From assembly GCA_965644495.1 (NCBI GenBank), contig CBFFSA010000008.1, positions 496,001-560,000 on the forward strand: DNA of 64,000 bases. The letters are read 5' to 3'. This DNA comes from Perkinsela sp. CCAP 1560/9 (taxonomy: Eukaryota > Protista > Euglenozoa: Kinetoplastea). Positions 1 to 64,000 of the stretch are shown in pieces. The notes below the pieces were generated by a model. That model did no database searches and was not told where the DNA came from. It was given only the letters and a program-made list of their open reading frames with translations. The position numbers and the translations under genes are program-made. How positions within the stretch are numbered: the first letter of the stretch is position 1; each line of letters opens with the position of its first letter.

Positions 1-190
1 CGTGTGGAATCCTCTATGGGATTCCTGCATCAAGTTATTCTTTCTTACATCATCAGATTACTGGTCTAGTAATTCCAGTCTGGAAGCTTAGATGCAATTG
101 GGACCAGATTAGATTTCTGGAAGAAACCTACCAGAGCAGGTAGGCATAGTTCCATCTCCACCGCTAGCCATCTCTCCAAACACTGTGACT

Positions 191-1213
191 CTACGTACTC
201 TCTTTCGGGGCTTCTTGATTTGAAGCCTCTAAATATTTAACCCACAACTGAGCCATTTGACAAAGTTTAACAACTGTCAACTTCCACATCGGCAGGGATG
301 GGTCAACCGCTACCTCTTGTGAGATGTATGCCGCGACTTCCGGAGGCATAGCTCGAGTGAGACCTTTGTGCACCGCCTCCTTGTGACGACTACGAATAAC
401 CATTTTTAAAAACTGTGAGAGCGCCGCACCGTCCACAGGCACCAAAGGAACGCGTCGAGGACGGAACGCAACAATGGCTGCAGGAGCTTGTGATGAGGGA
501 TAAAATGTTTCCTCCACGAGCGTTTTCTCAACCCGGGGTGCGAAATAATTCTGACACATGACGGAGAAATATCCAAACGAGTTTGTATCCGATGCAGCAC
601 ATATTCTCTCGGCCACAGGTTGTTGGAAAAGGGCACGAAATGGCACGGCACCAAGTGAAAAAAGTCCCGTCCGCCGACTCGCTCCCACACAATATCTAAA
701 AAGCAGTTTGTCTACAGTGTCAAACGGAACGTTGACGAACAAGGAGACCTCTGGATCGGCATCCCACGGTGAAGACCAATTCCGCTCTGGGAAGGTTTCG
801 GCAATTAGAGCGGCTTCGTCGCAATTCAAAATGTCTGCATTAATCCACCGGAATCGATGCCCCGTTGTCCGCTGAATTCCTTCCAAATAGGTGTTATATT
901 TTGTGTCCCCCTCAATACCCAATATTCCTTGACATGGTCGAGTGAGCAGACTTCGGGTCAAAGTGCCGGGACCGGATCCCACCTCCACAATAAGTTTCTT
1001 CTCCTGTGGGTGAATTGCCTGAACTAAAGTATGAGTTAGCTTGAGATTCATCATGAAGCGATTTCCTTTGTGTAGCTGGGGAAGCTCGTGTGATTTATGC
1101 ACTTTATACATGTATCGCACGTCCCCACCGCGCATGCGAGGGCCACCCGGACAACGGAGCGTGTCCACCCATTGTCGTCCTTTTTTCGTGAGGGGGACGC
1201 GCCGAACGTCCAT
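191..1213 (-). CDS. KsgA/Dim1-family rRNA adenine dimethyltransferase, probably mitochondrial (TFB1M-like)
   Basis: SAM-binding IVEVGSGPGTLTRSLL, VNVPF (NLPY-type), FQQPVAERICA and FYP motifs of the KsgA family; basic N-terminus. Confidence 0.8.
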   Translation of the reverse strand: MDVRRVPLTKKGRQWVDTLRCPGGPRMRGGDVRYMYKVHKSHELPQLHKGNRFMMNLKLTHTLVQAIHPQEKKLIVEVGSGPGTLTRSLLTRPCQGILGIEGDTKYNTYLEGIQRTTGHRFRWINADILNCDEAALIAETFPERNWSSPWDADPEVSLFVNVPFDTVDKLLFRYCVGASRRTGLFSLGAVPFRALFQQPVAERICAASDTNSFGYFSVMCQNYFAPRVEKTLVEETFYPSSQAPAAIVAFRPRRVPLVPVDGAALSQFLKMVIRSRHKEAVHKGLTRAMPPEVAAYISQEVAVDPSLPMWKLTVVKLCQMAQLWVKYLEASNQEAPKEST

Positions 1214-1453
1214 GAATTACATAAACTTTTATCTGAATATCAATTTGCCTTGTGGATTTGGTTCTGTCTTTATGTCACCGGTTTTCGGTAGTACGAAAAG
1301 TGTTGCGAGCAATACATCTTCAAAAAAATCATTTTAGGGAAATAAGATACATGATTATGACTACATGCAAAATCTTAGTAAAGTTATAAGAATGATTACG
1401 CGCATGTATCATTGATGCAATAATTCGTGCCAGACGCCTTTAGGAGTTATTGT

Positions 1454-2752
1454 TTAAATGGCGCAACCCCACAGACGAAGCACACAATCATCACATCCGG
1501 TCATGAGAGATTGCTGTGTTGGTGAAGCCTCAAGACTACGGGCAGTACCTGGGTGAATGAGGCGGCACAATTGCTGCTCAGAATGAACGTCATATCCTAT
1601 TACTACGCAGTCCTCGGCGTCTGCATTTGTCACAATGACGTTCTCGCGGAAAAGGAACCGTGCGGTCGGTCGTTGAAGTGCATTCAGTTGCTGGGGCGTG
1701 CCATAGGTTCTTACCGCTGTGCAGAATTTTCGCAAATCCCACAAAATACAACGGTTGTCACGCCCGGCACTTAGCAAATAGTTGCCTGTACGTGAAAATC
1801 GAACACTGGTGACATCCACTCCGGAGTGCGCCTGTGTGTTGTTGTGCGTAAGCTCCGCACTCGCACCGTCCCACACTTTCAAAGTGCCATCTGCACTACC
1901 AGTTGCGAAGAGATCCCCATCCGGGTGCAGCGCAAGATCCCAAACCGTGTGTTGATGCGCGTCGGATTCGGAGACGGCACTGGTCAACGTGGCGCTGGTC
2001 TCTAAGTCGTGAATACGAACTACGGGATGGTCTGTCCCATAGAACAGATATCTTCCATCGGGGTGAGCTGCTAAACATCGCACCGGGAAGTTGTCTTTAA
2101 TCACGGACACAGCCTTGCGAGATTGCGGTCGCGTATAATCAAAAATGTGGATGAGACCATCCCTGCCACCAGAGAGAAGCACCGGTTGTGTGGGGTGGAA
2201 CTGGAGAGCCAGGACGGGCTGTAAATGGTCTGTGAAAACGCGGCACAGAGTCTTAATTTCTTGTCCTTGTATAGTAGGGTACAAAGCGCGAGAGTGTATA
2301 GCATCCACGTCGTGGACATGAATTGTACCATCTATGTAACCACTGGCACAGTATTCGCCTTCGGGTGAATAGCATACCGAACATGCCGTACTCTTATGTG
2401 TCGCTGTGAATTGTTCACAAAATCGTGTCGAACGCTCGTCGGTAACATACTTAGGAATGAAAGGCACGAAGTCTTCTACCGTGTCGTGAGCTTTTGTTTT
2501 TGAACCCCATCCTAGCCGATTCGTGGTTTCTTCGGATATAGCACACTCAGCAACATACTTCGCATGCCCCAGAGCGTCCCCCAATTTTCCAAGAGAAACG
2601 AGTTCGGATAATTTGTTTTCGTTAGAGTCAAGCGGTGAAGAAGTGCACATCGTACTGCGGCAAACTGCACGTGCCGCGTCGTAAAAGCCATCGGCATGCA
2701 ATTGGGCAGCCATGAGCTGATAAAGCTCTTCATGACTTGTACCATTCGTCAT
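1454..2752 (-). CDS. CSTF1: Cleavage stimulation factor 50 kDa subunit (WD40)
   Basis: N-terminal EELYQLMAAQLHADGFYDAA resembles the CstF-50 dimerisation domain; multiple WD repeats (FHPT...SGGRDG, TGSADGTLKVWD, AHSGVDVTSVRFSRTGNYLLSAGRD). Confidence 0.8.
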   Translation of the reverse strand: MTNGTSHEELYQLMAAQLHADGFYDAARAVCRSTMCTSSPLDSNENKLSELVSLGKLGDALGHAKYVAECAISEETTNRLGWGSKTKAHDTVEDFVPFIPKYVTDERSTRFCEQFTATHKSTACSVCYSPEGEYCASGYIDGTIHVHDVDAIHSRALYPTIQGQEIKTLCRVFTDHLQPVLALQFHPTQPVLLSGGRDGLIHIFDYTRPQSRKAVSVIKDNFPVRCLAAHPDGRYLFYGTDHPVVRIHDLETSATLTSAVSESDAHQHTVWDLALHPDGDLFATGSADGTLKVWDGASAELTHNNTQAHSGVDVTSVRFSRTGNYLLSAGRDNRCILWDLRKFCTAVRTYGTPQQLNALQRPTARFLFRENVIVTNADAEDCVVIGYDVHSEQQLCRLIHPGTARSLEASPTQQSLMTGCDDCVLRLWGCAI

Positions 2753-2800
2753 TCTGAGTCAAACCGTGACAAATTAGAACGGAAAAAAAACAAAAAAATC
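2753..2800 (-). promoter_or_regulatory. Putative trans-splice acceptor (polypyrimidine tract plus AG) for CstF-50
   Basis: Minus strand reads GATTTTTTTGTTTTTTTTCCGTTCTAATTTGTCACGGTTTGACTCAG-A-ATG. Confidence 0.45.
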
Positions 2801-3086
2801 TTGAAATACACATTTCATATATCCCCCCTGCCCCACGTAAAATACGTACTAGTCTAGTATGGCTCTGTTAATCACTGCAGATCATGCCTTATAAACTGTT
2901 AGTTCCGAAATTGATAATGCTATATCCAAAAGAATAGTAACGCTTTAAATAGTACACACACATAATAAAATGTAATGGTTTAAATAACAGTTTGTATACG
3001 AGAACCATGACTCACGCTATAACTGCGGATCTTGTTGCTTCTGCGATTATTATACCTCCGATCAATGAACCCGAGTATCAAACTTG

Positions 3087-4178
3087 CTAGTCACTCGCGT
3101 GTGGCATATCCTGTTCATCAATAGAAGGTACGCTGTCATGATCGGAGAAAGATTCAGTGATACAATCTGTCATCTTCAAGTCCTCGCGTATCGCTCCAGC
3201 CTCGAGAGCAATTGCAGCATGAATGCAGTTGTTTTCCACTAGTGGTAGGTTTTCTATGGGCTTTTCATTTTGTTCATCGGATGTATCCGAAGGTTCTGCT
3301 AACCTTCGACCCGGATCAAGCTGCAGATAGTGAAACACATCAGTGTCATAGGCTGCGCACTTCGATCCGTCTAGAGATCTCGTTGAAAGTAGACTTTCAT
3401 GCTTTAACATAGACGTACAATTGGCGTTTGCTTCGAATCGTTCCACTTTTTCAGGCAAGTCGCTTTCGTAAAGAGAAGGGCGAATCGGTTGGTTAACCAA
3501 GGTAATCAGAGCTAAACTGGTTTGCATTACTGTACGTTGCTCTGCATTAGTGCAAGAAGCAATGCTACACTTCAGGCGTCGGAGAATATGTGACATGAAA
3601 GAAGGAGCTTGTGGTCGCGAGCAAGCTATAATAGCCTGTACCCAAAGGTTTGCCTGAAAATCATAAGGTTGATGAAGAAAAAGTTGTAGGATGCAACCTT
3701 CTAGATCCGTCCTCAAAGAAATATCGAGGAATGGCATTGTACTGACATATAGGGCTCGAGAAATACGCAGTGCTAAATTAAAAGTATCTTTATCGTTCTC
3801 TGGAGACCATGGGGGCATGTCTCTATCTTTCATGGCTACGAGAAGTCGTGACGCTGACCGTACCCCAAACAGCACACCAACGGACTCAGTACACAACATT
3901 AGCAATTGTAACACCTCTCCTGGTTCACGAGATGTGCGCCTCCAAGCGACGCACAATGCATCCAAGATAGCTTCAGAAAAAGGGAGGTAAAAAGCAAGTA
4001 AAGAAGTGGCTCTTCTAGAATCCTGCGCGGTTTGAGTTGTTTGACGAGAGTCTAGTGAATTTAACAACCGTTTCATGGAACCAAGTCGGAGATTTTCTTT
4101 TCTTGACACCAAACTGGAGCACATTTTGGTTATCACTGTTTCCACCCCAACAGTAAAATTTTCTGCCTTGTTTTCCAT
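3087..4178 (-). CDS. Hypothetical helical protein with acidic tail (weak resemblance to Rix1/PELP1)
   Basis: 363-aa ORF on the array strand; LITLVNQPIRPSL loosely resembles the HPRxP segment of Rix1/PELP1. Confidence 0.6.
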   Translation of the reverse strand: MENKAENFTVGVETVITKMCSSLVSRKENLRLGSMKRLLNSLDSRQTTQTAQDSRRATSLLAFYLPFSEAILDALCVAWRRTSREPGEVLQLLMLCTESVGVLFGVRSASRLLVAMKDRDMPPWSPENDKDTFNLALRISRALYVSTMPFLDISLRTDLEGCILQLFLHQPYDFQANLWVQAIIACSRPQAPSFMSHILRRLKCSIASCTNAEQRTVMQTSLALITLVNQPIRPSLYESDLPEKVERFEANANCTSMLKHESLLSTRSLDGSKCAAYDTDVFHYLQLDPGRRLAEPSDTSDEQNEKPIENLPLVENNCIHAAIALEAGAIREDLKMTDCITESFSDHDSVPSIDEQDMPHASD

Positions 4179-4434
4179 CGCTTTCGGAGTTCCCTTAGTT
4201 CCGTACCGAAAGATGCACTCTTCTATATTGTATAGTAGTTGTTATGTTGATATTTGAAAAGCAAAATGTATAATGCATGTGTTTTAATGTCGCGTTGCTC
4301 CGTATGCTTAATCTATTTTTCCTCTCAATTAATGTTCAAGGGAAAAAATTACAAATAAGCTATCAGAACGAGATCCGACTTGCTCAAGAAAGACCACTGT
4401 TACTCGTTTCATCTATGAAGTAAAACAGTGTGTT

Positions 4435-5772
4435 TTAATCGTCCGTCAAGTCATCAAAAGAGTCGGGAACAATATCAGATACTTCACTTGAATGGCTATG
4501 ATCATCGAGAACCAAGCCGACTTGTTCTTCGTCGGAGGTCGAGATCGTTCCAGAAACGTTAATAAAAAATCGTCGAGGGCGAGGTATATGTTCGTGCAAT
4601 GGATTCCTCTGCCACATAATTGGTTTCGAAAATAGATATCGGCTTTCGCTGAGGCCCTCTTTTCTTTTCACATCGCTTTCGCAAACTTGAGTTCTTACGC
4701 AAGTTACCGGTCGCCAGCTTGACCAATTATTGTTGAAGAATTGTACCGTTCCAACATCGGGATCTTCAAATACCACTGTGTGAGTGCCGTCAGAAAGTCG
4801 GACCTCGTCTCTACCAAAATTGAAAGCAATCTGAATTTCTTTAGCAACTGCTGACGAATATGCAGTCCATGCACGTGAATCGTCATCACGCAATCGCAAG
4901 TGTGACTTCCAAAACCACTGTTCAGAAGCATTCGAGTTTTCTTCCGTACAACAGCTCGATAATTGTTCAAGGTTTACGCTCTGATGTACGGATCTGTCCA
5001 GCTCGCTCGATGATGCGCTGCTCAAACATACGGTGTCCCTTGCTACATTGGGGGGATGCAACCCTGTGTTGCTTTGCTGTGATGACTCTTGCTTATGAAT
5101 TTTAATGTCATCTGATACAGACTCCAATTCGATTCGATCATTCGAAGGTTCAGCAAGCGGGTAATGAATTTCACCCCTCACAGTGGCTATTTCCGTGCTA
5201 CGGACAACAAAGAGCGGTAATGAAGAAAGTTCTCCCTTTCCGTACTCATTTTCTTGCGTCGGTGATTCGTGTCTGGGGTGAACAACAGCAATCACATCTC
5301 CTTCTGAAAGGTAGCTCACGTTCGTTATTTCTTGGAAACTGCGCTTCCTCAATTCAACGCCATTAACAAACGTTTTATTCTGTCCAAAGTGTTCAATAGC
5401 CAGTCTGGGAGACACATCGGATGTATCATTAAAGTCGTTCTTCTGACAGTATCCAACAGTGAAATGATGCCGCGAAACCAGTGTAGACAATATTCTTTGG
5501 CCCGGCGGAATCAACTCATCTCGACCAAATCGCCACGTGGGATGCAAATGTCTCACGCACAAAGAAGAACTAATGGATTGATTACATTCTTTGGGTGGTG
5601 TGGCCGAACTGTCCAACACATATCTGGTCTCAGGAGTCATAGAAGAGCTGACGTGAGGCGAGGCTACTTCATTCATATTCTCTGTATCGTACAGCAGCGG
5701 AATAGAAATGCCAGAATGGTTATCTCCGCTATGCAATTCATTGCATCTGTCAATGCGCTCAAGGTACCACAT
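4435..5772 (-). CDS. FHA-domain plus WWE-domain protein
   Basis: FHA motifs RFGRD, VSRHH, GQNKTFVNG; WWE-like WFWKSH...AWTAYSSAVAKEIQIAF. Confidence 0.7.
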   Translation of the reverse strand: MWYLERIDRCNELHSGDNHSGISIPLLYDTENMNEVASPHVSSSMTPETRYVLDSSATPPKECNQSISSSLCVRHLHPTWRFGRDELIPPGQRILSTLVSRHHFTVGYCQKNDFNDTSDVSPRLAIEHFGQNKTFVNGVELRKRSFQEITNVSYLSEGDVIAVVHPRHESPTQENEYGKGELSSLPLFVVRSTEIATVRGEIHYPLAEPSNDRIELESVSDDIKIHKQESSQQSNTGLHPPNVARDTVCLSSASSSELDRSVHQSVNLEQLSSCCTEENSNASEQWFWKSHLRLRDDDSRAWTAYSSAVAKEIQIAFNFGRDEVRLSDGTHTVVFEDPDVGTVQFFNNNWSSWRPVTCVRTQVCESDVKRKEGLSESRYLFSKPIMWQRNPLHEHIPRPRRFFINVSGTISTSDEEQVGLVLDDHSHSSEVSDIVPDSFDDLTDD

Positions 5773-6030
5773 TTTCTGGTGACCTATGACCTACTTAGAT
5801 GCTGCAACCAGAATTCATGTGATGTAGTATGTATACTGTAGCTGCACACTATTCATGACTCTGTAATGGTTGTACATTAGTTATACAGTTTATGTATACA
5901 ATACTATGACACTGAGATATCTATATTCAAGATGAAAGGGAATATCATGTTAGCTACCAAACTCCTACAAACTTTCCCAAAAGTATGAAGATCATGATCT
6001 TACAACAAAAACTTCAGTGCGGTTAAATTA

Positions 6031-6123
6031 CTGTCCCCACTATTTAGTGTTGAGTGAAATTCGGCTAAATTCAACACTAAGTTATTAGGGGGTTGAGCAC
6101 TCAATAGTAAATTGGGGGGACAG
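6031..6123. mobile_element. 93-bp Tc1/mariner-type MITE
   Basis: TA on both sides; 26-bp TIR CTGTCCCCACTATTTAGTGTTGAGTG vs CTGTCCCCCCAATTTACTATTGAGTG (4 mismatches). Confidence 0.75.
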
Positions 6124-6188
6124 TAGTATCCCAAACCCATCGTTATCCGAGCAAAAACTTGAATATGAGTACATACTCAAGATGAGCG

Positions 6189-6995
6189 CTAGTATACTAA
6201 AGGAAACATTTTCCATCGAGGGAGCTGCATCTTCCCGTAATGTGATTCGTACCATTCATACTGTTCCCTGGCTGTCAAACCCAAATTTATCGCGGTAAAA
6301 AGGGCTGGAAAGCAACAAAGTGTCCCTCTTTGTACATTACACAAGGTCAGTATAAAGTAAAAAATAGTTTCGCAGGTGTAATGAGGGAAAATGATGTAAC
6401 GAAAAGTGGGCAATGCGTACGCTGGTGAAGAAGAATCGATTTTACGTAGCAAATATAATTGATGGTGTGCATAAGATTGGGCAGCTTGGCAAGTCATGCA
6501 TAAACTTAAAGCACCCCAACAAACGTTGCTTGCATAAATTATTTCCTCACCAGCGTAAAAGAATGGATTTGAAAGAAAGTATGACAATGGTGTAGCAATA
6601 TAGAAGGAGGCTCCAGCGAATGACTGAACAAGCCCTACGTTTGGAGATCTTGTAGATCGATGCCATATTAATGTCTCAAGCATGCGACGCGCGCAATGGA
6701 AAGCAAGTATGGCTAATGCGGTGGTATTTCTTGGGGAAGCAAAAGTTATTTGTGACCAAGCAAGCGCTGAACATGAAAATAATAAACCGGTGAGGTAAAA
6801 CATCGTAAAACAGAGCGGTCTTGTGATTCGAAATTTTCTCCATCGCGATGTCGCCAGTGATTGTGAGTTGTACAAAAAGGCAGCCTTTCCATAAGAACAC
6901 CATGCACGAAACTGAACAGAGAAATACCTCAATGCAAGGGATGCAACAGCGAGAATCCAATATAAATGCAAGAGGTTGCATACATGCTCTTCCAT
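6189..6995 (-). CDS. Polyprenol reductase (SRD5A3/DFG10; steroid 5-alpha-reductase family)
   Basis: Multi-TM protein with YGK, HCARRMLE, FPHYTCE, NLGLTA and terminal RWKMFPLVY motifs. Confidence 0.85.
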   Translation of the reverse strand: MEEHVCNLLHLYWILAVASLALRYFSVQFRAWCSYGKAAFLYNSQSLATSRWRKFRITRPLCFTMFYLTGLLFSCSALAWSQITFASPRNTTALAILAFHCARRMLETLIWHRSTRSPNVGLVQSFAGASFYIATPLSYFLSNPFFYAGEEIIYASNVCWGALSLCMTCQAAQSYAHHQLYLLRKIDSSSPAYALPTFRYIIFPHYTCETIFYFILTLCNVQRGTLCCFPALFTAINLGLTAREQYEWYESHYGKMQLPRWKMFPLVY

Positions 6996-7379
6996 TTCTT
7001 CAAACGAGTCCTACGAGGGATATCTTGCTCGAGGTTCAACGACCTGGATAGTTACACGTAGAGCCCTCTATGCTCATGCAAAAAAGCGAACGACAGCACT
7101 ACGTTTTTATTTTTCCACGAAACTATAACAATCAATTATCGACTTTTTCTGTACATTATCCAGCACGTCGATAATCTAAGGAAATGGCAAACTAGACAAC
7201 GAAATTTTAAGAACTTGCAAAGTTGGGGCAAGTAGGCACGTATATGTAAAAAGAAATTATCACAACATACAGGGTTAATGTCCAAATAAGGATTCCGACT
7301 TTTTCGATTTAATCTCCTAGCCACAATGCATCAGCATTGTTTTCTTTTTGTTTTTAAACTGGAACAGACATCCACGCAG

Positions 7380-8384
7380 TTACTTCTTTAGTGAAACAAC
7401 AGTGCCTCGTACAGGATCATCGTACACATCAAAAAATTTATCTTGGTGTGCACGAATTACTCGCTCAAACATGTTAAAACTAGGATGAACAAATTCTTGG
7501 TAAGCCGGGCAATGCAATTCCAGTTCTTTCATAATGAACTGCGAGTCACACTCCCCGTGCCGATCAATAACTCCACGAAGGAAGTCGTGCACCTGTGTCT
7601 CCGCAGCATGGCGCGTGTAATCCCTACGACGATCTTCCTCAATCATTATATGTAAGTGTTCTCTTAACGCTAGGCGAAGTTCGTTCGCATGACATGTGTG
7701 CGTTATATTATACCTTTTGATTTCCTCTGCGGAGTATTTAAAGAGATGAAACATCTGTTTATGAGCGCTTAAAAAGCCGTGCCACTTTCCATCGTAGAGT
7801 TTCGGAACAGTTAGGGGGTAGTGATAAGAAATTAGGACCAGAGATTGAACATAAGTCGATGGCAAGCTTCCGTGATACTTCTCATTTTTAAATACCTCGG
7901 CAACTTCCTGGACTAAACATTCTTCGTCGGTCTTTAGCGACCTGGCTACACGACGGGCCTCTATTTCAACCTTTCGGGTATCTTTAGCGATGCGAGTAAT
8001 CTCAAATGTTATGTGTTCAGGATACTTTGCGTGCATGTAGCTAAGTTTGTGAAGTGTGTTCGCCTTCGAAAGGACGCCCAGAGCGTATGCCTCAGAATCT
8101 ATAATGAGACGCGCCTCAAGGATAGGGGATGTTCTGCCATCAGTGGAATAATAATTCCCGTAATCAGCAATAAGAAACACACAGTGCAGAGATAACGGAG
8201 TAGCAAGCTGACCTGAGGCCATATCATAATCGGGCACCTTCAGAAAGAGATCTCTCTCCGCTACTTGAGTCGTGTTCATTGTTTCACCTATGCAGTGCGG
8301 AATTCGAACTTTTAATATCTGCCGCGCAGCATTTACATACAATACGGCATGCGGCGATGTAGGTGACAAAGAGGTTTCGTTCAT
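7380..8384 (-). CDS. Hypothetical protein
   Basis: 334-aa ATG-initiated ORF on the array strand with globular composition. Confidence 0.7.
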   Translation of the reverse strand: MNETSLSPTSPHAVLYVNAARQILKVRIPHCIGETMNTTQVAERDLFLKVPDYDMASGQLATPLSLHCVFLIADYGNYYSTDGRTSPILEARLIIDSEAYALGVLSKANTLHKLSYMHAKYPEHITFEITRIAKDTRKVEIEARRVARSLKTDEECLVQEVAEVFKNEKYHGSLPSTYVQSLVLISYHYPLTVPKLYDGKWHGFLSAHKQMFHLFKYSAEEIKRYNITHTCHANELRLALREHLHIMIEEDRRRDYTRHAAETQVHDFLRGVIDRHGECDSQFIMKELELHCPAYQEFVHPSFNMFERVIRAHQDKFFDVYDDPVRGTVVSLKK

Positions 8385-8539
8385 AAACGAAGATATAACT
8401 TCTAACGAAAATAAAAATAATAAACTTATTGAAGTAACGATGCTTTTGGCTATGAAGTGTTACAATTCTTGCTTTTCACGCTTTTTAGAGGACGAAGGAG
8501 GGTACAGTGTCGCTTTATCAACTCGCTAAAGGGTAAATA

Positions 8540-10101
8540 CAGGGGGGTGCACGAAAAAGACACTTAATCTGAAATTCGTATAACTTGTCCGATTTTGGAA
8601 AATAATAGCGCATTCGAGAGCTCTCGAAATACTGAGTGTCGTAGTGGAGCGCCTTTTTCGTTTTGTTTGGGTTCATAAAAGGTTTTTCCCTTCTCATTAT
8701 TTTTTTTGTGAAAAAACTTGCAGATTTCCTTTTCTCTGAAGAATTCTTCGGTTTTTCCGCGTAAAATGACTTCTCGCGAACCAATATTGGGAGAAGCTCT
8801 TACAGATCTGGACAGGTCAAGCTAACCCATCGTATGCTCCTCGTTGAACACTATTATCGCGTGGGATCGATCCGAGCCACTGCACGCCACTACAGTGTGA
8901 CTAGCTGTACAGTTCGTCGTTGGGTTCAACGTCACGAGGAAACGGATGATGTTTCGAGGACCCCAACTAGTCGCTCCAACCCTGTGATCACCCCTGCCTT
9001 TATGATGGACAGTATCGCGGTAATGGATCACCTAAACGCAACACTTCCCCTACGTTGCCCTTCATGGACCTTCTTGCATAAAGAAGTTTTAAAACAAACG
9101 GGCTCATAGTGCAGCCGAAGAGCCTTTATTAGAGCCCTAAAGGAAGAAGGTATTGTGCAACGAGGTTCCCCAAGAGTACCCAATCTCACTTCTCGGCGCA
9201 AAAGGCTTGAGAAAGGCTTGAGTTCTCCCAGGTGATGTCCTCGTGGACCGATTCGCAATTGCAAAAAATTTTTGGACGGACGAGAAGAAGTTCACATGCG
9301 GACTACGGAACAGAAAGGTCTCTTACATTTGCCGAAGCACCGACCCACCTTTGGAAGGGCTACCAGAAATGCAAAAGTGGCATGGGGGGGAAGGTATCAT
9401 GATATGGATGGGAGTTAGTCTAGAATATGGAATATTCTTTTTTTAGTTCCCTGACAAGGATGAAAATGGAAACAAACAAACTGTTAACTCGCAAAATTTT
9501 ATGACAGCAATGACAAGAAACAAAGGATTTTTCAACGTTCTAAAACGCCATCAAGGAGCAAGTGTTGTCATGGATGGCAGCCCTGTGCATAACAGAGCTA
9601 AATCTCTATTTAGAAATGAAGGTGTGAAAGTTCTTCCTTGGCCCTCCAGCTCCCCCGATTTGAATGTTATTGGAAATATTTTTTCGAATCAGGTCAGGGC
9701 TAGTTGACCAGAAGAACAGAACCCCCACAACCGTCAAGAACTTCGCCAGGCAATCAATGATTCGACCTTTATTTACAGAGTGATGGGAGACAAGTATACG
9801 AAAATACATTAAAAAGCGCCCCGAAGCATTTCATTGCATGTATTGAAAACGATGGGGGGCATTGTGGGTACTATGTAATAAATATAACAACTGCACATAA
9901 TTTGTCTGGAAATCTTCACTTGCAGATTTTCGAAAAGTGCAGTTTTTTGACCGTTCCTACTTCTGAGTAATGAAAGATTGCAAAAAAAGCGCTCCACTAC
10001 GACACTCAATATTTCGAGAGCTCTCGAATGCGCTATTATTTTCCAAAATTGGACAAGTTATACGAATTTTAGACTATGTGTCTTTTTCGTGCACCCCCCT
10101 G
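8540..10101 (+). mobile_element. Decayed full-length Tc1-like DNA transposon (1562 bp)
   Basis: TA flanks; ~120-bp TIRs starting CAGGGGGGTGCACGAAAAAGACAC; transposase fragments 8834-9109 (HTH), 9243-9446 (FWTDEKKF), 9501-9707 (MDGSPVH, WPSSSPDLN) broken by stops and a frameshift. Confidence 0.92.
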
Positions 10102-10124
10102 TATATTAAATGTTAAATTATTTA

Positions 10125-10733
10125 TTAAAACAGGAATGACTCGCCACATCCACACTGACCTTTAATGTTGGGATTCCTAAACACAAATCTTTCTTCTGTT
10201 GGTGATGAAACGTAATCTAATGTAGTTCCAATTACGTAAAAGAGTGCAGACTTATCTATAGTAAGCTTAAAATCCGGAGTACTTATTGTATCTTCATCTA
10301 AGTTTTTCTCGATAGGTGCCGTCGCATATTCCATGACGTAGGAATAACCGCTACAACCGCGTCGTTTTACACTTAGCCGAATGCTGTTATGTGGCTCAGG
10401 AACACGACTTTGTAGCACACGTAGTTGGCGCTTTGCTGTATCTGTGATATCAATGACCTTTTTATTTTTATTTTCTCGCATTCTCCTTTGCAAGGCACTT
10501 TCATTTTGATGATCTACAGCGATTGAAGAGATTACGCTTGGTACAGAGCGGTTAGAAAATGTTGTAAATAACGAAGGTCTATTTTTCGGAACAGTCGAAG
10601 GGATGCGTCTTTGTTTGTAATCTACGCTCCTAATTTCAGTAGAAGAACGGAGTAAGAGGCAGTTACAAAACCACCTTGCTGTCCACCACATGTCAGTTCG
10701 AACTGTTCTTTTCGTAGCACGTAGTGAATGCAT
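10125..10733 (-). CDS. ISA1: Mitochondrial Fe-S cluster assembly protein IscA/Isa1
   Basis: RRGCSGYSY and NPNIKGQCGCGESF motifs; presequence-like N-terminus; first ATG at 10733. Confidence 0.92.
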   Translation of the reverse strand: MHSLRATKRTVRTDMWWTARWFCNCLLLRSSTEIRSVDYKQRRIPSTVPKNRPSLFTTFSNRSVPSVISSIAVDHQNESALQRRMRENKNKKVIDITDTAKRQLRVLQSRVPEPHNSIRLSVKRRGCSGYSYVMEYATAPIEKNLDEDTISTPDFKLTIDKSALFYVIGTTLDYVSSPTEERFVFRNPNIKGQCGCGESFLF

Positions 10734-11001
10734 TTTAAGCAAAGAAGAAGTTGGTTACAAATTTCTAAAAGAAAATTCATAGAAAACATCACTCTGTAAA
10801 AAGGTTTAATTATTTGGCAGTTCTCATTTTCAAAAATCAAGAGAAGCTTTTGGTCCTTGATAAGGAGTTTATACAGCGAAGCGCTTTCGCGACACTTTCT
10901 TCCCATCTATTTTCCTTTGACAAAGTAGAAAGGTGAGTTTCACTGGACGACGATGCTCCAAACAAATTCCCTAAAACAATAAAAATTGTACTCAATGCGA
11001 G

Positions 11002-11232
11002 CTAGAACAGGCGCCAGAATAAGGATGTCAGTGCCAGCAAGACGTACATACGGGCGGCGGAGAAGCAACTCTGCGCTTTCGTCTCAAGGTCCCAAATTTC
11101 TTCTCTGGAGTTAGAGTACATGACGAATGTGGGATGTCTGCATTGGAGAAGCATTCCAAACATGAAGAGCAGCAGGAACGCGGTACAAAAGTAGGCAGTA
11201 ATTATGTTCAAAAGTATCGGGGGTCGCTTCAT
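11002..11232 (-). CDS. Small two-TM protein, RNASEK / V-ATPase subunit f-like
   Basis: Two hydrophobic helices; AQSCFSAARMY matches the AxNCFxAAxxY pattern of this family. Confidence 0.6.
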   Translation of the reverse strand: MKRPPILLNIITAYFCTAFLLLFMFGMLLQCRHPTFVMYSNSREEIWDLETKAQSCFSAARMYVLLALTSLFWRLF

Positions 11233-11626
11233 TCACAACACAACCTCAAGATCACGCTACAGGAAAGGAGCACAAATCTTTTTCTCGGCATTCGGTTCAA
11301 ACAATAAATTAAATAGAATATTTGCTTCCTCTAAGGTAGTATAAATTATTATTAGAGTACCGTATATTACACAGTACTACATGCATCAGTCAAGAAAGTG
11401 AACAAGTGCGGTGATTATTAAAAAAATGTCAAACGAGCAATATCAAACACAACGCCATGATACAACACTAAACTCATTAGCTAATCGCGTCGTGGAGAAC
11501 GTATGCTCTTTTGTTCCTATAATATTTTGAGACATGCTTTTCGTTGCATAACTATTGAAAATGCATAGGATAACTGCTACTTGACATGTCAGGTCATAAA
11601 CCTCATTTACTGTTCAATGTTTCACT

Positions 11627-11908
11627 CTATAAATGCAGCTTCCCCTCTCTATCCCATTGCATTGTGCTGTCGCACCCACCAACGAATTCACCCTTTAGAA
11701 ACACGGCAGGTACAGTGTCATGCTGGTAACGCTCTCGAAGCTCCTTACGGATGCCCTCACCCTCTTCACCCATCGTGTCCACGAGAATTTCGCTATACGG
11801 AAGATTCCGTCTTTTTAGAAGCTCCTTGACATCCACACAGAATGGGCAGTGCGTGAAGGAGAACACAGTCACAGGGGCGCGAGCAAAGAACGATGAGATA
11901 ACGCTCAT
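11627..11908 (-). CDS. Dithiol glutaredoxin
   Basis: CPFC active site, TVP and GGCD motifs. Confidence 0.93.
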   Translation of the reverse strand: MSVISSFFARAPVTVFSFTHCPFCVDVKELLKRRNLPYSEILVDTMGEEGEGIRKELRERYQHDTVPAVFLKGEFVGGCDSTMQWDREGKLHL

Positions 11909-12149
11909 AAATAAAAAGTATCAGATACCGGATTTAAAATAGGGGAGCATCCATGTAATGCATAACGATTTGGACTCTTCGATATTCTAGATACTATCAT
12001 TTTTTCAGAAGTAAATTTTGGAATGTCAACATAATTAAAGCAATACAATCAACGGAGAGATCAACCAAAGTATATAACCGTTTTCATCGCCAGTCATCCA
12101 GAAACCCAATACTCTCGTAGGTTGTCTAATACTGTAAAGTTCAGTGGGT

Positions 12150-13745
12150 CTATTCTATCCAACCTTCTGCGTTGAATGCTTTGCTGTCGCCCTCCGAAGC
12201 AGGATCATCGTTTTTGTCATGAGATTGATCAAGATAGGTAACTGAGCTCGCGCAACAAATAAGAATAGCGAGCGTAACCATTTCATGCTTAGAAACACTT
12301 GAGGCAAGGTACATACTCAGGCTTGCACACAGAGCTTGCATTCCTTGAACACTGCCAAAAACAATTGCAGCGGGATAAGCACTAAATGCCACGGTGCCGT
12401 AATACAGAAGGAATACGTTACAGCACGAATTCGCTGTACCAATAACGAATGACAAAATAGCGACACCGAATACGGATTGTGCGAAATGAGGAAGATAAAG
12501 CATTCCTAATGAGGCAACCGTAACGCAGAGGTTCAATAAAATCAAGTTATGACGCGACTGAGAAAGGGCTAAGGATGCGGGTGATACAATCGACGGTACA
12601 TTCGTCGGCGTAATTACGAGTTGAGGTATCGTATCTCGAAGGTTGTGTACGGCATTGATATTGCCGTTGTATTCGGAATCTGGGAGAGTATGATAACCTT
12701 TGCCCTCTTCTTTCGTAGTACGATCACACAGTAACCCTAGTATGTACGACATTACAGAATCAGCTAAACCAACGCCAGTCATAACTAGCCCTATGCGTTG
12801 CACCCCAAGAGTGGGTCCAACAACATGGCCAGGGAAAAAGCTAAACCATAAGCCTACGGAGAAGCCGCTCCATGCCGCGACTGGCAGAAACTCGGCTAAA
12901 TCGGGATGGTCAAAAATGAAACGAAACAATGACAATAGTGAAGCTAATACGGAATTCCTTTTCGGTGTCGATAGTTCGATTGTTGTGTCGGGATGGGCGC
13001 TGCGTGTCACGTTCGGCGTACCTCGCGGGGTGGACTCGCAAGAGTCACATACCGATGAACTTTTTTCCCCATTATTAGCATGAACGTGACTGCGTTCAGC
13101 CATTCGTGTCCCACTCGATGATAAGTCTGGTAAAAGCGCATAAAGCAGAAGAACTCCAAGGCAGGATAGAACACCGTACACTAGAAAAAGGGACGAGTAC
13201 AACACTTGCTCTTGTAGCAGCACTGTCGTAAGTAGATTGCCCCCCACTTGAGAGAGTTGCAATAACATGTAGAACATTCCTGCGCGGTATCCTACTCCTG
13301 ATTCATCTGCTGCAGAGGACATAAAGCTCCCTTGTGCAGTCCACAGCACTCCGGCAGCCAGCCCGAAGAGAACGCTAGTAATTAAACACAGGACAGTGTA
13401 CTGTGGTGTCTTCCAGCGCGCTACATAGTACGGTAGGAAACAGATTCCACTCCAAATCAGAGCGTATCGTGTACCACGTTGTTGTACGATCTTGGGCGCA
13501 AGAAAAAGGGCTGAAATGCTGTAAAAAGCATACAACAGGGTCAAAGAGAGTGCACCGGTGGCCCCAAACGCTGCCTCCATCACTCCTAGACTCGCGTTGT
13601 ATGCTGTGTACATGACGCATATTCCTAGAGACAACACTGTTGTAGGTCTCAGACGAGGCAAAAAGGAAGAAATGGTATCATACCTCTCGTTTTCTTCTCC
13701 TACCAGGAGAACTGTGCTCATACCATCATTGATGTTTGTGTCCAT
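12150..13745 (-). CDS. UNC-93-like MFS membrane protein
   Basis: About 12 TM helices; GLAAGVLWTAQGSFM signature. Confidence 0.85.
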   Translation of the reverse strand: MDTNINDGMSTVLLVGEENERYDTISSFLPRLRPTTVLSLGICVMYTAYNASLGVMEAAFGATGALSLTLLYAFYSISALFLAPKIVQQRGTRYALIWSGICFLPYYVARWKTPQYTVLCLITSVLFGLAAGVLWTAQGSFMSSAADESGVGYRAGMFYMLLQLSQVGGNLLTTVLLQEQVLYSSLFLVYGVLSCLGVLLLYALLPDLSSSGTRMAERSHVHANNGEKSSSVCDSCESTPRGTPNVTRSAHPDTTIELSTPKRNSVLASLLSLFRFIFDHPDLAEFLPVAAWSGFSVGLWFSFFPGHVVGPTLGVQRIGLVMTGVGLADSVMSYILGLLCDRTTKEEGKGYHTLPDSEYNGNINAVHNLRDTIPQLVITPTNVPSIVSPASLALSQSRHNLILLNLCVTVASLGMLYLPHFAQSVFGVAILSFVIGTANSCCNVFLLYYGTVAFSAYPAAIVFGSVQGMQALCASLSMYLASSVSKHEMVTLAILICCASSVTYLDQSHDKNDDPASEGDSKAFNAEGWIE

Positions 13746-14285
13746 GGAAGACCGGAATGCCGCGGCCAGTGTGTCACAGGTTGGAAAGCACGTAGCGACA
13801 TGTACCTACCTCATGTTGTAATCATACTGTTGTTCTATTATCATTCACCAAGTTTATTGCATAGTGGTGTCGTAGTCATAATTTATTACTTTGTAGTTGT
13901 TTTAAAGTAGAACAACATTTTTCTTTGATACAATATAATGAAAACAAGCAAGAAAAGAAAAATAGAACACAAACGTTCGTTTTTTAAACATTCTAGTACA
14001 GTTTGCCTTGTTTATTTTGCGTCCCTCTTGCCAGCTCAAAATACGAAGTACATACGTAGTATTCCGAAAATATGTAATACATACGTATTTCAGTAAGCTC
14101 TCTTGGCTTCTTTCGTCCCTTCAATCCAGATGGATCAGCTAAGGGTCAGGATTGATGCCCTACATCAAACCACATGTCAGATGAATTCGGCATTCAATCC
14201 GGTTTATTAGGGTAAAAGGCTTGCTGTATTCATGCGCTTTCCCTAACATTTGTTTTTAATAGAAAAGAACCGAGATCCTACAGAT

Positions 14286-15125
14286 TTATTCGCTATCATA
14301 AGCGGCACATAGTGCGTTGCTTGCAACAAGTTGATTCGATGACGAGAGCTGCTTCCGTTTCGCATCAAATGTCCGGTCGCGGGTGAAGATTGAAGAACCA
14401 AAAAAGGTTAGCCTTTCGGTACGGTTTTCGCTTCTAATTTCGCCTTGCGCTTTTAGATTCCGAAAGAACTTTAGTGCTTCCTCGTCATCTGATGATACGT
14501 CGCAAGGTAATTCTACATCTTGCAAGGAGGGCGATTTAATCCCCGATTTTTTAATGTTCTCGTTTCTTGATCCTGAAAGTAATTTCTTAGCTCTCTCTTC
14601 TCTTTCATTCATGTTCCATCGAAGTTCATACAAGCTATCGGTTTCTTCTTGAATTTTCCTTGCCTTTTCTATCCTCTGCTCAGCGGACTCCTGAGTCGAA
14701 GCTTGAATAATTGTTTCCCTTTGCGCATCGCCAAGCTGCCTAACGGCTTCCATGCGGTCCTTCCAAGGTGCACTAATATTCGTAGCCCCAGATTCAACTA
14801 CATAACCACGAGATTGTGGGTCAGTTCCCAGTTTAATTATCTCACGGCAGTTGGGACACTTAAAGCTCAGCCGATATAATGCTACTCCTAAGTATTTCTC
14901 CCCAGTAGCCTCGACATGTGCGTTCACTTTGGTCATTCGTGCGATAAAATGTGAACATGACACGCATTGTAAAGCCAATTCCACCATGTGAGTCACCTTT
15001 CTTCGCGCGGTTTTCGTTGTTTCTTGCGTTTCCGTGGCATCTTGCGTTCCTTGTAGGGTTTGAAATACGTCAAAATCCGGAGCATGGTAGTATCCCCCCG
15101 AAAAAGTGGAGTTAATCTTTCCCAT
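14286..15125 (-). CDS. YJU2: Splicing factor YJU2/CWC16 (CCDC94 family)
   Basis: YYHAPDFD, CVSC and CPNC zinc pairs, TDP, YVVESGAT; first ATG at 15125. Confidence 0.8.
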   Translation of the reverse strand: MGKINSTFSGGYYHAPDFDVFQTLQGTQDATETQETTKTARRKVTHMVELALQCVSCSHFIARMTKVNAHVEATGEKYLGVALYRLSFKCPNCREIIKLGTDPQSRGYVVESGATNISAPWKDRMEAVRQLGDAQRETIIQASTQESAEQRIEKARKIQEETDSLYELRWNMNEREERAKKLLSGSRNENIKKSGIKSPSLQDVELPCDVSSDDEEALKFFRNLKAQGEIRSENRTERLTFFGSSIFTRDRTFDAKRKQLSSSNQLVASNALCAAYDSE

Positions 15126-15460
15126 CTGAGCAGAACAGTTTGCCAAGAAAAAAATATTGGAATTTATGAATTCATTACACAAGATTGGTTGCACAAGAAC
15201 GGGTACAGTATCTTAAAAGTTCTATTACTCTGCCGTATTATTATACAAGAAACATTTCACAAGAGAATTGCTAAAAGGGCAAGATCAGTGTAGCTAAATG
15301 ATAGCGTCATAGAGTGTAAAAAAAGAATATCAAACGTAAATTAACGGCACACTTCAATGGCTATTTCATGTTGTTTGTGTGCAGAAAGTGCAAGACATGT
15401 ACATATTAGGCAAGCAGAAAACATAAAACATATTCTAGTTTTCCATAAATTCTGAAAACA

Positions 15461-16630
15461 CTATTGACTAGAGCTCACTAATGCACGAAATCTCGAGAAA
15501 AGCAATCTCGACGTAGAAGTATTCGGGCACGATCTGTCGACAGATGCTCGCATTGCCGGACAGTATGTAATCGAGCTCAAATCCCCTAGCATTTGGCTGA
15601 TTGTAGATTCAGTCTTCGGCAAACTTGGCCGTTTTGTTCGTGCACAATATTTCCGCAGATAATTGGCAGGATAAACGTAATCCATGAACTTGTCAAGGGT
15701 CGAAGCGTATTTGTCGATGGAATCATTCTCAAAAAGCGCGTCCGAGGGTTGCAACTTGACCGTTGTCCAATTTTCATCGTGAAAACGAGAAAACTTAGAT
15801 AGCAGGGCTTCTTTCATGATGTGTTTGGCAGCAAGAGGAATATTTAACCGAGGATCTGTGTGTATCTTCTCAAAATTACATGCCTCGATAAGACCAGAGA
15901 GTGCTTTCCCATAACCTTCTGAGATGGAGTCAGGAATCCAAGTGTCGTCTCCGAGAAATAGAAACTTTCCAGACTCAAAAGCTTTTTTATACGTGCCGCT
16001 GAGGCCTCGTTCATAGGATGGGAGTGGGGCAGCCAAAAGGCACTTGTAGCTTAGGGTGAGATGCAGATGATCCTCACTCGTCATCACATGCTGTTCGTCG
16101 GGGTGACCCTTGAATTCTCCGAGCCCGATAGTAATGTGTACACAATGTCAAACGTAGGACATACATTTTTCCCCCATAGGAACTCTCTCCATGCTCAAAA
16201 TTGGGGATGATCTCGCCACAGACACAGGATATTTTTCCATCGTATCAAGATTATAAATTTAGATGTCGCCCAAAACGAACATACTGCTTAGTCTGGACCA
16301 CTTTGCACTAGGACTCTCGCATAAAGTATGTTCGAAGTAGGAAGCCAGCGCGCTCGTCACACAAGCGGTGGGGTACTTTGCGTAAAGAGTGTAAGAAAGC
16401 CGAAGGGTGCTAGGGCTCATAGGTGAATTGGTCCTCGTATCTTCGTTCTTCCGAGAGTCGCTCAAACAGATACCGTTTTCGTCAGATTTCCGAAAAGTAT
16501 AATCTTCTACAACTTGAGGAGGTTCTATTTCTACATTGGCATGTGCTGATAAAATTCCGAGCATGTGATTTATCACACAGATGTCGACAGATTTATTTAT
16601 ATTACTGTTCCCCCACCACTTATTTGTCAC
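15461..16630 (-). pseudogene. Probable single disrupted gene of unknown family (ORFs 16259-16630 and 15461-16087)
   Basis: Frame stays open after the TAA at 16259-16261 (IYNLDTMEKYPV...) and overlaps the open frame leading into 16087, consistent with one stop plus one frameshift. Confidence 0.45.
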
Positions 16631-16740
16631 CCCTTTTTCGAAAAAAGGACAAATAAGTAAGGGGGGTAGAGCTATGACAATTACGTGGGGGGATTACAGT
16701 TCGTGCATACTTCAAAAATATCTGCTTACGAATGTTCTTA

Positions 16741-16813
16741 GGTCAGCGTTAGTACCATCAGTAAGATAGCAGTGCCAGGGAAGACCACGAGGAAGTCCCG
16801 ACCTTACTTCCCC
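16741..16813 (-). ncRNA. HDV-like self-cleaving ribozyme, copy A (73 nt)
   Basis: GGGGAAG-UAA-GGUCGGG-ACU-UCCUCGU-GGU-CUUCCCU-GG-CAC-UGCUAUC-UUACU-GAUGGUA-CUAA-CGCUGACC gives P1 (7 bp, G-U first pair), P2, P3, L3, P1.1, P4 and a J4/2 catalytic C in HDV order. Confidence 0.88.
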
Positions 16814-16910
16814 ATTTTGGGTTGCGCCCAGAAGCAAGCCCACTTTAATTTTGCAATAGTCAAAACTTTGCGATAGAGAAAAAAGGTTATGGTATTAGTA
16901 TCATACATGA

Positions 16911-17021
16911 AGCGAGTACAGTACTCGTGTACTCACCCGAGTTGTATAGCGAGTAATTACTCGGAGTACCGTACTCGCCGTACTCGCTTCCAGCAGGTAT
17001 TTACTCGCTATACAAGTGAGT
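16911..17021. repeat. Foldback/palindromic repeat rich in GAGTA/TACTC
   Basis: TTGTATAGCGAGTAA ... TTACTCGCTATACAA inverted arms around GTACTCG repeats. Confidence 0.6.
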
Positions 17022-17201
17022 TTGGAACAAGTGACGTTATGTTACGAATTTTCTGGTCGAGCAATTGCTGGTCGAGGAGGATGTGAGATGTGATAAAGGA
17101 TGGAATGCGGGGTGTAAATGCGTTTGCAGTACAATCTTGTCGTCGCAATCTTGTTACTAATTACAGTAAAGTATTGTTGACTAATTTGACTCAGACGAGA
17201 T

Positions 17202-17314
17202 GTAGTGCCTCCTTATTCATTTCCGAAGTAGTGTAACAAGAAACTAAATAGAAATTAAAGCATACGGTAAAAAAATACGTAGTGCCTTCTTATTCATTTC
17301 CGAAACGGTGTAAC
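17202..17314. repeat. Two-copy ~36-bp direct repeat, period 77
   Basis: GTAGTGCCTYCTTATTCATTTCCGAAnnnGTGTAAC at 17202 and 17279. Confidence 0.8.
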
Positions 17315-17316
17315 TA

Positions 17317-17450
17317 AACCGGGGGACGGAATAATATTAAGTTGTTGAAACTTAATAATAACTTGACAACTTAATAGCCTGTCAAACTTAATAATAACTT
17401 GTCAACGTTTTGAAACTTAATATTAACTCGTCGGCGGGTTATTATTAGGT
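17317..17450 (-). mobile_element. Solo right end of the pogo-like element found at 53307-55559
   Basis: TA-AACCGGGGGACGGAATAATATTAAGTTGTTGAAAC... matches the reverse complement of 55441-55559. Confidence 0.88.
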
Positions 17451-17691
17451 TTTTGATGACTTTTAAGGTGACGTTTATCATTGGAGGGTGTGTAGGCCGT
17501 AGCTGGAGGTTGCTAGCAGTCGCTTGCAGTAACTGGTAATCAATGAGAGCCTCTGGTTGCCACTGGAGGTCAGAATGACTAGAAAACGACTAGAAGTCGC
17601 ACTGGAAAGTCGCTTCTTTCACTCTACCGTCCCTAGCATCGCATTAGCAAAATTACTTATGCATTAACGGTTAAGCATTTTGCTTCATAGC

Positions 17692-17763
17692 ACTACATAT
17701 GAATGGCCTACATATGAATGGACTACTTATGAATGGCCCCCGCAGTCCCCTGACTTAAATCCA
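17692..17763 (+). mobile_element. Tc1 transposase remnant with a short tandem triplication
   Basis: CTACWTATGAATGG x3 running into codons for EWPPQSPDLNP. Confidence 0.6.
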
Positions 17764-18340
17764 AGTCGGGATAATATCCACTGACTACACCTCCCTTAAG
17801 TAACGCTTGAAGACAACGGGAAATATGGCATCTGTATGTGTATGTAGATGACGTAGCTGAGTGTGAGTCGTCCGTAATGCCAATGCAATTGAGGAAAACT
17901 TGGTTGAATATATAGTTCGTACAGAATCAGGATCAGAAAGATTGCATCTATCATTTTCAGATCCCGGCTCAATCAACAAAGCAATCGAGCACACGTCAAA
18001 ATTAGTAGCTAAACAGGTCGAAAAGGTTCGGTTCTCAGGATTCATAAAATTTTTATGATAATATTACAAATAATTTACTACATCGGTCAAAAGCCTTAGA
18101 ACACACCTGCGCTATTCGCCTTTGGTTAGTAAGTGTATACACCTAAAGATCCCTTGTACACTAAATACCAGACTTCTCATGTACTTTCTTACAACACCAA
18201 GGAATACAAGTCATGAAAGAACACCAATGAGAATTACAATTTTATTTCCCAATAAATTTTCTATCGTTTTGTAATGGAGCTTTCCTTCCAAGCCCAGCAC
18301 CGTAGCGGCATCTTTTGGAATTCGCTCACCAGCACCTCCG

Positions 18341-19240
18341 CTATTCCAAAAGCAGCAGCTTCTCCACCAAAGTAAGCAGCACTTTCAACGCCTTCAACAC
18401 ATACTGCGTCCCCGCAGAATCCTGTGTGGACTGGAGCAACAATTCCTTCACTTTTGCCGTAGGAAACCGACTCAGCAACGACATCGCTTGTCGCACCCCC
18501 AGCAACGTCTCCGAGGACACCTGCGTACCCCCCGCATCCTCTCCACTCCCCCGTCGTAACTCCCCCATCAGCTGCTCCACCTCCGCTACCGCCGCACTTA
18601 CCGCATCCCCTCCCCTCCCCTTCTCCCCCACCCCCACCGTCCGCGCCATCTCCGGAAACAACCCCCCCACCACCTCCTGCAGCACCACCCCCTGGGTGCG
18701 GTTACACGGACGTATCGTGTACCCGACGTGGCGGTACACCCGCGCCACCCTCCTCCCCTCCCCCTCCCCCCCGAGCACCGCACTCACCGCGGCCAGCACC
18801 CGCAGCCGCACCCCCCCGCCCCCCAGCCCCCCGTCCACGACCACCCGGGCGTACAGCGGGGTGTTACGCAGCCCGAGGGTGTGGTCGATCACGGGGTCCG
18901 CGGCGGGGCTCAGCCCGGTGGCGTACCACCCGACGAGCGGCGGGAGGGCGACCGTGCGCCCGAGACGCTGCAGCGCCTCCCAGGGCTGGACCTGGAGCGT
19001 GAGGGTGGCGCCGGTGTGCTCGGTGTGGGGGAGGGGGAGGGAGCGGCGGAGCTCGAGGGTGTCGTGGCGCAGGACCCCGTAGAGGGCGCCGACGGCCCGG
19101 GGCTGGTGGGGGGCGCGACGGGCGTGGTGGTCCAGGATGGAGAGGACGACGGAGGGGTCGAGCTCGACGGCGCGGAGGGGGGAGAAGAGGGAGGGGGGGG
19201 AGGGGGAGGGGGGGAGAGGGGGGGTCTCGGAGGAGGTCAT
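18341..19240 (-). CDS. EIF3F: Translation initiation factor eIF3 subunit F (MPN domain)
   Basis: PSVVLSILDHHARR, RAVGALYG, LPHTE, LVGWYATG, C-terminal LQSTQD helix. Confidence 0.85.
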   Translation of the reverse strand: MTSSETPPLPPSPSPPSLFSPLRAVELDPSVVLSILDHHARRAPHQPRAVGALYGVLRHDTLELRRSLPLPHTEHTGATLTLQVQPWEALQRLGRTVALPPLVGWYATGLSPAADPVIDHTLGLRNTPLYARVVVDGGLGGGGVRLRVLAAVSAVLGGEGEGRRVARVYRHVGYTIRPCNRTQGVVLQEVVGGLFPEMARTVGVGEKGRGGDAVSAAVAEVEQLMGELRRGSGEDAGGTQVSSETLLGVRQAMSLLSRFPTAKVKELLLQSTQDSAGTQYVLKALKVLLTLVEKLLLLE

Positions 19241-19717
19241 GGGAGAGTAGAGGGGGGGAAGGGGTGAAGGGAATAGGGAAATGTGAAAGGGGGATTGATG
19301 AAGAGAATGAGGCGTGTGGGATGTGAGGGGTGGTCTTGTAGGGGGGTAATTGAATTATTGAATAAAAAAATTGAATAAAAAGGTGAAAAAAAGAAAGTGT
19401 AGAGGATAGGCATATTTCGGTATCAGGTGAATAAGAGGGAAAAATGGTTCCTTGTGCGTCCTTGCTCTCTTGTGCTGAATGAAAATTGCTGATGAAGCAT
19501 TTGAAAAGTAACTATTACTAATCTGTAGAATATACAAGAATGATATGCTTTGCACACCACTGTAACGCAAAACAAATCAGCTCATTATAAAAGCAAAAGA
19601 TGAGGACAACTACGGCGAAATTTATGTTCTAAGAAAATACACTCACTAAAGTAGTATCTCATAGTACGTACTAAAATACTAGTTAGACTAATTTAGTTGA
19701 TGTGGTTAGTAACTGAC

Positions 19718-20095
19718 CTAGTCAAGTTCGGAAGAAAACGCTTTCTTCCTTGCAGAAGTGTGCACTCCGGATGTAGTGCTGGTAAAATTTGAAATTATTT
19801 TCAGTAAGGCGGTGTAAATAACTACCACCAGTGCGCATGTTGCTATTGGGATGATGAGTGCCTGGAGATTTCCTAGCAAAGTTCCAGCCGGGCCGGACCA
19901 GAAGGCAATGAGACTATACGCAAAGAAGCAACCTGCGAGAAACCCGTGAAAGTTATGGTACAAATAGCTAGAAAGGGATGGATGACCTGCCAGCAGGACA
20001 TATTGAAGAAGCATATTAACAATATTAAAGTTGCCTAAACCATCACTTTTCATAGCGTAGTGCTCCCAAACAACGCTTTTTTTAAAACTTGTCAC
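19718..20095 (-). CDS. Small hypothetical membrane protein
   Basis: Hydrophobic segments on the array strand; start uncertain (first ATG 20053). Confidence 0.45.
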   Translation of the reverse strand: MTSFKKSVVWEHYAMKSDGLGNFNIVNMLLQYVLLAGHPSLSSYLYHNFHGFLAGCFFAYSLIAFWSGPAGTLLGNLQALIIPIATCALVVVIYTALLKIISNFTSTTSGVHTSARKKAFSSELD

Positions 20096-20167
20096 TTACT
20101 TATAGACGAAATTAAGTTCATGTTATCTATTTTCTAATCTTTTCGAATCGAGATCCATGGCACAAGA

Positions 20168-21019
20168 CTAGGCAAAAGGAATCCACGTCTTTGCCCTATT
20201 CTTCACGGGCTGCAAATGTGTGGATAAGTTTGTGTGAGCCAGAGAGCTCCATAAAACGTCCTCTTCACACCCGTGAGTCATCTCGTCCCGGACGTAGCTA
20301 AACCACTTGCGGGCGGCGGGATGGTCCCCCAGCAGAAGGTGTGCAATGGCCAGGCGTGTCACATTTTCCATATTTTCCGGATCCAGTTCCTTTGCCAATG
20401 TGTGGTATCGCACGGCATTTTTTAGCATCTCGTTCTGAGGAGGAAGTCGATACACTACACGTTGTAGGAGCCCGTAAGGTGTGTACCACGGACGGGCTGT
20501 GCGTGAGTCCATGGCACCAAGTGCCATCGCAACATCAGAGGTGGGATGTTGAGCCAAGACCCGGTCCCCCACATCATGAATACGTCTCCAGTTATGTATC
20601 AAACTTATTTCTTTGAGCTCAGGGAAGTAGAACTGCTGATCCGCAGCTTTCACGGCACACAATGTGAAGTATCTAGCACACTGCCACGCCAGGGGGTCTT
20701 TCTGAAGGCAACGATGGGTGACTTCAAGGGCGTTGTGAAGAACGTCCAGGCGGTCAATCCAGTGCACACGCATGTGAGGACTCATCACTCGTTCGTACTC
20801 ACATGCGGTTTGGCCGAGTAAAGCCATGAGTTCCGTGTCCTCCGGGTTCTCCGAGAGCTGTTTTTTCGCATAACGATACGCCTCTGAGTGCAGTCCCACA
20901 TGAAGCAGTTTGTCTCTGGTCTGGAAGATGGTGTCTTTGCGATCATCGGTCGATTCCAGATGTTTTTCAATTCCGGGTTTCGATTTTTCGGTCTCATTTT
21001 TCGAGAAATGGTTCCCCAT
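20168..21019 (-). CDS. TPR-like helical protein (RMDN-like), possibly N-myristoylated
   Basis: MGNHFS start; TPR-like turns ENPEDTE, KDPLAW, LDPENME. Confidence 0.65.
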   Translation of the reverse strand: MGNHFSKNETEKSKPGIEKHLESTDDRKDTIFQTRDKLLHVGLHSEAYRYAKKQLSENPEDTELMALLGQTACEYERVMSPHMRVHWIDRLDVLHNALEVTHRCLQKDPLAWQCARYFTLCAVKAADQQFYFPELKEISLIHNWRRIHDVGDRVLAQHPTSDVAMALGAMDSRTARPWYTPYGLLQRVVYRLPPQNEMLKNAVRYHTLAKELDPENMENVTRLAIAHLLLGDHPAARKWFSYVRDEMTHGCEEDVLWSSLAHTNLSTHLQPVKNRAKTWIPFA

Positions 21020-21298
21020 AGCACCAACAGGCCTTGTATTGTATAGTATAGAAAATAGCGTGTTATATAGTATGCGCCGTAGTTACTAACAGTTTTCTTT
21101 CCTAAGCGACGGACGCCCTAAAGGATACCATCGATGAGTAAGCTATGACTAATGTACTTCTTGCTCACCTTGGTCTGCAAATTCACTGTAATAAATATCA
21201 CTGTAATAAAATACAATACAATAAATATGTGGAAGAAAAAAATGTTACTTAGGAATTTGTGTGTGAATAGGTTCATAGTGTCACTACCTTTGTCTGTA

Positions 21299-21979
21299 CT
21301 AAGCGGCGTTGGCATGATATTGCATCAATTGTGATACTCGGTTTTTGTGATCTGCAAGTCCCGGTGAAGATTCGTACACGGCTGTAGCTGCGACGGGATT
21401 CGCCTTCAGTCCTGTGGACTCTCCGAGGAATCCTACATGCCACAATAAGTTAACATCATCTTCGTTTACACTAGGAAAAAATAACGTAATACTGCGAACA
21501 GCATTAAATTTCCCAGCTTTCAGTGTATAGGTGACAGCGGGATCATCCCCACTTGACGAAGCCAATGTAATTTCCTGCACAGGTGCTATCTCAGCACAAG
21601 ACGTTATGCAAAGATCGCTTCTATTTGTGTAAATGCGAACGTTTTGTGGACCACGACTAGGGCTCGCTCCCGCAACCTGCAGACAAATGGCTCGAACGCG
21701 GACTACGGAGGTAAAAGGAACGTGCAAAAGAACGTCGCCATCTGTGTCGGATTGAAGTGGTACTTCCCCGTGTCGTATGGTTTTGCACGCATCGCTGTGC
21801 GGCTTCAGGGCTGTTGTGCGCCGAATATCAGGAGTGGCATTCTGAGTTTCCACACCAGAAACGTTAATGAAGGGAAACAAGCATGTTCCGGTCATGCTCA
21901 GTGTGTCTGCGTGGTCTGCTTTACCTTCATCCTCATGACTGTGTGAACATCCACAACAGCTATGGTTAGGATGTGTCAT
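21299..21979 (-). CDS. PITH domain-containing protein (PITHD1-like)
   Basis: His/Cys-rich N-terminus, SDTDGDVLLHVPFT, GPQNVRIYTN, KFNAVRSITLFF, VYESSPGLADH. Confidence 0.88.
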   Translation of the reverse strand: MTHPNHSCCGCSHSHEDEGKADHADTLSMTGTCLFPFINVSGVETQNATPDIRRTTALKPHSDACKTIRHGEVPLQSDTDGDVLLHVPFTSVVRVRAICLQVAGASPSRGPQNVRIYTNRSDLCITSCAEIAPVQEITLASSSGDDPAVTYTLKAGKFNAVRSITLFFPSVNEDDVNLLWHVGFLGESTGLKANPVAATAVYESSPGLADHKNRVSQLMQYHANAA

Positions 21980-22219
21980 ATACAAAGTTTGATGTACGTA
22001 CAATGAAACTGAGATCTAAACAAGGTATTGAATTGTCATTCTGTACTTGGACTTTTAAATTTTGCATTTAAAACAACGAAATAAACACCGTACGGCCATG
22101 TTATTTTTTTAGGTTTGCTTTAGATTTATCGTACTGGTTGAGTATTTAGGGTAATAAAAAATACCTCACAAGTAGCTTCAACTCTTCACTTAATTCTCTT
22201 GCAACGGATTTTTCCATCT

Positions 22220-22591
22220 TTAATCTTCTTCTGTATCCTGGATGTTGTAATAGCGTAGCTCATATCGGTCCTTGCTGATAGAAACGACTCGTAGCCAGTC
22301 ACGAAGCAGCTTTTTCTTCAGGAAGCGCTTTGTCAGGTACTTGAAGTATCGCTTTGAAAAGCCTATGTAGGATGTTACGACTAGTTTTTTGTCCTGAACC
22401 GCAATTTTGACTTTCTCACCGAGTTCCCGCGTTTTTCCGTTCACTTTGATATGTTCTTGGAAGTACTTCTCCATTCCTGCGAAATGCTCCTGTTCAAAAA
22501 TCCCATCCGTTGCTGGCTTCGTGCAGTCGATGTAATAGGACTTTTTGCTGTTCAATACGGGATTCTCCTTCTTGTTTAGCTTTCGTACCAT
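22220..22591 (-). CDS. RPL22: 60S ribosomal protein L22 (eL22)
   Basis: IDCTKPATDGIF, FSKRYFKYLTKRFLKK, LRDWLRVV, YELRYYNI. Confidence 0.97.
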   Translation of the reverse strand: MVRKLNKKENPVLNSKKSYYIDCTKPATDGIFEQEHFAGMEKYFQEHIKVNGKTRELGEKVKIAVQDKKLVVTSYIGFSKRYFKYLTKRFLKKKLLRDWLRVVSISKDRYELRYYNIQDTEED

Positions 22592-22829
22592 ATTAGAACA
22601 AATAAAAGAGCTTAAAAAAATATTGAAGCGGCAATATTTTTGAATTTGAATCTGAAAAATAGTACAAAGTTACATTTCGAAGCTACCTTCGAACAAACAA
22701 GATGTTTTTTGATAAGCATCTACATGTACGTCTAGTTAAAGTAGGAACAGAAAAATACACCCTTTGACTATTTCATCGGGGAATGTACATGTACTTCGTT
22801 ATACAGGTTGGACCTTTACAACCAACTCT

Positions 22830-24563
22830 TCAGCGAAAATGTGCGGCCCATGGCTCATTCCTTTTCTCGAATTTCCCATGTGATGGTGCCGGAGGTTGGG
22901 CGCGAAGAGCCTCCTCCTCAGGACTGCTGTCTTCCGCTTTATACTTGTCATTAAACCGATCGAATTGTGACTTGATGTTCTCCTTCATGACCTGGCGAGC
23001 ACCGTATTCAATGCGCAGCTCCTTATACAGCCTATGGATATCAACTCCTTCCTTGGCTAAAGCCTCCTTATCCAGCGACTGAAAGTGAGATTCACACTCG
23101 GCGCTTAAATTAGGAATCTCATCTTCACGAACACGTCGGTCTTGTTTCATAGCTCGCTTGGCATGGACTTGGTGTTGTGCTTGATCACTTCGGACGCTGT
23201 GTTCGTATCCTAGATCCATACGTGAGGTGCCTCGCACGGACGATGTTGTCACGCCCCTACCAGACGCCGCAACATCATCCTTCGCTTCAGTGGCACCCTT
23301 CTTATCGTTTGTTGATTGGCGTATTTTTCGATTCTCGCGCTCTACTTGTTCCGCCTCGCTGAGGTATTCGGAATGAATTTCGTTGGCTCTGCGAATCCCA
23401 TCTTCTTGTTTGGCCATACAATACTCATTCATCATAAAATCTTCATCCGAACCAAACGCTTTCTGCAAATCCGGCCGATTTAAGAAATCCACTGGGGTAC
23501 CGTGTTCGTCCTTACAAGTGCCACTGACTACCCGGCCGTTCTCCCAGAACCCCTCAAACACGAGTCGAGGCGAGACCTGAAGCTGCTCACTGCGTCCCAC
23601 GCCCTGCGGTAGGCCCTGAGGGCTGAGCTGGCCTTCATAGGTGTACTCCGCCGTCCGCAGCTCCCCTTGCGGCAACACCCCATGTAGAAACGACCCACTG
23701 TACACATATCCGTTCTCCAGTCGCATCCTCCCATTCCCATGCAACTTTCCTTGGAAAAAACTCCCCTCCAGGTAGGCACCCCCAGGGAGTTCCATGCGAC
23801 CTTTTCCGTGCGGAGCGTTCTGCTGGAACTCCCCCGTATACCTCACCCCTCCATGAGTACACAGCGTGCCATTCGCGAAGCTCTCATCCACCAGCGTACC
23901 CTTAAACTCCACGGAGCCGGCACCCTCCTGCACGACCACCTTACCCTCCACGAGGTCATCGGAGGCAAAGTGTCCTTCATAGTAGGTCCCATCGGAGAGC
24001 CAAGCCCTGCCGGTTCCACTGCGTAGCCAATCGATGTCGTACTCGCCCTGGTAGACGTCTCCGTGTTCGTAGAGTAAAGTACCAGGTGCAGGGACCTCGT
24101 GGTTGTTGTTGTCGTCTTTATCATTTTTCTTGTTCTTCTTGTCTTTGTCGTCGCCTTTATTTTCTTTACTCGTGCTGTTGATTTCGTTGCGCTCGCTGTT
24201 ATCCTCGTTTTTGTTGTTGCTTTGATTTTTGCTGCCGCTGTTGTCGTCCTTGTTGTGTTTTTTATTTGTATTGTTTTCCGTTTTGTTGATATGGAGCTGA
24301 ATAAATCGACCAACATAAATCCGATCATTGGGTCGTTCCTTGGTTTCGGAATCAGGGAAGGGGTGAGGGGAGGGTGGGGGGCGTGTCGCATACGTACGGC
24401 TTAGGGAGAAGAGGAAGAGAGGCATATGGGTATTGCGGGTAGGGGAAATACGGGTATTCCGTGAGGAGAATAGGAGCGTTGGACGGGGTGTGGGTGTGTG
24501 GTGTAAAGAACAGGAAAGGGTGCGATAGAAGTGTGTCATTTGTTGACGTACTCTGACAGTCAT
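22830..24563 (-). CDS. MORN-repeat protein, probable mitochondrial presequence
   Basis: Repeated YxGxF/W...GxG units (YQGEY, YEGHF, YTGEF, YSGSF, FEGFW); Asn/Lys/Asp low-complexity insert. Confidence 0.85.
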   Translation of the reverse strand: MTVRVRQQMTHFYRTLSCSLHHTPTPRPTLLFSSRNTRISPTRNTHMPLFLFSLSRTYATRPPPSPHPFPDSETKERPNDRIYVGRFIQLHINKTENNTNKKHNKDDNSGSKNQSNNKNEDNSERNEINSTSKENKGDDKDKKNKKNDKDDNNNHEVPAPGTLLYEHGDVYQGEYDIDWLRSGTGRAWLSDGTYYEGHFASDDLVEGKVVVQEGAGSVEFKGTLVDESFANGTLCTHGGVRYTGEFQQNAPHGKGRMELPGGAYLEGSFFQGKLHGNGRMRLENGYVYSGSFLHGVLPQGELRTAEYTYEGQLSPQGLPQGVGRSEQLQVSPRLVFEGFWENGRVVSGTCKDEHGTPVDFLNRPDLQKAFGSDEDFMMNEYCMAKQEDGIRRANEIHSEYLSEAEQVERENRKIRQSTNDKKGATEAKDDVAASGRGVTTSSVRGTSRMDLGYEHSVRSDQAQHQVHAKRAMKQDRRVREDEIPNLSAECESHFQSLDKEALAKEGVDIHRLYKELRIEYGARQVMKENIKSQFDRFNDKYKAEDSSPEEEALRAQPPAPSHGKFEKRNEPWAAHFR

Positions 24564-25003
24564 TATGGTAGTGTGGTGAGGAATAACGGCGAGTTCGGTC
24601 AGGTTGATTGTTTTCTGTGCGAAAAAGGGTCAAAAGACATCGGGCCTCTCTTTCGCAGGTGCTCTAGCATACCTACCGTGGTTGTTGCATTGAAATAAAA
24701 GTAATAAGCAACGATAAAAAGAACGAAAAAATGTGGGAATTCTCGAGGGAGGTCTATTCCGAAGGAGCAGAAGATCTGTTAATAATTGGCATAGAGTACG
24801 ATTAAGAAGGTACGGACCCACAACATGTGTGTATTACCGTGCTGGTTACTGTTCTCACATTTATCGTAGAAATTGTTTTATCATTCACCATGTTTGTGCC
24901 TTGCACACTTCTACTCTTCACACCTTTTTTTCTATTTCTATGCCTTGTAGTTTACACCCCGCACTTCTACTGTTATCTAGGGGAGAATCCCACTGTTCTA
25001 AAT

Positions 25004-26722
25004 CTACTCTACATTGCTCTCTACACTCTCCATCCAGATTCTCGCATGAAACGTTCTATACAAGTTCCGTACGAGCTCCCGAAAATCCAACCGGGTCGCG
25101 GATCGATAAAAAATCGTCAGCTTCTTTAAGTCAAACTGAAACTCCGCATCCACAATCTCCATCCCCAACCCCATCTCCTTCGCCACATGGGTAGCCACCG
25201 CCACCGCCTCCCTCTCCCTCTCCTGCTGCGGCCCCAACACCTGCCGCACCTCCTCCGCGGTGGCCTCCCGCTGCACCCGCCCGGACCCCAGCCCCACCCA
25301 CTGCCCGATCGAGGCCCCGGGCACCGCGGTGGCCACCACAGCGCTCTCTGTGGTCTGCCAGGTCACAATCACCACCCCGACATCCACCCCGCGGTCCCCG
25401 GCCACCACCACGTACCGCCCCGGGGGGAACCACCCCGTCGCGGTGTACTGCAGCACCCTGGCCCGTTTGAACTCCACCAGCACGTGGCACCCGCTGTGTG
25501 TTGCCACGCCGCACTCCCCGGTGTCGTGCTCGGGGGGGTTTTCGTTGGATGGATTTTCATGAAGCGACGCCCCGGAGTGTACGATCCGTGGCCGGTGGTT
25601 GGCGTACTCCAGTCGCAGGTGGGGGAGGAACCGGTAGCGGGGGGTAGTCACGGGGATGGGTACAGACGGGATCTCTTGAGCCGGTGGAGAGGCAGAAGAT
25701 AGTGAAGAAGCAGGTGCAGAATCGCTTAACGGTGCAATCGCGGTTTCTGACCTCACCGCGGTGCTTCTTACCTCCCCGGAGGTACGATCCGTTTTTTGCT
25801 CTCTGTTTTTTCCACCTGGTGGTTCAACCCTTGTTTGGTAACGATTCAAGTCTCCACTCGCCTCTCGATCAAGGTCGATTCTTGCGGTCTCGGGACCGAG
25901 GCCTGCTTGGAGGTTTGAGTCCTCACTGGCGGCCGTGTGAAGAAGCGAAAAAGGACTCGGGGTCGTGTCTTGTTGTTTCGGGCTCTCTGCGCTCATTGGG
26001 GCAAAAATGGTCTCCAGCGCCGTAGTGTCCAGCGCGGGGAGTAGCGTCCGGGCGCGTCGTTTGCCCACACACGGGGGCGAGGCCGTGGGGATCTCCTCCA
26101 CGGGGTTCCGTTCCGGCGTCAGGGGGACAGCGGGGGTTGGCGGCCCCACAACGCTGCGGTTCTCGGTGGAGATTTGATCCGAGATGCGGGAATTCAGGTC
26201 GCGCCAGGACTCGTCGTCGGCTTGTCGGAATGTGGATTGGGTGGCCGCCTCGAGGGGGTGGGGGGCACGACGGGGGGGTGGGGTTCGTGCAGCGGGGTGA
26301 GAGGGGGCGGGGAGTGCCCCGTGGGGGGGAAACTGTGGGGGACGCATCATGAGGGGTGGGGTGCGAGCGTAGGGGTGGTCGGTGGGGATGGTGGTGCCGA
26401 GTGCGGCCCTGGGGCGACTCATTACGGGGGTCTGGGCTCGCGAGAGATGTGCTGGAGGAGGAGGAAGAGGGGGGTGCGGTCGTACCCCGGAGGGGGGCCC
26501 TGTGGCACGGATGGGAGTGTGATGTAGGGTGTGGGAAGATGGAACGTTAGTGTTGACATGCAATTGGGTAAAAACAGAACTAAGACTCTCGTGCAATCGT
26601 TGGAGCTCGGCGCGCATTCGTAGACTCCATTCATCGATTTCATTTCGAGCAGCGGCGATTTGATGTGTCAACTCATCCCGTACGTGTTGCGAGTCCATTA
26701 CGTCATTCGGCAAATTTCCCAT
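25004..26722 (-). CDS. PSP1 C-terminal domain protein (kinetoplastid cycling-sequence-binding-like family)
   Basis: VEFKR, VVVAGDRGVDVG, MEIVDAEFQFDLKKLTIFY, DFRELVRNLYRTFHARIWM; first ATG 26722. Confidence 0.88.
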   Translation of the reverse strand: MGNLPNDVMDSQHVRDELTHQIAAARNEIDEWSLRMRAELQRLHESLSSVFTQLHVNTNVPSSHTLHHTPIRATGPPSGVRPHPPLPPPPAHLSRAQTPVMSRPRAALGTTIPTDHPYARTPPLMMRPPQFPPHGALPAPSHPAARTPPPRRAPHPLEAATQSTFRQADDESWRDLNSRISDQISTENRSVVGPPTPAVPLTPERNPVEEIPTASPPCVGKRRARTLLPALDTTALETIFAPMSAESPKQQDTTPSPFSLLHTAASEDSNLQAGLGPETARIDLDREASGDLNRYQTRVEPPGGKNREQKTDRTSGEVRSTAVRSETAIAPLSDSAPASSLSSASPPAQEIPSVPIPVTTPRYRFLPHLRLEYANHRPRIVHSGASLHENPSNENPPEHDTGECGVATHSGCHVLVEFKRARVLQYTATGWFPPGRYVVVAGDRGVDVGVVIVTWQTTESAVVATAVPGASIGQWVGLGSGRVQREATAEEVRQVLGPQQEREREAVAVATHVAKEMGLGMEIVDAEFQFDLKKLTIFYRSATRLDFRELVRNLYRTFHARIWMESVESNVE

Positions 26723-27067
26723 ATAAAATAATCCGTTCTGAAATATACGGTATATGCCACGTTTAAGTCTAAGATCCAGCAATTAAGCAACATGCTGAAT
26801 AAGGACCGTATGATTCCTTAAATTTCTTGAATAGGCACATGATATACTGATGATATACTGATGATAGATGTACAAGATATGCTGTATATCAATAACAAAG
26901 ATATACTGTACTAATAGTTTATGTTTTCGTATCAGCAGTACAGATGTAAAATTGTATTCGCTGTAATGCGTCCTCGATTGTGATAGAAACTTACCGGCAA
27001 GTAAACGTCAAGCACGGCCATAAGGTGTATGATTTGCCAAGGTATTGCTGGTGTGCGTAAGCTAATC

Positions 27068-29059
27068 TTATTTCCCCACCATAGTAGACCACTGTGGTAG
27101 ATCAAGATCGTCTTCGGGCTCCTCTAACAAGGCTCGGAGCGACACCGGGTTGATACCGCTGCTCACTCCGCGGGAGAGAACATTGAGCGTGGCCTCCGAT
27201 GGAGTTGACGCTGTTGGTACGGGAATGGTTTTTCTCCGACGCGAAGATGACCTCTGAAGTGACTGGGAGCCAACGCTACCTTCTGATCCTGTGGAAGTAA
27301 ATAACGTGGCACATATACCGCGCCGTGCTTCTCGTTCTGTCCGTCTCTGGTAAAACATTTCGTATTCCTGCTCGTGTATATTTTTCTTGCGCATGTATAT
27401 ATTTTCGTCATATTCAATCTCTGGATACACCTGAGCTTTGGAAACCGTAGAACACGTCGTCGCGTCTGTGAATGTGCTCACGTCGTGATCTGAAGTATAC
27501 ACTGTCTCATCACATTCTGAATCCGGGAGAGAAACAAGATCCCAATCAATTTCTACATCTGATTCATTGCCAATTTCTGCCTCATCTGGCATCATCAGCA
27601 AAACTTCCGTCGCAGATGTGCTATTCTCTCTAGCTTCTTGAGAAGATATGCATTCAGATTGAGATATTTCTTCACTGTTCTTAAGTTTTTCAGAAGCGTA
27701 CTGAACGTCTTCTTCAGTCAACGACACTTCCGTACCATGAGCATCAACAGAGGCGAATACGTTTACTTCATTTTTTAATACTAAAAGACCTTCCTCGTTT
27801 AATTCGGGCTTCTTCAAGGGCTGATAACACGGAAGCTGGTATACTACTGATGTTGCACGTCTGTCAACTTCTGTAATCGAGGAATTAGTTTCTGCATCCT
27901 CTAGACCCGTTCGCAAGACTGCGGGAATCTCTTCTTGAAATGATTTTGTGAGTGTGTCACTCTGAACTCTCGTCATACGAACAAGTTTGTCAAATGAATG
28001 TGTGACTTCTTCCCTCAAATCCCAGTAGTTATCCCACAAGACGTTCGTCAAAGGTGATTTCATTGAAGCACGTCCTATTAAGGTTTCGCGTAAATCAGCA
28101 CGCAAACGTTGCAGCCGTTTTTCACCGGATTCTATTTTCTCTCTAAGATGGCGTACTTGGTCCAAATTTTTTAGTTTTGGAGGAAGGCTGAAAGCATTTT
28201 CTTGATTCGATGCATCTTTTCCATTCGCTATTGCGGTCGGCGTCTTCGCAAACTCGCGCAGCCGTTCCAACAAAGTATTCTCTGACATAAGTATCAGTTT
28301 GCCAAGACGTTCGATTGAACACGTATACCCAGAGCTTCTGCAGGCAATAAGTAGTGCGGTGGCAACAATTCCCTGCGGTCTTCGGCCGTAATCAATCCAT
28401 TCTTTGCGCATAGTAAGAAGCACACTATGCGCTTTTTCTATCACGTGGATGCGTTGAGAATCTTCCAAGTCCAAGTGCTGTGCTAAACGTTCTAAATACA
28501 AACTTGGATCAGTCGGAGGAATATTTAGGTCAAGTAGACCGCAAAGACGACAGTAAATTCGATTAAACTTTCCCAATTCAACCCCCGATCCTTCCACGAA
28601 TTGGTACATCACATGATTAGTATTCTGCAGCCGACATGCAATATATAAACATACAGATAGAGTAGTGGATCTCTTCACCTGGTTGTGAATTCCTCGCGAG
28701 AGCATCATTCCGTACAGACGCATGGCGACTTGTTGTACTTCCGGGGACGTTTGATATTGGTGACACATGCTTTGAAGTTCGCGTCTTGCAATTAAAATAC
28801 TTGATCGTCTGTTCTCTTCGGAAATGCTGTGATCGTATCCCGTTTCATATACTCTTTGTCTGGGCTGAAATCTACTAAATGATTTTTGGTGCATCTTGGC
28901 AGGATGTCCCTCCTCCCAGTTCACCCGCTCTGTGCGTAAAATATTATCCCCCACAACTTGTCCACAAGCCCCACAGATTGTATGTCCACGTTGAGTATCC
29001 TCTTGCTGATCAGCAGGCAAATGTGGGCAATCACGCGCTCCTTCACCCGAATGGTCCAT
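27068..29059 (-). CDS. BRF1: TFIIIB subunit BRF1
   Basis: Zn ribbon CPH...CGACG, two cyclin folds (CLYIACR; DPSLY; GRRPQGIVATALLIACR; RLREF..TPT), C-terminal SSGIN. Confidence 0.9.
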   Translation of the reverse strand: MDHSGEGARDCPHLPADQQEDTQRGHTICGACGQVVGDNILRTERVNWEEGHPAKMHQKSFSRFQPRQRVYETGYDHSISEENRRSSILIARRELQSMCHQYQTSPEVQQVAMRLYGMMLSRGIHNQVKRSTTLSVCLYIACRLQNTNHVMYQFVEGSGVELGKFNRIYCRLCGLLDLNIPPTDPSLYLERLAQHLDLEDSQRIHVIEKAHSVLLTMRKEWIDYGRRPQGIVATALLIACRSSGYTCSIERLGKLILMSENTLLERLREFAKTPTAIANGKDASNQENAFSLPPKLKNLDQVRHLREKIESGEKRLQRLRADLRETLIGRASMKSPLTNVLWDNYWDLREEVTHSFDKLVRMTRVQSDTLTKSFQEEIPAVLRTGLEDAETNSSITEVDRRATSVVYQLPCYQPLKKPELNEEGLLVLKNEVNVFASVDAHGTEVSLTEEDVQYASEKLKNSEEISQSECISSQEARENSTSATEVLLMMPDEAEIGNESDVEIDWDLVSLPDSECDETVYTSDHDVSTFTDATTCSTVSKAQVYPEIEYDENIYMRKKNIHEQEYEMFYQRRTEREARRGICATLFTSTGSEGSVGSQSLQRSSSRRRKTIPVPTASTPSEATLNVLSRGVSSGINPVSLRALLEEPEDDLDLPQWSTMVGK

Positions 29060-29269
29060 AAATGCAAGTTGTAACTATGCGTAATTGTTCTAAAAAGAAC
29101 TCCAAGTTTTGATGCAAGCACTTCAATATGTAACCTGTAAAATAATGGATATTACAAAATGTCGATTTTTGAAATTTTTCCGACACCCCACTGATATTTG
29201 CACCTTCGAATCAAAGAATCCGAGGACGAGGGCATAAAACGTCTGGGATGTATATGATATCGGTACAAT

Positions 29270-30556
29270 TCATGAGTACTCTGTCTTTAATTCCGATATC
29301 CTCTCACGAAACTGGCCAAAATGCTTGAGCTCTAGTTCTAACCTTCTCGTAAGAAGCAACGTTTGATGTCCCTTGACCAGCAAAGTTCGTAATCTATGCA
29401 TAGCCTCACATATTGAAATCGAACATACGGTAATTCTGCCCTCAAGTTTCCGGGCTAAAAGTTTATCAATTTCTTTTTGTACGTGGCTATACTGACGGTG
29501 CGGAGCAGGAAACAGAAACTCTTGAGAAAGGCTAAATGTTCCTCGTCGCCTAGAAGAAAGTGTCGGCAAAATAACTTTTACACTAGAATTCAGAGATGTG
29601 CTATGCTCAGCTATATCATCGAATGATTTAGACAGACTTTCTACCCGATCCATATGCTCTCTAAACTTCGTGCGTAGATCATTCAATGCCGTCTTGAGAG
29701 GATGTTCGTGAAACGGGCTATGTGCTACTAGGCTCTGTGGCACAGTATTCTTCTCCTTCTGAACAGTTTTCCATTCACGAACACGCTTTTCCCAAATAGC
29801 ATTTTCCTGGTCCATTCGAGAGGTATTTGCATATTTCTGAATTTGGAACTCACTAGTACCTGAGTACTTGTCGACTTCTTCTTCTCTTTGATTAGCGTCG
29901 TGCTCATGTGATTCATACTTCTCCAGCGGATGAAATAAGCTGTTCTTACATGTATGTGAGCCAAGAAGAGAGCGCACCAAAGTGCATGAAAACAATGCCA
30001 AACTATCGGCGGACTCACATTTCCCCAACCAACTGTGTTCGCGCTCTTCGATTCCATGATATTCTCTTCGGAGCCAATGAATTCTGTCGTATATGATCTC
30101 CCATCTCATATTAAGAGCACTTATGGCATCCAGAATAAATGCTACATCTCGTTTTCCAGTGTCATCTACACTGTTTGACATGATGTTTTGGTTCTCGCTA
30201 CGTTGTTGCAGCAATAGGTTTTGTCTGTGTAAGCGTCTATCATGGCAAGAATCACAATTTAGATTTTTACCAGCGTTTGTTACAGGGGTCCAGTGAGATG
30301 CGTAATGATTGTCAAACAAATGCAGTACGAGGGCCCACTTAGAGGCAAGAGTATTATCAAACTGTGGTCCTGTATTAGCTCCTCGAGAGTGTTGAATCCT
30401 CTCATCTGACATGGTATGCTTGATCTCTTCCCTCAACTTGTTTAAGGCTGCGACGTCGCATCCTGATTGCATCTCCTGGTCTTTCAAGAGCCTCAAAACC
30501 TCGCGCTGAGCAGCGCTATGTCTTTGCGTATGATCTGTTTTTCGGGAGCGTTTCAT
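29270..30556 (-). CDS. Hypothetical coiled-coil protein
   Basis: 428-aa ORF on the array strand. Confidence 0.7.
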   Translation of the reverse strand: MKRSRKTDHTQRHSAAQREVLRLLKDQEMQSGCDVAALNKLREEIKHTMSDERIQHSRGANTGPQFDNTLASKWALVLHLFDNHYASHWTPVTNAGKNLNCDSCHDRRLHRQNLLLQQRSENQNIMSNSVDDTGKRDVAFILDAISALNMRWEIIYDRIHWLRREYHGIEEREHSWLGKCESADSLALFSCTLVRSLLGSHTCKNSLFHPLEKYESHEHDANQREEEVDKYSGTSEFQIQKYANTSRMDQENAIWEKRVREWKTVQKEKNTVPQSLVAHSPFHEHPLKTALNDLRTKFREHMDRVESLSKSFDDIAEHSTSLNSSVKVILPTLSSRRRGTFSLSQEFLFPAPHRQYSHVQKEIDKLLARKLEGRITVCSISICEAMHRLRTLLVKGHQTLLLTRRLELELKHFGQFRERISELKTEYS

Positions 30557-30719
30557 TGAAAATAAGTATTCAAACCAGATGAAATGTATAAAAACGCGCT
30601 ATACTTCAGAACTACATGAATGTACACAACTACATACGTTAGAGTAGAAAATAGCTTCGTGAAAATCACATCGTACGTGGAGCTACTTTATTTGCACAAT
30701 GCTAATGGAAAGTGTATTA

Positions 30720-31030
30720 CACCCCCTTTCATTAATAATGATAATTGAAAAAAGATTTTCACCTCGGACTGTGAAAATTACTCAAAATTTATCAAAAAAA
30801 ATTCATTCCATCGTTACTCCTCCATGTCACCTCGAGGTTTTTTCCATCATCTCTTAAATTTTGTCTTGTTTTTTCCCTTCGTAGACAAAGAATCATACTA
30901 CACAGATGTATGTTTGTTTCTGATCACCCCTTATTGCGTTCGTAAATAACGATAATGATAATAATAATCTCAGTTCTGATAATCTCAGAAACATTATTAT
31001 TATCATTATCATTATTTATGAGAGGGGGTG
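30720..31030. mobile_element. 311-bp TA-flanked MITE
   Basis: TIR CACCCCCTTTCATTAATAATGATAAT vs CACCCCCTCTCATAAATAATGATAAT; ATAATG subterminal repeats. Confidence 0.8.
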
Positions 31031-31103
31031 TACATCTATAGGTGTAATATGGTGTATTATTTATAGGTATCTACCCTTCCTAATTCAGCATGCAGATACC
31101 ACA

Positions 31104-34100
31104 TCATGAGGAGCGACGAAAGACTTGTCCATTAAGAAGATAATACATTTCTACAAGTCTCGCTTTGTTCACAGTATAGCTCTGCATCGATTTACCCGAC
31201 AGTTTGTTACCTAAACAGATCGGCTCATCGTTTAGACTTTCTAATTCCACGGTCTCAAGCGTACTAGAGCCGTCTACACATTTTTCAATGCCGGGTAACG
31301 CATCGGTTATAGCCGTGAGAAGTGACCTTTCCAAACTAATTTCCGCGCGTACGTACGCTTCTAAGATGAGGTTCATATCACTTTCATTCAAGGTGCGAAA
31401 CAAACCTGCAATTTTTGCGCTCATGGAAGCGAAATAGAATTTCGGAACAAATCCTAGTTCCTGAAAAATTCTTATGGAGAAAATAACTTGAGATGCCTCA
31501 AGCTCCATACGGAGTGTTGTAAGTCGCATCGCCATTGCACTAAAGAGCGTAATGCTCCAGAAAAAGTGTCGAATGTCACTGTAAAGAAATAATAACTTTG
31601 AAGTTTGTGATGCGTTGCATCGGGTCACTACCTTGCATACGGTTTCCTGCAGCTCGAAAAACCATGTCTCAGCATGCGGTATCTTTAACTCATGTATACT
31701 GGACAATACGTTACATAATGTATCAGGAACAAGTTGATCTGAAACGTCAAGTACGGATTTCCTCATGGAAGTCCAATCTATAGCTTTTACTATTTTTCTC
31801 ACGTCAATTTCTTTTTCAAAGTTTACCTGTGAGTTCTCAGTGGTACATAAGTAGGAAGCATTGCCATTATCCGGGTCAATAGTGCATTTCGTGAACAAGA
31901 GCAAGTTTTCAAAAAAGTCAGTGATGGCTTGAAGCCCCATGTCCCTTGTATTTACGCACGACAATCGCCTTAATAGTGGTTCTAGGATACCGACATCCTT
32001 TATTCCAGAAAGCAAGCATGATTTGAAAAAAATAGAGGCACTTTGGGCAGGTATATTCTCGCATGATTCAGAAGCCACTCTTGCAACAACAGTCGCTATA
32101 TTCCTGAAGCTTTTCAATCCGTCAAAATCTTGCTTTTCCGCAATTTGGTTAGGATGAGAACTATGACACACACGTGCGCGCACTGCTTTACATGTCTGAT
32201 CAATAATTTGCCCTGAAAAGGATACAGCAAGAAGTTGCTTTGCAAGCGACATCTGCGCGCCGTGTGCTAATATTTGTTCTGAAATAATTAAGACATTTCT
32301 GGTGGGGTATCCTTTCATTCTTGACAATAAGCCTAGAATGAGAGCCCCTCCATCAGGAGATAATTGATGCGGCATCAGCGCATTCATGCGGCGGGAAATT
32401 TGTAATAGCAGATCTGGGTAAGGTTTATGACTGGACTTCAAAACAAAGAAAAGTATAGCGATGTCGAACCCCGAAGCCTCTTTGACACCAAGGAGTATAG
32501 CTTTAGAAAGTGTAGCGGAATATTGACCCAAAAAGTCAGTGCCTAAACGGCTGAAGCCGTATAGAATTCCAATTATTTCGGACCACTGCATGGAAGAGCA
32601 CAGGACCTGAGTTCGGCGCATTAGTGACGGTATTATGTTCGAAAGACGAATTTTGGCCTTGAACAAAGATCTTGATATTACTCCTGCGGTCTCAATACTG
32701 TTCACACTGGGGGACCAAAACATGCTTTCGTCTGAATTAGTCGGCAATTCTGAGGCAAGAATAATCACATCCAAACATTGTATTACGTGTTTAGCGCTCA
32801 TGTAAGCCACATAACGGTGCACGTGTGGTAGAATTCTTCCTACAGACGTTACAATAGCTTGAGCATGCCTTGTGCCGATGGTTGCTCCTGTAATTAAAGC
32901 GCGCAAGAAACAAACGGCATGCTGAGCAATATCGATATTGGACGGAAAATCGATTATGATAGCCGTTACCGCTAATACAAATGAATTCACCTCCATTGCG
33001 AATTTGGCGTCCTCATTAATCAAACTCGAAGACAACAAATTAAGCTTTGTAACCTCAGTCGACTGAGACTTTGTAACATCTTTCGTCGTAGGCCTGCGAC
33101 ACAAAAGTATGCCGCTGGTCAAAACAGTGTCAATAATTTTGTCCAGAGTAGGAGTTAGTCTACCCAATTGATCCGATGTATAGAATCGAATATGTTCTAT
33201 GGCCTTCCTTAACAGAATAGGATAAGCAGAATTCATGTCCTCACCTTCTGCTTTACAATCGTCACCTGAATAAACCATTCTTTCTCTTTCTAAGCTGAGC
33301 ATACTGTGTGTTGTAGGGATCTTAACAAATTCTAGTATCTGACACAACATATCAGCATCATGGAATCCCAATCCCTGTGATGTGGTTAAGTCCTCAACGC
33401 GGCGAACACAAGCCTTAAATAGCGAAATGGGTATCCTTCGAGTGTATGTGCATTGCAAAAAGTTTTCGCTTTTCACTTGACATTGTTCGGAAACTTGCAA
33501 AGATGCTTCCGGACCATTATGTGTATTCCACTCATGCATAATATTTCGCAGCTGTACAGAAGATGCATTATAAACCGCGTAAAGCATTCTTTCTAATACG
33601 GGTTCATTCAACTGTGTTTTGTTGTCGTTCATGAACAAACTGGATAGTTCAAATGGCAAAATGCGTTTCATGGGGCCCACAAGGAGTTCCATGTCGCTGG
33701 CGGATATAAGAGAGTCAGCTTGAAGAAGTGAATGCGTACCCTTTTCCATATCACTAAATTGCAAGCACTTGGTTAATCTTTCGAAAACAAGCTTCTTGGC
33801 GGTTTCATCCCACTCCCCACGTGTGAAACTGACAAGAGAAATAATTTTAAGCAAAGTTGAAAGATCATCTGGCAACTTATGAACCATACTGTTGATAAGA
33901 ATGCGTAATAGTCTTTTGTCTGCTATCCCACAGGATAAATATCCAGTCATGACGGTCAAATGAACTTGCGGTGTAAATTCAGTTGGCCAAAGAGCACATA
34001 AATGCGGAAATATTTTCAGACATGGGATGTCTATATTAGATTTTGCTGACTTGCCTAAATACTTTAGAACTTCAGGATACCATATAGCTGGAATTAAGTT

Positions 34101-34814
34101 TCGCAGAACCTCTTCAGATGCAGGCAAAATGCATTCCGAAGCAACTCCAAAGATCACTTGCAATAACAAAAGCAAATACGGCTCACTAACTTTTGTCCTT
34201 CCCCACTGCTTCGAAATTCGTCCAATAAGTTCAATCGCAGTTGATTCCACTGTGGAACCTCCTCGTACTAGAAAAATATAACTTAACCACAGAAGTGTTC
34301 CCTGTACTTCAAGTTCGGGAGTCTGTTTTGCCTTTCCAAGCCAAACAGAGAAATACTCTAAAAACGCATTTGAGAGTTCACCCCTAGTGGAGAGAACAGT
34401 TTCCAGAATCAATAAAAACATAAACATCGATGAATTATTTTTCAATGCAAAGTCCAGTGTGTTAGATGTGATTCCAAAAGCGAGTTTATCAATGTCTATC
34501 TCCTCCATAATCAAAGGAAAAGCTTCAAGTGCTTTCTTGAGAAGTGCTTCCCCTTTTTCTTGTGTATCAAGACAGTGCTTGCGAGCACTGTTGTATGATA
34601 TGGGCATGCGTATGGGTTCATGCAACTTTTGTAAACCTTCTACAAAAAATGATATATCGGCGCCTGAATCAGCCATGCAGGGCAAGAGTGTTGCCTGCGC
34701 TGCCCGCAGCGAAACAAACCTATGAGACAATAAAAGTGCAATCGAAGAATCTGATTTTGCTCTCATGACTCCGATCATTCTCCTCATTTGCAGACAGAAA
34801 TGAAAGGTCACCAT
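31104..34814 (-). CDS. Large helical-repeat protein, possibly a mitochondrial RNA-binding protein
   Basis: ORF of about 1236 aa, Leu/Ile-rich helical repeats toward the C-terminus, presequence-like MRRMIG at 34787; function is inference. Confidence 0.7.
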   Translation of the reverse strand: MVTFHFCLQMRRMIGVMRAKSDSSIALLLSHRFVSLRAAQATLLPCMADSGADISFFVEGLQKLHEPIRMPISYNSARKHCLDTQEKGEALLKKALEAFPLIMEEIDIDKLAFGITSNTLDFALKNNSSMFMFLLILETVLSTRGELSNAFLEYFSVWLGKAKQTPELEVQGTLLWLSYIFLVRGGSTVESTAIELIGRISKQWGRTKVSEPYLLLLLQVIFGVASECILPASEEVLRNLIPAIWYPEVLKYLGKSAKSNIDIPCLKIFPHLCALWPTEFTPQVHLTVMTGYLSCGIADKRLLRILINSMVHKLPDDLSTLLKIISLVSFTRGEWDETAKKLVFERLTKCLQFSDMEKGTHSLLQADSLISASDMELLVGPMKRILPFELSSLFMNDNKTQLNEPVLERMLYAVYNASSVQLRNIMHEWNTHNGPEASLQVSEQCQVKSENFLQCTYTRRIPISLFKACVRRVEDLTTSQGLGFHDADMLCQILEFVKIPTTHSMLSLERERMVYSGDDCKAEGEDMNSAYPILLRKAIEHIRFYTSDQLGRLTPTLDKIIDTVLTSGILLCRRPTTKDVTKSQSTEVTKLNLLSSSLINEDAKFAMEVNSFVLAVTAIIIDFPSNIDIAQHAVCFLRALITGATIGTRHAQAIVTSVGRILPHVHRYVAYMSAKHVIQCLDVIILASELPTNSDESMFWSPSVNSIETAGVISRSLFKAKIRLSNIIPSLMRRTQVLCSSMQWSEIIGILYGFSRLGTDFLGQYSATLSKAILLGVKEASGFDIAILFFVLKSSHKPYPDLLLQISRRMNALMPHQLSPDGGALILGLLSRMKGYPTRNVLIISEQILAHGAQMSLAKQLLAVSFSGQIIDQTCKAVRARVCHSSHPNQIAEKQDFDGLKSFRNIATVVARVASESCENIPAQSASIFFKSCLLSGIKDVGILEPLLRRLSCVNTRDMGLQAITDFFENLLLFTKCTIDPDNGNASYLCTTENSQVNFEKEIDVRKIVKAIDWTSMRKSVLDVSDQLVPDTLCNVLSSIHELKIPHAETWFFELQETVCKVVTRCNASQTSKLLFLYSDIRHFFWSITLFSAMAMRLTTLRMELEASQVIFSIRIFQELGFVPKFYFASMSAKIAGLFRTLNESDMNLILEAYVRAEISLERSLLTAITDALPGIEKCVDGSSTLETVELESLNDEPICLGNKLSGKSMQSYTVNKARLVEMYYLLNGQVFRRSS

Positions 34815-35201
34815 CAAAACTTCACCGAACGTCAGACTTAAAAGTCGATACGGACATTCCCCTTACAAAATATTTCCGTCATGCTTCGCGCCTTGCTGAT
34901 CATTAACCGCGTCAAAACTAATCGTAATGAGTTATGATCCAAAAATAAAAAATAAAAGCTTTTGATCTCTATAAACCCGATCTCTATAAATGCGATGCTC
35001 TACAAAAAATACCTTTGATGCGCCCCTAACATCAGCGCACTTAAATTAGTGTAGAACGGCAGTTTAACAAACCCCGCCATTCGAACTAGAATTGAAAGCA
35101 ATAAATAAGCGGATCCTAGCAAGTTAAAATGACAGATTCTTATGACACGGCAAGCAAAATGTCATCAATGGGTGATCTGAACACGCTTGCACATAAAGCA
35201 A

Positions 35202-37988
35202 TTAACACCTTTCAAAGACTTTGTACAGACTTTCCGTGGTTGCAATTCTCTGAATGATGAACGGCGTGCCATGTTCCAGTAATTTGTCGTCTGCGGCGGG
35301 GTTAAGTGATTGAAGTGGAAGCAATAGAGCTCCTGGAGGAGTGTAGCGACTCTTTCGAACCATACATAAAAATTCGTGTTGTAAGAATGAGTTCGAAACT
35401 TCTCTAAACTTTTGATAAGTTGGAAGATGACTTCCACAGGCTTTGCGACGATCACTTTCGGTACTCTCTTTCTCTCCAGCTAACCACAACGAGAGTGTCG
35501 TTATTCGAAACAGGCGTGCTAGACAGTTCGCAATGCACATAAAACATTCTGTTTCGTCAGGACTCTTTAATGCTAAAACTAAATTCTGAAGAAAAGCTGG
35601 AATGCACCCGGTATCCGGCCGGTAGGATTTGCATCCCAAAAGTAATGGTAAGCCAATCAATTGCGCACCATTTTCAGAAAATACGATGCCAAAATAGGAG
35701 GCGAGCATCTTCAAATGACATGAAAATGTTTCACAGCTCTCAGCTATAGCTTGCTCTTTGCACGAACTCACAGTTTTAGCGCCCTTTCTCAAAATTTCTG
35801 GTACGTCTAGCTCGAGGTTGATGCGCGGCCACCTACTCCAATAGATAAACACATGCTGAAAAGCAACGGATTCCGACAATGCGCTAACGTCTAAAAGGTA
35901 CAGTGATGTCTTGTATTGAAGAAATGCATAACACGCTGTTAGATGTAGGCTGGCGAGATTTTCAAATCCGACATCGTGCGTGCCACTTTGTCGAGAATTT
36001 TGTTCCAAACTATGTACAAATGCAGGTGAAAGTGAACCAACGAAAGAGCTGTTTCGCAAAATTTCATTTAGGACTGGACTCTTATCATCCTCAAATTTTT
36101 GTATAGCGTCTCGTACGCTAGTGAGAATGCTAGAGGGGTTCGATTGAATACTCCTGGGAAGAACGACGCGCTCTGTCCTTTTGCCCTTATGCTCTTCTTT
36201 AATCACAAGGTTATTTTCAGTATTTTTTGTGCTTGTAGGTGCGTCAGATTTGCTAGTAAGTGATTGCACGTGTGCGTCGTACTTAAATGAGCGATTCTGA
36301 AAGGCCAGAGGGACCTTTCCGGCTTCTGGTTCCTCGTCATCCCAATCATGCGGTACTTCTAGTTCATGAGGATTCATAGTATCGCTTTCGGATTCTGAAG
36401 CCTTAACTGTGTCCACTAATTTCGTAGCCTGACTTTCGGTAATATCGCCGTTTTTCGACTTGTCATTGGTTTTCTGCAAATATTTTTCTATTTCTCCTCT
36501 TTGAGCGATAGATCGATCAACATGGTGAGGAGCAAGAACTGATTTAGCTGTCGTCACCACGTCCGCGCTCTGCCTTCTCTCAGAATACAGGTTCTCACGC
36601 TCTTTGGGATGTAAATACTGCGGCTCCTTTGCGACCGTCTCAGGTTTTATATAAACTCGACTCGTATCTGGATCATTACAAACCTGTTCTGCGACCTCAC
36701 ATTCTTTGGCTTCGTCGTTCCGCGAATCGTTCGCACTACGCAAATCGATCTGCCTTGGTAAAGCTGCCTCACCAGAGATTTGACAATTCAAGGGATTAAT
36801 GTCCTTTCGTTTTTCTGTTGACGCAATAACGGTTTCAACTATAGTATCGTAAATAACTTGAAGAACCGTGTCTTCAAATAAAAACTGAACCTTCTGTTTC
36901 GTGGGATGAACATTCACATCTAAATAGTCGGGACGTATTCTCAGACAGAGGTACACGAACGGACGACACTTTCTGGGCAGTGTTCTCATATAGGCCTGCT
37001 CACAGCATCTACGTAAACAGGGAACTTGTACCCATCTACCATTGATAAAAAATATGAACGTCGCCCTCCGAGTCGTGTAAAACGGTCCCGACACAAGTCC
37101 TGTAAAGTGCATAATTTGGTCAGGCTCTAAATTTTCGTCTATTTCGTTCACTCCATTTTCTATATTCTCCGACTGAGTAGAGCGCTGTGCTGATATCTCT
37201 TTCTCGTTATCCCTTCCGGATATTGCAAGAATTTCATCCGCGAGTGTTCCTCCGTAAATATGTCGCAACACAAGCGCGGAAGTTTTCAGGCTTGCAGGAA
37301 CATGAAGATCGACGTGACGAGAGCAATCACCGGACCCCAGCGTAAACCCTTTCCCCGGATTCTGCAGCGCATACCGCTGTACAAGCTCTATCATTTTTGT
37401 AATCTCTTCTATCGTTCGAGAAAACGCACCCCTTCGTGTGGGGTAGTTATAAAACAGGTTTTCAATAATAAAAATAGTCCCGGAGCGGACTTTCTCCTCA
37501 GCAGTCCTGTGAGCCATAGCCGTTGGGGTTTCGCGACATTCGAGTAATTTGCCATCCCGGTACGTGCATGTGTACGCCATCGGACATGCCACTGTGATAG
37601 GTACCCTCTCCGTCCCCATTTGTGTGTCTGTTTTCAGCACCCTGGCATGACGGGTAATCATTGTAACATGGGCCACATAACTCATCGAGGCAATGGCCTC
37701 ACCTCGAAATCCGAATGTGTCCAGTGAGGTCAAGTCCTCCACGCAGCGCAGCTTGGACGTCGCGAACCGCTCCGCGACCAACGGAAAATCGTCCTTCGGT
37801 ATTCCGCATCCATTGTCGATCACTTTCAACATTTGCAGTCCCCCATCTCGGTACTGTATTGTGATCTGCGTCGCTCCCGCATCCAGTAAGTTTTCCAACA
37901 GTTCCTTTAGTGCAGCGCTGGGGGATTGGACCACTTCTCCTGCTGCAATACGATTGATAACGTCTTCAGGTAATTTCAGAATTGTCAT
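35202..37988 (-). CDS. MLH1: DNA mismatch repair protein MLH1
   Basis: NRIAAGEVV, ENLLDAGAT, DNGCGI, TFGFRGEA, DVNVHPTK and diagnostic C-terminal LYKVFERC. Confidence 0.97.
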   Translation of the reverse strand: MTILKLPEDVINRIAAGEVVQSPSAALKELLENLLDAGATQITIQYRDGGLQMLKVIDNGCGIPKDDFPLVAERFATSKLRCVEDLTSLDTFGFRGEAIASMSYVAHVTMITRHARVLKTDTQMGTERVPITVACPMAYTCTYRDGKLLECRETPTAMAHRTAEEKVRSGTIFIIENLFYNYPTRRGAFSRTIEEITKMIELVQRYALQNPGKGFTLGSGDCSRHVDLHVPASLKTSALVLRHIYGGTLADEILAISGRDNEKEISAQRSTQSENIENGVNEIDENLEPDQIMHFTGLVSGPFYTTRRATFIFFINGRWVQVPCLRRCCEQAYMRTLPRKCRPFVYLCLRIRPDYLDVNVHPTKQKVQFLFEDTVLQVIYDTIVETVIASTEKRKDINPLNCQISGEAALPRQIDLRSANDSRNDEAKECEVAEQVCNDPDTSRVYIKPETVAKEPQYLHPKERENLYSERRQSADVVTTAKSVLAPHHVDRSIAQRGEIEKYLQKTNDKSKNGDITESQATKLVDTVKASESESDTMNPHELEVPHDWDDEEPEAGKVPLAFQNRSFKYDAHVQSLTSKSDAPTSTKNTENNLVIKEEHKGKRTERVVLPRSIQSNPSSILTSVRDAIQKFEDDKSPVLNEILRNSSFVGSLSPAFVHSLEQNSRQSGTHDVGFENLASLHLTACYAFLQYKTSLYLLDVSALSESVAFQHVFIYWSRWPRINLELDVPEILRKGAKTVSSCKEQAIAESCETFSCHLKMLASYFGIVFSENGAQLIGLPLLLGCKSYRPDTGCIPAFLQNLVLALKSPDETECFMCIANCLARLFRITTLSLWLAGEKESTESDRRKACGSHLPTYQKFREVSNSFLQHEFLCMVRKSRYTPPGALLLPLQSLNPAADDKLLEHGTPFIIQRIATTESLYKVFERC

Positions 37989-38645
37989 GGCCTCAATGGG
38001 TGCACGAGCTTCAAGTGTTCATGTCGATATTAACGAGGATTAGCAAATACAGAAAAATAGCAAATACGGAATGTAATTGAAAAAATGTAATTGAAAGAAT
38101 GTAATTAAGCTCGAAAGAAGCTGTACGTAATGAAGCTCACAAGCTGATTAAATTTAAATAGGTTACGTAGATTTACAAGGTAATTTGAGTAGTTCGTGAC
38201 AATTGTTCAACACTATACAAAATATTTGCTCATGTAACGTAATACATGTATATCGACATTTGATTGGTATTTCTTTTAAAAAAGTAAGTCTCGATCCAAA
38301 GTCACCCCGATTGAAGAATCCCGTCTCCTTGAATTTGGGAAAACTCGACGAATAGGGATAGCGTCTGTTCACCTGGTCTATCTATGCGTTTGTACTGAAG
38401 CCCATAAATGTGCACATGTAAACTTGAACTAATGCTCTTTGCTACTCGGACTAGTTTCACTACTTTATAATTTTGTAACTGTAACTGACGGCTTCATCAG
38501 GCGAACTGTCGTTTGGGTCAGAAGAATATGTAAGTCGAATTCAAGAAATAGGTTCGGCGAAACCGTATCTCTTCGATGCGTTTCATTCCAAAGCAATAAA
38601 TCGTAATGCTCGTTATTAAACTTTTTTACATTGTTTCCATCCAAA

Positions 38646-39371
38646 TTACCGAATGGTGGGATCATCTGAGTCAACTACATTATCGTCTATTTGTCTTAAA
38701 TCATAAAGGGCCATAATGGGAAGCTTTGACAATTGAGCTTCAAGACACTTCTTTTTGTTCTCTTCCACGTTCCTCCTGTCACTTCCCCTGTCGACAACAT
38801 AAAGCGCACCTTTCAGCTGTATATTTTCCTTTTGCAACGCTTTCACGCCTTCCACAAGACTACTCCCCGTGGAGTTCACATCATCCAACCAGATCGCCTT
38901 TTGCTCTCCAGGAGCCGAATCCATGGAACCTTCCAACAGGCGTTGCGTGCCTGTTTTCTTAGCCTGCTTGCGCATATAAAGCAACTTTGCATTCTGAAGG
39001 TACGGGGATGAATTTATCAAGGCGTTCAAATGTAACGTTGCGGCCAGTTGGCTCACTAGAATGCCCCCGACGGTTTCCATGCCTACAATATAAAATGTTT
39101 CATTTGGTTTGATCTCACTCGCTGCACATATCCTAGGTAGGGCCTCGAGTAGCAAGTGAGATACCCTCGGGGCTACGTGGGGACAGAGTAGAGTGGAGGA
39201 CAAATTGAGAAGGTAGGGGAGTGTGAGTCCAGCGGTTGTGATGAAAGGCCCTGTGGTAACGCGCTCGGCTATGCGCCGCAAGACCCACTCGTAATCCTCC
39301 GATGTTGGGTTGTTGCTCGATAAGGAGGAGAGAATTTCGACACTGAGGTACGTTTCCGGGTGTTCATTCAT
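38646..39371 (-). CDS. Stand-alone orotate phosphoribosyltransferase-like type I PRTase
   Basis: GPFITTAG, VGMETVGG, RKQAKKTGTQRLLEG flexible loop, WLDDVNSTGSS PRPP motif, VVDR; ATG at 39371. Confidence 0.8.
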   Translation of the reverse strand: MNEHPETYLSVEILSSLSSNNPTSEDYEWVLRRIAERVTTGPFITTAGLTLPYLLNLSSTLLCPHVAPRVSHLLLEALPRICAASEIKPNETFYIVGMETVGGILVSQLAATLHLNALINSSPYLQNAKLLYMRKQAKKTGTQRLLEGSMDSAPGEQKAIWLDDVNSTGSSLVEGVKALQKENIQLKGALYVVDRGSDRRNVEENKKKCLEAQLSKLPIMALYDLRQIDDNVVDSDDPTIR

Positions 39372-39559
39372 GCTTGTAGAATGCTGCGAATTCGTGCGGA
39401 GCCTAAAAAGATCAAATCGTTGGTTTTCAGAACCAAACTGTCTAAAAAATAGACAAAGCAATACGATGGATTGATATTGCGGTGTTTGTATAACTACCGC
39501 TCTACCCTCGATTATTGAAAAAAAAGTGAACAAAAACAGTGAAAATATAAAGAGGAACA

Positions 39560-40040
39560 CAGTAATATAATAGAAGAAAAAAAAAAGGGGGCCCCGGTGG
39601 TCCAAAGCTGAAAAAAAAATTCAAAAAAATGGGGGGTCCATGGGGGTGGAGGGCGTATGTCGCGAATTTTTTTTCGAATTTTTTGCTTTTCGAAATCGAG
39701 CGTAGGGAAGTGGTAGAGTATACCGCGGCGATAATTTTCCACCCCCCCCCTGGTACGCGCGGGAGGGGTCCGACAAGGTCAAAAATTCCGAAATTTTTGG
39801 GGTGACCAAAAAAAAGTCTTTTTAGACCCAAAAAAAAGTAAAAATCTTATTTTTCCAAAATCGACTCCTAAAACGTGTTTTAGGAGTTTGGGACCTCAGC
39901 TACCATTCTGCGACTTTTTTTGAGTCAGATTCGCCTCCTACCCCTACTGGTAAGGCATCCAAAACGTCCCAAATTTGGGTTAAAATTTCACATTTTTTGG
40001 CGAAAAATCGAGGTTTTTACCCCCAAAAAATAGATTATTC
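39560..40040. mobile_element. Dispersed repeat remnant with A/T tracts
   Basis: 39943-40010 matches the reverse complement of 61284-61350; 39848-39896 resembles 62205-62254. Confidence 0.6.
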
Positions 40041-40058
40041 ATGATCTTTTCGCGATTT

Positions 40059-40173
40059 TTCTTTTTTAGGCTCTTCGTTAAACGCGGCGGTAGTTTTCAA
40101 CGCGAAGCGCGCAGCATGTGTGACTTCTAAGTTGAAAACAACCACCGCGTTTACCGAAGAGCCTAAAAAAGAA
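40059..40173. repeat. Foldback element with 43-bp arms
   Basis: TTCTTTTTTAGGCTCTTCGTTAAACGCGGCGGTAGTTTTCAAC and its inverse with 3 mismatches; GCGAAGC in the spacer. Confidence 0.85.
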
Positions 40174-40398
40174 TAGATGGGTAGCGGAACTTACATATTA
40201 GTGTATAGTAACGCACATCACAGTGCATATTACATATTACAGTGCATATTACATATAAAACGTACTGAAAATATTAAAATATTCGTTAGTCCGAAAATGC
40301 TTCACAGGGAAACATCTGAGTCTCCGCAGGGGAAACGCTAAGCAATTATTCGGCGGTAAGAGCGGAAGAACAAAGTAAAAGTGGTTGCAAACTTTTGG

Positions 40399-42318
40399 TT
40401 AGGATTGGAATATGTTTACTTTTTCTTCAATTACTTGAAGGGGAATTTGGAACACTCGCGCTGAGGTCTTGAAACAATTCATTCCCTCATCTAAATTTAT
40501 TTTCGTTGCAATGTTCCCAGGATCCGCACACTGAGCAAATTTTCGTAACATTTTTAATGTTGTGAGGATGAGTTCCTGCTGGTAGGCATACAATTCAGAT
40601 CTCGAAATAGTGCCAGGACTCTGCTCAGTACGCCCCCGTAAAGGCTTTCCGTGAAATCCTGTAAAGGATAGTTTGTTTGATAGACTCCAACTAATATGCA
40701 GAAGCAGCGCTCTTGATATCTCCCATGGGAACCTTGCTATTTGACAGTTGGATTGCGCTTTGGTAGCGTAACTTTCAAACAAGAAATGTAAAAAGTTCGC
40801 CGCACTTACCCACGGCACATCTGATTGAAGCGAAGGCAAGTCAATGTCACGCAGTACGATGATTTCTTTGCACAAAAACTCGGCTGAAGCATAAACCGTC
40901 TGCACCGTATTATGCCAGACACCTAAATAGTGAGCAAGACGAATCAATCTACGAGCCACAACGCGTACTTCAGCCGCGTGGGTTTTGTACACAGTTTCGA
41001 TAATATCCTGAAATCTTTGATAAAGTGCAGAATCGATGCCGCTGTCTGACATGTTGTCTCCAATCCAATTTCTACATCCCCATTGACAAGTGATATCATT
41101 TTCGAACTTTGGGGGAACTGCTTCCGATAAGCGACGAATATCATCCTCTGTATGTAGTTTACCTAGCAATTGGGTAAATAATCGGATTTTATAGTTTTCG
41201 TCAGTGGTCACAACTTCATGAATTCTCTCCGACTTCGTCAAAAGTTCTAGTAGTTCTGGAATATCCATTCCGTGTGGTGCAATAATATTCGTATCATTTT
41301 CTTCTGGAAGATCTGCGTTCGTTTTTGTCAGAACAAAGCCTCGCGCGTCCGTCATTACCTTTAGGTGCGTCTTTCTATAGTCTTCAGCAAGTGTGTCAAC
41401 CTCGTTCTCCGAAAGACGACCTATATTATTGAGATTACAAGCAAGTGAAGTGTCTGCGCTCTCTTCACGGAGGAGGGCAGACGCATCGCTTTCCACGGCA
41501 GATAGAAGGGCTAGCGTGTCGCAAAGCATTTGCCTTCCATACTCTACGCTGCAAAGCGAAGCAATTTCTTTTCGGAGAACACAAACTAAGGACTTTCGCT
41601 TCGTGTCAGAAAGTGCATCTATTTTGATAGCTTTAAGGTAGGAGAGCATAATGTGGTAGGGCAGTGATTCCAACGGAGCACAGGTTTCTAAAGACTTTTC
41701 TTGATCTAAGGCATCTTCCATTTCTTTGGCCGCTTGCAACAGTTTTCCCAACTCATTGACTTCAAGCTGAATCAGACGCATGTACAATTCCTGGCATTCG
41801 GGTGCAAAACGTAAGGCTCTTTGTATCGTTTGTCGTATGTGTTGTGCCTCAAATGTAACTTTGCCTTGTAAAGATAAAGCTAAGGACCATAAGGCCGCGC
41901 AAGTTGGGTCGCGAGCGATCTCTTGTGCCAAAATTCTGGACAAGCGTCTGTGCCTCTTCGTGCGCAAAAGGTAGTTGCCATAGGCATGAAGGACATCTAG
42001 TTTTTTGCTTCGAAATTTCCCGAGACACTTCATATACAAGTGATCAATACATTGCCAGACGTACTGTCTCCACTTTTTCGGGATTCTCGTCCCAAGCTTT
42101 CGACTTTTCCGCCTTACTTTTTTGTCTAAACGCTCTTCCAACTCAATAGCACCCTTAAAGTCTCGCAGTAATGGCTTTTGACTCAGTCTGTAAGCGAATT
42201 CAGTGCGTTCCTCTATGATTCTCGATGCTTCATTCTTGCTCAAAAGCTTTGCAGTGATGTAGTATTCGATAGATGGTAGACTACTCTCAAGGCGGAATCT
42301 GATGCTTTCGTTTGACAT
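40399..42318 (-). CDS. UTP6: U3 snoRNA-associated protein UTP6-like (HAT repeats)
   Basis: N-terminal RLESSLPSIEYY...LLSKNEASRIIEERTEFAYRL, HAT repeats (DPTCAALW, QRALRFAPECQELY). Confidence 0.75.
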   Translation of the reverse strand: MSNESIRFRLESSLPSIEYYITAKLLSKNEASRIIEERTEFAYRLSQKPLLRDFKGAIELEERLDKKVRRKSRKLGTRIPKKWRQYVWQCIDHLYMKCLGKFRSKKLDVLHAYGNYLLRTKRHRRLSRILAQEIARDPTCAALWSLALSLQGKVTFEAQHIRQTIQRALRFAPECQELYMRLIQLEVNELGKLLQAAKEMEDALDQEKSLETCAPLESLPYHIMLSYLKAIKIDALSDTKRKSLVCVLRKEIASLCSVEYGRQMLCDTLALLSAVESDASALLREESADTSLACNLNNIGRLSENEVDTLAEDYRKTHLKVMTDARGFVLTKTNADLPEENDTNIIAPHGMDIPELLELLTKSERIHEVVTTDENYKIRLFTQLLGKLHTEDDIRRLSEAVPPKFENDITCQWGCRNWIGDNMSDSGIDSALYQRFQDIIETVYKTHAAEVRVVARRLIRLAHYLGVWHNTVQTVYASAEFLCKEIIVLRDIDLPSLQSDVPWVSAANFLHFLFESYATKAQSNCQIARFPWEISRALLLHISWSLSNKLSFTGFHGKPLRGRTEQSPGTISRSELYAYQQELILTTLKMLRKFAQCADPGNIATKINLDEGMNCFKTSARVFQIPLQVIEEKVNIFQS

Positions 42319-42531
42319 CCCATACAATCAGTAAAAAAGAAATACAACGTAAAAAAATCCCTTTGTTCTAAGTAAAACCAGTCCTAAGTTCTAAAGTCCT
42401 GAGTTAAACCAGTCCCCCAGGTCTAAATGAAACGTTAGAATAGAGAGAACAACAATTCTTTCCGATCTCTATCAAGACGAATTCACAGTGTACCAATCTC
42501 TTTGTGGGATCCATAGTGTCTAATCACATCC

Positions 42532-43632
42532 CTACCTGATTCCGAATAAAAATATCACTCCGGCAAGACACAACGCAGCGGCCCCCGTAGCTAGGTACGC
42601 GACGCCCAGAAATAAACCATTCCCACCAAACCACGAGTGCGTGGCAATCACGATGTACTTCCGCGAGCCGAAACCGGACACGTCAAAGCGGTTCGTGATT
42701 TCCAGGGTGTAGGGCCCAGGCTCAAGGTCCGTGGTGAACCGACGCCACAGCTTCCTAAACGTCGGCAAGCTCGCCGTACTCATCCAGACCATCAAGTCCT
42801 CATCCGAGGTACACGGAATCCGATGCCCCGCCTCCCCGTAGTAATACCCATTCCTGGCAAAATAATCCCTATGATTCGGCAACCCCTCACACGTCAACAA
42901 ATTCTCCCCTTGCGGGGGCCTAAACTTCTGCCTACGATCCGATTCCCACGCAATCCCTTTCTTCTCACACCCCATCTCCTCCGTCGGGGCCCCCTCCCGA
43001 TCAAAACTCGCCGTGTCACACACCAACGACCGATTCCCGGAGTTCTCCCCTCCACGATACATCCGGACCGTGTCATTAAACATACTCCACGGGACCAACC
43101 CACACGGGGCGTAGATCAACTCCTCCGCCCCCTCCCCCTCCGCCCCCTCCCGCACCCTAAACCCCGTCCGCGGCCCACACCCCTCCACCAGCCCCTCCCG
43201 ACTCACCACGTGCCCACTCAACTGGGCCTCACTCCTGGAGGCGCCATACCCGCGGTGGTTCTGATAGAACCCCGTCAGTTTGTAGTACAACGAGGTACCG
43301 GGGGAGGGCAACCGCACCGGGAGGTGAATCGAAACCACCTCCACACACCCGGTTGCGATTTCATAGCGACCCCTACCCCCCTCCCTACTCCTACCACTCC
43401 CCTCCCCGACCCCGGGGGAGGGGTCCCACACACAGGGGGGGGTGCCGTAGGGGATCTCGAGCTCCACGGCGTTCGTGCTCTCGACCAACGCGGCGATCCC
43501 GACCGGGAGGAACACGAGCGCGACGAGCGTGAGGAAGTAGCCGGTGGTGCGGGGGGCGTAGCGGGGGCGCCAGGTGAGGGTGGAGGGGGTCCAGGGGGTG
43601 GGGGGGGGAGGTGCAGGGGTTGTGGGGGACAT
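42532..43632 (-). CDS. CDC50/LEM3 flippase beta subunit
   Basis: WRP, YYKLTGFYQNHRGY, PCGLVPWSMFND, VWMSTASLPTFRKLW, GGNGLFLG; two TM helices. Confidence 0.93.
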   Translation of the reverse strand: MSPTTPAPPPPTPWTPSTLTWRPRYAPRTTGYFLTLVALVFLPVGIAALVESTNAVELEIPYGTPPCVWDPSPGVGEGSGRSREGGRGRYEIATGCVEVVSIHLPVRLPSPGTSLYYKLTGFYQNHRGYGASRSEAQLSGHVVSREGLVEGCGPRTGFRVREGAEGEGAEELIYAPCGLVPWSMFNDTVRMYRGGENSGNRSLVCDTASFDREGAPTEEMGCEKKGIAWESDRRQKFRPPQGENLLTCEGLPNHRDYFARNGYYYGEAGHRIPCTSDEDLMVWMSTASLPTFRKLWRRFTTDLEPGPYTLEITNRFDVSGFGSRKYIVIATHSWFGGNGLFLGVAYLATGAAALCLAGVIFLFGIR

Positions 43633-43941
43633 GGGAGAAAAGAGAAGGGGAGGGGTGTACTCCCGGGTGTGGGGAGGGAAGGGGTTAAAGGGAAAAAAAA
43701 AGGGGGGGGGGTGAATTTTTCTAGGGTTTTAGAGGTGTGGAAAGGAAGGGTGAAAAGGTGTGGGGGGGTGATGGGGGTGGGAATGGAGAAGGTGGTCTTC
43801 TTTTTATTATAGAGATGTAGGTGAGAAAAAATTATTGTTAAAGTATTGTAGGATGCTAGTTATAGCCTTTTTTGAAGTGTGAAACTTTGCTCCCTTACCT
43901 GCTTTTCTCCTTTAAAGAACAGCACTTGTACGCTTCTTCTT

Positions 43942-44253
43942 CTAATTGAGTTCCGCGTCACCAGAATCGGTAATGGCCATGCAATTCGCACGAAAATATT
44001 TCCCGCACGTAGTACCCAAGTCGACGTTGTTGCCGACGAAACGGTGCACTGTGGTGTTAGAAAGCATTGCATAATACTCAAGCTCGGAACGTCGCCCTGG
44101 GGGACAATTTTCTGCGATGACCAGAAGCTTACATTTCCCATGTCGCATAGCTTTAATAGAACATTTCAGTCCGAGGGAGTACTTGCCACTTTTGCACACA
44201 AGCTGCAAGCGTGAATTGATATTATCGCTCTGCTTTGATTTCTTCGAGACCAT
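43942..44253 (-). CDS. RPL30: 60S ribosomal protein L30 (eL30)
   Basis: INSRLQLVCKSGKYSLG, SELEYYAML, GNNVDLGTTCGKYFR. Confidence 0.97.
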   Translation of the reverse strand: MVSKKSKQSDNINSRLQLVCKSGKYSLGLKCSIKAMRHGKCKLLVIAENCPPGRRSELEYYAMLSNTTVHRFVGNNVDLGTTCGKYFRANCMAITDSGDAELN

Positions 44254-44594
44254 TTTGAAAAATAAAATCGATATTCAAGAAGTCAACTATAGTAATAATA
44301 GGTCGATGGTATTAATAATTAAGAGTAAATACATAGCATGTTCTGGAAAATACAGTTGTATTATATACAAGAAAACGTTTTATGCAACACAAGGCACTAA
44401 ACAAGCAAAGCACACACATCTTCAACTAAACGAAAGAGCAACTAATCAAACGCATTGGTCAACGCTTTTCGAAGCCTACAAAAAGGGTAAAATCACAACG
44501 TAAACAATTTCTAAAATAGCAAATCTTCGAAACAACACACATACAATGTACCATCTCAACAAACTTCATACTCGAGTTGTCTTTTCATAAAACT

Positions 44595-46571
44595 TTATTT
44601 TTTCTCTTCCGAAGAACCCTCTGACTCTGGTTTCGCTTCCTGTCCTTCAGTGGAGTTCGAAGACGTGGAACTGGAACCGGTGGTATTCTTGGCGGCAGCT
44701 TGCTGATACTCCGTACGCCCGCACTCCATCACAGCCTTTTGTAGTTTGTCCGTGGCCGCTTGAAGCTCATCCTTGCCCGAATTCGCATTGTCCATGCACG
44801 TGCGTAGTTCAGAGACAAGTTTGCGCACGTTTTCCTTCTCTGCGTCACTAACATATTTCCAGTCTCCTAGTTGACGTTCAGCTGTGTTGAGTTGTGTGTC
44901 CGCATTGTTCTTGCATTCAACTAGATCGCGCTTTTTGCGATCCGCTTCGGCGTGCATTTCTGAATCCTTAATCATTTGCTGTACTTCGGAGCTAGAAAGG
45001 CCACCATTCGCCTGGATAGTGATGTTTTGCTCTCGTCCTGTAGCCTTATCCTTGGCAGTGACGTGGCAGATGCCGTTGGCATCAATGTCAAAGGTGACTT
45101 CGATTTGGGGTACGCCACGAGGTGCGGGAGGAATACCTACCAAGTCGAACTGCCCAAGGATTTGATTATCCGAGGCCATTTCACGCTCCCCTTGAAACAC
45201 CTTGATACCCACCTGTGTTTGGTTGTCAGCGGCCGTACTGAACACTTGGCTTTTCTTAGTTGGGATAGTAGTGTTCTTGTTAATCATCCGAGTAAAGACG
45301 CCACCAAGAGTTTCAATTCCTAGTGAGAGAGGGGTCACGTCAAGCAATACCAAGCCTTTTACTTCACCGCGCATCACACCTCCCTGAATGGCTGCACCTA
45401 CTGCAACAACCTCGTCGGGGTTGACACCTTTAAAGGGCTCTCGGCCAAAAAATTGCTTCACGACTTCAACTACCTTCGGCATTCGGGTCATCCCTCCCAC
45501 CATGACGACCTCTTGTACACCTTTCGCATCAACACCCGCGTCCTTCAGACATACTTTTACGGGGCCGATGCTCCTCTGGACAAGGTGTTCAACAAGGCCT
45601 TCAAACTTGGCGCGCGTAAGATTCATTTGAATGTGCTGAGGACCTTCGCTGTTCGCGCTGATGAAGGGAAGATTGATTTCGGTTTGCGTCGCCGAAGACA
45701 GTTCACACTTGGCCTTCTCCGCTGCCTCTCGAACACGCTGCAGAGCCATCTTCTCTTTCGAAAGATCAATTCCTGTAGATTTTTTAAAGTCGTTCAGAAT
45801 GTGATCTGTCAAAAGTGCGTCGAAGTCCTCTCCTCCCAGGAAAGTGTCTCCATTTGTCGCTTTCACTTCGAAGACGCCGCCGGCAATCTCAAGAATTGAA
45901 ATATCAAATGTACCACCACCCAAGTCGTAGATAGCAACGATGCGATCCTTTTCCTTGTCCATACCATACGCAATAGCAGCGGCCGTCGGCTCATTGATGA
46001 TGCGGGCAACATTTAACCCGGCAATCTGCCCTGCATCCGTAGTCGCAGTACGCTGTTGATCATTGAAATAGGCCGGGACAGTAACTATCGCGTGCTTTAC
46101 TTTGCGGCCTAGATGACTTTCCGCAGTCTCTTTCATTTTTTGTAAGACAAACGCACCAATTTGTGACGGAGAATACCGCTTGCCGTTAGCGTCCTCGACC
46201 CAGGCATCACCATTCGTGTGTCGTGCAATCTTGTACGAAACCATCTTCTTGTGCTTTTCTGTCATAGAATCCTCAAAGCGGCGTCCGATCAAACGCTTAA
46301 CCGCGTAGAATGTGCTCGAAGGATTCGTCACCGCTTGGCGTTTCGCTGCGTGACCCACAAGCTTTTCTTCGCCCTTAAAGGCAACAATGGAGGGCGTCGT
46401 CCGCATACCCTCGGCATTCTCCAAGACACGGGGCTTGCCTCCTTCCATCACTGCCACACAGCTGTTGGTCGTGCCTAAATCAATACCTATGACGTCTCCG
46501 TCAAGCTTGGAAGTAGCGTACTGACGAATACCGGCTAAGGAAAGCGAACCAAGGGAGCGGCGGACAAGCAT
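44595..46571 (-). CDS. mtHSP70: Mitochondrial HSP70
   Basis: [15 protein letters not shown] mitochondrial signature, presequence, kinetoplastid-like tail [22 protein letters not shown]. Confidence 0.97.
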
Positions 46572-46782
46572 CGTTATGGAATCAGAAAAGTTAAGTAAAA
46601 TTGAGCTGAAAACTTAAAAAGTATATGAGAAGTCATTTAGCGCATTAGGTTAAAATCATGAGATCGATGGCTACGAGAAAAGAACGTGTACAAAATTTTA
46701 AGATGTTTTTACATCTGTGATGCGATCCGCATATGGTTCTGTTAGAATGAAGCATTTTAGTAAGTGATCATTTCAGATGATC

Positions 46783-46977
46783 TTTCCCCCGTTCTGTGGG
46801 GGGCACCCAGAGTCGATCGACGTGCACCGAGGCTGGCAGCCCCAGCGCGGGCCTGAAATCTAAATCCCTTTCTGAGAGGGGCCCATTCCGAGCGGAACGA
46901 CGTGATCCGAGGCTGGCAGCCTTAGTGCGGGCCTGAAATCAAATTCCTCTTTTGAGGGGGGCACACGCCGTGCACCA
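46783..46977. repeat. Structured tandem repeat, period 80
   Basis: CGACGTGnnCCGAGGCTGGCAGCCYYAGYGCGGGCCTGAAATC at 46818 and 46898, with three Y-rich/G-rich hairpins. Confidence 0.8.
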
Positions 46978-47518
46978 GCAAGACTATCCTAGAAGGGATT
47001 GAAGAGGCTTCAACAAGGGTGCGCCCGTCTCACCCCCCCCCCCGAGTCTCGCTACACCCCAGCACCCACTCAGGTTTCCTACCTGGGCACCCAAGGGGCC
47101 TACACAGAAAAGGGGGGGCACACTCCCTCTCAGGAGAATCTGGCTGAGCTCCTTAGCCGAGGTTCATTGAGGATGCTGTATGCCGTCCAACAACCTACCT
47201 GAAGGGAGTACGTCGTCGATGTCAGCAGAGTATTCCCAGGCAAGTCTACCGCAGAGAAAGCTCTCATCGTCTGGAACCATATTCTGGCGGTTAAGCGGTT
47301 TAAAATATCTCGTGTAAGAATAACAAGTGATTTCTAAATGACATATAGGGGGTGGCACGAAAATATGGGGGCATCAAAATTCCTATAAGTTCTTCAATTT
47401 TAGTATAATCTCGCAGAGATAAGTGTCACCTGATAATGCGTTTCATGTCTTTTAAAATCTTTTATTTTTGACAAAAAATACGTTCTTTAAGTTTGCAATT
47501 TTCTTCAAATTCATCATA

Positions 47519-48088
47519 ACCCCCCCCCAATGAATAAGTGACCCACCCTTGTTTTTCGCACAGGGGGGCGTAGGGGGGTTACGGCACCACATTATCGTTC
47601 CAAATTTTGAGATCTGTACGTTCCCGCTATTTTCAGCTCTTTTAAAAAACTTTAAAAAACCTGATTTCTTTTTGTTTGAAAAGTTTCATTTTTTCGAAAA
47701 ATGCCGAAGTCTCCTTTTCGGCTACCGAAAGGGGGGCTTACAAATAGCGGAAAGCTTTTGTTAAGGATGAGGGACGGTCAGGGTGTGTCAAAAAGGAAGC
47801 TGTCCCGTGAATTTAATGTTTCTGTTAGGATTGTAAGAAAATATCTGAACGAAAAAAAACCCACCCCAACATACACTTTGAGCCCTGACCGCAAAAAAAG
47901 TATTGAGTCGCGAAGAAATAAAATAGAGAAAATTCTTACCCCTCTAGACCCCGCCGTTGGGGTCCTTTTAATTTCATTCCTTCTCGCGCAAAGTCTTGGT
48001 GTTGAGATCTGCAAAATGCAACAAAAATCAGCTCAAACGGACACTTGTACGAAACAAAAGGGGTGGGTCACTTTTCATTGGGGGGGTT
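47519..48088 (+). mobile_element. Internally deleted Tc1-like element
   Basis: TA flanks; TIR ACCCCCCCCAATGAA..GTGACCCACCC; HTH-like VSKRKLSREFNVSVRIVRKYL from 47701; right ~120 bp matches 62963-63085 inverted. Confidence 0.85.
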
Positions 48089-48329
48089 TATTTTGGGTGT
48101 TTCCTTTCTATTTCTTGACTTTCCGTCTCATTGCGCCACAGAAACGGGCGCATTCCAATAACAAGAGTGCGCATCAAAGTTACCCATCGCATATTTTTAC
48201 TCTTGCTAGTGAAGAAGTATAAGAAACCGGATCCTTTACTCCCCTTGGATAATTGATGCCCAGCTCATTATGTTAGAGTTGCGATCGGCGATTGCATCTG
48301 GGATTGAAGCGTTGAAAAGAGAATAGACC

Positions 48330-48706
48330 AAAACACTTTTAGACACTTTGATGACTGTTCCAACGACCTCGCGAAAGACTTCGCCTCTGCGTTGTGTAAC
48401 ATCAAAAGCGCCTCTCTGTCCCGTTTCGCCGCATCCGTGCTCACCCAAACCCCACTCCCCACTTGCTCTTCTCTCCGCCGATGGGGTATCTCTACCCATA
48501 TTAGCGACACATGTCCAATCTACGGCGAAGCGACCCAGACCCAGCGGCACATGCTCACGGGTTGCAAGGTGTCTCTGGAGCAAGGTCGATACACTTACCG
48601 ACACAGTCTTATCATGGCTTTAGCGGACGTCGTATCTAACTCCCCTATGACAGCCTCCTCTCACTTCGACGTATCACTGTACCTCAACCCACCCGCATGG
48701 AACTGA
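48330..48706 (+). mobile_element. C-terminal remnant of an RLE-type non-LTR retrotransposon (HERO/NeSL/R4-like)
   Basis: LPTCSSLRRWG...CPIYG...QTQRHMLTGC...LEQGRYTYRH matches the CCHC knuckle plus RH motif preceding RLE endonucleases. Confidence 0.75.
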
Positions 48707-50040
48707 ACTTCTCGCATCTCGCTCAGTTTCACCGAGGTTTCGAGAGGTTTCACAAAGGGTTTTATTGAGGTTCCGAGGTTTCATCGAGGAAATTTCACCG
48801 AGGAATTTTTTCCGGTCTACCTAATTTTTGCCATATTCTGCGGTACTCTGCCTATCACCACCGACCGGCCGCCCCCCCTCTAATTTCCGAAATATAAAGG
48901 TCTCTACAAATTTTAGCCGCCCAGATGGAATTTGACACCCATGTACGCGTCAAAAACTATTGTGAGCACTTTTTCCACGCGTGGGGCGAAGATATTATAA
49001 GGTACTGCCCCCCCCACTTAAACGCAACCAGGTTTTGGCCTAAAAATGCGCATAAGTAGCCGGGTCAAAAAAGGGGATGAATTTTTTTTTCGACTCCTCT
49101 TCAACGAATACTTGAATGGTCTTGATGTGCTTTGACAGAAACTCGATTGAAGTGAACTGATCAGAACATCAGCAACTCCTCCAAGTTTAGGAGTTACTAC
49201 CCCGCGTTTGACTCTAGCGTTAGTCATGGCATTCAGGAGTTTCGGTCCCCATTCTGAAAATACTTGATGTTTTCCCAAGTAATCGTTATCCTCAAGTCTG
49301 CTAAGGATTGACTTCATCTCATTGACTTTCTGAGGTATGACGTTCGCTAGGGTAGAAATACTTTCATACAGCTTTTCGGATAGTTTCACTTTCCACATGG
49401 TCGGAGAATTCACACCAAGACCTAAATACGACTGCTTGAGTGCTTCAGCTGTATTTACACTGCTGTCAAACCGTACTAACGGCGGCCGGACAGGACCGAT
49501 GCCTCTGGACAGATAAAATGCCTTTGGACAAATAAACTGCCTTTGGACAGAAAAATTGCCTCCCATTCATAAACCTTCCCCCGCCATACTCATCAGTGGT
49601 GGAGCTCCTCCGGGACGGGTAAGTGGGTCACACAGCTTCCAACTTCGCTGTAAGCTCACCCGTGCTGTTTGTCCGCGTTGCACAATAGTACAGAAGTGGT
49701 ACACAGGTTCTCAGTGGGCGACCCGCGCGCTGGAGTAATTTGGGGGTATAATTCTGTCACAGGGCTACGCTCACAATTGGGCCTTGCTCGCAAACGGGGG
49801 CTTTTGCCTCTAAAAGTGGGATTCGCTTACGGTTGGGCCTTGCCTCTGGACAATCCTGCGGAAACGGTGGACATGGCACCAGCACATTTATAATGCATAT
49901 AACAATAGTGTATTTCGTGGACACCTCAACATAATTTTTTTTGCAGCATTCACCGGTTTATGTCGCAGACGAGTAAACAAGGTCTGGGTTTATTGGCCCG
50001 GCCGGCCCTTCCGTGCGTTCGGCCTCTCATTTCCCCCAAA

Positions 50041-50120
50041 ACAACTGCCACCTTCCCCCCCTATTTATCAGGGGTCGCTCACGCGACCCCCGCTAAATAG
50101 GGGGGGAAGGTGGTAGTTGT
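50041..50120. repeat. 38-bp-arm hairpin with 4-nt loop
   Basis: 35 Watson-Crick pairs, 1 G-T and 2 mismatches around TCAC; looser pairing extends to about 49993-50165. Confidence 0.9.
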
Positions 50121-50369
50121 GGGGTATGGAGGCCTCTCGCAACTCCGGGGCCTCACCGGGAGCAAAGGTGAAATTCATTTGCGTCCCTGACTAAATGCAT
50201 TTTTCGGTTACGTCGCCTGTTGGAAGGTATTTTGTGCAATATGCTAGCAAACGGGGGCTTTCGCCTCCAGAAGTGGGCTACGCTCACAATTGGACCTAGA
50301 TGTATTTATGTAAATATAGCCCTATGAAAGATTTTATCTAATTATAATGTAAATTTCCGACATCCCTAT

Positions 50370-50442
50370 GGGGTAACATGGTTGGGACCTCTTCGTGGTC
50401 TTCCCCGGCACTGCTATCTTTCAGATGGTACTGACGCCGACC
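50370..50442 (+). ncRNA. HDV-like ribozyme, copy B (degenerate P1)
   Basis: GGGGUAA-CAU-GGUUGGG-ACC-UCUUCGU-GGU-CUUCCCC-GG-CAC-UGCUAUC-UUUCA-GAUGGUA-CUGA-CGCCGACC; 61/73 identical to copy A with no indels. Confidence 0.8.
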
Positions 50443-51739
50443 TTTTTTATTAGTGGCATTTTATCTGTCCATAGGCGTTTTATTTGTCCAGGGGCATTTG
50501 ACGTGTAAAGTGGCCCGTACTAACAATTGAGATAGGGCGATGCCTCTATACTTTCCCTTCGTAGCGCTTGCTCTGCCCCCTGAAAAAAATGCCCGTGAAA
50601 AACATTTCTTGAATTTAAAAGCCGAGGATGATTCATAGGGGTCGAATGCCGTCTTGCATACGTTGTTTAGCATATGGCCAATACAGGACAAGAGAGAAAC
50701 ACGATACTTTCGATTTACGTCACGCTCTAAATTAGCTAAATCCTCTTCGCCTACCGGGTCGATCCGATCGTAGACAGTCTTCAAGAATCCTTCACAATTT
50801 AAACGCGCAACATGACTGACAGTAGAGCCATCTACCATCAAGAACTTCAGTTTTAAGAGTCTCTCTTCCCCCAAAATTACTAGAGAGACAACTCAAAAGT
50901 TCTTTAGCCATCATGTATCCATCATATGCTTTATGGCTTGTAGAATACGAAGGAGGTAAAACGAATTCATGACACTCCACGTACAAAACAGCGATCATTA
51001 TATGCTCCGATTTAACGCGATCGATTCCCGTGTCGACTGCAAGTCCAAAGTACATAAAATGGTTAATTTCTTTGTGTAGGAGTTGCCACAATTCTTCAGC
51101 AAGGCTCGCGTTGCGAAGGTGGAGATCGTTCAATATTTTTGGCCCTTCTTGTAGCAGTATACTGGAAGGTGCTGAGGGTCTCAACGCTTCCTACGTGCGG
51201 ATGAACCATAGAAATCCGCTGCCAGGGAGATTCGTCATCGAATGGAGAGAAGGCAGTACCTTGTTTGAAAAATGTTGAACAGCTTCGCTATCCACGCGTG
51301 TATTAGTTGGCATGTCTTGAGAAAGAGTTGCTCGCTCCACGCAAACGCGTCGATGCTCAAGATAGTGGTTACGATATTTCCCGTGCGATGACCATTTGCA
51401 TCGCTTACATTCGTAATGCTGGTTATAAAGATACAGTTTCTGTACCTTGTTGGTACATTTTGCTAGCCCTTCCTTTCTTTTCCCGGAAACGGGCATACAT
51501 TTTCCTTTTAAATGCCCGTTTCCGGCTGACGGCTAGCAGGGACTGTCCCTCTTTTTCGTGGAAGTAGGGGAAGTACTTCCGACTTTTCAACCCTCCCCGG
51601 CTCACTCCTTGAGTGAGTTTTCTTCCCTCCCCGGCTTTCTTCTTCTCGCGCCTGTCTCTTCTCGGGAGCTATGCGCCATGGTGGCCTCCCTTGAGGACCA
51701 CCGGGCGTGACTCTGCCTTGCATTATCGCGAGGCAGCGT

Positions 51740-51895
51740 TCGGTTGCAGTGCGCCCCTCCGGCTGCGTAAAGAGGTGGCGAGTTGCCTGGACCACCTCTA
51801 CCGACTGGGACCGAGTCGGTTGCAGTACGCCCCTCCGGCTGCGTAAAGAAAGGGCGAGTTGCCTGGACACCCTCTACCGACAGAGTCCGTGTCGA
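51740..51895 (+). repeat. Structured tandem repeat, 66-bp unit, period 76
   Basis: 51740-51805 and 51816-51881 are 60/66 identical. Confidence 0.9.
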
Positions 51896-52427
51896 ACCCC
51901 CTTTGGCGACATCCGTTGTGGGCGGATTATGTGCCGATGATATCGGCCGTCGCATTAAGGGGATTATCTCTGCGCCATAGAGCGCATGATAAACAAAAAC
52001 AAAAAAAAATGGGTTCGTGGGGATCTCTTGGTGGGAAAGCTGACAATTAAAATCACATCCAACGAGGACAAAATCCTGAGGGAATGCATACGGGGTCATG
52101 AGCTTCCTACGGATAGAGGGGGTCAAATCCTGTGAACTAGATTCTTCCATGAAAATAAACGTGGGAACAAGATATAAATATTTTATTAGTGCTTGATACC
52201 TAGATGGATTTATTTATAAAAGTATTAATTTTTTTAGTTAATTTATTTTTTGATTTATAAATATTTGCAGACAAGGATTATAGCTGTAAAAAAACATTGA
52301 TGAATGTTTACTTTGGGGTCGCCGCTGAAGTAGATATAGGGCTACAGACTACTTATATTGTACCCATATGATTTTTTTACTGCTTTTTCCACTTTTTACC
52401 CCCTTTTTGTCTATCTTAGCATTCAAA

Positions 52428-53110
52428 TCAAATCAACAAACCTTGAATCACATCCCAATCTTCACTCTCTTCTTCAGAGTCATCTTCTGTCTCTTCATTG
52501 TCGTTGTCTTCGTCCCTTTCTACTTCTTCCCTTTCCACTTCATCTTTTACGGACTTCAGAGCCAACAAAAGAGCGCAGAAGCGTTCTTGCCAGCTTGCAT
52601 TCTTAAAAAACAGCGTGTGCAATGAAACAACTTCATCAGCCTTATGCGGATGCATTGAGAGTCTTCCTTGCTTTCGTATTCCCCTCTTTACAGAAGAGTG
52701 GCACGACTCGGCATTGTTCGTATGTATTCCCTCCTTTGTAACAAAACGATATTTACCTTTTGTGCTATGGTTCACGACTCGATGATCTCTTACGGCATTT
52801 AATCCACGGTACGCCCGCCAAGCATCTGTGTTTACGATCGTGCGGTAGCTGTCCACTGCGTGCTTTTTCACAAAATTTTGTAAAGTAGTCCTGTCCCTTT
52901 TTTCAACGCGCTTCCATATAGTACGGCCACAACTACCATCTCTTTCGATCCCAGTAATTGTAGCCATGTAAAAAGATCTGTTTCTCACTCGGCATCCCCG
53001 ATGATACTTCCGTGGAAAGAGATAGGTTTCATCAACTGCGCACCTAGAGAACTTGATTTCCTCGTTGCGTTTCAGTACGGCTTTATGAATAAGAACATGT
53101 AGAATGAGGA
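52428..53110 (-). mobile_element. Merlin/IS1595-family (ISXO2-like) DDE transposase, 5'-truncated
   Basis: In-frame upstream AVDETYLFPRKYHRG, then GIER, TDAWRAY, HRVVNHS, HTNNAES. Confidence 0.88.
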
Positions 53111-53306
53111 AAAAAAAACGTTTTGTTGTATGATTTATGTGTTTTGAACGTGAGATTACTCGAATGCCAAAGGAATTATTTCAAAAGCTCACATGATGCA
53201 AAATTTATACCCCCCGACTTTTTGATGACTCTCCTGCATATCCTATGTTTGAAGTGGGTCCGTGGGTCCGGGACCCGGGTCCGGACCCAAGGACCCAAAA
53301 AAGGTA

Positions 53307-55559
53307 AACCGGGGGACGGAATAATATTAAGATGCGGTTTATTATTAAGTTGCGGTTTATTATTAAGTTAGACAAGTTATTATTAAGCTAGACAGGTTAT
53401 TATTAAGCTGGACAAGTTATTATTAAGTTGTCAAGTTATTATTAAGTTTGTGTTTTTCGATGGGAGAAGGAGATTTTTTCGCCGAAAGTTTGACCCTTCA
53501 TAGATTGGCTCAGGCAGAGTGTGACCCAACCTACGTTCAGGAAAACGATGAGATTATGTCCCTTGAGGATGATGAAGGGGTAGAAATGCTTGATGACTCG
53601 TCGGACGTAATTGGTAGCGGAAGCGATGGAGAAAGTGAAAGTGCTAGCGAGAGCGAAAGTGAAAGCAATTGTGAAAGCGAATGTGAAAGTGTGAATTCAA
53701 GCGAAGAAGAAATAGGATATAATGTTGAAAGTGCGAGCGAAAGTAAAATTAAGAGTAATTCAACTTCGGATGATGAAGATAACGGAGCGGAGCTGACTGT
53801 TGGAGGGAAAGACAAGAACGAGCGCAAAAAACAACATTGCGTAGTATATACGGGGCGTCATATAGACCAGGGTGTGCGCGGTCGAGTGGAACCCACGGCT
53901 AGACAAAAGCGTGTAATATATGAGAAGTGGATTTCCTGGTCGCAACAAGATCGAGATGCTTATGGATCACTCCGCAAGTTAAACTCTTGGATCGACAAGC
54001 GATTCCCTAAGAAACGTGTCCACATTTTTAACAAAAAGCAAGTTATGGCATACTCTAAAATTCCTAGGCATAGTCAAAAGCGTAAAAGGCATGTAAAGGG
54101 GCATAAACTGAAATGGTTAAAACAACAATTGCATTATTTTATTCTTGGAGCTCGAGAGAACGATGCTTTGATAACAACCGAGATGGTGCGCCAAGAGGCA
54201 TTTCGCATGCTGAAAAAGGAAAACCGCAAATCACCAGAGCAGAACAAAGCACGGGGAATTACAAGAGTAAGCGAACGTTGGATAGGGAGATTCCTCCACT
54301 CTTACAAATGGTCTATAAGATTAGTAAAGAGATCAACTCAGCTATCAAGTGAAGAGATAAATAAAAGAATTCATTCCTTTCATACGTTTGCCTATCGTTG
54401 TCTTAAAACAAAAAAGTTTCGTTCCGTTCTGAATTTTGATGAAATTCCCATATCATTTCGCGGGTCCATGAAATCTTTAAAAACAATTGCGCAGCGAGGA
54501 GAAGAAGATGTACGAGGGCGTTGCAATCCGAATGATATGAAGCGATGCGCAACGCTTATCTGCGGTGCTGGCGTGAAACTGGATAAAAATGGAAGTCCAA
54601 CGAGTCATTTCTTTCTAAAACCTTTTATCGTGTGGAAAGGAGCTGGAAAAGGATCTAGTCACGAGATATTTGATGCAAGGACGGCTCGAGCTTTTACTCC
54701 GAAAGGTGTCGTGAACAAAGATTTTTTTCTCCAAGACTTTATTCCCTTTCTCAAACGTGAACTGGATATAAATGACGCAGGCCACACTTTAATTTATCTA
54801 GACTCCTGCCGATCTCACATAACAAGTGACGTTCTCGATGCGTTTGCCACTGTGGCTAACTGCTATTGTGCCATATTACCCCCTGCAACAACATCCTGGA
54901 TCCAATGGATTGATGTATTTTATGCTTCTTCGTACAAACGCGAGCAAGTAAACATTTGGCACAGAGAACAACATATCCGTCGGACCGCCCGCCAAAAAAG
55001 ACAATGGATGCATAATGCCGTTGCCCGAGCGCACGAACAAGTTATAAATCTCGACAACGACTCTCTTGATGAATCAGGGACCCTTTCCTCTTCTATGAAC
55101 GTTGTTCAACAATTCAAAAGCTTGGGGTATATCGACCCTTGTGATGCATCGTGGTCGCATGTGAAATGTTTAGAAGGATATGTCTTTGTTACACCAAGCG
55201 ATGACGATGAGAGAGACGAAGCTAAGAGAATCGAAGATGCCTTTTGAGCGTGGGAAAAGCGTCCAGGCACGAAAATCATTCCAAGGACGGCTCGATAAAT
55301 GGTGTAACCCACGACGCTCCACCGAATAAAGGTAAAGAAAAGAAAGATTTATGAAGTTTATGAAGTCGGGTAAAGATTCAGATAAAAAAAATATTGTTAA
55401 AGATTGTATACATAAAAAAACAATTTGTTAATTTTATTACAAACTTAATAATAACCCGCCGACAAGTTAATATTAAGTTTCAAAACGTTGACAGGTTATT
55501 ATTAAGTTGTCAAGTTATTATTAAGTTTCAACAACTTAATATTATTACGTCCCCCGGTT
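53307..55559 (+). mobile_element. pogo-like DNA transposon, apparently complete (2253 bp)
   Basis: TA flanks; 25-bp TIR AACCGGGGGACG(G/T)AATAATATTAAG; subterminal TTATTATTAAG arrays; single long ORF. Confidence 0.92.
53460..55247 (+). CDS. pogo/CENP-B-type DDE_1 transposase (DD36D)
   Basis: CENPB-type HTH (ITTEMVRQEA...SERWIGRFL), LNFDE, YLDSCRSH, LPPATTSWIQWID; ATG at 53460. Confidence 0.9.
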   Translation: MGEGDFFAESLTLHRLAQAECDPTYVQENDEIMSLEDDEGVEMLDDSSDVIGSGSDGESESASESESESNCESECESVNSSEEEIGYNVESASESKIKSNSTSDDEDNGAELTVGGKDKNERKKQHCVVYTGRHIDQGVRGRVEPTARQKRVIYEKWISWSQQDRDAYGSLRKLNSWIDKRFPKKRVHIFNKKQVMAYSKIPRHSQKRKRHVKGHKLKWLKQQLHYFILGARENDALITTEMVRQEAFRMLKKENRKSPEQNKARGITRVSERWIGRFLHSYKWSIRLVKRSTQLSSEEINKRIHSFHTFAYRCLKTKKFRSVLNFDEIPISFRGSMKSLKTIAQRGEEDVRGRCNPNDMKRCATLICGAGVKLDKNGSPTSHFFLKPFIVWKGAGKGSSHEIFDARTARAFTPKGVVNKDFFLQDFIPFLKRELDINDAGHTLIYLDSCRSHITSDVLDAFATVANCYCAILPPATTSWIQWIDVFYASSYKREQVNIWHREQHIRRTARQKRQWMHNAVARAHEQVINLDNDSLDESGTLSSSMNVVQQFKSLGYIDPCDASWSHVKCLEGYVFVTPSDDDERDEAKRIEDAF

Positions 55560-55838
55560 TATAATGTCTAATGTATATCTGTCTGCCCTCATAATGTACA
55601 CATGTATCTCATAAGTGACAAGGGTCTCTCAATCCGACCACACGCACACGCACAAATTTTAAAATATCTCTTTTGATGGATGCCAACGACCGCCTCGGCT
55701 GCAAAGCAATGTTCTACGGCAGCTTACCCTGCGCAATGAGCAAACATAATCGAAATTGATCAATGATGTTTTTGTTTGACGTGAAAAATGGACTAAAATC
55801 AGAAACAATATGCGTCATTGCGCACCACTGTAATACTA

Positions 55839-57385
55839 CAGTCCAGGTATTGGTTTCCCCCAGGCTCCTGAGCACACCGTAAGAGCTTTTGACCTAATTC
55901 CTTCGGCATTCAACAGATCTCGAAATGGTCAAACAAATATTTTTGAATGGGGGTAAAAAATGAAAAAGTGTATGAATTCCTATATATTAATACCCACAGT
56001 GGTCTCTTTGATTGATGCACTATTCGCAAGCGTTTAGGTACTGAATTTATGCAACTTAAGACTCGGCGTCGATAAGGATGACGCTTAAGCATCATGAAGG
56101 CTTCCGGAGCTGTGTTTCAGTCTCTGGCTTCAAAATTTCTTTCACAATTCGGTCCATTAGTGACCAAACATTCTCGGTCAGATTGAGGTCAGGAGAGAGT
56201 GCTGGCCATTCCAATCGAGTAATCCCTTTTTCAAAAAGGACACGTTTTGTTTTGTTATGCGTGGCCTCACTGTTCATTTGCACAATCGCCTGTTCTCTAT
56301 TTAACTAAATATTCAAGAATACCCCACTTTTTGAAAAACACTCAACGAGAATCGTTTCGCCCTTCACGGAACTTGCATCCCTAATTTTTTTACTTTGGGA
56401 TTGGGATGAAAACAAATTCAAAAAAGAGCCGTGTTCCACACTGATTCCCATCCATACCATGAAACCTTTACCACCAAACCATCGGTTGTTTCTCCTCATT
56501 TTATTTTTGGTACATCCTTTCTTTCCGATAAAAAATCGAGAGTATGTCTTTGAACCACATGTAATTTGTTTTTTCGTCCGTCAAATTTATAGAATCTAAT
56601 TTTTCTTTGGGAAAGGACAATAAATACTCTGCTAGACTTAAGCGGGTCTCTTTGTGATGTTGTTTTAACTCGCAGCTAGGTGCTTTTGCTTGTAATACGT
56701 AATTTAATGAACGTAGAGTTTTCATTATTGTGCTTAGAGAACAATGTAAAACCTTTTTAATCATTTCGCTATGTACCCAAGGAAAGGATGGGCAGCCATC
56801 GATTGTTTTGTTAGCATCGTCAACAATTTTGACGAATACTGCCCTGAATGGGTGGGGCTTGGGTGCTAGTGGACTTTTAGACTTCCACGTAGACAGAATT
56901 TCACGGACAGTCTTTTTATCCCTGCCAAAATTTTTAGCTAAAGTATGAATCGAATTTCCTTTTTATATTGGCGGACAATTTCAAGGCGCTCTGGGAGTGC
57001 ACATCGCGACGTTTTATGGGTAATAAAACTATGGGTAATAGTCTATGGGTAATAGTCTATGGGTAATAGGGGGTGCCTTGTTTTTCGGCGAGTTGGAGTA
57101 TTGGTCTTTAGCAGATTTAACGGGGATATCCCTCAAATTCATAGAATAAGAAACCATATTTGAATAAAAAAAGTCCTAAATTTCTGAAAGATTGGAATTT
57201 TTTGGTAAAATTATGCTATTTTTCGTGTTTTTTCAAAATATTTTTGACCCAGGGGGGCGGGGGGTGATCGGCAAACAAACGGCGGGAAACGCTCCAATTT
57301 TTCGAGATCTGTTGAGTGCCGAAGGAATTAGGTCAAAAGCTCTTACGGTGTGCTCAGGAGCTTGGGGGGAAAACCAGTACGAGTG
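55839..57385 (-). mobile_element. Decayed Tc1-like transposon
   Basis: ~80-bp TIRs (CTCCTGAGCACACCGTAAGAGCTTTTGACCTAATTCCTTCGGCA); fragments with TDEK, GGKGFMVWMGIS, WPALSPDLNLTENVW; exact tips diverged. Confidence 0.88.
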
Positions 57386-57828
57386 TATTGTTGCCAAATA
57401 GTCGTCCTTCGAATCAGCGGGGGGATCTCGGGGAGACGGCAAACAGACTCTTTGCAAATTTCAAAAACAATAATAACCATCAATAAATTTTATTGGCCCT
57501 TTTATTAAAATACCTTTTTTAAGAGGGTTCCAGTGGTCCAACGAATCGTCAAAATATTAGCAAAAATTGAGGCCTCCGGAGGGGTTTGGGGGAAATACGC
57601 GACTAATTAATCTTGCAAAACTATTTTTTAGCGAAACCACAATGTGGTAGGTGAGGTGGCCGCGCGGATTTTCCATCTCCTTACCCTGGCGTGAACTCCC
57701 CTTACATACGTATAACTCCCCTTACATACGTATATTGGCAAGCAACAGGAACATTCGAAATACGGTGAAAGAAATGGTGAAAAAAATAGGTTTGTGCTGC
57801 GGCAAGATGACAAGATGACAACTACGTT

Positions 57829-58302
57829 CTACTGACTCCATGACGAAGTTACTTGCTTATATACAATTTCGTTGTACGAATCCCGATCATTGATGTATCT
57901 CTGCGCCGCATTTTTAGACGCGGGGCTATCTGCATTGGGGTCCTGCAATAACGTTTGGATGGCTAAAAGCAAAGTCAGAATATCGTAAGTTGACGTCCAC
58001 ATTCTCTGTAGTAAATCAAGGCATATTTTTCCACTCGACTGGTAAATATTTGGGTGATATGGTATGGGGTTTCCGATAAACTTAACCTTCGGTGGCTCTT
58101 GTGGATAACATACATTTCTAAAGTCAAGCTCCAAAGAAAATACCGCGTCTTCCCACACTCCATTCTCCGGGCCAAGTATACGTGCATCCCACAGGAGTAG
58201 ATTCTTTTCGTCTCTCGGCACAGCGTAAATTGCACTCGGACAGTGATCACAGGATTCCAGCGTGCGATAGTCCCGTATAAGCCGTCTATAGTTAGGCTTC
58301 AT
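57829..58302 (-). CDS. Ubiquitin-conjugating enzyme E2, Rad6/UBC2-like
   Basis: RRLIRDY, YPQEPPKVKF, YHPNIY, GKICLDLLQRMW, DPNADSPA; ATG at 58302. Confidence 0.9.
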   Translation of the reverse strand: MKPNYRRLIRDYRTLESCDHCPSAIYAVPRDEKNLLLWDARILGPENGVWEDAVFSLELDFRNVCYPQEPPKVKFIGNPIPYHPNIYQSSGKICLDLLQRMWTSTYDILTLLLAIQTLLQDPNADSPASKNAAQRYINDRDSYNEIVYKQVTSSWSQ

Positions 58303-58346
58303 ACTCAAGTTTGTACAAACGTATTACTGACCGAAAAACGGTGACG

Positions 58347-58590
58347 TGTGACAGATAACTAGGGGGGTACAGTATGTATTTTTGATTGAACAAAACTCTG
58401 ATGTAAATACAGTAAGAAACAGCATTGTACTGCAAGTTATTTTAGTAAGTGGGCAAAAATTATTTAACTGTACCCCCCCTAGTTATCTGCCGCTACTTTT
58501 CGAGAAAAGGTGACTGATAAGTAGGGGGGGGAGGTAGGAGTGTGACAGATAACTAGGGGGGCTAAAGTGTGACAGATATCTAGGGGGTCC
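58347..58590. repeat. Inverted and tandem copies of GTGTGACAGATAACTAGGGGG (probable transposon-end remnant)
   Basis: Direct copies near 58347, 58540 and 58567; inverted copy 58467-58490. Confidence 0.7.
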
Positions 58591-58756
58591 GTCGCCAAAA
58601 AAAGCGAGGGAACGAAATGATACAGAAACGGTATCTTTATTGCCTAAGAAGATTCCTTTCTACCCCAATGAGGTACTATAAGCCAAAGACATGCGCCTAC
58701 GGGTTAAAAGAAGCCCAGTTTTCAAATGTTCACATAGACTACCTTTAAATTTCTTT

Positions 58757-59623
58757 ATATTATCATTGGAGAGTCGGTAAAACAGCTTTTCTGAAGGTCG
58801 GATGTGGACTCCTGTGACCTCCAGTGACTGCCAGCGACTGTCAGTGACGGCCAAGATTGCAAGTATTTATGACAGGTACGCTTACAATTTTTTTTGTAAA
58901 AAGAGTAATCATTCAGTAAATGGTCATTGATTGTATAGCACCTTTTGTACAGCAGGTTTGAACTTTGAACTACAGTATGTAAGGAAATATTCCTATTTCC
59001 GGATGGAAAGGCGGCACAGGGCGCGAACAGGGTGACCAGGAGGGGCGCAAAGAAGTTTGCGCAGGAGGGGGGCCAGGAGGGTGGTGCTGGCAGTGGGCGG
59101 GGCGGCGAAGGAGAAAGCGAAGAGCAGGGAGCGAGGATAGGGGCGAAGGGGGGCGAAGAAGTCAACGCAGCAGGGGGGCACAGAGGGCAGCTAAGCAGGT
59201 GGCGCGGGGTGGTGAAGGCGCCGGCGACACCGGCAAGCCAGGCGGCGAAGGCGAAGGGGAGAAGGGGCATATGGGGGGGAGTATATTTTTAGGTAAACCG
59301 GGGGTCGGATCAATATCCTAATTCGGAATTAGGATATTAAGCTGAATTAGGATAATAGTGAAGGCGAATTTGGATATTAAGCTAATTAGGATATTCATCC
59401 AATTAGGATATTGATCCACCCCCCGGTTTTGATAAAAAAAGCAACAAAGTAACTAACTACAGTAGGGTTGAACTCCAGCGTTTAGCCCCTCACTTCACTT
59501 CACTTCGTCCGATTTCTAGCCATCCTGACCTCCAGTGACTGCCAGCGACTGTCAGCGATCGCCAGTGACTGTCAGCGACTGCCATCGACCTCCAGCGACT
59601 GTCTACATACTCTCCATTGAAAA
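58757..59623. mobile_element. Possible TIR element with 10-bp-period subterminal arrays
   Basis: TTATCATTGGAGAGT left vs ACTCTCCATTGAAAA right; GACCTCCAGTGACTGCCAGCGACTGTCAG at 58817 and 59527; homologous solo end at about 17470-17525. Confidence 0.45.
59296..59428. mobile_element. 133-bp MITE related to the pogo-like element
   Basis: 28-bp TIR AACCGGGGG(TC/GT)GGATCAATATCCTAATT; internal AATTAGGATA repeats. Confidence 0.85.
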
Positions 59624-60023
59624 CTTGAGACGCGTACCCATTGGTGAGTCTCTAGTTCGCAATTTTTCGTCGCAAAAAAATACTCACAGCTACTCACAGC
59701 GACTCACAGCGATCTACAGGTACTCAAAGTTTCTGCTATTCCATACAGAATTGCACTGTGTTCTAGACTTCTTGTTCAAAAGTTATTTGGTGTAAAAATA
59801 GAATTTACCTTCTCTAAATCTTTTTCTAGAAGATTTTCTTATTTATAAGTAATGTCGGTGTGCTAGCTGCTTCGTTAAAAAGCGGTAGTTGTTGGTAAAC
59901 GGGCTTCGCAAATTGCTTCCCACTAACGACGCCGTGTATGGCCCGCTCACGCGGGATCTCGCCATACCCCCCCTTCGGCTTCGCAAATTGCTTCCGACTA
60001 ACGACGCCGCTTATGGCTGAAAA

Positions 60024-60096
60024 TACATCCGCCCGGAGTCGAACCTGCGACCACCAGATTATGAACGGCAGGTCTTACCAACTGGGCTACCTGGGT
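60024..60096 (-). other. Degenerate tRNA-like sequence (CAT anticodon loop), pseudo-tRNA or SINE head
   Basis: TAGCCCAGTTGGTAA A-box, TTCATAA loop, GGTTCGACTCC B-box at tRNA spacing; acceptor and anticodon stems do not pair. Confidence 0.6.
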
Positions 60097-60269
60097 TCGA
60101 GTCCTGCGACCTACGTTTAAGCACCGTGATATGTGCCCAAATCGAGGATAGAGGGGGGGGGGCTGGGCCCCCTTTTCTCACCCTGCTGGATCCACCCTCC
60201 CCCGGACACCATAAAGAGGGGAGAGGCACAGGTTGTAAACAACCCCCGCAAGGACTGAACTACATATAC

Positions 60270-60767
60270 TACGTATACGTGCGTTTACACTGTTTTCACT
60301 GCGATAAGGTGACGCAGTTCCGTGCTCGGACTCCCTCCTTCTGCCTTGATTGCGGCAACGAGCACACCAGTGAGCAATGCACTTCACTTGTGTGCCTGTT
60401 GGATGCAACATTTGCCCCTCTTGCAATAAGCCACAAGATCATCACACCTTGGGCCCCGAAGAAGCGTGGGTTAGACCAAAAAAGAGTCCAAGAAGCATGT
60501 TGTGTCTACGAAGGGTGGACAGTATGCCAACGGAAACTGACATTCGCACTTGTGGCCCAGGTGCTCTGCATAATACAGCGGAGCTTTACTGTGGGTAAGT
60601 CGAAAGTTTATCGTCGTGCGGCAACTTCTGTTGCGGAATATTTTCGTCGTGAGCTTCCCTCTGGCAACATCCCTGTTCTGTCGAAAATGTTGCGCCGCAT
60701 GTGGGTAACGTTAAGGGAACTGCATCGAAGAGTGTTAAAGAGCAAAGGGATGAACGAATGGCAATGA
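60270..60767 (+). mobile_element. Possible LINE ORF2 C-terminal (zinc-knuckle) remnant
   Basis: CLDCGNEHTSEQ...C followed by YEGWTVCQRKLTF resembles the degenerate CCHC plus W..R...F region of L1/Tx1-type ORF2. Confidence 0.35.
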
Positions 60768-61137
60768 TACACCACCAGATAGGGCATCTGCTTGAGGGCT
60801 ACACTGTTCGGCGCGATCGTTTATATTTGGCTAAGGATGCCATTTTCAGTGGTGCAGAAACGCCGCATGACCTTTTCTGCGTTCTTTGAAGTCATTGAAA
60901 GTATTCACAGCTACTTGAAAAATACTCACAGCTACTCACAGCGAATCACAGCAGCCCACAGCGATTCACAGAAACCCGCACATATCTACAGATGAGGGGC
61001 TGCGGGTGACGTTAACCGCAGTCTCGCACGGTCTCGGCACGGCCTCACGAGGTCTCGGCGCGGTCTCGCGAGGTCTCGTAGTTGTAAAAAGGTATAATGA
61101 TATTTTAGAGATTGTCAAATAGTTTTCCTTTATAGCA

Positions 61138-61500
61138 CTGCCCCTGTCATTAATAATGATAATGATATTCTTCAAGAAAGATAATTTTTTTGAGATTATT
61201 ATCAGATTATTTTCAGAATATTATCATTATCATTATTAATGGCAGGTGTTATTATTAATGGCATAGTTTTCGACAAAAACACACGATTTTCAGCCCAAAA
61301 ATGCGAAATTTTAACCCCAATTTGGGCCGTTTTTGAAAACTTACCAGTAGTTTTTTAGTTCAAAAGACGTTTTTTTTAAGACACCAAAATTTTTGTAAGA
61401 AAATCCTGCTTGAATGAAAATAAGTTGATAATTTTTTAAGAGTCTTCACCACATAGAATGATAAGTTTTTTAAGATTATCATTATTAATGGCAGGGGGAG
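61138..61500. mobile_element. 363-bp MITE, same TIR family as 30720-31030
   Basis: CTGCCCCTGTCATTAATAATGATAAT ... ATTATCATTATTAATGGCAGGGGGAG-TA. Confidence 0.78.
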
Positions 61501-62962
61501 TATACGTCTAAGCAATTTCAATCGCAATTTCGTCTACGCAATTTCAATTGCAATAAATAGAGCGAAGTTGAACACAGACCAAGACTGATATTAAAAGATC
61601 AATAAAACTAAACCAAGTTACTTCTTTCGCTACCGCGGTTTTCTAGGTTCGTAGGGCACATAATTTATGTGTTACTTGAGCAAGTCGCGACTTGCACCAG
61701 TCTTCTCGACAACTTCGCATCCCCCACTGCACCAACATTTATTCGAATGGTCAATCTTTCGGAGAGACGCATTCACGCCAGTATCAAAGTTGTACTGCGG
61801 GTCTCCAGCCAACAGTCCGTACGCCAACACAGATACTATCTGAACAGCATCTTTGATCCGTCGAGGTGCATACATCGGGCTGAGTTCCAGGAAGCTTTGG
61901 AGATCCTGGGCAGCTTCTCCAACAAAGTAGACGGCGCGCGACCGAACATCCATAAGCAGATGCCCGCGGCGATCTCCGATGTGAAGAATGGCACGCGTAA
62001 GCAGAGAAGTTTTCGAAAAAAAACCGCAGAAAGGGTAGCCGGGGTCTTGGCACGCATTTTCCACCCCCCTACCCGGGGGTGACCCCCCTGCGGATCCGCA
62101 GGACCTCCCTGCGTATGCGCAGGACGGGTCCGCCGAGTTCGAATTTTTTCGGAAATTTTTTTTTGAAAAAAATTTTAACGTGGCGAAAAAAATGGCAAAA
62201 AAAATATTTTTCCAAAATCGTTTCCCTTATTGTATTTTGATAGTTTGGGACCTACACTAGCTTTCTCCGCAGTTGTTTTCGCAAGGTATCCCTTCTTCGA
62301 ACCGTGGTGCGCCCCTCAAAATGACCCATTCTTGACCAAAAAAGGTGAAAAAGTATTTTTCGGACCTAAAGGGGCATTTTTGTGTCGAAAGAATGGTATG
62401 GTTGGAGTCGTATTCTCTACCCAATACGTTCGGTAGGCTTCCATTCATGTCTACGAGTGATTTCCCACGCGCAAATTTCGGATTTAGTGCTCTGAGAGCA
62501 AAAATATGCGAAAATCACCCGATTTTTACCCGAAATTCGGCTATTTTTGGCTAGTACAAGCATAGTGTAGTTTTGCAGTACTAGTACAAGCATAGTAGTT
62601 TTGCATAGTACAAGCACGCAAGTATGCGAGTGCTATGTGAGACTTGAGAGAAAAACTTGGATCGTCCCATAATAAGGAGCATAGTCTGCACATTCCAGAA
62701 AATTTAATCCAAGATGAAAGCGGGCCGATAGGTGGCTTAGAAAGGGAAGTTAAAGGGGACGGCGAAGACGGTAGTGAAGGGGATAATGGAGGGATAACGA
62801 AGGGGGCTATGATGGGGATGATGAAGAGGACGATGATAGAGACGATGAAGCTAACGAGCTCCGACTCCTGCCTTCCAATTTCGTCCGTAGAACTCCACGC
62901 AAGACCATTCGCCTAAAAATAGAGCAGAAAAAGAAATACATACAGTATGTAGAAGTGAAATA

Positions 62963-63460
62963 ACCCCCCCCAATGAAACGTGACCCACCCCTTTTTTTCG
63001 TACAAGTGTCCGTTTGAGCTGATTTTTGTTGCATTTTGCAGATCTCAACACAAAGACTTTGGGCGAGAAGGAATGAAACTAAAAGAAGCGAATAAGTATA
63101 ATTTAGAGAGAGATTACCATTTTGTCACTTTTTCGCCGTTCAACTTTATACACTGTTTAAGGCGAGAGTCAAAGCTTAAGACCGTTTTGTCGCTCACTTT
63201 TTGAGGCAAAGAAGACAATTCTTTACGTACACATCGGATAAGTGAAGGCTTGTCCGATGGGGTTTGTTCGTCCACTGCCTTTTGAACCATAGACCAGACG
63301 TTTTCTATGGGGGAAAAGTCTGGTGAATTGGGGGGGCAGTTTTTCAATACATCTTTCATTCTACTTGTAATGTAGTCCTTAGAGGCATGGGCGGTGTGCC
63401 GTGGCCCCATCCTGTTGAAAAATACAATTCATGGGGAAAGTTACCCTTTTGAGCGTCTCT
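62963..63460 (-). mobile_element. 3' part of a Tc1-like transposon (parent family of 47519-48088)
   Basis: TA-ACCCCCCCCAATGAAACGTGACCCACCC TIR; FQQDGA then a frameshift to PPNSPDFSPIENVWS...RLKQCIKLNG. Confidence 0.85.
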
Positions 63461-64000
63461 ATGGAACCCATGCAGTTTTGGCTCGCAGTGGCTGGCAGCG
63501 TTTGACAGCGTACGGCAGCATGTGGCAGCGTATGACATAATTTTGAAAAAAAAATGACATATACTAATTATTGGTCGGACTTTTATTTGAAAAATTAATA
63601 TTTCTACTAGATTCCTTTCGTTTACAAGAACAAAACATTTTATTGATCGTGTCAGAGGAGTACGTTCAGGTTGGAAGGGATAGATTTCCACTGCGTTACT
63701 GTGGGACATGCGATCAAAAAAACCCTTCACTCTATTGAGTCCGAAAGCATGTTTGTATTGCGCTACAAACTTCTCGTGGAGAAACCGGTGGAGAAACTTC
63801 CCGACGTGATTGCGGAAGTGGAATCGTGCCTTTCGTGTGGGTATGCGAACGTACCCGTGAGAGCTGTAATATGCCCCCAATGCCACAGGCGCAAGAACGC
63901 GGAACTATTGACTCACATGGATAAGGAAAAGCTTCGTTCTGCGGGACTGAATGTTGAAAGCGCGCAACGCGTGTGCTGCAAATACGCAAAATACATGTTG

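Follow-up and report, generated by a model that had tools for sequence, protein, structure and literature searches.

The window (the whole 64,000-nucleotide stretch of DNA analysed) holds a gene array in which 22 of the 24 ORFs of at least 220 aa lie on the minus strand, as does every Pfam-positive ORF at 12–24 kb. The kinetoplastid-like character of the genome is read from this one-strand array; a protein search with the PITH-domain gene matched only the genome's own protein and, at 32%, a fungal one. The 73-nt motif considered here, an HDV-like ribozyme by its fold, is on the same strand, so the sense orientation read in an earlier note on this DNA holds. The motif belongs to a fragment of a non-autonomous DNA transposon (family A), which sits in the spacer between an eIF3f-like gene and the next gene, with the ribozyme 1.5 kb behind the eIF3f-like gene. 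No reverse transcriptase gene adjoins the motif, as had been stated before. The DNA below 16597 is single-copy host sequence. The next two ORFs downstream (16259–16630 and 15461–16087) were considered as parts of the element and rejected; they have no Pfam match, are single-copy in the genome, and were assigned to the host. A repeat of an unrelated family (17315–17763) abuts the broken left side of the fragment. It is 87% identical to copies on contigs C11 and C14, and a 138-bp sub-repeat of it occurs in more places. The features around the motif are collected in Table 1.

Table 1. Features of the family-A fragment and its ribozyme motif (positions in the window; a slash marks the element boundary)
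Feature	Position	Strand	Remarks
TA dinucleotide flanking the right end	16603–16604	−	presumed target site, as for TA-inserting transposons; same ...CAG/TA junction in other copies
Terminal palindrome, 62 nt	16605–16666	−	subterminal inverted copy pairs with the right terminal inverted repeat (...GACAAATAAGTGGTGGGGGAACAG)
Spacer, ribozyme to terminal palindrome	16667–16740	−	family-specific, unconserved between families
HDV-like ribozyme motif, 73 nt	16741–16813	−	predicted cut 5' of G16813; C62 = 16752; private U20 = 16794; 100.4 bits (own covariance model R1)
Family-A non-autonomous DNA transposon body upstream of the ribozyme	16814–17248	−	approximately positions 593–1027 of the 1258-bp full element
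Small predicted leader hairpin just upstream of the cut site	16818–16842	−	z −1.9, weak significance
Breakpoint zone, partial tandem duplication of ~40–47 nt	17249–17316	−	17277–17316 repeats element positions 632–671

Fold of the motif and a change private to the window copy

Read directly from the sequence, nt G16813 to C16741 of the minus strand show the pairing given in the earlier note, in the full nested double pseudoknot. P1 is formed by nt 1–7 and 31–37, with G1-U37 as the first pair; P2 by nt 11–16 and 68–73, extended by G17-C66 across the bulged G67; P3 by nt 18–20 and 28–30 (A-U, C-G, U-G); and P4 by nt 43–49 and 55–61, giving 7 bp with a 5-nt loop. L3 is the 7-nt UCCUCGU; P1.1 arises from its CC and the GG that follows P1 (C22-G39 and C23-G38). 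J4/2 reads C62-U63-A64-A65, with the catalytic-type C first and then the adenosines expected for an A-minor contact with P3. All 25 core pairs are standard (23/23 in P1–P4), U21, G26, C62, and A65 are all present, and P1 crosses P2, as in HDV-like ribozymes. For HDV, an invariant U and G in L3 (U23/G28, antigenomic numbering) have been described, together with a catalytic C in junction IV/II, an extruded U next to it, and two junction adenosines docking on stem III (PMC3386971). The window motif agrees with each of these features.

The site also stands out when letters other than the invariant ones are disregarded. A descriptor composed only of the helix geometry and the invariant U, G, and C was run on both strands of the 64-kb window, and its single match was this site. 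The same descriptor gave 1 match across 60 mononucleotide shuffles, so a chance fit to the five helices and the invariant bases is expected about 0.02 times per window. The earlier note had proposed a search with HDV-like covariance models; Rfam 15 returned no HDV-family match, either for the whole window at the gathering threshold or for the local 601 bases at E ≤ 10. This negative result carries little weight, because pseudoknots are beyond what such models score and because sequence similarity between this family and the curated families is low. The nested minimum free energy fold of the window copy is no better than that of shuffles (z −0.7), as expected for a pseudoknot, for which nested folding is uninformative; it prefers a non-native helix. 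As judged from its letters, the window site carries every sequence hallmark of an HDV-type self-cutting RNA, from which we infer cleavage.

The description of the motif as intact-looking is accurate for all core pairs and signature bases, but it has to be qualified for P3. The window copy differs from the family consensus by one change, C20 to U at 16794. U20 is absent from every other aligned copy, and nearly all contigs of the other copies read the consensus base at this position. The change converts a C-G pair of P3 to U-G, which weakens the helix, and it completes a competing 8-bp helix between nt 1–8 and 18–25. Only in the window copy does the nested minimum-energy fold drop the native P1 for this 8-bp helix. 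On the basis of these predicted folds, cleavage of the window copy is expected to be slower or partial, and not necessarily abolished.

A repeated module in the genome

The first search of the 21-Mb genome was made with 161 nt around the site and gave 40 scored matches, many of which spanned only query positions 45–121, which is the ribozyme itself. With a covariance model built from 24 copies (R1), the genome search at E < 0.01 gave 126 matches, about 80 of them above 50 bits. The alignment comprised 73 copies, each together with 1.5 kb of flank, and the ~50 weaker matches were judged by their coordinates only. When 18 carrier families are compared, identity is ~80% over the 73-nt block and 28–30% over the 60 nt on each side, which is the background level; the step in conservation falls at G1 and C73. 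Within families, the diversity of the block does not exceed that of the flanking 100 nt and is up to ~7-fold lower.

The signature bases are retained across these copies. In A1 (24 copies), C62 is present in at least 90% and A65 is invariant, and in the 65 full-length copies C62 is kept in 60 and A65 in 63. By all criteria, 18 of the 73 copies are perfect, the window copy included. The first P1 pair is G-U in 49 of 62 distinct copies and G-C in 6 of 62. In L3, U21 and G26 are near-invariant and the last base (position 27) varies between C and U, and the same pattern of variability in loop III has been reported for HDV (PMC3386971).

Pairing is kept in 91.7% of the cells of the alignment (62 distinct copies), compared with 32–55% when the partners are slid by 1–3 columns. 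Among the genome copies, double changes keep the pairs in P1, P1.1, and P4. In P4, the pair 46:58 appears as C-G, U-A, or U-G; in P1.1, C22-G39 is replaced by U-A in four copies (L057–59 and L076); and in the divergent copy L066, G4-C34 of P1 is A-U and C45-G59 of P4 is U-A. The covariation was scored from 6 double-change pairs in one genome and among close relatives, with a shuffle control that is not independent of relatedness; it is real but thin.

Several further observations concern the arrangement of the copies. A second copy of the module in the window, at 50370–50442 on the plus strand (84 bits, carrier family D7), has two mismatches in P1 (GGGGUAA vs CUUCCCC) and is probably decayed, to judge from its letters. 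On one side of it the minus-strand gene array ends, at 46.6 kb; on the other, at 53.4 kb, is a plus-strand ORF. At least 12 weak R1 matches (39 bits) with a spacing of 1692 bp form a tandem array at G000:C2:619581–638252, and the content of the array unit may be HDV-like or merely similar. At two other loci (L063 and L069), two ribozyme-like units stand in tandem (1501–1573 and 1610–1685), 36 nt apart; each is preceded by the same short leader (...tttgacaccctcaaca), and the second unit is decayed (36 bits). A rough count of orientation relative to neighbouring long ORFs gave ~33 copies on the same strand and 18 on the opposite strand, and this count is confounded by ORFs borne by the elements and by duplicated loci.

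The search was also extended to metagenome contigs, where the exact 25-nt core pattern had no match. A looser core pattern picked out 15 GC-rich metagenome contigs, which were rejected as chance matches; they have no fold, score 22 bits at best, and are broken in P1 and P4.

The transposons that carry the module

Within every multi-copy family, conservation extends to both sides of the ribozyme, upstream of G1 as well as downstream, so the ribozyme is internal to the repeated element and is not its start. A right end of the form ...CAG/TA is found 109–306 nt downstream on the same strand in ~38 of the 73 copies, compared with 3–8 at control positions. The right ends read ...GGGGGGCACAG/TA in family A, ...GGGGGGGACAG/TA in D0 and L066, ...GGGGGGGGTGACGG/TA in family B, and ...GGGAGAG/TA in D1; in D2, both ends are seen (left TA/CAGTGC, right ...GCACTG/TA). 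Full family-A elements (L003, L004, L006) are ~1258 bp long and bounded by TA/CTGTGCCCCCCACTTATTTGTCAC and its inverse. Their terminal repeats are TA/CTGTGCCCCCC...GGGGGGCACAG/TA, of which the window copy keeps the right repeat and TA only. A reading of the motif as a free-standing ribozyme of the gene array is not supported, given the position of the module inside TA-flanked inverted-repeat DNA transposons and its 126 model matches.

The carriers include elements with transposase sequences. In family B, a CENP-B_N ORF, a DDE_1 ORF, the ribozyme, and the right end follow one another in this order on one strand. Same-strand DDE_1 or CENP-B_N ORFs lie upstream of the ribozyme at four loci (L012, L014, L015, and L066), and at L066 the DDE_1 ORF is 600 nt upstream of it. 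The ORFs of the ribozyme-bearing family B and of L066 are fragmentary and match DDE_1 at E 2e-14 and CENP-B_N at E 1e-6, and the right ends of both resemble that of family A. Judged by coordinates only, two further, intact-looking pogo loci (C1:12108 and C1:2473334) have DDE_1 ORFs of 691 and 707 aa, with a ribozyme ~290 nt past the DDE_1 match. All of the transposase-bearing copies have perfect ribozymes. By these domains and ends, the carriers are probably pogo-like elements (CENP-B_N, DDE_1) and their short non-autonomous derivatives. No autonomous partner with family-A repeats was identified in the genome. The mobile-element load of the 21 Mb is heavy, with >1000 reverse transcriptase, 392 DDE_3, and 68 DDE_1 first-look candidates.

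The family-A element around the window copy is broken. It is 91.8% identical over 668 nt to the L006 element, and the window retains only element positions ~593–1260 (17248–16605); the left half and the left inverted repeat are absent, so the element is immobile. The right end is intact, with the element ending at 16605, 136 nt past the ribozyme. The sequencing runs found to contain the region consist of DNA-like contigs, and no RNA run was among them; the four that were compared mark repeat boundaries, with a back-join between 17274 and 17230. Near family-A position 600, a 45–47-nt segment is tandemly repeated in variable number, three times in L005 (G000:C4:755131–755270), and the window has it in partial duplicate (17249–17316). 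The leader hairpin just upstream of the cut site was considered as a defining part of the module and rejected, since it occurs in only about half of the carrier families.

Palindromic right ends occur in several carrier families (window 16605–16666, L066 1745–1809, and the D0 copies). In such palindromes, the subterminal inverted copy faces the terminal repeat, and a strong hairpin is predicted directly behind the ribozyme, either in RNA or in single-stranded DNA. With a relaxed threshold in Rfam, the hairpin of the terminal palindrome in the window gave a weak miRNA-like match.

HDV-like ribozymes are known at the 5' ends of retroelements, including those of trypanosomatids (PMC4035085, PMC3185411), so the motif might serve to process the 5' end of a retroposon or SINE, in the style of R2 or L1Tc/ingi, lodged inside other repeats. 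Two copies (L023 1506–1578 and L051 1501–1573; G000:C20:148667 and 150267) are in keeping with this idea in that they head a small poly(A)-tailed retrocopy. In both of these neighbouring copies, G1 is the first base of the module and comes directly after a poly(A) run; past the module stand 8 nt and then a purine-rich 3' tail with poly(A), both from a local neighbouring retroposon. With this layout, they resemble chimeras that arose when a cleaved RNA was retrocopied. Their start would be explained because a reverse transcriptase could copy an RNA with G1 as its 5' end, and they fit cutting in the cell, as one or two events only. As heads of a retroposon, however, they are a two-member local oddity, a ribozyme with a borrowed retroposon tail. 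Elsewhere, G1 is no boundary, as the upstream sequence is conserved in 8/8 family-A copies and in every other multi-copy family; the stretch from the ribozyme to the ...CAG/TA end lacks a poly(A) or A-rich tail; and the elements end in inverted repeats with TA. For the window copy, a retroposon 5' end was rejected by this flank analysis, which also agrees with the view that its context is unrelated to the 5' ends of L1Tc/ingi. We consider a retroposon origin of this kind highly improbable for the module as a whole.

Transposases often bind the subterminal zone of transposons. The block lies in this zone, and it might be conserved at the DNA level as a transposase-binding or enhancer site, with the HDV-like fold as a coincidence. 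A binding site would predict a second inverted copy near the left end, and none is present there. The rarity of a chance fit to the five helices and invariant bases and the pair-preserving double changes in P1, P1.1, and P4 also speak against a coincidental fold, and this explanation is very unlikely.

More weight is due to the view that the module is a passenger that a DNA transposon took up a single time (the donor being perhaps a retroelement or a host gene) and that recombination then spread among families, with no role for the transposon, whether or not it still cuts. For short non-autonomous elements, which are mobilized as DNA, an RNA function is not required, and the abundant retroelements of the genome are possible donors. 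The large short-element families D1 and D2 have fixed single mismatches in P1.1 or P4, so ribozyme activity is unnecessary for spread at the DNA level, since these families multiplied despite the mismatches. A detected ribozyme lies near only ~6–7 of 59 DDE_1 matches, which is a minority of the DDE_1 loci. A passenger would not be expected to sit at the same place and in the same direction with respect to the right end in at least six families that look unrelated, or to remain 80% identical where the surroundings have diverged to background. The block diversity within families, at or below that of the flanks, and the perfect folds in the transposase-bearing copies also count against a mere passenger, and we regard this explanation as unlikely.

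Proposed role and comparison with known ribozymes

Weighing these observations together, we consider it likely that the motif is an HDV-like module of pogo-like DNA transposons, that the window copy is an immobile relic of one of them, and that it is read through and cut by means of C62. The module is situated ~110–300 nt inside the right end of the transposon, pointing outward, and would form a 3' untranslated part of the transposase genes; deletion derivatives would inherit it from the pogo-like transposase genes. Read-through transcription of the gene array would supply the RNA, which would fold into the double pseudoknot. C62 would then catalyse attack by the 2'-OH group of the nucleotide preceding G16813, yielding an upstream piece with a 2',3'-cyclic phosphate end and a downstream piece with a 5'-OH at G1. 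In the parent elements, such a cut would leave the transposase transcript free of the right inverted repeat and of the flanking host RNA. Candidate benefits may include 3' processing independent of context, self-limitation, and the avoidance of fold-back RNA between the inverted repeats. In the window relic, any cut would be a by-product, possibly slowed by C20U.

A stronger version of this proposal is that the module is a selected, standard 3'-UTR part of the pogo-like lineage in a kinetoplastid-type protist, providing a 3' cut without trans-splicing-coupled polyadenylation or detaching the right repeat to keep read-through RNA from folding back. We hold this version only tentatively, as a possibility that the present evidence leaves somewhat doubtful. 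If it is true, this would be the first class of self-cleaving ribozyme that serves cut-and-paste transposons, and about a hundred potential RNA cut sites would be scattered through the polycistronic units. Each sense-oriented copy is a potential uncoupled cut in the host pre-mRNA of the gene array. The family is compact (73 nt) and readily testable in vitro.

The self-cleaving ribozymes known in eukaryotic mobile DNA are those of elements that copy themselves via RNA, whose RNA intermediate is produced by the cut. The ribozyme described here occupies a constant location in transposons whose movement is at the DNA level, without such an obvious use. A fixed ribozyme without an obvious use in transposition points to a need of the transposase gene at the RNA level, which might be 3' end formation, dosage control, or the avoidance of fold-back. 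In the full-text literature search, no report was found of HDV-like or any other self-cleaving ribozymes in DNA transposons or MITEs of eukaryotes, which agrees with the earlier suggestion of a ribozyme family not yet described.

The core letters of the window motif resemble those of the HDV antigenomic ribozyme. With HDV and HDV-like ribozymes, the motif shares P1, P1.1, P2, P3, and P4, the 7-nt L3, the C followed by U-A-A in J4/2, and a cut 5' of P1. It differs from HDV in its minimal P4, its total length of 73 nt, the other sequences of P1 and P2, the lack of a match in Rfam, and its home, which is a DNA transposon and not a circular RNA agent.

Among mobile elements of kinetoplastids, L1TcRz/Pr77 is formed by the first 77 nt of non-LTR retroposons (L1Tc/ingi, NARTc, SIDER) and is also a promoter, and down-regulation of mRNAs has been connected with SIDER copies located between genes or in 3' UTRs (PMC3185411, PMC4035085). 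Common to Pr77 and the present module are HDV-like ribozymes spread by mobile elements, a polycistronic genome of the kinetoplastid type, and copies in intergenic or 3'-UTR positions. The present module is internal, near the right end of a DNA transposon and downstream of a DDE ORF, and it is set apart from Pr77 by this location. R2 also has an HDV-like fold at its 5' end (PMC3774820). The HDV-like fold that frees the element RNA from the host co-transcript is shared with R2, but the carriers described here transpose as DNA, and the cut cannot serve a transposition intermediate.

Self-cleaving ribozymes also exist in the 3' UTRs of mRNAs, for example, the hammerheads of rodent Clec2. These resemble the present module in lying downstream of an ORF, where the cut detaches the coding part from the following 3' end; they differ in the class of ribozyme and in that Clec2 is a host gene, whereas the gene concerned here is that of a transposase. 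Compared with all of these systems, the fold itself is already known, and what appears to be new is its home in cut-and-paste DNA transposons.

Follow-up and report, generated by a model that had tools for sequence, protein, structure and literature searches.

Candidate HDV-like ribozymes near the right ends of cut-and-paste DNA transposons in Perkinsela sp. CCAP 1560/9

Results

Two copies of a ribozyme-like motif in the window

The window is a stretch of 64,000 nucleotides of the Perkinsela sp. CCAP 1560/9 genome (contig CBFFSA010000008.1, positions 496,001 to 560,000). All its genes between positions 191 and 46571 are encoded by the minus strand, and the genome as a whole has long one-strand gene arrays. 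Two copies of a motif that may fold into an HDV-like ribozyme, A and B, were found in the window (Table 1). The single other match of copy B within the window is copy A, on the opposite strand (positions 16740-16815, 84% identity over 76 nt, E 7e-19, BLAST). Neither copy is solitary, as both lie inside inverted-repeat elements, and in this respect the sequence-only reading, which had described a ribozyme-only dispersed repeat of the retrozyme or SIDER kind, is not supported.

Table 1. Candidate ribozymes and the elements carrying them in the window
Feature	Positions	Strand	Remarks
Carrier of copy A, family F1, TA-flanked pogo-related inverted-repeat element, right 668 bp (598-1265)	16603..17248	-	left end missing
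Copy A, candidate HDV-like ribozyme	16741..16813	-	100 bits; 25/25 scored pairs intact; G1-U37 wobble, C62 present
9-bp target-site duplication, left, CGTACTAAC	49472..49480		perfect
Carrier of copy B, non-autonomous inverted-repeat element, family FB, 1,035 bp	49481..50515		inverted arms and 9-bp duplication
Left inverted-repeat arm	49501..49560		reiterated subterminal motifs of about 19 nt; 60-nt arms, 78% complementary
Copy B, candidate HDV-like ribozyme	50370..50442	+	G1 = 50370; predicted catalytic C62 = 50431; 91.1 bits
Right inverted-repeat arm	50455..50514		starts 12 nt past the ribozyme
9-bp target-site duplication, right, CGTACTAAC	50516..50524		perfect

The alignment of the two copies (MAFFT) is gap-free over 73 nt, and beyond the fold the copies share only AT on the 5' side and a single T on the 3' side, in agreement with the earlier statement that the similarity ends about 2 nt past the fold. 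The copies differ at 12 ribozyme positions (5, 7, 8, 10, 14, 20, 23, 37, 52, 54, 64 and 69). Both the number of differences and the lack of indels, as first reported, are confirmed by BLAST and MAFFT, and the original classification of the differences is exact under the fold derived below. Four changes from A to B retain pairing (C-G to U-G at position 14, G-U to G-C at 69, U-G to C-G at 20, and G-U to G-C at 37), five occur in joiners or loops (8, 10, 52, 54 and 64), one weakens P1.1 (C-G to U-G at 23), and two break P1 (A-U to U/U at 5 and G-C to A/C at 7). The copies were also called colinear, which is true of the alignment alone, since they reside on opposite strands and thus are mutually inverted in the genome. 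The 73-nt core of neither copy is hugged by a target duplication or associated with poly(A) or a tandem or circle-like arrangement.

Structure of the motif

The fold derived from the sequence consists of stems P1 (positions 1-7/31-37), P2 (10-16/68-74), P3 (18-20/28-30), P1.1 (22-23/38-39) and P4 (43-49/55-61). The loop L3 is U21-C22-C23-U24-C25-G26-U27 (UCCUCGU), and the joiner J4/2 starts with C62-U-A-A. Standard pairs occupy 92.2% of the 1,040 pair cells in an alignment of 40 distinct copies, compared to 28-52% in registers shifted by 1-3 columns on the 3' side. In the same alignment, changes on both sides are seen at five pairs, P1 2-36, P1 4-34, P1.1 22-39, P4 45-59 and P4 46-58, so that compensatory changes are present in P1, P1.1 and P4. 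The change at P1.1 22-39 is the replacement of C-G by U-A in family F6. The covariation score of the 40 distinct copies exceeds the scores of all 500 shuffles, which is a rank among shuffles and not a probability. The mean identity among copies is 90%, and thus the covariation is based on few events.

The positions characteristic of an HDV-like ribozyme are conserved as well. Of 52 copies, 49 have C62, A and B among them, and 46 have G1. P1 is closed by G1-U37 in 33 of the 40 distinct copies, and by G1-C37 in copy B and its near relatives. In L3, T21, T24 and G26 are conserved at 90% or more, and C25 is invariant; copy B has U23 in this loop, forming a U-G pair in P1.1.

A search of the whole window against Rfam at the gathering score produced no ribozyme match, nor did searches of 11-kb and 1.5-kb stretches at E<=10. 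The best of 4,227 Rfam families on 106 nt around copy A is RF00094 HDV_ribozyme (16.5 bits, E 1.5, cut-off 50). The alignment to RF00094 puts P1, P3/L3 and the GG of P1.1 where the derived fold has them. Rfam models are unable to score pseudoknots, and this is therefore a weak test of the HDV type. From the pairing pattern and the conserved positions we accept the fold as a genuine HDV-type double-pseudoknot design, predicted to be self-cleaving.

Copies in the genome

A search with copy A as the query identified at least 40 copies in the 21-Mb genome to which the window belongs. A covariance model derived from 25 distinct copies has at least 105 matches at E<=0.01 in this genome, copy B among them, and the resemblance of A and B is thus not a chance one. 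Copy A scores 100 bits with this model, and copy B 91 bits. The number is a lower bound, as 150 of 5,299 candidates were scored. The flanks were analyzed for a sample of 52 of the at least 105 copies, comprising 30 loci with 1.5 kb on each side, 20 loci with 2 kb on each side, locus L053 and copy B.

The 52 copies form seven flank clusters, two of which contain two related families each. All but one copy (51 of 52) belong to flank families with 2-18 members, the singleton being L070. Between the clusters, homology is confined to approximately -2 to +74 relative to G1. Within each family, the downstream (right-end) extent is short and fixed, whereas the upstream (left) extent is variable, the reverse of the pattern expected for a ribozyme at the 5' end of a retroelement. 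With the exception of F5, inverted repeats form the boundaries of the families, and the TA or 9-bp duplications are located at the ends of these carriers and not at the ribozyme edges. In at least six independent families, the ribozyme is oriented outward at a distance of 73-300 nt from the right end. The possibility that the copies are modules at the 5' ends of short retroposons was considered first and dropped, given the fixed right and variable left ends, the inverted ends, and the TA or 9-bp duplications.

Members of a family are hardly more similar to each other in the core than in the flanks. Thus selection can be argued for only between families, whereas individual copies drift. Of the two P1.1 pairs, the abundant families F4 and F7 have just one, and hence ribozyme activity is clearly not required for the spread of these derivatives.

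The carrier of copy B

The end of ribozyme B is 73 nt from the right terminus of its carrier, and the ribozyme is oriented outward. In silico excision of the carrier together with one duplicate produces a continuous 276-aa ORF on the minus strand across the junction. The carrier is thus a true insertion, placed in an older ORF with a 9-bp target duplication. The interrupted ORF is located in the region 48700-51700 of the window, on the minus strand; no Pfam domain was found in its pieces. An empty site was not seen in the contigs of the DNA runs, which were uninformative.

Two relatives of this carrier, L035 and L046, have the same termini and 9-bp duplications with one mismatch each. At their right ends the ribozyme is reduced to its 3' part, after which come the same TTTTTTATTAG and the subterminal repeats. 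Such remnants at the same right end indicate that the ribozyme is ancestral in the right end of FB and has been eroded by internal deletions. The sister copy L057 on contig 1 shares its flanks with copy B from -116 to +129 (91% identity). Further FB-type ends adjoin model matches on contigs 77 and 4, and the left end of the carrier has twelve further matching places in the genome. No transposase-encoding partner with FB ends was found among the inspected copies. The 9-bp duplication would fit Mutator-like or Merlin-like elements.

The FB carrier is composite. Nested in it is a very abundant repeat of approximately 180-226 bp, which includes a palindrome with 38-nt arms. In the window this repeat occupies positions 49953-50175, with the palindrome arms at 50041-50078 and 50083-50120. 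It has more than 100 matches in the genome, some of them in tandem (contig 11, 157.8-158.6 kb). Matches to microRNA-like Rfam families at 50033-50142 (mir-4433, 45 bits) are spurious; they reflect the palindrome, and there is no RNA gene.

Decay of copy B

Copy B had been suspected to be crippled, and comparison with its sister shows that it is indeed damaged. The ribozyme of L057 is intact and has G5 and G7. Copy B differs from it at position 42 and at the P1 positions T5 and A7, where two pairs are lost. T5 (50374) is unique to copy B among the 52 copies, whereas A7 (50376) occurs in two other copies only. As the sister keeps both guanines, the two breaks are private decay of copy B. Its P1 contains five of the seven pairs, compared to all seven in most copies. 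On the other hand, P2, P3, P1.1, P4 and C62 are intact, and four contiguous G-C pairs are left beside the cleavage site. The G1-C37 pair and G64 are not damage, but traits of the family formed by copy B and its close relatives. Judging from the pairing, the two mismatches probably slow or abolish cleavage of copy B. Copy B is a mildly decayed relic in a non-coding carrier, and the interest is in the family rather than in this copy. Apparent variants with G5 and G7 in DNA run X2 were rejected, being cross-mapped reads of the sister copy.

The carrier of copy A and other families

The end of ribozyme A is approximately 138 nt from the right terminus of F1. A full copy of this family, L007, is 1,265 bp long, flanked by TA, and has the inverted ends TACTGTGCCCCCCACTTATTTGTC (left) and GACAAATAAGTGG..GGGCACAGTA (right). 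L002, L003 and L008 are internal-deletion derivatives with upstream parts joined at -21, -84 or -298. The carriers of A and B thus are members of unrelated transposon families, TA-flanked pogo-like in one case and generating a 9-bp duplication in the other, and for this reason the ribozyme is the only part that the two loci have in common.

Several carriers encode candidate transposases. ORFs with the pogo-type DDE_1 domain were found upstream of the ribozyme and on the same strand in L012 of family F2 (E 2e-14) and in L070 (E 6e-10). The ORFs of F3, which end 58 nt before the ribozyme, are 31-34% identical to the L070 ORF on the amino-acid level. Family F3 is flanked by TA and has inverted ends, and the right ends of F2, F3 and L070 are alike (...GGGGGG(A/C)CAGTA). 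Hence in three pogo-like lineages the ribozyme follows the transposase ORF on the same strand. The ribozyme cores are 80-88% identical across lineages whose transposases are approximately 30% identical, and this difference, together with the compensatory changes, suggests that the fold is under selection in the source elements.

Other families have different ends. F4 and F7 are also flanked by TA, with other inverted ends, TA|CTCCCTCTCTCATTAA... and TA|CAGTGCACAC.... Family F6 has inverted ends AGGGGTCCCTAAA... and 9-bp duplications. In its members L059-L061, the ribozyme and a 21-nt leader are tandemly duplicated (-21 to +140 from G1). The first ribozyme copy there has T at +1 and the compensated U22-A39 pair in P1.1, and the second copy is internally deleted. 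The 21-nt direct repeats at the F6 ribozyme were considered as a possible target duplication of the core and rejected, since they are a product of this tandem duplication.

Family F5 is formed by two neighboring copies, L021 and L030 (contig 20, 148.7 and 150.3 kb), whose cores are the closest to the family of copy B. In both, G1 follows poly(A) immediately, and the ribozyme is followed by a G/A-rich sequence resembling a LINE tail. Among the inspected copies, only these two look retro-copied. They look like reverse-transcribed products of self-cleaved transposon RNA, which would be a hint, from the arrangement of the sequences, that cleavage occurs in vivo.

Discussion

Comparison with known ribozymes

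HDV-type self-cleaving ribozymes are known from a virus, from a few host genes, and from the 5' ends of retrotransposons, where they free the RNA of the element from host co-transcripts.

The Perkinsela motif shares with the HDV-like ribozymes (HDV, CPEB3, drz-Agam, R2; RF00094) the nested double pseudoknot P1/P1.1/P2/P3/P4 of approximately 70 nt, the G1-U wobble closing P1 with the cut expected 5' of G1, the L3 sequence UCCUCGU whose CC pairs with the GG after P1, and the C followed by UAA in J4/2. On the other hand, its P4 is short (7 bp), and it reaches the threshold of no Rfam family. The location differs, too. Elsewhere, the home of HDV-like ribozymes is a virus genome, an intron or the 5' end of a retrotransposon, whereas here it is a subterminal position, behind the transposase ORF, in cut-and-paste DNA transposons.

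HDV-like ribozymes at retrotransposon 5' ends are represented by R2 (PMC3414825), and the Pr77/SIDER hallmark is characteristic of trypanosomatid retroposons (PMC8190864, PMC5509151). The situation in Perkinsela is similar to that of R2 and of the Pr77 of L1Tc/NARTc in that an HDV-type ribozyme borne by a mobile element would free the element RNA from a host co-transcript and, in the case of L1Tc/NARTc, in the kinetoplastid type of genome with polycistronic transcription (PMC3414825, PMC8190864). However, the ribozymes of R2 and L1Tc/NARTc define the 5' end of an element that is copied through RNA. The Perkinsela ribozyme is near the 3' (right) end, the sequence upstream of it belongs to the element, and inverted ends with TA or 9-bp duplications delimit the elements.

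Retrozymes and SIDERs are likewise small dispersed repeats with a self-cleaving or cleavage-prone RNA motif (SIDER2, PMC5509151; retrozymes, bioRxiv 10.64898/2026.07.22.740005). However, retrozymes contain hammerheads in tandem or LTR-like repeats and produce circular RNA, and Leishmania SIDERs are degenerate LINE derivatives that start with a 77-79-nt hallmark; neither arrangement is seen around copies A and B. The literature on HDV-like or self-cleaving ribozymes in connection with DNA transposons, transposases or terminal inverted repeats contained retrotransposon work only (R2, L1Tc/SIDER). In the literature searched we did not find a description of a subterminal DNA-transposon home for HDV-like ribozymes.

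Origin of the repeat

Copy B is probably a slightly decayed member of a family of at least 105 HDV-like motifs that form an integral part, close to one end, of cut-and-paste DNA transposons and of the elements derived from them by deletion. That homology ceases abruptly at the ribozyme edges is most likely due to selection for the fold in active source elements rather than to movement of the ribozyme by itself. For the ribozyme to be present in unrelated families, the module must have been transferred between elements in some way. The original claim that the fold is the conserved or mobile unit thus is retained in its first half, as the fold alone is common to A, B and at least seven flank families, and its second half, that the unit moves by itself, is not supported.

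A rather unlikely alternative is that the ribozyme, functional now or in the past, was picked up by chance, for instance from a retroelement, has no role, and is abundant because its carriers are. The similar conservation of core and flanks within families and the weakened P1.1 in the large families F4 and F7 agree with such passive transport, and so does the orientation relative to the neighboring host ORFs, which looks mixed. However, a mere passenger would hardly be found at the same position and in the same outward orientation in so many independent families, nor be retained behind such diverged transposase ORFs with the cores themselves so similar, nor would the pairs of P1, P1.1 and P4 be maintained between families by compensatory changes.

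It is very unlikely that the ribozyme, with its 73 nt, constitutes a minimal retro-mobilised element of the retrozyme or SIDER kind and lands alone. This would explain the homology edges at -2 and +74, and the F5 copies start at G1 after poly(A) and continue into LINE-tail-like sequence, as expected from reverse-transcribed self-cleaved RNA. However, all 52 inspected copies are in a larger context, 51 of them with flanks common to a family, and even the singleton L070 is downstream of a pogo-type transposase ORF and inside its own inverted-repeat end. The inverted ends and duplications mark the carriers rather than the ribozyme, the core is followed by neither poly(A) nor tandem circle-like units, and the partial ribozymes kept by FB relatives at the same site indicate descent together with the carrier.

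It is highly improbable that the motif acts in transposon ends as DNA, for instance as a binding site for a protein. The motif is always subterminal, and self-cleavage is a prediction from the sequence. However, it is common to families with unrelated ends and different lengths of the target duplication, its paired positions co-vary, the core features of HDV are matched, and HDV_ribozyme is the best of the Rfam families.

That the copies are truncated 5' ends of LINEs or SINEs, similar to the L1Tc/Pr77 ribozyme of trypanosomatids, is scarcely credible: HDV-like ribozymes do occur at the 5' ends of non-LTR retrotransposons, including those of kinetoplastids (PMC8190864, PMC3414825), and there are LINE ORFs near L059, L021 and L005, but the repeat of every family includes sequence upstream of the ribozyme and extends a short, fixed distance downstream of it, there is no reverse-transcriptase ORF after the ribozyme, and the LINE ORF near L059 is outside the inverted-repeat element that carries the ribozyme. 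The sequence-only reading was therefore right that this is not an ordinary autonomous LINE 5' UTR, the upstream ORFs on the same strand being DDE_1 transposases, and the 52 inspected copies are not consistently the 5' end of a full-length retrotransposon.

Possible function

If copy B and its relatives are a built-in module of DNA transposons, the following mechanism can be suggested, although we put it forward tentatively and with somewhat more doubt than confidence. Read-through is the probable mode of transcription of elements in a genome organised in one-strand arrays. The ribozyme of an autonomous element, which lies on the sense strand past the transposase stop codon and before the right inverted repeat, would cleave read-through or polycistronic transcripts immediately 5' of G1. 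The cut would provide the transposase RNA with a defined 3' end that does not depend on flanking signals, and would detach from it the right inverted repeat and the host RNA farther downstream. A further effect would be that no RNA molecule contains both inverted repeats. In the FB carrier, which is non-coding, the module is a relic.

More generally, HDV-like ribozymes may be a selected functional module of several unrelated cut-and-paste families (pogo-like, other TA-flanked and 9-bp-duplicating) in a protist with polycistronic transcription, exchanged between these families and cutting the RNA between the transposase ORF and the right repeat; we regard this as a serious possibility that falls a little short of being probable. 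If so, they would constitute a self-contained device for 3'-end formation or insulation, which may also prevent the inverted repeats from forming hairpin RNA. It would be the first case of a self-cleaving ribozyme with such a role in DNA transposons. It would suggest that DNA transposons without gene-specific host promoters and terminators also manage their transcripts by RNA self-cleavage, and would widen the known biology of small ribozymes.

Other elements and repeats

Two other mobile-element ORFs are located to the right of the FB carrier in the window, both belonging to elements without a ribozyme. One, at 52428-52988 on the minus strand, is a fragment with an ISXO2/IS1595-type DDE domain (E 4e-11). 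The other, at 53448-55247 on the plus strand, encodes 599 aa, has no Pfam match, and is unlike the ribozyme-linked pogo-like transposases. Upstream of the truncated F1 element, the region 17277-17470 (minus strand) contains a duplicated subrepeat of approximately 40 nt and AT-rich hairpin-forming repeats AGTTGTCAAGTTATTATTAAGTTT..., which may be the end of another element. Elsewhere in the genome, loci L051 and L052 (contig 13, 214-224 kb, and contig 2, 1327-1337 kb) are 98.4% identical throughout 10 kb, and thus represent a large segmental duplication that contains an F1 element.
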